This document shows positions 1 through 32,000 of a stretch of 32,000 nt of DNA, one piece after another. Source of the DNA: an uncultured Clostridia bacterium (GTDB lineage: Bacteria > Bacillota > Clostridia > TANB77 > CAG-508); contig CALXMH010000005.1 of NCBI GenBank assembly GCA_944389425.1, positions 7,166 through 39,165 of the forward strand. The letters run 5' to 3'. The notes beneath the pieces are model-generated. The model saw only the letters and a list, made by a program, of their open reading frames with translations, had not been told where the DNA came from and did no database searches. The position numbers were made by a program, and so were the translations under genes. The first letter of the stretch is position 1. Each line of letters starts with the position of its first letter.

Positions 1-1
1 T

Positions 2-3000
2 TATGCACAAGGAATATTTTTTTACCTAAAAAATGTAAGAACACAAAAAGCTTGGAATATTGCAAAAACAGAAAGAATAAGTAAAAACGAAAAATACGAA
101 GTGCACTTTATGCCAGACACCTGTAAATTTATATCTAAGACAGAAAATTTAGAAACAAAATTAAAAATTGTAATATCACCAGATGAACCAGTAGAAATAA
201 GAAATTTACAAATAAAAAATACAGGCAAACAAGAAGAAATAATAGAAATATCATCAGTATTAGAACCGGTTCTTTCAAGTAAACAGCAAGAATATGCACA
301 TCCTGCGTTTAATAAATTATTTTTAAAATCTGAATATTTAGAAAAAACAGGAACAATATTAGTAAAAAGAAATAGTAGAGGAGAAAACTCAGATATATAT
401 TTAGGTGTAAATTTATATACAGAAGATGAGACAATTGGAGATTTAGAATATGAAATAGATAGAGCAAAATTATTAGGAAGAGGAAATACTAAAATTCCTC
501 AAATGATAGAAAATTCAACACCTTTTTCAAGAAATTTAGGAATAGTGCCAGATATAGAATTAGCCCTTAGACGTACAATGAAAATAAAACCAGGAGAAAA
601 AATTACAATAAATTTATTAATTGCAATATCAGAATCAAAAGATAAAATAGAAGAAAATATTTTAAAATATAAAAATCAAGAACATATAGAAAGAGCATTT
701 GAAATATCTAAAATAAGAGTAGAAGAAGAAACGCGTTATCTAGGAATAAAAGGAAAAGAAATAGAAAAATATCAAAAAATTTTATCTTTTATATTATTTC
801 AAAATCAAACTAAAAAGTTATATTTAAATAAAGTACAAAACCAAATGTATAAACAATCCGATTTATGGAAATATGGAATATCAGGAGATTTACCGATAAT
901 TTTACTAAAAATAAAAGATGTAAATGATATTTATGTAGTAGAGGATTTGCTTAAAGCATATGAGTATTTTAGGGCCAAAAATATTCAAATAGATTTGGTC
1001 ATATTAAACGAAGAAGAAAATATATACGAAAAATATGTGAAAGAAGGAATTGAAAGTAAAATACAAAATAAACAATTAGCATATCTTCAAAATATAAAAG
1101 GTGGAATTTATATATTAAATGAAAAAGAAATAGAAAATAAAGATTTACTAGAATTTAAAGCAAATATAATAATAGATGCGCATGAAGGTAATATTGACTC
1201 GATATTAAAATATATGGAAAAAGATTATATAGATAGTATAAAAAACATAGGAGAATTAGAGCCAACAGTAGTAGGAGAACAAATTGAAACACCAGGAAAA
1301 AGTTTTGAAGGAGAAAAATTAAAATATTTTAACGAATATGGTGGATTTTCAGAAAATGGAAGAGAATATATACTAAGAATAAATAAAAATAACAAATTAC
1401 CAACAACGTGGAGCCATGTAATTGCAAATGAAAACTTTGGAACAATAGTAACAGAAAATATGGGAGGATTTACATGGAGTAGAAATAGTAGGTTAAATAG
1501 ATTGAGTGCATGGAACAATAATCCAGTATTAGATACACCATCAGAAGCAATATATTTAAAAGATATAAAAAATGGAAAAGCATGGAGCCTAGGAGCTTTG
1601 CCAATGCCAGATGAAAATGATTATTTCGTAACATATGGATTTGGCTTTGCAAATTATGAGCATATTAGTAATAATTTACTTCAAAATATAAATGTATTTG
1701 TACCAAAAGAAGACAAAGTAAAATTAAATATTATTAAAATAAAAAATGTTTTACCAGATAAAAGGAAGTTAAAATTAGTTTATTATATAAAGCCCGTTTT
1801 GGGAGAAGATGAGATAAAAACAACAGGAAATATCTCACTAAAACGTGAGGGTAATGTTTTAATAGCTCAAAATTGCTATTTAGAAAATGTAGAAAAAAAC
1901 ATAGCATTTGTAAGTAGTTCTGAATATATAAAATCATTTACAGGAAGTAAAAAAAGCTTTATAGGTAATGGAAGTTTGGAAAATCCAGAGTCATTAAATA
2001 AAGTTAGCTTTGATGGAGAAAATTCAATAGGACAAACTCCTTGTATAGCAATGGAGATAGAAATTGAACTTGAAGAATTTGAGAGTAAAGAAATAGTATT
2101 AATGTTTGGAGAGGGAAAAGATTATAAAGAAATAACAAATTATACAGAAAAATATTCAAAACCAGAAAATGCACAAAAAGAATTACAAGATGTAAAACAA
2201 TTCTGGTTTGATAAATTAAATAATATTCAAGTAAAAACTCCAATTGAATCATTTAACATTATGCTAAATGGATGGGCAATGTATCAAACAATTGCGTGCA
2301 GATTATGGGCAAAATCTGGATTTTATCAATCTGGTGGAGCATATGGATTTAGAGACCAATTGCAAGATACATTAGGTGCAAAATTTATTGATACTAATTT
2401 AATGAAAAAACAGATATTAAAACATGCAAGACATCAATTTATAGAAGGAGATGTAGAACACTGGTGGCATGATGAAAGCCAAAAAGGAATAAGAACAAGG
2501 TTTTCAGATGATTTATTATGGCTTGTATATGTTACTAATGAATATATTAATTTCACAGGTGATTCCACTATATTAGACGAAGAAATACCATATCTAGCAG
2601 GACCAATACTAGAAGATGGAACAGATGAACATTATGATACTCATTTACAATCCGAAATAAATGAAAACCTATACTTGCATTGCAAAAGAGCAATTGATAA
2701 AGCATGCGATTTTGGAAAAAATAATTTGCCTAAAATTGGTTCAGGAGACTGGAATGATGGATTTAGTACAGTTGGAAATAAGGGCATAGGAGAAAGCGTA
2801 TGGCTTGGATTTTTCTTATATAATGTACTAGATGGATTTATTCCAATATGTAATTTAAAAGAAGATACAGAAGCTACTCAAAAATACAAAAAAATTATGA
2901 ATATGTTAAAACAGGCTTTAAATACTAATGCTTGGGATGGAAGATGGTATAAGAGAGCATATACTGACGATGGAAAAGTAATAGGAAGTATGCAAAACGA

Positions 3001-3709
3001 AGAAGCTAGAATTGATAGTATAGCACAAAGCTGGGCTGTTATTTCTGGCGCAGGAGAAGAAAATAAACAAAAAATTGCAATGGAAGAGGTAGAAAATCAA
3101 TTAATAGATGAAGAAAATTCTATTATTAAATTATTAGATCCACCTTTTGAAAAAGGTGATATAAATCCAGGGTATATTAAGTCTTATCTGCCAGGTGTAA
3201 GAGAAAATGGTGGACAATACACACATGCTGCAATATGGGTAGTTTGGGCTATGACTTTATTAAAACATGGAGATAAGGCAATTAAATACTATAAATATTT
3301 AACACCAATTGAACATTCTAGAACAAGAGAAATTGCTAACAAGTATAAAGTAGAACCATATGTTATTGTAGCAGATATGTATGGAACAGCAAATTTAATA
3401 GGTAGAGGTGGATGGACTTGGTATACAGGTTCTAGTTCATGGTATTTTAAAGTTGGAGTAGAAGAAATACTAGGACTTAAAGTTGAAAATGGTATGTTAA
3501 GTATTAATCCATGCATTGATTCTACTTGGAAAGAATATATGGTTAAATACAAATTTAAAAGTACTGTTTATAATATAAAAGTAAGAAATCCAAACAATAA
3601 GCAAACTGGAATTAGTTCATTCAAGCTAAATGGACAGGAGATAGAAAGCAAACAAATTAAGCTTATAGATGATGGAAGAATAAATGAGATTGAGGTTGTG
3701 ATGTTATAA
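2..3709 (+). CDS. GH94-family glycoside phosphorylase / cyclic beta-1,2-glucan synthase-like protein; C-terminal ~1235 aa, 5' end lies outside the window
   Basis: The frame of ORF 101..3709 stays open back to base 2, so M101 is not the true start. Motifs recalled for GH94 (formerly GT36): YGFRDQLQD, GSGDWNDGF, ENGGQYTHAA, NSRLNRLSAWNNNPV. TAA stop at 3707-3709. Confidence 0.8.
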   Translation, partial: YAQGIFFYLKNVRTQKAWNIAKTERISKNEKYEVHFMPDTCKFISKTENLETKLKIVISPDEPVEIRNLQIKNTGKQEEIIEISSVLEPVLSSKQQEYAHPAFNKLFLKSEYLEKTGTILVKRNSRGENSDIYLGVNLYTEDETIGDLEYEIDRAKLLGRGNTKIPQMIENSTPFSRNLGIVPDIELALRRTMKIKPGEKITINLLIAISESKDKIEENILKYKNQEHIERAFEISKIRVEEETRYLGIKGKEIEKYQKILSFILFQNQTKKLYLNKVQNQMYKQSDLWKYGISGDLPIILLKIKDVNDIYVVEDLLKAYEYFRAKNIQIDLVILNEEENIYEKYVKEGIESKIQNKQLAYLQNIKGGIYILNEKEIENKDLLEFKANIIIDAHEGNIDSILKYMEKDYIDSIKNIGELEPTVVGEQIETPGKSFEGEKLKYFNEYGGFSENGREYILRINKNNKLPTTWSHVIANENFGTIVTENMGGFTWSRNSRLNRLSAWNNNPVLDTPSEAIYLKDIKNGKAWSLGALPMPDENDYFVTYGFGFANYEHISNNLLQNINVFVPKEDKVKLNIIKIKNVLPDKRKLKLVYYIKPVLGEDEIKTTGNISLKREGNVLIAQNCYLENVEKNIAFVSSSEYIKSFTGSKKSFIGNGSLENPESLNKVSFDGENSIGQTPCIAMEIEIELEEFESKEIVLMFGEGKDYKEITNYTEKYSKPENAQKELQDVKQFWFDKLNNIQVKTPIESFNIMLNGWAMYQTIACRLWAKSGFYQSGGAYGFRDQLQDTLGAKFIDTNLMKKQILKHARHQFIEGDVEHWWHDESQKGIRTRFSDDLLWLVYVTNEYINFTGDSTILDEEIPYLAGPILEDGTDEHYDTHLQSEINENLYLHCKRAIDKACDFGKNNLPKIGSGDWNDGFSTVGNKGIGESVWLGFFLYNVLDGFIPICNLKEDTEATQKYKKIMNMLKQALNTNAWDGRWYKRAYTDDGKVIGSMQNEEARIDSIAQSWAVISGAGEENKQKIAMEEVENQLIDEENSIIKLLDPPFEKGDINPGYIKSYLPGVRENGGQYTHAAIWVVWAMTLLKHGDKAIKYYKYLTPIEHSRTREIANKYKVEPYVIVADMYGTANLIGRGGWTWYTGSSSWYFKVGVEEILGLKVENGMLSINPCIDSTWKEYMVKYKFKSTVYNIKVRNPNNKQTGISSFKLNGQEIESKQIKLIDDGRINEIEVVML

Positions 3710-3712
3710 GGG

Positions 3713-3741
3713 TGGACAAAATGTATATGATTGTATATAAT
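3713..3741 (+). promoter_or_regulatory. sigmaA-type promoter candidate: TGGACA, 17 nt spacer, TATAAT
   Basis: -35 TGGACA at 3713-3718 and -10 TATAAT at 3736-3741. The same hexamers and the same 17-nt spacing recur in copy 2 (8494..8522) although the spacer sequence differs. Confidence 0.45.
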
Positions 3742-3815
3742 ATATTTGTATAATGATAAGTTTAGAGAAGAGGGATTTACTATATGAATGGAAACGCTGA
3801 AAGCTGCATAGTTGT

Positions 3816-3834
3816 ACACACACACACACACACA
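3816..3834. repeat. Dinucleotide microsatellite A(CA)9
   Basis: Direct read: GTACACACACACACACACACAGG. The paralogous copy has (CA)8. Confidence 0.95.
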
Positions 3835-3884
3835 GGTAATTTATTAGAAAAAATAAACAGGAGAAATATATAGATTATATAAGG

Positions 3885-3925
3885 CATATGAACTTAGCTT
3901 GGTAGCTAGGTTTATGTGTCTTTTT
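3885..3925 (+). terminator. Intrinsic terminator inside element copy 1
   Basis: CATATGAACTTAGCT / AGCTAGGTTTATGTG form a 15-bp stem (including G-U pairs) with loop TGGT, followed by TCTTTTT. It also serves as the only terminator downstream of the GH94 gene. Confidence 0.65.
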
Positions 3926-3969
3926 GTGTTGAACTACGTGTGATTTTGTGAGTGGTTTTAAATATAGCC

Positions 3970-4156
3970 GCCGAGATAGGGCGTGGATTAAAATTTATTG
4001 CTCTCCTCGGCACGCCTGCGTGGTCTACAAACTCTAATAGAACATCAAACGAGCCTCTCGAAAGAACGCGCCCTCATTTAATGTTAATAAGAGTTTGTAC
4101 GACCACTCCGGCTACATTCGTCGCTCCATAAATTTTAATCCACGCCCTATCTCGGC
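3970..4156. repeat. Long GC-enriched inverted repeat / hairpin (variable module of element copy 1)
   Basis: Perfect 29-bp arms: 3970-3998 GCCGAGATAGGGCGTGGATTAAAATTTAT and its reverse complement at 4128-4156. An inner second stem pairs TGGTCTACAAACTCT with AGAGTTTGTACGACCA with one bulge. Much more GC-rich than the surroundings. Confidence 0.9.
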
Positions 4157-4296
4157 TCCTCTACAAAATAAAATTATTCATTATTAATTATTCACTATTC
4201 ATTAAATTTACAAAGTATCCGTATAGGGTTAGGAGTTTTTGAGGATAATATGATAAGATAGAAATATAAAGACAAAACGAAAGAGGTATGAGATAC

Positions 4297-5385
4297 ATGT
4301 TACAGAGAAAAAATGGAATAACATTAATAGCTTTAATAATAACAATAATAGTACTGTTAATATTAGCGGGAGTAGCGTTAGCTACTTTGACAGGTCAAGG
4401 CAATATAATAGGAAATGCAGAAAATGCAGTTGATAAGTATAATGAAGATGTAAAAAAAGAAGGATATATTTTAAATGAAATTGATAAATATTTAAATGAA
4501 TTACCAAAAGTATATCTTATTAATGAAGAGGCTGAAATCATAAATAAGGGAGATAGTATTAATGTTTCTTCTTATTTTAGAATTGAAGGTAGTGGAAATA
4601 TAACTGCTAAATATATTAATTTAAATGATAATAGTGAAATAATAGATACTTCTATGTTAGAAATGGGAACTTATACAATAAGATGTATAGCTACTAAAAA
4701 TTCAATTCATACTAGTTATGCAGATAAAGTTATAAATGTAGCAATTCCACTTGCAGATGTAGTGGAATTAGGAGATTATGTTGAATATGATGCAGGTGAT
4801 AAAGTTGTTACAATTACAACATCTGAAAGCGGATTATATTCACCAGACCAAACTTTTAACATTGCTGATTATAAAAATGGCTGGCAAGTACTACAAAATC
4901 AAGATAATATAATAAATTTAATATCTGCTGATTCTGTGAGTGACTTAATGATTTATAGTTTATCTGGTTGGCAAAATTATATAAATACTATAAATAAATT
5001 ATCAGCAGGATATGTAAATGAAGATTATGCTACACAAGGGAAAAGTATAGGAAATGCACTTGGGACTTTTGAAGAAGATATTAATTATATGAAGCAAGCT
5101 GGTGTAAATAATATTGGAAAGTTTTATTATTTAGCTTCAAACTATTATGTTCCAGATGGTGATGGATACTATTACTATTATATTAGGATTATAGAAGAAG
5201 ATGGAGAAAATAGATACTATACAGCTGGAAATACTGCAAGCTTGAATAATTTACCATATTCATCATGGAAAGATAGATCTTGGATTGTAACAAATGGTGT
5301 TAGACCAGTAATTACTTTAAAAGAAGGAATAAGAACAATCGGAGGAAATGGAGAGAAAGATACTCCGTGGATTTTAATTAAATAA
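4297..5385 (+). CDS. Prepilin-type (class III signal peptide-like) N-terminal domain protein with a large variable C-terminal domain
   Basis: N-terminus is MLQRKNG/ITLIALIITIIVLLILAGVALATL: a short basic leader ending in Gly, then a hydrophobic helix as in type IV pilins/pseudopilins, but with Ala instead of Glu at +5. The ATG at 4297 is about 10 nt from SD AAGAGG; the ORF-track ATG at 4288 is too close to it. TAA stop. Confidence 0.7.
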   Translation: MLQRKNGITLIALIITIIVLLILAGVALATLTGQGNIIGNAENAVDKYNEDVKKEGYILNEIDKYLNELPKVYLINEEAEIINKGDSINVSSYFRIEGSGNITAKYINLNDNSEIIDTSMLEMGTYTIRCIATKNSIHTSYADKVINVAIPLADVVELGDYVEYDAGDKVVTITTSESGLYSPDQTFNIADYKNGWQVLQNQDNIINLISADSVSDLMIYSLSGWQNYINTINKLSAGYVNEDYATQGKSIGNALGTFEEDINYMKQAGVNNIGKFYYLASNYYVPDGDGYYYYYIRIIEEDGENRYYTAGNTASLNNLPYSSWKDRSWIVTNGVRPVITLKEGIRTIGGNGEKDTPWILIK

Positions 5386-5402
5386 TGTAACAAAAATGTA
5401 AT

Positions 5403-5440
5403 AAAACATATTTCCTTAGAGGGGAATATGTTTTATTGTT
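5403..5440 (+). terminator. Intrinsic terminator after the pilin-like gene
   Basis: AAAACATATTTCC / GGAATATGTTTT stem with one bulge, followed by a T-rich run. Confidence 0.7.
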
Positions 5441-5545
5441 TTGACTAAAAGACTTTTTGTAATTTAATGTAAAAACAAAATGGCAAAACGATAAAAATGT
5501 ATTTAAATGGCTAAATTTTGGACATGGAGACATAAAAGGTGGCAT

Positions 5546-5574
5546 TTGACATTACTTTTTTTGAGATATAGAAT
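5546..5574 (+). promoter_or_regulatory. sigmaA-type promoter candidate for nrdDG: TTGACA, 17 nt, TAGAAT
   Basis: -35 TTGACA at 5546-5551 and -10 TAGAAT at 5569-5574, about 90 nt upstream of the nrdD ATG. Confidence 0.5.
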
Positions 5575-5663
5575 TAGAAAAGTTGATACAAATGATGCGA
5601 AATTCCTAGTGCTAAATGGGGAATTATAAAGTTTAACAAAATTTTATTTTTGGGGGTAATATT

Positions 5664-7961
5664 ATGCAGGTTATTAAAAGAGATGGAAGAGTAGCAGATT
5701 TTAATTTGGAGAGAATTATTAAAGCTATTACACTTGCTATGTCGCAAACACCAGGTGGAATAGATATTGATTTGGCAAATAAAGTTGCAAGTCAAGTTGA
5801 AAAGAGCTTGGAAGGCAAGATGCAAGCTAGTGTTTATGAAATTCAGGATTTAGTAGAGAAAAAGCTTATGGCATCTTCTAGAAAAGATGTTGCACAAAGT
5901 TATATTACCTATAGATATAATAGAGATGTTGCAAGAAAGTCTAAAACAAAAGAGGTCTTCTTAGATATTATAGGTGCTAAGGCAAATGATATTACAAGAG
6001 AAAATGCAAATATGAATGCAGATACACCTGCCGGAATGATGATGAAATTTGCAAGTGAGACTACAAAACCTTTTGTTGACGATTTTCTTTTATCACAAGA
6101 AGCAAGACAAGCTATAAAAGATGGCTTTATACATGTTCATGATAAAGATTATTATCCAACTAAGAGCTTAACATGTTTGCAACATCCATTAGATAAAATA
6201 TTAGAAAATGGATTTAAAGCAGGTCATGGGTCTTCAAGACCAGCTAAAAGAATTGAAACCGCAAGTATTTTAGGATGCATTTCTATGGAAACAGTACAAA
6301 ACGAAATGCATGGAGGACAAGCTATACCGGCTTTTGATTTTTATCTAGCACCATATGTTAGAAAAACATATATTGAAGAAGTAAAGAAAATAGAACAATT
6401 ACTAGATAAAGATTTATCTAAATTGTATGATGCTAAAATAAACGATTATATCAAAAAAGATTTAAAAGGCTTAAAAGATGAACAAAGGGATATGCAAGCG
6501 GCTATAAATTCAACAGTTGATAGAGTACATCAATCAATGGAAGCATTTATTCATAATATGAATACAATACATTCAAGAGGTGGAAATCAAGTTGTATTTA
6601 GTTCAATAAATTATGGAACAGATACATCAGCAGAAGGTAGATGTATTATAAGAGAGATATTACTTTCAACAGAAAGAGGAGTAGGAAATAACGAAACGCC
6701 AATATTCCCAATTCAAATTTGGAAGAAAAAACGTGGAGTTAATTATTTACCAGAAGATAAAAATTACGACTTATATAAATTGTCTTGCAAAGTTGCAGCA
6801 AAAAGATTTTTCCCAAATTATATAAATCTAGATGCAACATTTAATAGACATCCAAAATGGGATGAGAAAGACCCAAAAAGATATATTTATGAATGTGCAA
6901 CAATGGGATGTAGAACAAGAGTATTTAAAGATAGACATGGAGAAGATACATCAGTAGGAAGAGGAAATTTATCTTTTACAACAATGAATTTACCAGGATT
7001 GGCAATAGAAGCTGCATTAGAGGCACAAGAAAAAACAGGTGTAAAATTCGAACTAGGTAGAGGCTCAGAAACTAATATGACAGCAACTTACAAAAAGACT
7101 GTTAAGAAGATTTTTATGAATAAACTAGAAGAATACGCAGGAATAGTGGCAAGACAATTGTATGATAGATATAAATTTCAATGTACAGCATTAGCAAAAC
7201 AATTTCCATTATTAATGTCTGGTTTATGGGAAGATAGCGAAAAGTTAAAACCAAATGATGAAGTAGAACCAGTAATAAAACATGGAACACTTGGAGTTGG
7301 ATTTATTGGACTTGCAGAGGCATTAACAGTGCTTACAGGAAAACATCATGGAGAATCAGAAGAGTCTCAAAAATTAGGATTAGAAATAATAGGAGAGTTA
7401 CACGAATTAGTAGATGGTTTTGCTGAAAGATATGATCTTAATTATTCAGTTTTAGCTACACCAGCAGAAGGACTTTCAGGAAGGTTTACTAAAATAGATA
7501 AAAGAAAGTATGGAATTATTTTAGGAGTAACAGATAGGGAGTATTATACAAATAGTAATCATGTTCCTGTATGGTATAAATGCACCGCAGAGCAAAAAGC
7601 AAGAATAGAAGCACCATACCATGCTTTAACAGAAGGGGGACATATTTTCTACATAGAGTTAGATGGAGATGCAACACATAATCCAGATACAATAGAAGCA
7701 GTTGTTGATTTAATGGATAAATATAACATGGGCTATGGAAGTGTAAATCATACAAGAAGCAGATGTATGTCATGTGGATTTGAAAATGCAGATGCTAATT
7801 TAACAAAGTGTCCAGTTTGTGGCAGTGAAGATATAGATACAATTCAAAGAATTACAGGATATTTAGTAGGTACTACTTCTCGTTGGAATAGTGCAAAATT
7901 ATCTGAACTTAAAGATAGAGTTACACATATTGGTGGTAATGATGAAATAAAAGGAGCATAA
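5664..7961 (+). CDS. nrdD: Anaerobic ribonucleoside-triphosphate reductase (class III RNR)
   Basis: N-terminal ATP-cone (VIKRDGRVADFNLERI), C-terminal Zn ribbon CMSCG...CPVCG, and glycyl-radical motif RITGYLVG. SD GGGGG upstream. Followed by the activase gene. Confidence 0.95.
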   Translation: MQVIKRDGRVADFNLERIIKAITLAMSQTPGGIDIDLANKVASQVEKSLEGKMQASVYEIQDLVEKKLMASSRKDVAQSYITYRYNRDVARKSKTKEVFLDIIGAKANDITRENANMNADTPAGMMMKFASETTKPFVDDFLLSQEARQAIKDGFIHVHDKDYYPTKSLTCLQHPLDKILENGFKAGHGSSRPAKRIETASILGCISMETVQNEMHGGQAIPAFDFYLAPYVRKTYIEEVKKIEQLLDKDLSKLYDAKINDYIKKDLKGLKDEQRDMQAAINSTVDRVHQSMEAFIHNMNTIHSRGGNQVVFSSINYGTDTSAEGRCIIREILLSTERGVGNNETPIFPIQIWKKKRGVNYLPEDKNYDLYKLSCKVAAKRFFPNYINLDATFNRHPKWDEKDPKRYIYECATMGCRTRVFKDRHGEDTSVGRGNLSFTTMNLPGLAIEAALEAQEKTGVKFELGRGSETNMTATYKKTVKKIFMNKLEEYAGIVARQLYDRYKFQCTALAKQFPLLMSGLWEDSEKLKPNDEVEPVIKHGTLGVGFIGLAEALTVLTGKHHGESEESQKLGLEIIGELHELVDGFAERYDLNYSVLATPAEGLSGRFTKIDKRKYGIILGVTDREYYTNSNHVPVWYKCTAEQKARIEAPYHALTEGGHIFYIELDGDATHNPDTIEAVVDLMDKYNMGYGSVNHTRSRCMSCGFENADANLTKCPVCGSEDIDTIQRITGYLVGTTSRWNSAKLSELKDRVTHIGGNDEIKGA

Positions 7962-7974
7962 GGGGGCTTTTATT

Positions 7975-8478
7975 ATGAATATGGCAGGATTTTATGACGA
8001 AAGTATATCAAATGGACTTGGATGGAGAGCAGTGCTATTTGTAAGCGGATGTCCACATCATTGCCCAGGATGCCATAATAAAATAGCACAAGATTATAAT
8101 TATGGTACTAAATTTAACAAAGAAGAAATTGTAAATAGGATAATGGATAATTCTATTTTAAAGGGCGTGACTATAAGTGGAGGAGAGCCTCTTTGCAAAG
8201 AGAATATACCAGAGGTTTTAGATTTTATAAAAGAGATTAAAGAAAAAAGACCAGAATTTAATATTTGGTGTTATACTGGGTATACGTTAGAGCAGCTGGA
8301 AGAGAGGAAAGATAAAATAACAGATGAATGTTTAAATGAGATTGATGTTTTAGTAGACGGAAGATTTGTGGAGTCTAGAAAGGATCCTACATTGAAGTTT
8401 AGGGGGTCATCTAATCAGAGAATAATAGATATTCATAAGTCATTAATGCAAAAGCAGGTTGTTCAGTTGGCTGTTTAA
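7975..8478 (+). CDS. nrdG: Anaerobic RNR activating protein (radical SAM)
   Basis: The CPHHCPGCHN cluster matches the CxxxCxxC radical-SAM motif. Size is about 167 aa and it lies immediately downstream of nrdD. Confidence 0.9.
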   Translation: MNMAGFYDESISNGLGWRAVLFVSGCPHHCPGCHNKIAQDYNYGTKFNKEEIVNRIMDNSILKGVTISGGEPLCKENIPEVLDFIKEIKEKRPEFNIWCYTGYTLEQLEERKDKITDECLNEIDVLVDGRFVESRKDPTLKFRGSSNQRIIDIHKSLMQKQVVQLAV

Positions 8479-8493
8479 ATTTTGGAAAAAGTA

Positions 8494-8522
8494 TGGACAA
8501 GAGGATTTGTTTTGTATATAAT
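8494..8522 (+). promoter_or_regulatory. sigmaA-type promoter candidate: TGGACA, 17 nt, TATAAT (copy 2)
   Basis: -35 at 8494-8499 and -10 at 8517-8522. Hexamers and spacing are conserved with copy 1. Confidence 0.45.
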
Positions 8523-8592
8523 GTTTGAAGGAGATAGAAAAGAAACGAGGTTGAATGCAAATGAGGATAAACGCTGCAAGCCGCATGGTTGT

Positions 8593-8609
8593 ACACACAC
8601 ACACACACA
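8593..8609. repeat. Dinucleotide microsatellite A(CA)8
   Basis: Direct read. One CA unit shorter than copy 1. Confidence 0.95.
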
Positions 8610-8658
8610 GGTAGTTTGTTAGAGAAGTTAAATAGAAGGAATATATAGATTTATTAGA

Positions 8659-8705
8659 CATATGAACTTAGTTATTGTTGGATAGCTAGGTTTATGTGTC
8701 TTTTT
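8659..8705 (+). terminator. Intrinsic terminator inside element copy 2
   Basis: Same stem arms as copy 1 (CATATGAACTTAGTT / AGCTAGGTTTATGTG) with a larger 10-nt loop, then TCTTTTT. It is the only terminator downstream of nrdG. Confidence 0.65.
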
Positions 8706-8745
8706 GTTTTGCTTGTGAATATGTGTGGCGGTTTTAAAGGTAGCC

Positions 8746-8855
8746 GCCCTTAGAGTTCATATATATTATTTCTTGCCTCACATGGCTTCGATAGTGGGAG
8801 CGTACGACGTATAACTTCCTCGGACTTCAAAATAATATATATGAACTCTAAGGGC
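8746..8855. repeat. Inverted repeat / hairpin (variable module of element copy 2)
   Basis: Perfect 26-bp arms: 8746-8771 GCCCTTAGAGTTCATATATATTATTT and its reverse complement at 8830-8855. The 58-nt interior is GC-enriched. Confidence 0.9.
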
Positions 8856-9170
8856 TACTCTACTACTTAAAATTATTCACTATTAATTATTCATTAATTT
8901 GAATAAGTATCCGTATAGGGTTAGTAGTTTTTGGAGATAATATGATAAGATAATAAAAAACAAATGAAAGAGGGCAAGAAAAAGTGAAAGAAAAGAAATT
9001 AATGCTATGAGCGGCAATGAATACAGATGCAAAAAATCCGCCCAAAATTGATGAAAGCTGGAAGAAAAGACAAAACTTCCAGCTTTTGTCATATAAAATG
9101 CATAACAAAAATGTGATGTGGCATGTAAAGCTCGAAAAGTATAGAATCAAGTAGAGTTCTTGAATAGAAC

Positions 9171-9199
9171 TTGAAAAAGATGGAAAAGCATGATATAAT
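9171..9199 (+). promoter_or_regulatory. Strong sigmaA-type promoter candidate with extended -10: TTGAAA, 17 nt, TGaTATAAT
   Basis: -35 at 9171-9176, TG at 9191-9192, -10 at 9194-9199. About 90 nt upstream of ORF 9292. Confidence 0.55.
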
Positions 9200-9291
9200 T
9201 TTATACATAGTAGCTATATAAAAAGCCTTGGAAAATTTTTGAGGGCTGCAAGTGAATTGCTGCTTTGGGTGAATGACAGGAGGAATTTAAA

Positions 9292-9603
9292 ATGAAAGAT
9301 GCCAAAAAAATTATTTTTAGGTGGAAAAAGGGTGGACGTGATTATGAAAGGATGATTGATCGGAGAGAGATGTTAGTTGTTTTTGAAGGGCTTGTTAAGG
9401 GCTTTTCAAATGACAATGAGATATCCGAAAAATTGGTTTCAGTTATTCCTATTTTGGATGAGATTAAAATCAATGTAGATTTTAATGCTACCCAAGAAAT
9501 CCCTTCTATTGTGTATGTGATAGATGGGAAAGTGTATGTACTTAAAATAATAAGGTATCACAAAATTGTTTGGGCAATTTTTAATAAATATTGTCTCGAA
9601 TAA
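9292..9603 (+). CDS. Hypothetical 103-aa protein, no recognisable domain
   Basis: Has its own promoter, a strong SD (ACAGGAGG 8 nt upstream) and a downstream terminator. Locally higher GC and unusual Arg codons (AGG, CGT, CGG). In-frame CGG at 9361-9363. Confidence 0.5.
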   Translation: MKDAKKIIFRWKKGGRDYERMIDRREMLVVFEGLVKGFSNDNEISEKLVSVIPILDEIKINVDFNATQEIPSIVYVIDGKVYVLKIIRYHKIVWAIFNKYCLE

Positions 9604-9611
9604 TTAAAAAC

Positions 9612-9644
9612 AAGAGGGGCTCAATTAGAGTCTCTTTTGTTTTA
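9612..9644 (+). terminator. Intrinsic terminator after ORF 9292
   Basis: AAGAGGGGCTC / GAGTCTCTT stem (with G-U pairs), loop AATTA, followed by TTGTTTT. Confidence 0.55.
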
Positions 9645-9707
9645 CATAAAATATGGTAGATTATATTAGTAAAATATGTTATAATTTTAACTTAAAGGAG
9701 ACAGAGT

Positions 9708-10559
9708 ATGCAAAGTTTATATAAGGAAACAAAGTTTATAATGAATAAATATCATATAACTGCAAATAAAAGTTTAGGTCAAAATTTTTTAATAAGCAAG
9801 GAGGCAGTAGATTCAATTATTGGGTCTGCAAGTATTTCTAAGCAAGATTTAATAATTGAAATCGGGCCGGGACTTGGAACTTTAACACAGGAATTACTTG
9901 AAAAAGCAGGAAAAGTTATTTGCATCGAACTTGATACAAAAATGGTAGATATTATTACAGATAGATTTTCTTTGTATAGTAATATAGAAATAATAAATGA
10001 AGATGTGCTTAAAGTAAATCTTCAAGATTTAATTAAAAATGAAAAGCAAAAAAATAATTTTCAAAATGTTAAAGTTGTGGCAAATTTACCATATTACATA
10101 ACAACACCAATTATTATGAAATTATTAGAGGATAAACTAGACATAGAGAGTATAACTATTATGATTCAAAAAGAAGTTGCACAAAGATTACTAGCAGAGC
10201 CGGGTACAAATTTATCTGGGGCAATTACATATGGAATTTATTATTATACAGTTCCACAAAATGTAATAGAAGTATCAAGAGATTCTTTTATTCCTGCACC
10301 AGAAGTGGATTCACAAGTAATAAAATTAAATATAAGAAAAAATCCGCTGGTTATTGTAAAGGACGAAGAAAAATTGTTTAAAATAATAAAATTAGCATTT
10401 ATGCAAAGAAGAAAAACATTAATAAATGCACTATCAAATGGAAACTTATACACAAAGGAAGAAATTAAACAAATGCTAGAAGATTTAAATATAGATTTGC
10501 AAATAAGAGGTGAAAAACTAACTCTAGAGCAATTTGCCCAAATTGCTAATTATAAATAA
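9708..10559 (+). CDS. rsmA: 16S rRNA (adenine1518/1519-N6)-dimethyltransferase
   Basis: Motifs SLGQNFL and EIGPGLGTLT (SAM binding). Length 283 aa. SD AAGGAG 7 nt upstream. Confidence 0.9.
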   Translation: MQSLYKETKFIMNKYHITANKSLGQNFLISKEAVDSIIGSASISKQDLIIEIGPGLGTLTQELLEKAGKVICIELDTKMVDIITDRFSLYSNIEIINEDVLKVNLQDLIKNEKQKNNFQNVKVVANLPYYITTPIIMKLLEDKLDIESITIMIQKEVAQRLLAEPGTNLSGAITYGIYYYTVPQNVIEVSRDSFIPAPEVDSQVIKLNIRKNPLVIVKDEEKLFKIIKLAFMQRRKTLINALSNGNLYTKEEIKQMLEDLNIDLQIRGEKLTLEQFAQIANYK

Positions 10560-10587
10560 AAAGGTGTAATTGTATACACCTTTTTTA
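10559..10587. terminator. Bidirectional intrinsic terminator between convergent rsmA and the HD-GYP gene
   Basis: AAAAGGTGTA / TACACCTTTT stem flanked by an A-run and a T-run. Confidence 0.7.
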
Positions 10588-11527
10588 CATCCAATCATCA
10601 ATTTTAATTTTTCTTATTTTTTGAATTTCTGATATTAATTTTTCTATATGCTCTTTTCTAACTATATAAGCATTTTTATATTCTTCAATTATTTGCTTAT
10701 AATTTTCAAGTGTTTCACCAGGTTGAAGAGTATATTCTATAAGTTCTTTAAAATCTTCTTTATCACGAGATTTTGTTGCGCTATGGTAGCCATCTATATA
10801 CTCATCAAGTTTTTCTAATCTTTTTATTTGGTTTTCTATGTGCTTAATGTAGCCTTCTACACAAGATATTTCATAATTTATATCATCTTCCACAACTTCA
10901 AATAAGGAGTGAACAATTTGTGGATTTATTTGACTGTATTTAGGATTTTTTGCATTTGTTCTACCTGTTTTATAAGCAGGGATTGTTTTGTCTGCAATTA
11001 TTTTTAATGTATCTGATATGTCTATGTGAGTTTTATATTGTCTTTTGCTAACAATTGCATCATATTCATCTGCAACTCTTATTATTTGTCCTTCTATTGG
11101 TAAATCTTCTTTTACTACTCCATTTGGATATCCGAGAACCATCTAATCCTTCATGGTGATATAGGGGACCATTTGCATATGGCCTTAATTTTAAGTCGTC
11201 CATGCACATTTTATAGCCAATTGTTGTATGTGTTTTCATTTTTTCATATTCTTCATCTGTAAGCTTACCATTTTTTTGTAATATTTCTGGTGGAATAAAC
11301 ATTTTGCCAATATCGTGTAAATATGCACACATTGTACAATAAATTGTAAATTTTTTATTTAATCTTAAATTTTTACAAATTTTACTAGTCATATTTGCCA
11401 CGTTTTCAGAGTGCTTTAATGTAAATACATCCAAATGAGAAAGCATATTTAACTGGTATCGCATGCTTTCATTTAGATTGTAAGATTTTAAATTGGTTTT
11501 ATCATAAAAATCAAATTCTTTATACAT
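10585..11527 (-). pseudogene. HD-GYP domain phosphodiesterase, split into two ORFs by a +1 frame break exactly at an in-frame CGG (11134..11132)
   Basis: The upstream ORF carries HD motifs (YLHDIGK, HHEGLDGS). The downstream ORF begins ..GYPNGVVKEDLPIEGQIIRVADEYDAIVSKRQYK. Skipping one C joins them into HHEGLDGSGYPNG. The likely start is the ATG at 11527 (MYKEF), which has GGAG 6 nt upstream. Confidence 0.8.
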
Positions 11528-11640
11528 AATCGTCTCCATTCATATTATGGATATATTTTATAACTTTTATTAAAGTTTTGTCAACATTTAGTTAGGAGTC
11601 TTTTTTTAATTTGCTATTTTAATTATTTTCTTATAAATAC

Positions 11641-11669
11641 TTGAAAGTTGTCAAAAAAGTCATTATAAT
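11641..11669 (+). promoter_or_regulatory. sigmaA-type promoter candidate: TTGAAA, 17 nt, TATAAT
   Basis: -35 at 11641-11646 and -10 at 11664-11669. Drives the small hydrophobic peptide gene. Confidence 0.55.
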
Positions 11670-11740
11670 ATTATTACAGATGAGCAAAAAAGCAGAGAGT
11701 GATGTGTCGTATTCCTATCAAAAGAGAGGAGGCGATGCAT

Positions 11741-11890
11741 ATGTTATTAGAACAAGTTTATTTAGCATTTATTTACATACTTCTTGTAGAACTTGCAATA
11801 GTAACAGTTGTAGCTATTGCCTTATTTGTAGCATTAGTTGTTACAATTAAGAAATTAGACAACAAAAAATACATCTCTGCTGGACGTTAG
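11741..11890 (+). CDS. 49-aa hydrophobic peptide with a basic C-terminal tail; candidate type I toxin or small membrane protein
   Basis: Sequence: MLLEQVYLAFIYILLVELAIVTVVAIALFVALVVTIKKLDNKKYISAGR. SD GAGGAGG lies 9 nt upstream of the ATG at 11741. One predicted TM helix. The stop codon lies inside the terminator stem-loop. Confidence 0.5.
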   Translation: MLLEQVYLAFIYILLVELAIVTVVAIALFVALVVTIKKLDNKKYISAGR

Positions 11891-11952
11891 AGATGTATTC
11901 TAATTATTAATACAATTTAACGACACACCACAATCTGTGGGTGCTCATCTTT
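11862..11952 (-). ncRNA. Candidate ~90-nt antisense sRNA (putative type I antitoxin) overlapping the 3' end of the peptide mRNA
   Basis: Bounded by the minus-strand promoter (TSS about 11952) and the minus-strand reading of the shared terminator. Contains an internal hairpin CACCCACA-GAT-TGTGGTG. Non-coding. Confidence 0.4.
11868..11899. terminator. Bidirectional intrinsic terminator shared by the peptide mRNA and the convergent antisense transcript
   Basis: AATACATCTCT / AGAGATGTATT form an 11-bp stem. An A6 run on the left is a T-run for the minus strand. Confidence 0.6.
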
Positions 11953-11958
11953 ATATTT

Positions 11959-11987
11959 ATTATACTTAAAGAAAGTCAAAAAGTCAA
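11959..11987 (-). promoter_or_regulatory. Near-consensus sigmaA promoter on the minus strand: TTGACT, 17 nt, TATAAT
   Basis: On the minus strand, -35 TTGACT at 11987..11982 and -10 TATAAT at 11964..11959. It points toward the 3' end of the peptide gene. No ORF follows it. Confidence 0.55.
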
Positions 11988-12182
11988 GATGATTTTTCTG
12001 GTTTTATAAATATGAAAAAGGGGAGAGTTTTGCTAAAACAGGAAATTTGTAAAATAAATTTGTATAAATAAAAGGAACAATACAAATTTTGATAAAATAT
12101 CTACAACTTCCCTTAAATATCTTGATAAATTCCTAATTTTAATATATTATAAATATAATTTGACATTAGGGAGAGATAAAAA

Positions 12183-15100
12183 GTGTATTTAAAGAGATTA
12201 GAGTTACATGGATTTAAGTCATTTGCAGATAAGACTACTTTGGAGTTTATGCCAGGTATTACTGTTGTTATTGGACCTAATGGGTCTGGTAAGAGCAATA
12301 TTTCAGATAGTATTAGATGGGTTTTGGGCGAGCAAAGTATGAAATCTTTAAGAGGAGCTAAGTCTGAGGATATTATTTTTGCTGGTACTCAAAACAGAAA
12401 GTCTTTGGGGTTTGCAGAGGCTTCTATTGTTATTGATAATAGTGATAATAAATTACCAATTGAATATAATGAAGTTATTGTTACAAGAAGGATTTATAGA
12501 AGTGGTGAGTCTGGGTATTTTATAAATAAATCACCATGTAGGTTAAAAGATGTTCAAGAACTTTTTATGGATACAGGTATTGGAAAAGATGGATATTCTA
12601 TTATCGGACAAGGAAAAATTGATGAAATTTTAAGTAATAAATCAGAGGAAAGAAGAAATATTTTTGAAGAAGCTGCGGGTATTGTTAAATATAGAGTTAG
12701 AAAACAAGAATCGGAAAGAAAACTAGAACAAACCAAAATAAATTTACTTAGAATAACAGATATTTTATCTGAAATTGAATCTACGATTGCTCCACTAAAA
12801 GCACAATCAGATAAAGCTAAAAAGTTTTTAGATTTAAGGGAAGAATTAAAAGATATAGAAATAGGGCTTTTTTTGCATAATATAGATACGTACAAATCAA
12901 AAATTACTGAAATTATTGAAGATATAGATACAATATCTTCACAAACATCTATGGAAGAAACAAAAATGGATGAGAAAAAAAGCCAAAAAGAAAACTTAAA
13001 ATTAGAACTTGAAAATATAATTCAAGAGATTGAGAATATGCAAAATAGCGGTTTTGAAATTTCTAATAAAATCGAAAAAATAAATTCAGATATTAATGTT
13101 ACAAAACAAAAAACTGAAAATAATATAGAAACAATAAAAAGATACGAAAATGAAATTATAGAGCTAAAAGAAAAAATAAAAGACTTAGAAGAAGAAAAAA
13201 ATCAGAAAATTAATAAAAAGAATAATTTATTTGCAGATAAAGAAAGATTTGAAAAAGAATTAGAAGCAAAAGAAACGGAACTAGAAGAATTAACTTCAAA
13301 ACTATCTAGTAAAGAACTTGAAATTGAAGAAAAAAAGAAAAAACTAAATGATAATATAGATACAAAATACAATTTAGGTTCACAAATAAATACACAAGAT
13401 GTTAATTTTGAAAACTTAGAAAAGCGTGAAAAAACTTTAAAAGAAGAGCAAAGAGTTTGCATTTCTGAACTAGATTCTGAAAGGCTTGTTAAAGAAGAAA
13501 TTTCAAAAACTTTTATTCAAATAGAAGCAAATAGAGATAAGATTATAAAAGAATTAGAAGAATTTAATATACAAAAACAAGAAAGTACTAATAAAATTAA
13601 AGAATACGACAATTTAATAAATAAAACTGGAATGGAACTTAGAATTAAAGAATCTAGACATAAATTTTTAATAGAAACAGAAAAAGAAAAAGAAGGATAC
13701 AGTAAAACTATAAAAGCAATTCTTAATGCTTGTGAAAAAGATAGTAATTTAAAACAAGGAATGCATGATGTTTTAGCAAACATAATTTCAGTTCCAAAAG
13801 AGTATCAAACAGCAATAGAAATGTCGCTAGGACAAGCAATGCAAAATATAGTTACAGATACAGAAAACACAGCAAAAAAGCTTGTAGAATATTTAAGAAC
13901 AAATAATTTAGGAAGAGCATCTTTTCTGCCAATTACTTCTGTAAAAGGTAAAAAACTAGAAAAAATAAATTCAAAAAATGTTCCAGGAGTAATTGGAATT
14001 GCCGCAGATTTAGTAAAAAACGAGAAAACATATGACCAAATTATATTAAATTTACTAGGAAGAACAGTAATTGTAGAGAACATGGATTCAGCAATTCTGC
14101 TTGCTAAGCAAAATTCATATTCTTTTAGAATTGTTACATTAAAAGGAGATGTAATTAATCCATCAGGAGCTATAACAGGTGGATCTGTAATAGCTAAAAC
14201 AGTAAATATTTTAGGACGCAAAAAAGAAATTGAAGAATTAGAACAAGAACTTAAAACTATGAACGAAAAGATTGAAAAAATAGAAAAAGAAAAACAAGAA
14301 TATGCAGCAAGCATAGAAAATATTTTAGCCAAATCTGAGGAAATGGAAAAAGCAAAACAAGAGGCAGAAATTGTATATGCAACAGAAAAACAAAAACTTA
14401 CATCTGTTGAAACAAATGTTGAAAAACTAGAAAATAGATTAGCAAAAATTAAAGATGAAATTTCAAGTATAGAACTAGAAAAAGAAAATAATAGAGCTCA
14501 AAAAACGAATTTAGAGGAACAAATAATTAGTTTAGAACAAGAAATTACAGAGCTAAATTCAATAATAGAAGCTTTTGCAGAACAAAATAAAGATAATCAA
14601 AAATATATAGATGACTTAAATTTTGATATAACAAATTTAAAAATTTCTGTATCATCTTTTAGTGAAAGTGAAGCATCTATTGATGAAATTGTAGAAAGAG
14701 TAAATCAAGACATAAATAGTTCTACTATGTCTATACAAAATAAAGAAAAAATATGTGAAGAACTAAAACAAGAAAATAATGCAAATAATGAAAAAATTGA
14801 TGATTTACAAAAAGAAATAGAAAAATCAAAACAAGAAGTAAGCAGTAATTTAGTTAAAATAGAAGAATTAAAAAACACAAGAATTACAAAAAATGAGATT
14901 ATACAAAAATTAGAAGAAGAAATAAATGATAATTTAAAATTATTAGATGACCTAAAAGATCAAATTAATAAAATAGAAATAAAAAAATCAAAACTAGAAG
15001 TAGAATTAGAACAAGTAATTAATAAGATGTGGGAAGAATATGAAGTAACACCAAATACTGCTGAGAGCTATAAAAAACCAGAAAATGTACAAGAAGTACA

Positions 15101-15731
15101 AAAAAAGGTAAATGAACTAAGAAGTGAAATTAAAGCTCTTGGAAGCATAAATATTGATTCAATAGAAGAATACAAACAAACAAAAGAAAGATTCGACTTT
15201 ATGACAGAACAAAAAACAGATTTAGAAGAATCTAGTAATAAGCTTAAAAAAATCATTACAGAAATGACAGAAGTTATGAAAGAACAATTCGCAGAACAAT
15301 TTAAAATTATAAATAAAAACTTTGGTGCAATTTTTGCAGAACTTTTTGGTGGAGGAAAAGCTAATTTAAAACTTGCAGATGAAAATAATATATTAGAATG
15401 TGGAATAGATATAGAAGCACAACCACCAGGCAAAAAACTTCAAAATATGATGCTACTTTCAGGTGGAGAAAAAGCTCTAACTGCAATTGCATTATTATTT
15501 GCAATATTAAAAATAAATCCAGCACCTTTCTGTGTTTTAGATGAAATAGAGGCAGCATTAGATGATGTTAATGTTTATAGATTTGCAGAATATTTAAAGA
15601 AATTTACAAAAGAAATACAATTCTTAGTAATAACACATAGAAAAGGAACAATGGAAGCAGCAGATACTGTATATGGTATTACCATGGAAGAAAATGGTAT
15701 ATCAAAACTTCTTTCAATGAAGCTGAAATAG
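12183..15731 (+). CDS. smc: Chromosome partition protein Smc
   Basis: GTG start with SD AGGGAGAG. N-terminus MYLKRLELHGFKSF, Walker A GPNGSGKSN, long coiled coils with a hinge, signature LSGGEK, Walker B CVLDEIEAALD. 1182 aa. Confidence 0.95.
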   Translation: MYLKRLELHGFKSFADKTTLEFMPGITVVIGPNGSGKSNISDSIRWVLGEQSMKSLRGAKSEDIIFAGTQNRKSLGFAEASIVIDNSDNKLPIEYNEVIVTRRIYRSGESGYFINKSPCRLKDVQELFMDTGIGKDGYSIIGQGKIDEILSNKSEERRNIFEEAAGIVKYRVRKQESERKLEQTKINLLRITDILSEIESTIAPLKAQSDKAKKFLDLREELKDIEIGLFLHNIDTYKSKITEIIEDIDTISSQTSMEETKMDEKKSQKENLKLELENIIQEIENMQNSGFEISNKIEKINSDINVTKQKTENNIETIKRYENEIIELKEKIKDLEEEKNQKINKKNNLFADKERFEKELEAKETELEELTSKLSSKELEIEEKKKKLNDNIDTKYNLGSQINTQDVNFENLEKREKTLKEEQRVCISELDSERLVKEEISKTFIQIEANRDKIIKELEEFNIQKQESTNKIKEYDNLINKTGMELRIKESRHKFLIETEKEKEGYSKTIKAILNACEKDSNLKQGMHDVLANIISVPKEYQTAIEMSLGQAMQNIVTDTENTAKKLVEYLRTNNLGRASFLPITSVKGKKLEKINSKNVPGVIGIAADLVKNEKTYDQIILNLLGRTVIVENMDSAILLAKQNSYSFRIVTLKGDVINPSGAITGGSVIAKTVNILGRKKEIEELEQELKTMNEKIEKIEKEKQEYAASIENILAKSEEMEKAKQEAEIVYATEKQKLTSVETNVEKLENRLAKIKDEISSIELEKENNRAQKTNLEEQIISLEQEITELNSIIEAFAEQNKDNQKYIDDLNFDITNLKISVSSFSESEASIDEIVERVNQDINSSTMSIQNKEKICEELKQENNANNEKIDDLQKEIEKSKQEVSSNLVKIEELKNTRITKNEIIQKLEEEINDNLKLLDDLKDQINKIEIKKSKLEVELEQVINKMWEEYEVTPNTAESYKKPENVQEVQKKVNELRSEIKALGSINIDSIEEYKQTKERFDFMTEQKTDLEESSNKLKKIITEMTEVMKEQFAEQFKIINKNFGAIFAELFGGGKANLKLADENNILECGIDIEAQPPGKKLQNMMLLSGGEKALTAIALLFAILKINPAPFCVLDEIEAALDDVNVYRFAEYLKKFTKEIQFLVITHRKGTMEAADTVYGITMEENGISKLLSMKLK

Positions 15732-15795
15732 ACATATAGCCTGAAATATGCTATAATTAAGATATATAAATATTATTAAAAAAGGAGATAACATC

Positions 15796-16227
15796 ATGGC
15801 AAAGGCTTATATCGAAGAAAGACGGTATGATATTTTAGATAGAATATCCATTGCTATCTTTTTAGCTATTGTACTTTGGGCAATAAGCGAATTTATGGGA
15901 ATACCACATCTTGGCTTGTTTGAAGGGATAATTACAAATCTTATTTTAGGATTTTGTGTTGAATATTCTTTCGAGTTTAAAGATTCTAAGCTAAAAATAA
16001 GATCCAATGGAAAATTCTACGAACTAGATGGCATATTACTTATTATTACATGGCCTTTTGCAAAATTATTTTCTATTTTTGGAATAGAGAATAAACCTAT
16101 AATGGGTTACATTATGGTCTTGGTATATGTATATGGAATGCTATTTCGTGGATGGCAAGTATTCGATGCTATTTATCATATGTGGGTAATGTATTACCTG
16201 TATAAAAACCGTAAAACAAACAAATAA
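15796..16227 (+). CDS. Hypothetical small polytopic membrane protein (143 aa)
   Basis: SD AAGGAG 8 nt upstream. About four hydrophobic segments. Own terminator. In-frame CGG at 15823-15825 (codon 10). Confidence 0.55.
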   Translation: MAKAYIEERRYDILDRISIAIFLAIVLWAISEFMGIPHLGLFEGIITNLILGFCVEYSFEFKDSKLKIRSNGKFYELDGILLIITWPFAKLFSIFGIENKPIMGYIMVLVYVYGMLFRGWQVFDAIYHMWVMYYLYKNRKTNK

Positions 16228-16234
16228 TCCTTTT

Positions 16235-16267
16235 AAACAGGAGCTTTTAATAAAGCTCCTGTTTTTA
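16235..16267 (+). terminator. Intrinsic terminator
   Basis: AAACAGGAGCTTT / AAAGCTCCTGTTT form a perfect 13-bp stem, followed by a T-run. Confidence 0.8.
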
Positions 16268-16341
16268 TGTAAGTAGACATATTATGTAATTAATGTTATA
16301 ATAGATATATAATAATTTAATATTTAAAGGGAGGAAACATC

Positions 16342-16884
16342 ATGTATAGGCAGCTCAGGAAAATAGTAAAAAAGGTTTGGGATAATACTTGTTTTCGGAC
16401 TTTCAATGTAATGAAAAACATTACAGAAGGGAAACTGTTAATTTCAATTTTAATTCCTGGATTAGTACTATGCTTTTTTTACAATGTATATCAATATGAA
16501 TCCATTGAACTGGACAAAAATCTTCGAAAAGCCTTAACACAAGGATGGAGATATACAGAAAGTGGAGAAACTTTTTTAAATGTATACATTGAAGCAGGTA
16601 GCTTCCCATTAGTATGGGGAAAGGAAGAAATTGAAGAAATTGCAACAAGAAAAGTAAATCTTCATAATTATCAAGTTGAAGCAAGAATTAGTAATAGAAA
16701 CATAGGATTATATGTAGAACCTAACTCTAAATTGGATAGAAGAGTAGAAGCTATATATTCTGAAAATATAGAGGTAAATGGTGAAGCACAACCTATAATT
16801 TGGCTTAAAAGTGATAATGCCATAATTGAAGACCAAACCTTAGTAAAGCAGCTACAAGAAAAAGGAGAAAGACTCTCTTTATAA
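16342..16884 (+). CDS. Hypothetical membrane-anchored or secreted protein (180 aa as drawn; alternative start at the ATG at 16411)
   Basis: SD GGGAGG 7 nt upstream of 16342. Residues from M24 (MKNITEGKLLISILIPGLVLCFF) look like a signal anchor. In-frame CGG at 16396-16398 (codon 19). Confidence 0.5.
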   Translation: MYRQLRKIVKKVWDNTCFRTFNVMKNITEGKLLISILIPGLVLCFFYNVYQYESIELDKNLRKALTQGWRYTESGETFLNVYIEAGSFPLVWGKEEIEEIATRKVNLHNYQVEARISNRNIGLYVEPNSKLDRRVEAIYSENIEVNGEAQPIIWLKSDNAIIEDQTLVKQLQEKGERLSL

Positions 16885-16885
16885 G

Positions 16886-16912
16886 AAAGCAGGCATATTG
16901 CCTGCTTTTTTA
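16886..16912 (+). terminator. Intrinsic terminator
   Basis: AAAGCAGGCA / TGCCTGCTTT stem followed by T6. Confidence 0.8.
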
Positions 16913-17074
16913 TAATTAATTCTTCGAAAAATAGATATATTTTGCAAATATTATGTAAATATGGTAAAATATAAGTATAAATTATATTTTATAGTTTAGT
17001 TAAAATTTTATTAAATTTTAACAATTAAAAGTTTAGATTCCCAATAATCCATAAACTAAACAGGAGGGCTTATA

Positions 17075-17827
17075 ATGAAAGATTTGTTGGAAATTTACAA
17101 AGACGTAAAGGAGTTAAATCGGAAAGGAATTGCAGTTATATTAGGTATTTTATTAGTTTTTTTTTTTTTTTTATCAAATAATGATTTAAAAATAGGTACC
17201 TATTGCATGTTAACTGCAATGCTAATTGCTTATATGTGCTTTGTAATAAAAATTATTACAGAAAAATTGGACATGCAAATTAGAAGAACGCATTCATGTG
17301 AAAAAGTTGAGAAAACTAAGAAAGACTTAGAAATAACAGCTTTTCATGAAGCAGGACATGCCATTGTTGCACGAATTTCAAATCCTAAGGCAACAATCCA
17401 AATGGTTACTATTGAAGGAAGTAAAGAAGGAAACTATGCAGGCTTTGTAAAAAGAGAATTTAAAAGAACTATTTTACAAAAAACAGATAGGCTTTCAGAA
17501 ATACGTATATGTTTTGGTGGTATGGTAGGTGAACTAATTGCCTATGGGCAAAGTTCTTATGGAAGTAGAGATGACTTACGAAAGGCAAAAAATATAGCTA
17601 CTGACATGATTTATCTAGATGGCATGGGAGAACAAATAATTTATGCAAGAGAAGATAATAAAGTAATTGAAGAAGCAAATATTATTTTGAAAAACGAAAA
17701 AGCAAATGCTATTAAAATTTTACAAGATAATAAAGAGCTTTTATATAGCTTAAAAGACTTACTTTTGCATAAAAAAACTCTTAACCAAACAGAAACGGAT
17801 ACTTTCTTTAAAAAATACGGAATCTAA
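17075..17827 (+). CDS. Membrane-anchored stand-alone peptidase M41 (FtsH protease-domain-like) protein without an AAA+ module
   Basis: HEAGHAIVA (HExxH), then GGMVGELIAYG..GSRDDLRKAKNIATDMI..GMG, which parallels the FtsH C-terminal protease domain. N-terminal hydrophobic segments. SD GGAGGG. In-frame CGG at 17120-17122 (codon 16). Confidence 0.6.
   Translation: MKDLLEIYKDVKELNRKGIAVILGILLVFFFFLSNNDLKIGTYCMLTAMLIAYMCFVIKIITEKLDMQIRRTHSCEKVEKTKKDLEITAFHEAGHAIVARISNPKATIQMVTIEGSKEGNYAGFVKREFKRTILQKTDRLSEIRICFGGMVGELIAYGQSSYGSRDDLRKAKNIATDMIYLDGMGEQIIYAREDNKVIEEANIILKNEKANAIKILQDNKELLYSLKDLLLHKKTLNQTETDTFFKKYGI
17157..17172. repeat. T16 homopolymer inside the 5' part of ORF 17075 (encodes VFFFFL)
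   Basis: Direct count: 16 consecutive T. Confidence 0.95.
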
Positions 17828-17832
17828 ACAAA

Positions 17833-17865
17833 AAGGAGCTTCACTTGGAGCTCCTTCATTTTTAT
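17833..17865 (+). terminator. Intrinsic terminator
   Basis: AAGGAGCT / AGCTCCTT stem followed by CATTTTT. Confidence 0.7.
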
Positions 17866-17989
17866 TATTTAAGATTAATTCTAAATCAAACCTCCAGAAT
17901 TATCCAAAATTGACAAATTTTAATTTTTCGTATATAATAGAAGAGTATCTGAAATTTTAATTTTTAAAAATGAGGAGAGATATTTTAAA

Positions 17990-19465
17990 ATGAAAACAAA
18001 AAAAATTCTACCAATACTAGTAGTAACGATTTTGGTTAGTATAGTATTTGCAGGAATTTCTTATTGTGCAACAGGACTTGTGACAGGTAATACGGTGAGA
18101 ATTAGAAAATCACCTTCTACAGAAGCTGAAATTATTACAAATGTTTATAAAGACGACAATATAACAGTTTTAGAAAAAGAAGGGGACTGGTATAAGGTTG
18201 AATACGAAGGAAACGAAGGATACATTTTTGGAGAATATATTGATGTTGATGACTCAGAACTAAATAGTGAAGAGAATATCAATAATAGCGAAGATGAAAA
18301 TAATACAAATGAAAATGAAAACACAGAAGGAAGTGGAGAAGTTTCTAGCTCTACAAGTGTTGGAGAAATAAGACTTCAAGAAGTTTATACAGTTAAAAAT
18401 AATACTAAATTATATATACTACCACTTATTTCATGTCCTGTATTAGAAGAAATTAGTGCAGGAAGTGATATTACAGCTATTCAAGTGGTAAATAACTGGG
18501 TTTATGTCCAAGGGGAAAATGAAGTAGGGTGGATTTTAAAATCTGCCATAGAAGAATCAGATACAACAAATAATGAAGAAGAACCAAAGGAAGAACCAGT
18601 AGAAGAAACACCAACTAAAAAAGTTGGATATGTAAATGTTGAAATGGCAAATGTTAGAGAAGATGCAACTGTTGAATCTGAACATGTTGTTACTGTAACT
18701 TTAAATATGGAACTTACCATTTTAGGAGAAAAAAATGGGTGGTATAATGTAGATACAAATGGTACTACTGGATATATTAATAAAAAATTAGTTTCAGATG
18801 AGCCAGTTACGATAACAACATCTAGAAGTATAACAACATCTAGAAGTTTGACTTATGGAAGAAAAAGTGTTCAAAATGATGTAGTTGTTGCTACTGCAAA
18901 TGCCACAACAGAGCTTGTTGAAACAAAACAAGAGCAAGAAAGAAAACTTGCTGAAAAAAGAGAAGCAGAGGCAAAAGCAAAAGCCGAGGCAGCTAAAAAA
19001 GCCACTGCTAAAAAAGCCACTGCTAAAAAAGCCACTGCTAAAAAAGTGAGTGTTGCAAAGGACTCAACAGTTAAGCTAAATGGTAGTGGTGCAACAGGTT
19101 CAGAAATAGTAGCATATGCTAAACAGTTTTTAGGTGGAAAGTATAAAAGTGGAGGAAGCAGTCCTAGTACAGGATTTGACTGTTCAGGATTTACTTCGTA
19201 TGTATATTCACATTTTGGGTATAGTATAAGTAGAACATCAGGAGGGCAAGCTCAAAATGGTAAAAATGTCTCGAAAAGTCAGTTAAAACCTGGTGATATT
19301 ATAGCTTTTTATAACCAAGGAAAAACAAAGATAGGACACGTAGGAATATATATAGGAAATAATCAATTTATACACTCGGAAAACTCTAGAACTGGTGTTG
19401 TAATAACTTCTTTAAATAGTTCTTATTATGGAGATAGATTTGTATGTGCAAGAAGAATTATTTAA
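17990..19465 (+). CDS. Secreted cell-wall hydrolase: signal peptide, SH3b repeats, low-complexity linker, C-terminal NlpC/P60 domain
   Basis: SH3b-like segments (TGNTVRIRKSPS..GDWYKVEYEGNEGYIFGEYI and two more). The NlpC/P60 core has catalytic Cys in FDCSGFTSYVY and His in IGHVGIYIG. Confidence 0.9.
   Translation: MKTKKILPILVVTILVSIVFAGISYCATGLVTGNTVRIRKSPSTEAEIITNVYKDDNITVLEKEGDWYKVEYEGNEGYIFGEYIDVDDSELNSEENINNSEDENNTNENENTEGSGEVSSSTSVGEIRLQEVYTVKNNTKLYILPLISCPVLEEISAGSDITAIQVVNNWVYVQGENEVGWILKSAIEESDTTNNEEEPKEEPVEETPTKKVGYVNVEMANVREDATVESEHVVTVTLNMELTILGEKNGWYNVDTNGTTGYINKKLVSDEPVTITTSRSITTSRSLTYGRKSVQNDVVVATANATTELVETKQEQERKLAEKREAEAKAKAEAAKKATAKKATAKKATAKKVSVAKDSTVKLNGSGATGSEIVAYAKQFLGGKYKSGGSSPSTGFDCSGFTSYVYSHFGYSISRTSGGQAQNGKNVSKSQLKPGDIIAFYNQGKTKIGHVGIYIGNNQFIHSENSRTGVVITSLNSSYYGDRFVCARRII
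18812..18847 (+). repeat. Perfect 18-bp tandem duplication (ATAACAACATCTAGAAGT x2), encoding ITTSRS x2
   Basis: Direct read inside the P60 linker. Confidence 0.9.
18992..19045 (+). repeat. 15-bp tandem repeat (GCTAAAAAAGCCACT, about 3.6 copies), encoding (AKKAT)n
   Basis: Direct read inside the P60 linker. Confidence 0.9.
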
Positions 19466-19498
19466 AAAATGGGGGCAATTAAATAGGAGTGAAATAAA

Positions 19499-21900
19499 AT
19501 TAACAGACCAATTTTAATTGCATGCTTAGGATTTATAATAGGAATAATATGGGGGCTATACTTTAAAATAAGTATAGCTCTTGTTTGTGCTACAATAATA
19601 TTAATTTGTAGTATTTATATAAAATCTAAGTTTAATCTTAAAGGATATTTATTAAATAGAAAAATAGTTAGATTTGTATACAAGATAATATTAATATTTT
19701 TAGTAATGAGCATTATAGGGGATATATATGTAAAATCGCGTGCAGATAATTATGAAAAAATATATTCAAAAAATAATATTAATGATTATGCATTAGTTAT
19801 TAGTGAAGAGTCACAAACTGAATATAAAAAGGTATATACAATAAAAACAATTGGAAATATAAAAAATAAGAAGTTTATTTTAAAAATAAATAAAAATAAT
19901 AAAATAAATTTAAACTATGGTGATTTAATAAAAGTAAATGCAGAATACGAAAAACCAAGTGTTAGTAGAAATTATAAAGGTTTTGATTACTCAGTGTATT
20001 TAAAATCAAAAGGAATATATGGAACAATATATGCAAATTCCAATAATATAGAATTACTAGAAAACAGTCATATTAATATAATAGATAAAACAATTAATGA
20101 TATAAGAAATGTGATTATAGATAATTCAAAAAAATTAATTCAAAAAGATACTATTTCAGGATTGTTAATAGGAATTTTAGTAGGAGATACAAGTTATATA
20201 GATGAAAATACAGAAAACAATTTTAAAGACAGCAGTTTAGCTCATATGCTTGCAGTATCTGGACAACATGTAGCATATATTATTATTGCAATAAGTTTTG
20301 CACTTAAAATAAGTAAACTTGGAAAAAAAACAGGGAAAATAATTAGTATTTGTATAATAATAATATTCATGCTAGTTACAGGACTTACAGCCTCTGTATT
20401 TAGAGCGGGAATTATGGGGATTTTAATTATTTTAAGTAGCTTATTTCATAGAAAATCTGATATATATAATAATTTAGCTTTATCAATGATTATTATATTA
20501 TTTACAAATCCGTTTGCAATATATGATGTTGGACTATGGCTTTCATATGCTGGTACGCTAGGAATTATACTATTTCAAAAGCCTATAAATAATTTATTTA
20601 TAATAAAAGTAAAAAATAATGTATTACAAAAGATTATTGATTTTATCAAAGAAATGTTAGTTATAACAATTTCAGCACAAATTGTTATAATCCCTATAAT
20701 GGCACTTAATTTTAATCAAATATCTATAATGTTTTGGCTATCTAATGTACTTGCTTCTCCGATTATTGCAATATGTATAATTGGTGGGTTTATAGTAATT
20801 TTTATATCTATTATATATTTTCCATTAGCTCAAATTTTAATAATTCCGATTGAATTTTTAATTAATTTGCTAATTTTAATAGCAGAAAAAACAGCAAATA
20901 TTCCATTTGCCAATATATTAATTACAACACCTAGACCAAGTTTTGTAAGTTTATACTATATTTTTTTAATAGCTATACTTTATTATAAAAGAGGTAGCAA
21001 AAAACAATATAAAATAGAAAAAATAATAATAAATAAAATAAAAAACTGTACTAAAAATGCTTTTATACTTCTAGTTATGATTTGTATTGTTTCATATGGA
21101 ATTAAAATTATAGATAAAAAACTTTATATACATTTTATAGACGTAGGTCAAGGTGATTCTACTTTAATTACTACTCCAAGTGGAAAAAATATATTAATAG
21201 ATGGGGGAGGAAGCGATTCTACATATAATGTAGGAGAAAGTGTTTTGCTGCCATATCTATTAGATAGAAATATAAAAACAATTGATTTTGCAATGATAAG
21301 TCATTTTGATAGTGATCATTGTTTGCGGAGTATTTACAATCATAGAAAAATTAAATGTTAAAAATATTATTATAGCAAAGCAAAAAGAAAATTCTGAAAA
21401 TTATGAAAAATTTTTGGAAATTATAAAACGAAAACATATAAAAGTAATTATAGTAAAAGCAGGAGATAGAGTAAAAATAGATAATGAAACATACTTTGAA
21501 ATAATTTGGCCAAATAAAAATCAATTATCTGAAAATGCTTTAAATAATAATTCAATAGTTGCAAAATTTATTCATAAAAACATAAAATTATTGTTTACAG
21601 GTGATATAGAAGAAGTTGCAGAAAAAGAAATAATTAAGTTGTACTCAAAAAAATTAGAAGCTGATATAATAAAAATTGCACATCATGGTTCTAAAACATC
21701 ATCAATTCAAGATTTTATAGACTTTGTAAATCCCAAAATTGCATTAATTGGTGTAGGAGAGAAAAATACATTTGGTCACCCTAATGAAGATGTAATATTA
21801 AGATTAAAAAAGCGCGGAATTAATATACTTAGAACAGATAAATTACGGAGAGATAACAATTTGCTTTAATAATAAACGGCTTAATGAAATTAGAATATAA
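19499..21900 (+). pseudogene. comEC: DNA internalisation competence protein ComEC/Rec2, interrupted by +1 frame breaks at in-frame CGG codons (21326-21328, 21846-21848, possibly 21877-21879); no ATG at the 5' end of the open frame
   Basis: Polytopic competence domain, then the metallo-beta-lactamase domain (HFIDVGQGDS, ISHFDSDH, KIAHHGSK, FGHPNEDV). The frame is open from 19493. ATT at 19499 lies 9 nt after AGGAG. See findings for the junctions. Confidence 0.8.
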
Positions 21901-21966
21901 AATTATAAATAATAATTGAATAAATTGGGAAATAATGCAAATACTATAAACATCAAATGAAAAAGG

Positions 21967-22563
21967 ATGATGTTTATGAGAAATTTTTTGCTAATTGTAA
22001 CCGTAATATGCATATTTGTTGTTAGTGGAATTTGTGGATATTACATATATGAAGCTGCTACTAAAAATGAAGAAAAAGTTGATAATATATCTAAAATAGC
22101 AAAAGTTACTGTCGAAAATGGTGTAAACACTTCTGCACCAAGTCTTCTTACAAGTATGGTTGAAGAAAAGGTATCTCCAAATGCAACTCTAATAATAAAG
22201 AAACACTATAGCGGATGTGGGCATACAACAAAAGATTATGCAGAAATACCCGCTGAACTTGTAAATTTAAAAGAAGATGAAGTAAGAGAGGCGTTAACTG
22301 GCTGGGAATTAAAAGGATTTTCAGCTAATGAAGTTGTAATATTAAAAGAACTGACAGGAATCTGCAATGAACATTATGTATTAAGAGAAAAAGACGGAGT
22401 AATTGCAATTTATACAGAAAATGAAAATGGAGATGAAATATTACATGAAATCACAGAAATATCAACAGATTATTTAACAGAGCAAGATAGGGAAGAATTA
22501 AAACAAGGAATAAAAGCAATTGGAAAAGAAGAGTTAAATAGTACGATAGAAGATTATGAGTAA
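21967..22563 (+). CDS. Hypothetical membrane-anchored protein; the start may be the ATG at 21976
   Basis: N-terminal TM (FLLIVTVICIFVVSGICGYYIY). The C-terminal part (GICNEHYVLREKDGVIAIY) vaguely recalls BofC-like domains, which is weak memory only. Confidence 0.5.
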   Translation: MMFMRNFLLIVTVICIFVVSGICGYYIYEAATKNEEKVDNISKIAKVTVENGVNTSAPSLLTSMVEEKVSPNATLIIKKHYSGCGHTTKDYAEIPAELVNLKEDEVREALTGWELKGFSANEVVILKELTGICNEHYVLREKDGVIAIYTENENGDEILHEITEISTDYLTEQDREELKQGIKAIGKEELNSTIEDYE

Positions 22564-22574
22564 AAAGATTTAGA

Positions 22575-22610
22575 AAAAGTAGCAACCCATGCTTGGGTTG
22601 CTACTTTTTA
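22575..22610. terminator. Bidirectional intrinsic terminator between convergent genes
   Basis: AGTAGCAACCCA / TGGGTTGCTACT form a 12-bp stem flanked by an A-run and a T-run. Confidence 0.8.
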
Positions 22611-22621
22611 ATTTACTTGCG

Positions 22622-23164
22622 TTATTTATTTTCCTTTGCACTCTTTTTTAATTTAGAGAATGTTTTAAAATACATATATAGTGCAAATATTGTAAGTGCA
22701 ACAGCTATATAGTACAAATACATATCAAATGCTAAATTTAGACTAAATTGTTTATTTAACATAGATACTAGTATTGCAATATAAAATAACACTGTTGCTG
22801 CCTTACCATACCATCTACTACCAACAACTGTGTTTTTATCATAAAGAAAAGCTGCTCCTGCAATCATTAATAATTCTTTTATAATAACAACAACTAAAAT
22901 CCATACAGGTATAATTGATTGAATTACTAAAACTATTAATGTAGAAATTTGTGTTAGCTTGTCTGCAAGAGGATCAAATAAAGTTCCAAAGTCAGATATA
23001 AAATTATATTTTCTAGCAATATAACCATCTAATACATCTGTTGCACCAGATAATGTTAGAAATATTACAGCCATTACATAATTTTCCTCTAATGCAAAAT
23101 AAAAAATTACAGGTATAAGTAAAAGTCTAATTGCTGTTAAAATATTAGGTACATTTTTAAACAT
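22622..23164 (-). CDS. pgsA: CDP-diacylglycerol--glycerol-3-phosphate 3-phosphatidyltransferase
   Basis: CDP-alcohol phosphatidyltransferase motif DVLDGYIARK...G...DPLADK. The likely start is MFKNVPNILT (ATG at 23164), with GGAGG 8 nt upstream. Confidence 0.8.
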   Translation of the reverse strand: MFKNVPNILTAIRLLLIPVIFYFALEENYVMAVIFLTLSGATDVLDGYIARKYNFISDFGTLFDPLADKLTQISTLIVLVIQSIIPVWILVVVIIKELLMIAGAAFLYDKNTVVGSRWYGKAATVLFYIAILVSMLNKQFSLNLAFDMYLYYIAVALTIFALYMYFKTFSKLKKSAKENK

Positions 23165-23189
23165 TTCAAAATCCTCCATTTATTACTAA

Positions 23190-25469
23190 CTATTTTACCA
23201 TAAAATTTAGCTCATTATCAACTAAACTAACAAAAATTGTTTGACCATTTTGCAATTCGCCTTTTAATAGCATATCTGATAAAGGGTCTTCTACATATCT
23301 TTGAATAGCACGTCTTAATGGCCTTGCTCCATATTTTAGGTCAATTCCATGTTCTAACAAATATTTTTTTGCATCTTCTGTGATTTCTAAATTAATATTT
23401 TTATCTAATAAAGCAGACTTAGTATCATTTAATAATAAATCTATAATTTGTATTAATTCTGCTTCTGTAAGTGAATTAAATACTAATATTTCATCAATTC
23501 TGTTTAAAAACTCAGGTCTAAATGTATCTTTTAGAGAGTCAAATATCTTATTAGAATCAACCGTTTGTTTTGCAAAACCAATTGAATTATTATTTAAATT
23601 AGAGCCAGAATTAGATGTCATAATAATAATAGTATTTACAAAGCTTACTGTATTACCTTGCGAATCTGTAAGTTTTCCATCATCTAATACTTGTAATAAT
23701 ATATTAAATACATCAGGATGGGCTTTTTCAATTTCGTCTAGTAGTATAATTGAATATGGCTTTCTTTTAACTTTTTCAGTTAATTGACCAGCATCATCAT
23801 ATCCTACATAACCAGGAGGTGAGCCAATTAATTTTGATGTAGAATGACTTTCCATAAATTCAGACATATCAAAACGTATAATTGCATCTTCACTTCCGAA
23901 CATTTCAATTGCTAATGCTTTTGCAAGTTCTGTTTTACCAACACCAGTAGGACCAACAAACATAAAAGAAGGTGGACGTTTACAACTTTGAAGTCCAGCA
24001 CGATTTCTTCTAATAGTTTTTGCAACAGCAGAAACTGCATGGTCTTGACCAATTATTCTATTATGAAGATTTTTTTCTAAATTTAATAATTTTTGAGTTT
24101 CAGCTTCTGTAATTTTTGTAACAGGTATTTTTGTGGCATATTCAATAACTTCTGCAATATCTGCAACTGTAAGTTCTTGAACTTTAAGTTCAGATTCTAG
24201 CTCTGCTATTCTTGCCTGTATATTACATTCTTTTGTCTTTAAATCAGCAGCTTTTTTGTAATCTTCAATAGAATCAGAAGAAACAGCATCCTCTTTATCT
24301 TCTTCTATTTTTTTTAGGTCATTTTTTAATACTTCAAGTTCAAATAAAGTTGTATTATTTAAGTTTAGCCTTGAACATGCTTCATCTAATAAATCTATTG
24401 CTTTATCTGGAAGAAATCTATCATGAATATATTTTTCAGACATCTTTACAGTTTCAGCAATTACATCATTAGATATTCTAACTTTGTGATATTCTTCGTA
24501 ATATCCTTTTATACCTTTTATTATTTCTATACTATCCTCAATATTTGGTTCGTCAATTATAACTGGTTGAAATCTTCTTTCTAATGCAGAATCTTTTTCT
24601 ATATATTTTCTATATTCTTTTAAAGTAGTTGTTCCAATTAATTGAATTTCACCATTAGATAAAGAAGGCTTTAATATATTTGCAGCATTCATGGCATGTT
24701 CTGCATCACCAGCACCTATTATATTATGAATTTCGTCTATAACAAGAATTATATTACCACATGCTTTGCACTCATCTATTAAGGATTTCATTCTTGATTC
24801 AAATTGTCCTCTAAACTGTGTACCCGCAATAATTGCTGTCATATCTAAAAGATAAACTTCTTTATTTAAAAGTTTGGCAGGAACTTTTTGCTCAGCAATC
24901 TTAATAGCCAAACCTTGTGCAATAGCTGTTTTACCAACACCAGGTTCACCAATTAAACAAGGATTATTTTTAGAACGTCTATTTAATATTTGTATAATTC
25001 TTTGTATTTCACTATTTCTTCCAATAACCATGTCTAATTTATTATTTTTAGCCAAATTAGTAAGATTTGTTCCATAAGTATCTAAAAATTTTCTTTTTTT
25101 ATCTTTTATCTTTTTTTCTACTTTTACTTTTCTTTTACCAGATGTATTTTCCTCTGAATCATTATTATCATTATTTGAAAACATATTTGCAAATATAGAA
25201 CCAAGAGAATTATCACTATTATTAGATAAATCATCAAAACTTGAATTTTCTAAATTGTCAGATAAATTTTTAAATATATTTTCAAATTGTCTAGACATGT
25301 TTTCTAAATCTTTTTCAGAAAGATTAGATTGTTTTGCAAGAACTTCTAGTGGATTTATACCTTTTTCTTGTGCACATTGAAAACATAATCCTTCAATTTC
25401 TTGTTTGCCATTAACTTCTTTATTAATAAAAATAACAGCTGTATTTTTATTACAATTTGAACATAACAT
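23190..25469 (-). CDS. clpE: ClpE-type two-NBD AAA+ Clp/Hsp100 chaperone with an N-terminal CxxC...CxxC zinc ribbon
   Basis: N-terminus MLCSNCNK...LCFQCAQ. Walker A motifs GEPGVGKT and GPTGVGKT. The ATG at 25469 has AAGGAG 10 nt upstream; the ORF-track start at 25505 overlaps the promoter. Confidence 0.8.
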   Translation of the reverse strand: MLCSNCNKNTAVIFINKEVNGKQEIEGLCFQCAQEKGINPLEVLAKQSNLSEKDLENMSRQFENIFKNLSDNLENSSFDDLSNNSDNSLGSIFANMFSNNDNNDSEENTSGKRKVKVEKKIKDKKRKFLDTYGTNLTNLAKNNKLDMVIGRNSEIQRIIQILNRRSKNNPCLIGEPGVGKTAIAQGLAIKIAEQKVPAKLLNKEVYLLDMTAIIAGTQFRGQFESRMKSLIDECKACGNIILVIDEIHNIIGAGDAEHAMNAANILKPSLSNGEIQLIGTTTLKEYRKYIEKDSALERRFQPVIIDEPNIEDSIEIIKGIKGYYEEYHKVRISNDVIAETVKMSEKYIHDRFLPDKAIDLLDEACSRLNLNNTTLFELEVLKNDLKKIEEDKEDAVSSDSIEDYKKAADLKTKECNIQARIAELESELKVQELTVADIAEVIEYATKIPVTKITEAETQKLLNLEKNLHNRIIGQDHAVSAVAKTIRRNRAGLQSCKRPPSFMFVGPTGVGKTELAKALAIEMFGSEDAIIRFDMSEFMESHSTSKLIGSPPGYVGYDDAGQLTEKVKRKPYSIILLDEIEKAHPDVFNILLQVLDDGKLTDSQGNTVSFVNTIIIMTSNSGSNLNNNSIGFAKQTVDSNKIFDSLKDTFRPEFLNRIDEILVFNSLTEAELIQIIDLLLNDTKSALLDKNINLEITEDAKKYLLEHGIDLKYGARPLRRAIQRYVEDPLSDMLLKGELQNGQTIFVSLVDNELNFMVK

Positions 25470-25500
25470 ATACACATTTCTCCTTACTCTTAACTTAATA

Positions 25501-25529
25501 ATCATACCCTAAAAAACGCATATAGTCAA
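25501..25529 (-). promoter_or_regulatory. sigmaA-type promoter candidate for clpE: TTGACT, 17 nt, TATGAT
   Basis: On the minus strand, -35 at 25529..25524 and -10 at 25506..25501. Confidence 0.45.
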
Positions 25530-25715
25530 GCTTTTTATATTGAAATTAATTAAATTTTAAGATAATAATAAAATAACTTTAATCTATAAAAAAATTTAGA
25601 AAAAATAAAAAAATAGGGATAAGCCTTTAATTTCATGAATATATTATTACTGGGACAAAACTAAAAACGCTTATAAGCCTTGTACCCGTAAGAGTAAATA
25701 AAATGTTACAAAAAT

Positions 25716-25744
25716 TTGACAAGAATAACTAAAACATGTATAAT
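25716..25744 (+). promoter_or_regulatory. Consensus sigmaA promoter candidate: TTGACA, 17 nt, TATAAT
   Basis: -35 at 25716-25721 and -10 at 25739-25744, upstream of the G5/3D gene. Confidence 0.6.
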
Positions 25745-25778
25745 GTGAAAGAACCTAAGAGGAGGGATTAAATTTTAT

Positions 25779-32000: not shown

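Follow-up and report, generated by a model that had tools for sequence, protein, structure and literature searches.

Two copies of a modular intergenic element are found in the window (the whole stretch of 32,000 nucleotides of an uncultured Clostridia bacterium that was analysed). On balance, we consider these elements and their relatives to be 5′ control regions, one for each member of a pilin-like gene family, in which a translated leader containing a (CA)n repeat sets the read-through of an intrinsic terminator. The leader is probably a random on/off switch. We infer the control of read-through by translation, the polarity of the ON and OFF states and a high rate of switching by analogy with pil1 and pil3 of S. 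gallolyticus. The window features that are given with coordinates below all lie on the + strand.

The two copies can be aligned over their full length, except for a hairpin in the middle, with a mean column identity of 79%. The promoter, (CA)n leader and terminator are common to both, and so are a repeat array, the 3′ module and the flanks of the long hairpin, the hairpin tops being unrelated. The window has exactly two occurrences of the 18-mer GTATCCGTATAGGGTTAG and two of the 30-mer AAACGCTGNAAGCNGCATNGTTGTACACAC, where shuffled sequence gives expectations of 0.01 and 0.00, respectively. An earlier note on this DNA, made from the letters alone, had described the common scaffold, and much of that description stands. 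Copy 1 starts 4 nt 3′ of the stop codon of a GH94 gene and copy 2 starts 16 nt 3′ of that of nrdG; both carry TGGACA-17-TATAAT and the same terminator (3881-3922 and 8656-8701, with a T-run after each); and the hairpins, of 187 nt in copy 1 and 110 nt in copy 2, are unrelated in sequence. Other parts are better described differently. The (CA)n tract, an ‘SD-like AGGAG/AAGGA’ and ATATATAGAT, which were listed as separate modules, all belong to one small ORF, forming its body and its end (..R R N I stop). The pair of ATTATTCAYT repeats, 14 bp apart, is indeed there, as a portion of an array of heptamers (TATTCAY/TATTAAT) and not standing alone. The modules on the two sides of the long hairpin are also real, and minimum-free-energy folds place them, together with the first heptamer, as the two strands of the hairpin base and not as separate units.

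The earlier note had allowed that these might be the only copies, left by a recent local duplication. Instead, 19 distinct copies were collected from related uncultured Clostridium genomes and metagenomes: two in the window, two each in L008, L019, L020 and L021, three in L012, and one each in L002, L009, L010, L011, L013 and L027. All 19 lie upstream of a member of the pilin-like family or of a remnant of one, which bears out the suggestion that the element is a conserved leader of such a family.

The promoter, P1, is at 3713..3741 in copy 1 (TGGACA-17-TATAAT with a TG before it, 11 of 12 matches to consensus) and at 8494..8522 in copy 2, as identified by a promoter scan; T[AG]GACA-17-TATAAT was found in 16 of the 18 copies scored. 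It is followed by the leader ORF, which has an SD 4-12 nt 5′ of its ATG (both elements being found in all copies examined) and which contains the (CA)n tract in 19/19 copies, the unit length not being a multiple of 3. In copy 1 the SD is GAGGG (3770-3774) and the translation of the ORF (3784..3873) is a peptide of 29 aa, MNGNAESCIVVHTHTHTGNLLEKINRRNI followed by a stop codon, with homologous peptides in P0121 and P0122. The (CA)9 tract at 3817..3834, read as His-Thr codons, is the putative variable switch, the orthologous locus in L008 having (CA)8; the two halves of the copy 1 ORF are in frame because n = 9. Copy 2 is in the (CA)8 state (tract at 8594..8609) and its ORF (8555..8614, with a possible alternative start at ATG 8561) encodes MQMRINAASRMVVHTHTHR and then stops. 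Its distal part (8610..8648), GSLLEKLNRRNI and a stop codon, is in the +1 frame relative to the ATG, and has a coding signature in this frame alone. A full HMMER scan of 1.84 billion representatives gave two genuine leader peptides, P0121 and P0122, and a search with the 48-aa P0122 as query matched only P0122 itself. It is worth adding that in one related MAG (L001) P1 is joined straight to the distal part of the element, and the small ORF is absent.

Both halves of the leader ORF carry a coding signature. The 36 nt 3′ of the repeat are open in 12/12 copies, in one frame only, and in this frame the pairwise differences between copies at the first, second and third codon positions number 108, 94 and 220. 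Differing codons are synonymous in 137 cases and non-synonymous in 191, compared to 64/297 and 42/306 in the other two frames, and the stop codon that ends the tail alternates between TAG and TAA. By these measures the sequence 3′ of the repeat evolves in the manner of a coding region. When n is 6 or 9 the leader peptide is 26-31 aa long, with the pattern ...VHTHT(HT)G-LLEKI-RRNI before the stop, and in its shorter state the ORF encodes 14-23 aa. The repeat number is 8 in 15 copies, 6 in a single copy and 9 in two, of which window copy 1 is one, these counts being taken from metagenome assemblies, some with 2-5x coverage. Only in L002 is the tract not pure: there, (CA)8TA keeps the ORF in frame. 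The number differs also at single loci: it is 9 in window copy 1 against 8 in the L008 orthologue, and at one locus seen in three different samples it is 8 in L021 against 7 in both L022 and L023.

The terminator of copy 1 (3881..3927) has a 19-bp stem and a T-run, the stem beginning 9 nt after the leader stop codon. That of copy 2 (8656..8706) has a 20-bp stem and a T-run, the stem beginning 8 nt 3′ of the distal stop and 42 nt 3′ of the proximal one. The same geometry is found throughout the set. Where n is a multiple of 3, the leader stops 6-14 nt (median 8) 5′ of the stem, and where it is not, the stop is 32-48 nt away, or 27 nt in L009. Stems of -10 to -24 kcal/mol with T5-7 are kept in 17/17 aligned copies, the T-run being degenerate in L013. 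Many of the changes between copies are on one side of the stem only, exchanging A-U, G-U and G-C pairs in a way that is workable only in RNA from the + strand. An alignment-based check of the leader found no conserved structure other than the terminator helix.

The proposed switch would work as follows. P1, as a strong sigma-70-type promoter, would give a transcript opening with the SD and the small (CA)n leader ORF, after which the strong intrinsic terminator is placed. Since each unit is 2 nt long, slipped-strand gain or loss would alter the frame 3′ of the tract. On a leader with n = 6 or 9, a ribosome would continue through the conserved tail, G-x-LLEKI-x-RRNI, and halt 6-14 nt 5′ of the stem, and with n = 7 or 8 it would halt 27-48 nt 5′ of it. 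A ribosome at the distal stop would impede closing of the base of the terminator hairpin, letting RNA polymerase enter the pilin-like gene (ON, or high expression); early release of the ribosome would allow the terminator to form (OFF, or low). Few family members would be ON in any one cell line, because most copies are at n = 8, and each would switch independently and at random.

Several observations count against this switch. The distal stop precedes the stem, and a terminating ribosome would cover only some 0-4 nt of the stem base; for L012:9597, where the distal stop is 14 nt from the stem, it may cover none of it. In Firmicutes such as B. subtilis, transcription is reported to be uncoupled from translation, and ribosome-mediated anti-termination is therefore less certain. 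The repeat is also more uniform, at n = 8 in 15/19 copies, than a freely drifting repeat would be, and n = 8 may itself be a selected, functional state. A model based purely on ribosome transit does not need the amino-acid sequence of the tail to be conserved, and in most copies the conserved 3′ module could be an independent promoter that bypasses the attenuator.

The gene downstream of copy 1 (4288..5385) belongs to the pilin-like family and has the N-terminal sequence GITLIALIITIIVLLILAGV. Comparison with the orthologue P0001 indicates that its start is most likely ATG 4297 (MLQRKNG) and not 4288; the SD is GAAAGAGG, at 4280-4287. The family has more than 2000 homologues, with the first ~65 residues in common and a divergent C-terminal part. 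It may be related to type IV pilins or pseudopilins. Against the Pfam N_methyl model the scores are 18.6-19.9 bits, the cut-off being 21.2; the top PDB profile matches are all type IV pilins, and weak (E = 0.004-0.7); NCBIfam gives no prepilin N-terminal model at E <= 1; and one member has weak NCBIfam matches to GspG and to a prepilin-peptidase-dependent pilin. The N-terminal methylation motif sought was G|(F/I)TL(I)E with a hydrophobic alpha-1 helix after it, and position +5 is Ala, not Glu. Copy 2 is followed, as noted earlier, by a stub of 8 codons from GTG 8984 to TGA 9010. This stub (8984..9010) reads VKEKKLML, then stop, and is a remnant of a pilin-like gene, homologous to the MQEKKLK and MKEKKLR starts of other members. 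At the same site L008 has pilin-like coding sequence that is out of frame with its ATG. Copy 2 is an intact orphan leader, the structural gene of which has been deleted.

Between the terminator and the gene is a second group of features. The extended hairpin of copy 1 (3948..4181) has a predicted basal helix of GUGAGUGGUUUUA (3948-3960) with UAAAAUUAUUCAU (4169-4181), and folds at -104 kcal/mol (z = -9.3). Its top is of type 1 (3963-4163), in which 15 pairs are changed on both sides relative to L020, and the arms at 3963-3998 and 4128-4163 are 92% complementary. The hairpin of copy 2 (8715..8880) has a predicted base of GUGAAUA (8715-8721) with UAUUCAC (8874-8880) and folds at -68.6 kcal/mol (z = -5.7); its type-2 top (8746-8855) has 8 pairs changed on both sides, and the arms, 8746-8771 and 8830-8855, are 100% complementary. 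In the type-2 alignment 94% of cells are paired, as against 40-53% when the partners are slid. Among the copies the long hairpin, of 110-190 nt, is of these two conserved types, and is missing from some; at one orthologous locus the top is of type 1 in the window and L008, of type 2 in L025 and L026, and absent in L009. The basal helix shows no covariation, pairing not being kept at the sole variable position (GGCT[A/C]C against G[T/G]AGCC), and because of this the evidence for the base consists of energy predictions and G-U pairs.

The heptamer array of copy 1 (4175..4202) has four units, TATTCAT TATTAAT TATTCAC TATTCAT, where the orthologous copy in L008 has two, and that of copy 2 (8874..8894) has three, the L008 orthologue having five. 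In the predicted folds only the first unit pairs, with GUGARUA. The 3′ module of copy 1 (4215..4262), which keeps a fixed register across copies, consists of a TAWCC-N6-GGTTA palindrome, a T-run and ATATGATAAGAT (TGnTAAGAT); the 3′ module of copy 2 is at 8907..8952. It is possibly an operator with a weak second promoter. No conserved RNA fold was found in it across copies. A sigma-F-type promoter (GTATA-15-GGnnAnAHTR) was considered for the module and set aside, as it matches copy 2 and neither copy 1 nor the more distant copies. The hairpin, heptamer array and 3′ module together form a second, optional part of the 5′ UTR. Our best guess, a tentative one, is that this part serves as an RNA processing or stability element, possibly as an RNase III site.

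Some of these features could be read differently. The leader ORF might be a gene for a small protein in its own right, with a promoter and a terminator to itself, in which (CA)n selects between peptides of 14-23 and 26-31 aa, with the pilin-like gene transcribed from a second promoter in the 3′ module and the linkage of the two reflecting shared function and not regulation in cis. We regard this as unlikely. It would account for the conserved amino acids of the tail, for which a transit-only model has no use, but the long peptide would rarely be made, the halves of the ORF being out of frame in 15/19 copies. A stop codon followed by a terminator is the normal end of a gene, and a freestanding small gene would also be in keeping with L001, in which P1 is fused to the distal part and the small ORF is absent. 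The 3′ module keeps its fixed register and its TGnTAAGAT box resembles an extended -10, but the promoter scan found no recognisable -35 at 16-18 nt from the TAAGAT box, and copy 1 of L008 has lost the TGATAAGAT (TAAGAT) box and still precedes an intact gene. In L019:6768, an intact gene of 852 aa begins ~90 nt past the T-run with no 3′ module between, and read-through of the terminator is therefore required in at least one intact gene.

A reading that we consider quite unlikely takes (CA)8 as the functional state, the full-length peptide arising through transcriptional slippage on the tract or through a programmed -2/+1 frameshift of the ribosome there, in which case the efficiency of recoding, and not slippage of the DNA, would set read-through. 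The tail in the +1 frame does keep its coding signature although n = 8 in 15/19 copies, and we infer that tRNA-His and tRNA-Thr could re-pair perfectly after a shift of 2 nt on CACACA. In 17 of the 18 copies scanned (the exception being L009) a zero-frame stop, TGA, TAG or TAA, lies at most two codons from the tract and could be a pause site, but it may also be there by chance, off-frame stops being frequent in AT-rich sequence. An SD-like GGAG precedes the tract by two nt in about half of the copies, and there is no stimulatory structure 3′ of the tract. DNA variants with n = 6, 7 and 9 exist, also within one locus; they are what slipped-strand phase variation predicts, and recoding has no need of them. 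A wider form of the same idea, which seems to us just as improbable, has (CA)8 as the working state and a 2-nt shift by some of the ribosomes or RNA polymerases, after which a conserved, arrest-type tail (..KI-x-RRNI-stop) would park ribosomes at the foot of the terminator. The efficiency of recoding would then set the expression of each member, with DNA slippage as a second, slower layer, and the hairpin with its exchangeable top would double as a site of RNA processing and as a joint at which recombination shuffles leaders among the paralogues.

We consider it very unlikely that the element lies near pilin-like genes by chance, whether as a mobile, mosaic repeat of the BOX or MITE kind or as a free, structured ncRNA whose stem is exchangeable. 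The base of the hairpin is conserved beneath two unrelated tops, one orthologous locus has type 1, type 2 or no top, and entire cassettes are present or absent among related genomes, all of which count in favour of this reading. However, in ~300 kb of related DNA the leader and both types of hairpin are confined to the leader context, with no copy outside the 5′ region of the pilin-like family, and there are no target-site duplications. A scan of a genome collection with GTATCCGTATAGGGTTAG found one related MAG (L001, L002); matches in metagenome and viral collections (L003-L007) are chance ones in unrelated sequence, and two more scans of viral collections gave chance matches (L028-L030) or none. 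The arms vary between copies yet stay complementary, which is the opposite of transposase-bound terminal repeats, and copies with no hairpin retain one orphan half of its base, and are therefore deletions, not empty sites. The mosaic-repeat identity proposed in the earlier note is not supported. Its structured ncRNA with a swappable stem is borne out in part, for the distal portion, where the long hairpin has compensatory changes and a top that differs between strains at an orthologous locus; it is not borne out as a free RNA gene, the hairpin lying within a 5′ UTR, nor for the proximal part, where the terminator is the sole conserved structure. A retron msd-like hairpin, an integron attC site and a group II intron domain were also considered and dropped, no matching consensus being seen; among the genes of the scanned loci and the window ORFs up to position 11,539 there was no reverse-transcriptase domain. 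No Rfam family matches the element: there were no matches at gathering thresholds in the whole window and, in scans of both copies at permissive E-values, best scores of 19.6 and 22.7 bits against thresholds of 70. A c-di-GMP riboswitch is known upstream of Clostridioides pilA1, and a riboswitch of this or another kind was rejected here, there being no aptamer-like conserved structure and no Rfam match.

If the preferred reading, a leader switch attached to each member of a large and fast-changing pilin-like family, is true, the result would be combinatorial random variation of the surface. To our knowledge, and in the literature that we found, repeat-dependent attenuation by a leader peptide has been demonstrated in one organism only, for two or three pilus operons. 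The element provides a signature that can be searched for in other genomes, namely a small ORF with a pure repeat of which one frame ends at a terminator. It is also a warning for annotation: these ‘intergenic’ regions appear to hold a translated ORF that gene callers miss or place in the wrong frame.

The closest known system is that of S. gallolyticus, where experiments showed that GCAGA repeats in a leader peptide ORF, together with a premature terminator, control the expression of pil1 and pil3 (Danne et al. 2014, PMC3894217). Leaders that stop at least 28 nt upstream of the hairpin give mostly low expression there, and leaders that stop immediately upstream of it or within it give high expression (PMC3894217). 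The two devices have the same parts in the same order (promoter, ribosome-binding site, leader ORF with a non-3n repeat, premature terminator, surface-appendage gene), and in both the repeat number fixes the position of the leader stop relative to the terminator. The far stop is at 39 nt in pil1 and at 27-48 nt here; a stop ‘immediately upstream’ of the hairpin counted as high expression in S. gallolyticus, and the near stop here is 6-14 nt upstream. In both, the short-peptide state is in the majority and there is more than one locus per genome. The differences are also clear. There is no sequence similarity; the repeat is a dinucleotide, (CA)6-9, of 12-18 nt, compared to (GCAGA)13-23; the long frame ends 5′ of the stem, whereas in S. 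gallolyticus it ends within or after it; and only here is the tail of the long peptide conserved in its amino acids. Past the terminator, the Clostridia element has an extra hairpin, a heptamer array and a 3′ module, and it accompanies each member of a large paralogous family, where the S. gallolyticus device serves two or three sortase-pilus operons. The pil1/pil3 model does not account for the conserved tail of the peptide or for the exchangeable long hairpin.

For the distal part the best comparison is the 5′ UTR of hmw1A in H. influenzae, in which ten heptamer repeats form the whole of one hairpin arm and cleavage by RNase III was demonstrated (Rapun-Araiz et al. 2025, PMC12721329). In both cases the 5′ UTR of an adhesin-type gene combines a heptamer of variable number with a long and very stable hairpin, to which the repeat contributes, here by the predicted pairing of its first unit with GUGARUA. 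Here, in contrast, one unit is predicted to pair and the arms are unique sequence, and the organisms are unrelated.

The leader also resembles the his, thr and trp attenuators, in that its peptide contains consecutive His and Thr codons and an intrinsic terminator comes next. Unlike them, it has no conserved antiterminator, the downstream gene is not biosynthetic, and the codon run is a pure dinucleotide repeat of varying length with no synonymous variation; a His/Thr-sensing attenuator was rejected on these grounds. Contingency loci such as opa and pilC of Neisseria have their repeats inside the structural gene. They share with the present elements a multigene family of surface proteins, a repeat in each copy and an OFF frame (a putative one here) in most copies, whereas the (CA)n repeat is found in a leader ORF upstream of the structural gene, and its effect would be on the termination of transcription and not on translation of the structural gene. 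The finding as a whole suggests that the attenuation logic of S. gallolyticus has evolved independently in uncultured gut-type Clostridia.

The two intergenic elements picked out in the earlier note, at window positions 3713-4287 (copy 1) and 8494-8975 (copy 2), are indeed built alike, and can be aligned along their full length except for the central hairpin. They share conserved words of 18 and 30 nt, each occurring exactly twice in the window, against shuffle expectations of 0.01 and 0.00. Consensus scans recover in both copies the TGGACA-17-TATAAT promoter described there (3713-3741 and 8494-8522) and the same intrinsic terminator (3881-3922 and 8656-8701). As had been reported, the promoter starts 4 nt past the GH94 stop codon in copy 1 and 16 nt past the nrdG stop codon in copy 2, and the cargo hairpins are unrelated in sequence, with inverted repeats of 187 and 110 nt. 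Judged by its sequence, the finding is real and functional-looking. The observation of an ordered set of modules stands; some of the boundaries drawn between them need revision. In particular, the SD-like AGGAG and ATATATAGAT, listed as a separate module, are the last codons of a leader ORF.

Between the promoter and the T-run, the terminator is the only conserved RNA structure. A Shine-Dalgarno site lies there too, with an ORF that starts at an ATG and crosses the (CA)n tract. In the 36 nt past the tract, one frame has no stop in any of 12 copies; the other two carry 1-3 stops. Pairwise differences here are enriched at third codon positions (108/94/220 by position), and synonymous versus non-synonymous codon differences number 137/191 in the open frame, compared with 64/297 and 42/306 in the others. 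These 36 nt thus look like coding sequence in that frame and in no other. The ORF ends in the tail G-x-LLEKI-(N/K)-RRNI-stop, the stop codon being TAG in some copies and TAA in others. Among 1.84 billion representative proteins, full-length leader peptides were found as two predicted proteins, P0121 (MKKVIAKSLAAVHTHTHTGNLLNKINRRNI) and P0122.

Strikingly, 15 of the 19 copies have exactly n = 8. Window copy 1 and contig L027 have n = 9 and L021:19673 has n = 6; in L002 the tract is (CA)8TA, which holds the ORF in frame. With this one exception the tract has no synonymous interruption, though the His and Thr codons would permit many. The number also varies between close relatives: one locus with identical flanks has n = 8 in the L021 sample and n = 7 in two others (L022, L023), and window copy 1 has n = 9 where its 95%-identical L008 orthologue has n = 8. 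The ORF was recomputed for n = 6 to 10 in each copy, and the distance from its stop to the terminator stem's first paired base was counted. Values of n divisible by 3 give an ORF of 26-31 aa (24-29 aa in the n = 6 models) whose stop lies 6-14 nt (median 8) 5' of that base; for other values of n, the stop lies 32-48 nt 5' of it (27 nt in L009). None of the 17 aligned copies has lost the terminator: stem energies range from -10 to -24 kcal/mol, a T5-7 run follows, and the many G-U pairs and A-U/G-U exchanges make it workable in plus-strand RNA only.

In Streptococcus gallolyticus, the pil1 and pil3 pilus operons are controlled by GCAGA repeats in a leader-peptide ORF and a premature terminator downstream (Danne et al., 2014; PMC3894217). 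Expression is low with a short leader whose stop precedes the hairpin by 39 nt (or by at least 28 nt), and high with one whose stop lies directly in front of the hairpin, inside it or past it, the ribosome keeping the terminator from forming; mutation of the start codon or added stops abolish the effect (PMC3894217). Because the anatomy of the Clostridia leader agrees point for point with this system, albeit with a different repeat and no sequence similarity, we propose that n = 6 or 9 would give an ON state and n = 7 or 8 an OFF or low state, with window copy 1 ON and copy 2 OFF. Both this polarity and the dependence on translation we infer from the streptococcal case. At L019:6768, an intact 852-aa family gene starts about 90 nt past the T-run with nothing promoter-like between, and must therefore be transcribed through the terminator. 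The switch model has three weak points: the distal stop falls before the stem and not inside it, n = 8 predominates, and the tail is conserved in amino acids, which simple ribosome transit does not need. Stalling at RRNI-stop, or recoding on (CA)8, may be at work and would explain the last two.

The earlier note had also considered a mosaic BOX-like repeat and a leader of a pilin-like gene family, and a search for copies in relatives decides for the latter. When one genome per species was scanned with the shared 18-mer, a single further organism matched, a MAG (L001, L002) that bears the name 'uncultured Clostridium sp.', and scans of metagenome and viral collections gave chance matches only. 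Further copies were sought on fetched contigs encoding family members, which with the window and L002 brings the total to 19 distinct copies. All 19 have a family gene or its remnant downstream, and the element is thus the 5' region of a gene family. The leader and both hairpin types are absent outside this context in about 300 kb of related DNA, which speaks against a dispersed repeat, and Rfam holds no matching family. A new RNA class and a mobile element were both rejected. Some copies, none of them in the window, have an extra conserved module 5' of the promoter, GGGGACGTTTC(C)AAATGGGGTAAAATACCCCA(C/T)TGGGGACACATC, a small hairpin between GGGGAC direct repeats (L001 1886-1945; L009 61-107; L013 9621-9677). 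At otherwise syntenic sites, related genomes either have or lack whole cassettes of leader plus gene, which often begin directly after a housekeeping-gene stop codon (L010 versus L021; window 8479-9291 versus L009 4677-4794), and no target-site duplication was seen at these sites.

The protein downstream of copy 1 has 365 aa and more than 2000 homologues, which have about 65 N-terminal residues in common (..KNGITLIALIITIIVLLILAGVALATLTGQGNIIGNAENAVGKYN..) and are otherwise divergent. This N-terminus looks like the signal and alpha-1 helix of a type IV pilin: its top PDB profile matches are all pilins, and Pfam N_methyl scores slightly under the cut-off. Since the protein has no Glu at +5 and NCBIfam prepilin N-terminal models give no match at E <= 1, 'pilin-like' denotes resemblance and not established membership. 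Within 4288-4299, the first ATG of the window ORF (4288) is just 0-1 nt after GAGG; the ATG at 4297 has normal spacing and agrees with the start of the orthologue P0001. In several family genes, the frame set by the ATG is lost shortly ahead of the GITLIAL codons or soon past them (L001 ~2125-2190; L008 ~6160-6230; L012 ~13510-13590; L020 ~14390-14470); these genes may be pseudogenes or under a second frame-dependent control. PDDEXK_2 (Rpn/YhgA-like nuclease) genes are interspersed with the pilin-like genes (L012 8643-9494 and 13907-14770; L019 5843-6670), one directly 3' of a pilin-like gene truncated past its TM helix, and might be involved in cassette shuffling or deletion. Elsewhere in the window, an HD-domain gene (10585-11539, minus strand) is broken up into two ORFs that overlap, one covering Pfam HD_5 positions 5-112 and the other positions 113-160, a split shared with L009; and ORF 17990-19465 contains a 15-nt tandem repeat (GCTAAAAAAGCCACT, ~4 copies; 18977-19051).

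At the site of copy 2, related genomes (L009, L025, L026) have just ~120 nt between nrdG and the next gene, and L008 has a leader followed by a pilin-like coding sequence out of frame with its ATG. The window has a complete leader and a gene reduced to 8 codons, homologous to the MQEKKLK / MKEKKLR starts of other family members. Beyond this stub is an orphan terminator-like hairpin (9058-9090, AGCTGGAAG..CTTCCAGC then TTTTGT), probably that of the deleted gene. Copy 2 is therefore an orphan leader left by deletion.

The reading that fits best is that the element is a repeat-dependent leader-peptide attenuator, in a new variant that evolved independently and serves a whole gene family. The conserved peptide tail and the exchangeable long hairpin are left over from this reading. 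The hairpin follows the terminator in most copies and is of two kinds: type 1 (~187 nt; window copy 1, L008, L020) and type 2 (~110 nt; window copy 2, L008, L002, L010, three in L012, L019, L021, L027 and the contig ends of L025 and L026). Both retain pairing despite many two-sided changes. In type 2, 8 pairs are altered on both sides, 94% of cells are paired against 40-53% with partners slid, and the covariation score was reached by 0 of 500 shuffles; in type 1, 15 pairs are altered on both sides among three sequences. Changes in the outer arms run from Watson-Crick to Watson-Crick with almost no G-U intermediates, and the arms of some copies are mismatched mosaics (L008 copy 2, L012:6591, L012:13149), so that pairing may be kept as RNA or as DNA. 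In minimum-free-energy folds, the stem of both window copies reaches further outwards, GUGARUR..GGUUUUAA..GUAGCC pairing with GGCUAC..UUAAAAUUAUUCAY, including several G-U pairs. On these folds, the fifth and seventh modules of the earlier note and its first ATTATTCAYT would make up both strands of a hairpin base, to which a covariation test gave no backing.

At the orthologous locus upstream of nrdD, the window and L008 carry a type 1 hairpin top, L025 and L026 carry a type 2 top, and L009 has none; tops have thus evidently been swapped by recombination between paralogous leaders. Deletions are expected in long palindromes, and the hairpin-less copies (L011, L021:9733, L019:6768) are read as such because each retains one orphan half of the base. 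L025 (1-60) and L026 (1-50) both start inside the type-2 palindrome, from which it appears that assemblies tend to break there; copies may be under-represented in short-read assemblies.

Downstream of the hairpin is an array of 2-6 heptamers (TATTCAY/TATTAAT), whose length varies between orthologues (4 versus 2 units, 3 versus 5). The last module, a fixed-register TAWCC-N6-GGTTA palindrome plus ATATGATAAGAT, has no RNA fold conserved across copies. The closest described parallel to this distal half is the hmw1A 5' UTR of Haemophilus influenzae, where one arm of a long hairpin, cleaved by RNase III, is made of a heptamer repeat (PMC12721329). Our best guess, held with low confidence, is that the distal layer has a role in RNA processing or stability.

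Follow-up and report, generated by a model that had tools for sequence, protein, structure and literature searches.

The flagellar switch of C. difficile sits 3' of a riboswitch in the flgB leader. In the vls systems of Borrelia, inverted repeats are always present although their length, location and sequence vary (PMC11499132); they are the nearest analogue at the DNA level of the feature described here. A third kind of long inverted repeat, the REPIN, has invariant ends, occurs in hundreds of copies scattered through extragenic space and goes together with a RAYT gene (PMC3116915). Here we describe two long hairpins in chromosomal DNA of a low-GC, uncultured Clostridium lineage, a feature that is real and that no named family accounts for. 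We read them, at a probability of roughly 45%, as representatives of two classes of long stem-loop module, both old and unrelated to each other, that occupy one fixed junction in a repeated control region travelling with a multi-copy gene family for proteins with a seemingly pilin-like N-terminus.

The window, by which we mean the whole 32-kb stretch of DNA analysed, has a GC content of 27.9% and carries housekeeping genes (GH94 glycosyl hydrolase, nrdD/nrdG, ksgA, smc, comEC and Clp ATPase). Two copies of an intergenic scaffold of ~500 nt lie in it as the control region 5' of pilin-like genes (Table 1). The scaffold runs from the strong promoter P1 through a small leader ORF with (AC)8-9, the intrinsic terminator T1, the conserved motif GTTTTAAAnnTAGCC, then the hairpin and GGCTNCTCTAC, a variable segment made up of TTATTCA direct repeats in the window copies, and a conserved box to the RBS and the gene. 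P1 agrees with the consensus at 11 of 12 positions and is kept in all full scaffolds; T1 is also kept in other scaffolds, with its stem sequence altered. The hairpin module is placed 30-45 nt 3' of T1 and 60-100 nt 5' of the conserved promoter-like box and the gene's RBS. We read the box, which ends in TGATAAGAT, as a putative P2-like promoter. With its (AC)9, the leader ORF of copy 1 reaches a stop 12 nt 5' of T1, and that of copy 2 meets an early stop 45 nt 5' of T1.

Table 1. Coordinates of the two scaffold copies, their hairpins and the adjoining coding sequences in the window
Feature	Position	Strand	Detail or basis
Scaffold copy 1, promoter P1 (TGGACA-17-TATAAT)	3713..3741	+	consensus match, conservation
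Copy 1, leader ORF (MNGNAESCIVVHTHTHTGNLLEKINRRNI, then stop)	3784..3873	+	(AC)9 at 3816-3833; RBS-like AGAGGG 5' of ORF
Copy 1, intrinsic terminator T1	3881..3931	+	19-bp stem and T run
Left junction GGTTTTAAATATAGCC	3953..3969	+	kept in filled copies as G(T)TTTAAAnnTAGCC
Type 1 hairpin	3970..4156	.	perfect 29-bp arms 3970-3998 and 4128-4156
Type 1 hairpin, internal loops	3999-4019/4107-4127		21x21 nt
Type 1 hairpin, inner stem	4020-4035/4090-4106		16 bp, one-base bulge
Type 1 hairpin, central stem-loop	4036-4089		partly paired
Right junction GGCTCCTCTAC	4154..4164	+	GGC overlaps arm; kept in hairpin-less L001, L009
TTATTCA direct repeats, class A right flank	4173..4204	+	
Conserved box AAGTATCCGTATAGGGTTAG...	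4213..4259	+	3' end is extended -10-like TGATAAGAT (P2-like)
Gene, pilin-like hydrophobic N-terminus, 365 aa	4288..5385	+	3' of scaffold copy 1
Scaffold copy 2, promoter P1	8494..8522	+	
Copy 2, leader ORF (MQMRINAASRMVVHTHTHR, then stop)	8555..8614	+	(AC)8 at 8593-8608
Copy 2, terminator T1	8656..8710	+	
Type 2 hairpin	8746..8855	.	perfect 26-bp arms 8746-8771 and 8830-8855
Type 2 hairpin, interior	8772-8829		58 nt
Copy 2, conserved box and P2-like -10	8905..8951	+	
Pilin-like gene remnant, 8 codons (VKEKKLML, then stop)	8984..9010	+	read from sequence
Terminator-like hairpin closing copy 2 unit	9054..9090	+	read from sequence (AAAGCTGGAAG...CTTCCAGCTTTTGT)

The two hairpins are the longest and best inverted repeats of the whole window. 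The preliminary description had claimed perfect arms of 29 bp in copy 1 and of 26 bp around 58 nt in copy 2, and both are confirmed; the second stem claimed for copy 1 is also there, with 16 bp and a bulge in place of 15 bp, as is its internal loop, which measures 21x21 instead of 22x22 nt. The shared scaffold position holds too: TAGCC precedes and T(C/A)CTCTAC follows each hairpin, and GCC/GGC closes each stem. The RNA fold z-scores are -12.1 for copy 1 and -8.5 for copy 2, and none of 200 shuffles folds as well. Local GC, already noted as far above the background, amounts to 47.1% in copy 1 (49.6% in the interior) and 40.0% in copy 2 (51.7% in the interior), against the 27.9% of the window; the flanks have 24-35% and are 75% (left) and 86% (right) identical between the copies. 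The hairpins themselves are unrelated, as had been said: local alignment in either orientation gives scores of 14-16 against shuffle means of 13-16, and the 7-mers common to both classes (TCCTCGG, GTACGAC) are not significant and have mutually inconsistent orientations. As minus-strand RNA, type 1 folds 13-20 kcal/mol more stably than as plus-strand RNA in 3/3 copies, because U.G pairs on the minus strand are C.A on the plus strand; three wobble positions alone account for this asymmetry. Type 2 shows no strand preference (-48.5 vs -45.1 kcal/mol), and its interior has a weak predicted structure (-8.6 kcal/mol) in which double-sided covariation was not found. A search with RNAduplex for a pairing partner of the variable type 2 block elsewhere in the scaffold gave no consistent site, and inspection by eye gave no consistent rule linking variable arm positions to the variable interior block.

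In the protein collection, more than 2000 entries match the product of the gene beside copy 1, in each case only in the N-terminal ~65 aa, which points to a large family with variable C-terminal parts. Pfam and NCBIfam gave no match for this product and did not recognise its N-terminus, which appears pilin-like on our reading of KNGITLIALIITIIVLLILAGVALATL. Contigs encoding members of the family led to 18 further scaffold copies, and the resulting catalogue of 20 copies comes from related metagenome contigs (here given L numbers), with the filled sites drawn from at least 10 samples. Scaffold copy 2 is an orphan in which eight codons of the gene are left before a terminator. The remnant opens with KEKKL, encoded by (R)TGAAAGAAAAGAAATTAA, the same start as that of the gene beside one of the L010 copies (L010c; MKEKKL), and the genes at L001 and L002 open with the related QEKKL.

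Does the scaffold hold an open series of different hairpins? Such a cargo catalogue had been suggested, and the 14 filled sites speak against it: they carry only two discrete classes, in the same orientation in 14/14. Type 1 (n=3) is found in window copy 1, L005 (1178-1364) and L021 (9669-9858), and type 2 (n=11) in window copy 2, L002, L007 (truncated where the contig stops), L008, L010 (three copies in a span of 21 kb), L018 (two copies), L019 and L020; these counts include the window copies, and several of the copies are closely related. L005 is the same locus as window copy 1 in another strain, and L021 is a different locus, 5' of scpB, in a more distant genome. Since both classes recur in independent assemblies, they are not an assembly artefact. 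The idea that all hairpins could be divergent descendants of one sequence is true within each class and fails between the classes. To judge from these copies, the slot would be best explained as carrying two old module classes and not an open catalogue.

Hairpin-less scaffolds exist as well, at four distinct loci (L001, L006, L009 and L011-16). L006 keeps the left junction; in L009 the left junction is gone and GGAC of the right arm is kept; L011-16 have lost the T run of T1 too; and in L001 P1 is joined straight to GGCTACTCTAC. The preliminary description had asked for empty sites; as their end points differ and L001 and L009 retain the last 3-4 nt of the right arm, these scaffolds point to independent deletions and not to sites that were never occupied. 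The orthologue of the copy 1 locus, with the order GH94, scaffold, pilin-like gene and nrdD, holds type 1 in the window and in L005, type 2 in L007 and no hairpin in L006. Scaffold copy 2 is missing whole from L006, whose nrdG-to-ksgA interval spans 119 nt against 814 nt in the window. The hairpin class assorts independently of the class of the right flank, type 1 being joined to a TTATTCA/GTATCCGTATAGGG flank in the window and to a AACCGAATAGGG flank in L021, and the two arm subtypes of type 2 track two flank classes. A scaffold 18-mer is present in one of about 185,000 species genomes, the MAG of an uncultured Clostridium that contains L001 and L002, and its restriction to a single species-representative genome indicates a narrow lineage. 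In the JGI metagenome set the 18-mer had no true match, the two hits being chance matches in unrelated GC-rich DNA. No type 2 copy was found outside the scaffolds in about 195 kb of related contigs with a covariance model, and blastn agrees.

Sequence change within each class follows the predicted helices. Across the 68 pairs of type 1, 96.6% of cells are paired, and 17 of the 68 pairs have changed on both sides, compared with a mean of 5.8 in shuffles (0/500 reach 17) and 0-6 in slid controls. Window copy 1 and L021 differ in 10 of the 29 outer-arm pairs, two inner-stem pairs and five central-stem pairs; all 17 differences are two-sided with pairing kept, and the sequence of the 21x21 loop and of the central loop is conserved between the two. 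L005 departs from the window copy by five uncompensated substitutions. For type 2, whose arm pairs were assessed on a covariance-model alignment, 7/26 pairs have changed on both sides and the covariation score is 0.266 against 0.136 in shuffles, none of 500 reaching it. The inner arm (ATATATATTATTT) and the interior (TTGCCTCACATGGCTTCG, about 10 variable nt, GCGTACGACGTAYAACTTCCTCGGACTKCA) are conserved, and the 11 copies show at least 10 half-arm haplotypes, the outer-middle arm being hypervariable. The arms form a perfect palindrome in 7/10 complete type 2 copies, and those of the orphan window copy are still perfect beside its truncated gene. By their sequences, the imperfect copies are recombinants or decaying: L010a shares its right arm and downstream DNA with L010b and has a different left arm, and L010c has four arm mismatches and adjoins a truncated gene. 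The GC-rich interior (about 50%) is kept across copies whose flanks are just 75-86% identical, in a genome of 28% GC. Of the earlier formula that sequence is free and structure fixed, two parts stand, the fixed position and the stems that change with pairing kept; loops and interiors are conserved within each class. Both-sided changes together with conserved unpaired sequence are the general mark of a selected structured nucleic acid; the sequences here are few and template switching can mimic selection. Replication template switching is reported to make and maintain perfect stems in single events (bioRxiv 10.1101/2021.04.15.439925 = PMC8794818), and clustered matched multi-base changes are described as the product of single events of this kind (PMC8794818; PMC8604942).

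Searches against known families placed neither hairpin. Rfam 15 gave no gathering-threshold match in the window and none overlapping either hairpin at E<=10 (3600-9100). The foreign origin once considered gained nothing from comparisons with phage, plasmid or viral-contig sequences: blastn of both scaffolds against phages and plasmids returned no matches or short AT-rich chance matches, and scans of viral sequences with the cores of both types returned only chance matches inside unrelated coding regions. Pfam, run on the window ORFs at 101-26768 and leaving out those at 26717-31803, found no RT, integrase or transposase, in agreement with what had been stated, and no RAYT/Y1 transposase was seen in window ORFs 101-26768 or among the genes called at the related loci. 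The likenesses to a retron, an attC site, a guide RNA and a MITE that the preliminary description drew each fail in at least one defining feature examined. For a retron msr-msd there is no adjacent RT (Pfam, ORFs 101-26768), the neighbours being GH94, nrdD/nrdG, ksgA and smc; one ncRNA locus per system would be expected, whereas the window has two copies and a 21-kb stretch of L010 has three; and every copy lies 5' of a pilin-like gene, which we count against a retron. The hairpin ends (GCCGAG.../...CTCGGC and GCCCTT.../...AAGGGC) are not the RYYYAAC...GTTRRRY of an integron attC, and neither integrase nor cassette array accompanies them. Guide or bridge RNAs (IS110, IS605 omega RNA) lack their partner, with no IS110, TnpB or IscB domain in ORFs 101-26768. 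As regards a MITE, the flanks (TAGCC on the left, TNCTCTAC on the right) form no direct repeat or target-site duplication, and the outer arm is the most variable part, not a conserved terminal inverted repeat; dispersal of the MITE or REPIN kind disagrees with a single scaffold position for 14/14 copies and with the lack of any other copy across about 195 kb of related contigs. An intrinsic terminator is rejected too: the plus strand continues after the hairpin with UCCUCUAC or UACUCUAC and no U run, and a terminator scan found T1 and not the long hairpins. In length and perfection only, the duplex of 26-29 bp would suggest a likeness to RNase III substrates.

How might such a module work? From their sequences, the hairpins are probably a lineage-restricted structured cis-element with two classes, and the module is probably selected, bound to the scaffold, active as RNA and shuffled among paralogues by recombination. 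Compensated helices on either side of a large, sequence-conserved internal loop argue that the fold is selected in a single strand, and a double-stranded cruciform is unlikely because the centres are too large. The single-stranded nucleic acid would most likely be RNA produced by read-through of T1 from P1, and the hairpin would form part of a long 5' leader of the downstream gene and act in cis. Its 26-29-bp duplex could serve as a site of RNase III-type processing or of stabilisation, or else as a clamp that offers the pyrimidine-rich, conserved loops to a partner, whether protein or RNA. The shared insertion point would derive from homologous exchange among scaffold paralogues at TAGCC and GGCTACTCTA and not from site-specific insertion; breakpoints of within-genome recombinants fall inside the hairpin in two of three L010 copies. 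The perfect arms may owe something to replication template switching that copies one arm from the other. Several observations sit less easily with a leader element. The minus-strand fold of type 1 is the better one in 3/3 copies, which suits an antisense RNA or ssDNA more, the type 2 interior is weakly structured and shows no double-sided covariation, and L005 carries its five uncompensated substitutions. The perfect arms of orphan copy 2 fit maintenance at the DNA level as well as selection, and four loci do without the hairpin. If T1 is efficient and the P2-like box is the true gene promoter, the hairpin is perhaps rarely transcribed; moreover the sample is small (n=3 for type 1, n=11 for type 2) and includes several close relatives.

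By analogy with the inverted repeats of Borrelia vlsE and its silent cassettes, the palindromes might instead act in DNA and promote recombination or gene conversion among the paralogues of the family, which we regard as unlikely. The conserved N-terminus and highly variable C-terminal parts of the family would suit such a role, as would the mosaic scaffolds with breakpoints inside the hairpin in 2/3 L010 copies, the truncated genes at the orphan scaffolds window copy 2 and L010c, the Rpn-like nuclease genes adjoining scaffolds in L010 and L021, and the constancy in presence alone of the vls repeats; yet cruciform extrusion is improbable with non-palindromic centres of 58-129 nt and 21x21 mismatched loops, no silent-cassette array was seen in the window, and a mere hotspot would need neither conserved loops nor, past a large internal loop, inner helices with compensated changes. 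Equally doubtful in our estimation is the alternative that the palindrome entered the scaffold long ago as a selfish or functionless insertion, that quasi-palindrome template switching keeps it perfect and that slippage deletions slowly remove it. Template switching should erase internal loops, and the 21x21 and central loops are conserved between window copy 1 and L021; the interior of about 50% GC persists in a 28% GC genome between flanks 75-86% identical, and the orientation is fixed. What speaks for it is the absence of the hairpin from four loci with differing deletion end points, the uncompensated changes of L005, the perfect arms in an orphan scaffold and the fit of clustered multi-base differences and matched arm indels to single template-switch events (PMC8794818; PMC8604942).

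We think it improbable that the hairpin belongs to a separate minus-strand small RNA whose start would lie near a conserved TAGAGT box (ACTCTA on the plus strand) where the hairpin has its base, whose end would be T1 read in reverse and whose exposed GGA/GGAG-rich loops might, for instance, make it a protein sponge. The more stable minus-strand fold of type 1 (13-20 kcal/mol, 3/3 copies), with a conserved U.G pair that is C.A on the plus strand, favours such an RNA, against which type 2 has no strand preference and only three wobble positions drive the asymmetry of type 1. Read from the sequence, the loops of both classes are purine-rich on the minus strand and most copies have a -10-like TAGAGT/TATAGT 3-4 nt away from the stem; yet window copy 1 and L002 have TAGAGG, a poor -10, no convincing -35 accompanies the box, and a promoter scan gives no minus-strand site in either window right flank. 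Only a slight chance is given to mobility, on which view the hairpins would be palindromic elements of the MITE, REPIN or IS200/IS605 type, inserted site-specifically at TAGCC/GTAG and forming one element family per class. Two unrelated sequences with identical boundaries agree with it, and GTAG stands 5' of the stem on both strands (GTAGCC..., ...CTCTAC), presumably recalling the GTAG of REP sequences. REPINs, pairs of inverted REPs around a spacer, show compensatory changes, and their end 16-mers are invariant (PMC3116915), the reverse of the variable termini and conserved interior seen here. Target-site duplications are lacking, the orientation is single, no copy lies outside the scaffolds in 195 kb, no Y1 or other transposase was found in window ORFs 101-26768, the lineage is narrow (18-mer in one of about 185,000 species genomes), and the last 3-4 nt of the right arm kept by hairpin-less copies indicate deletions, not virgin targets. 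A phase-variable inversion switch, in which the arms would serve a recombinase as its sites, on the model of the C. difficile flagellar switch, is barely plausible: the layout of promoter, terminator-containing leader, inverted-repeat-flanked segment and surface-protein gene (in part from PMC5386303) is alike, but the interior has the same orientation in 11/11 type 2 and 3/3 type 1 copies from different samples and assemblies, the type 2 spacer is just 58 bp, no recombinase gene is nearby, and arms with at least 10 type 2 half-arm haplotypes are the opposite of the conserved repeats that a recombinase needs to bind.

What are the implications of a selected leader element? If the fold is functional, it would be an undescribed structured element with two classes in uncultured gut Clostridia, linked to a large protein family whose members, surface or secreted, have pilin-like N-termini. 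The locus offers a natural case in which to ask whether long perfect stems are kept by selection or by template-switch copying, and two unrelated modules at one site allow a direct comparison by swapping or deleting them or by mutating and restoring the arms. The (AC)n leader ORF and the terminator may be a new slippage-controlled attenuator. We also entertain, with little conviction, that the fixed junction is a slot for two or more swapped unrelated modules which, with the slippage-prone (AC)n ORF and the terminator, would give combinatorial phase-variable control of a polymorphic pilin-like family, or that it is a structure-specific, sequence-independent signal for cassette exchange, vls-like, in Firmicutes. 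The observation of the hairpins is solid and unusual in its detail; the lineage is narrow and the sample small.

Among the known systems, type 1 alone recalls 6S RNA as a rod of ~187-190 nt with a large internal loop between two helices, and this resemblance is one of shape only: there is no Rfam 6S match at E<=10, and 6S RNA differs from a multi-copy, scaffold-bound element with a perfect 29-bp closing stem. The type 1 arm also resembles what we take to be the E. coli REP consensus (GCCGGATAAGGCGT), a likeness given no weight. REPINs are the nearest mobile analogue in shape, with two inverted arms and a spacer in a total of about 100-190 nt, a predicted ssDNA or RNA hairpin, compensatory changes and GTAG adjoining the stem; unlike REPINs, the hairpins have ends that vary, occupy one scaffold position only and have no RAYT in window ORFs 101-26768. 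The C. difficile flgB leader is nearest in layout, with a promoter, a terminator-containing leader, an inverted-repeat-flanked segment and a surface-structure gene (in part from PMC5386303); the scaffolds differ from it in showing no inversion in 14 copies, a spacer down to 58 bp, hypervariable arms and no linked recombinase. With the vlsE junction of Borrelia the locus shares a long inverted repeat beside the 5' end of a variable surface-protein gene, the presence of the repeat being conserved and its sequence not (PMC11499132). The vls repeats vary in position and are partly mirrored gene 5' ends, whereas the hairpins here are exact in position and have conserved loops, large non-palindromic centres and no silent-cassette array in sight. 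Bacterial 5'-leader cis-elements (attenuators, riboswitch platforms, RNase III leader hairpins) differ in that the hairpins belong to no Rfam family, have perfect 26-29-bp arms far longer than usual regulatory stems, fall into two unrelated classes that are interchangeable at one site and dispensable in some paralogues, and are known from sequence alone. What the hairpins share with these leader elements is a long non-coding region extending from a promoter/terminator unit to the RBS, a GC-rich composition against an AT-rich genome, compensated helices and a conserved loop sequence.

Every scaffold, that is, both window copies and those of L002, L005, L006, L008-L011 and L018-L021 among the related loci, contains a small leader ORF preceded by an RBS, in which the (AC)n tract is read as His-Thr repeats. 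With (AC)8 the product is M..VHTHTH(R/S/I/M)-stop, and this conserved stop lies 43-51 nt 5' of the terminator T1 (28-36 nt in L006 and L021). With (AC)9, as in window copy 1 and L018a, one of the two L018 copies, or with (AC)8+AT, as in L002, the leader is shifted into a frame that stays open until a far stop, AATATATAG/TAA, which is conserved and lies just 11-12 nt 5' of the T1 stem. The copy 1 locus itself differs in this respect, carrying (AC)9 in the window versus (AC)8 in L005, the same locus in another strain. The (AC)n leader ORF together with T1 looks like a candidate slipped-strand, translation-coupled attenuator, in which translation as far as the far stop would leave the ribosome covering the 5' arm of T1.

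Scaffold copy 2 is wholly missing from the syntenic nrdG-to-ksgA interval of the related genome L006, which measures 119 nt (4677-4794) versus 814 nt in the window (8479-9291 compared). The missing unit takes in the leader ORF, T1, hairpin, truncated gene stub and terminator of copy 2, and the presence/absence junctions lie in similar TTGGAAAAA(G/C) promoter sequence. The window and the syntenic L006 locus also share two overlapping ORFs that divide one HD-domain (HD_5) protein between them; the arrangement may reflect a conserved frameshift, or the gene may consist of two parts.

Other elements accompany the scaffolds (see the table). TTATTCA direct repeats, ~10-14 nt apart, lie 3' of the hairpin and 5' of the promoter-like box; they are limited to the class A right flank and may be binding sites of a response-regulator-type activator. 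A second repeated element, the small hairpin GGGGACGTTTCnnAATGGGGTAAAATACCCCAnTGGGGACACATCT, is located directly 5' of the promoter P1 in several scaffolds and is absent from the window copies. Rpn-like genes (PDDEXK_2 nuclease/'transposase' and HTH_Rpn_C) directly adjoin scaffolds in two genomes; none adjoins the window copies.

Coordinates of features within and beside the scaffolds
Feature	Sequence	Position (nt)	Remark
Leader ORF, copy 1	window	3784-3873	small, RBS-preceded
Leader ORF, copy 2	window	8555-8614	small, RBS-preceded
TTATTCA repeats	window	4173-4204; 8869-8898	
Split HD_5 gene	window	10585-11142; 11066-11539	minus strand
Split HD_5 gene	L006	6086-7028	
GGGGACGTTTCnnAATGGGGTAAAATACCCCAnTGGGGACACATCT element	L001	1890-1940	
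GGGGACGTTTCnnAATGGGGTAAAATACCCCAnTGGGGACACATCT element	L006	61-108	
GGGGACGTTTCnnAATGGGGTAAAATACCCCAnTGGGGACACATCT element	L011	~3610-3670	
GGGGACGTTTCnnAATGGGGTAAAATACCCCAnTGGGGACACATCT element	L015		
GGGGACGTTTCnnAATGGGGTAAAATACCCCAnTGGGGACACATCT element	L016		
Rpn-like genes	L010	8643-9494; 13907-14770	
Rpn-like gene	L021	9121-9399	

Several metagenome contigs break off in the scaffold or its hairpin, or next to them (L007 1-12; L019 11765-11812; contig ends of L017 and L022). The first bases of L007 are a remnant of an Illumina adaptor, TCTTCCGATCT, after which comes half of a type 2 hairpin. Such breaks are expected of a multi-copy palindromic repeat, and the elements are therefore under-represented in public assemblies.

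The pilin-like N-terminus, KNGITLIALIITIIVLLILAGVALATL..., is conserved across the gene family (window 4288-5385; proteins P0001-P0120) and is recognized by neither Pfam nor NCBIfam. The C-terminal parts are highly diverse among >2000 homologues, and the presence of PT-HINT/intein-type domains (PF07591, PF14890) in some members suggests a family of polymorphic secreted proteins.
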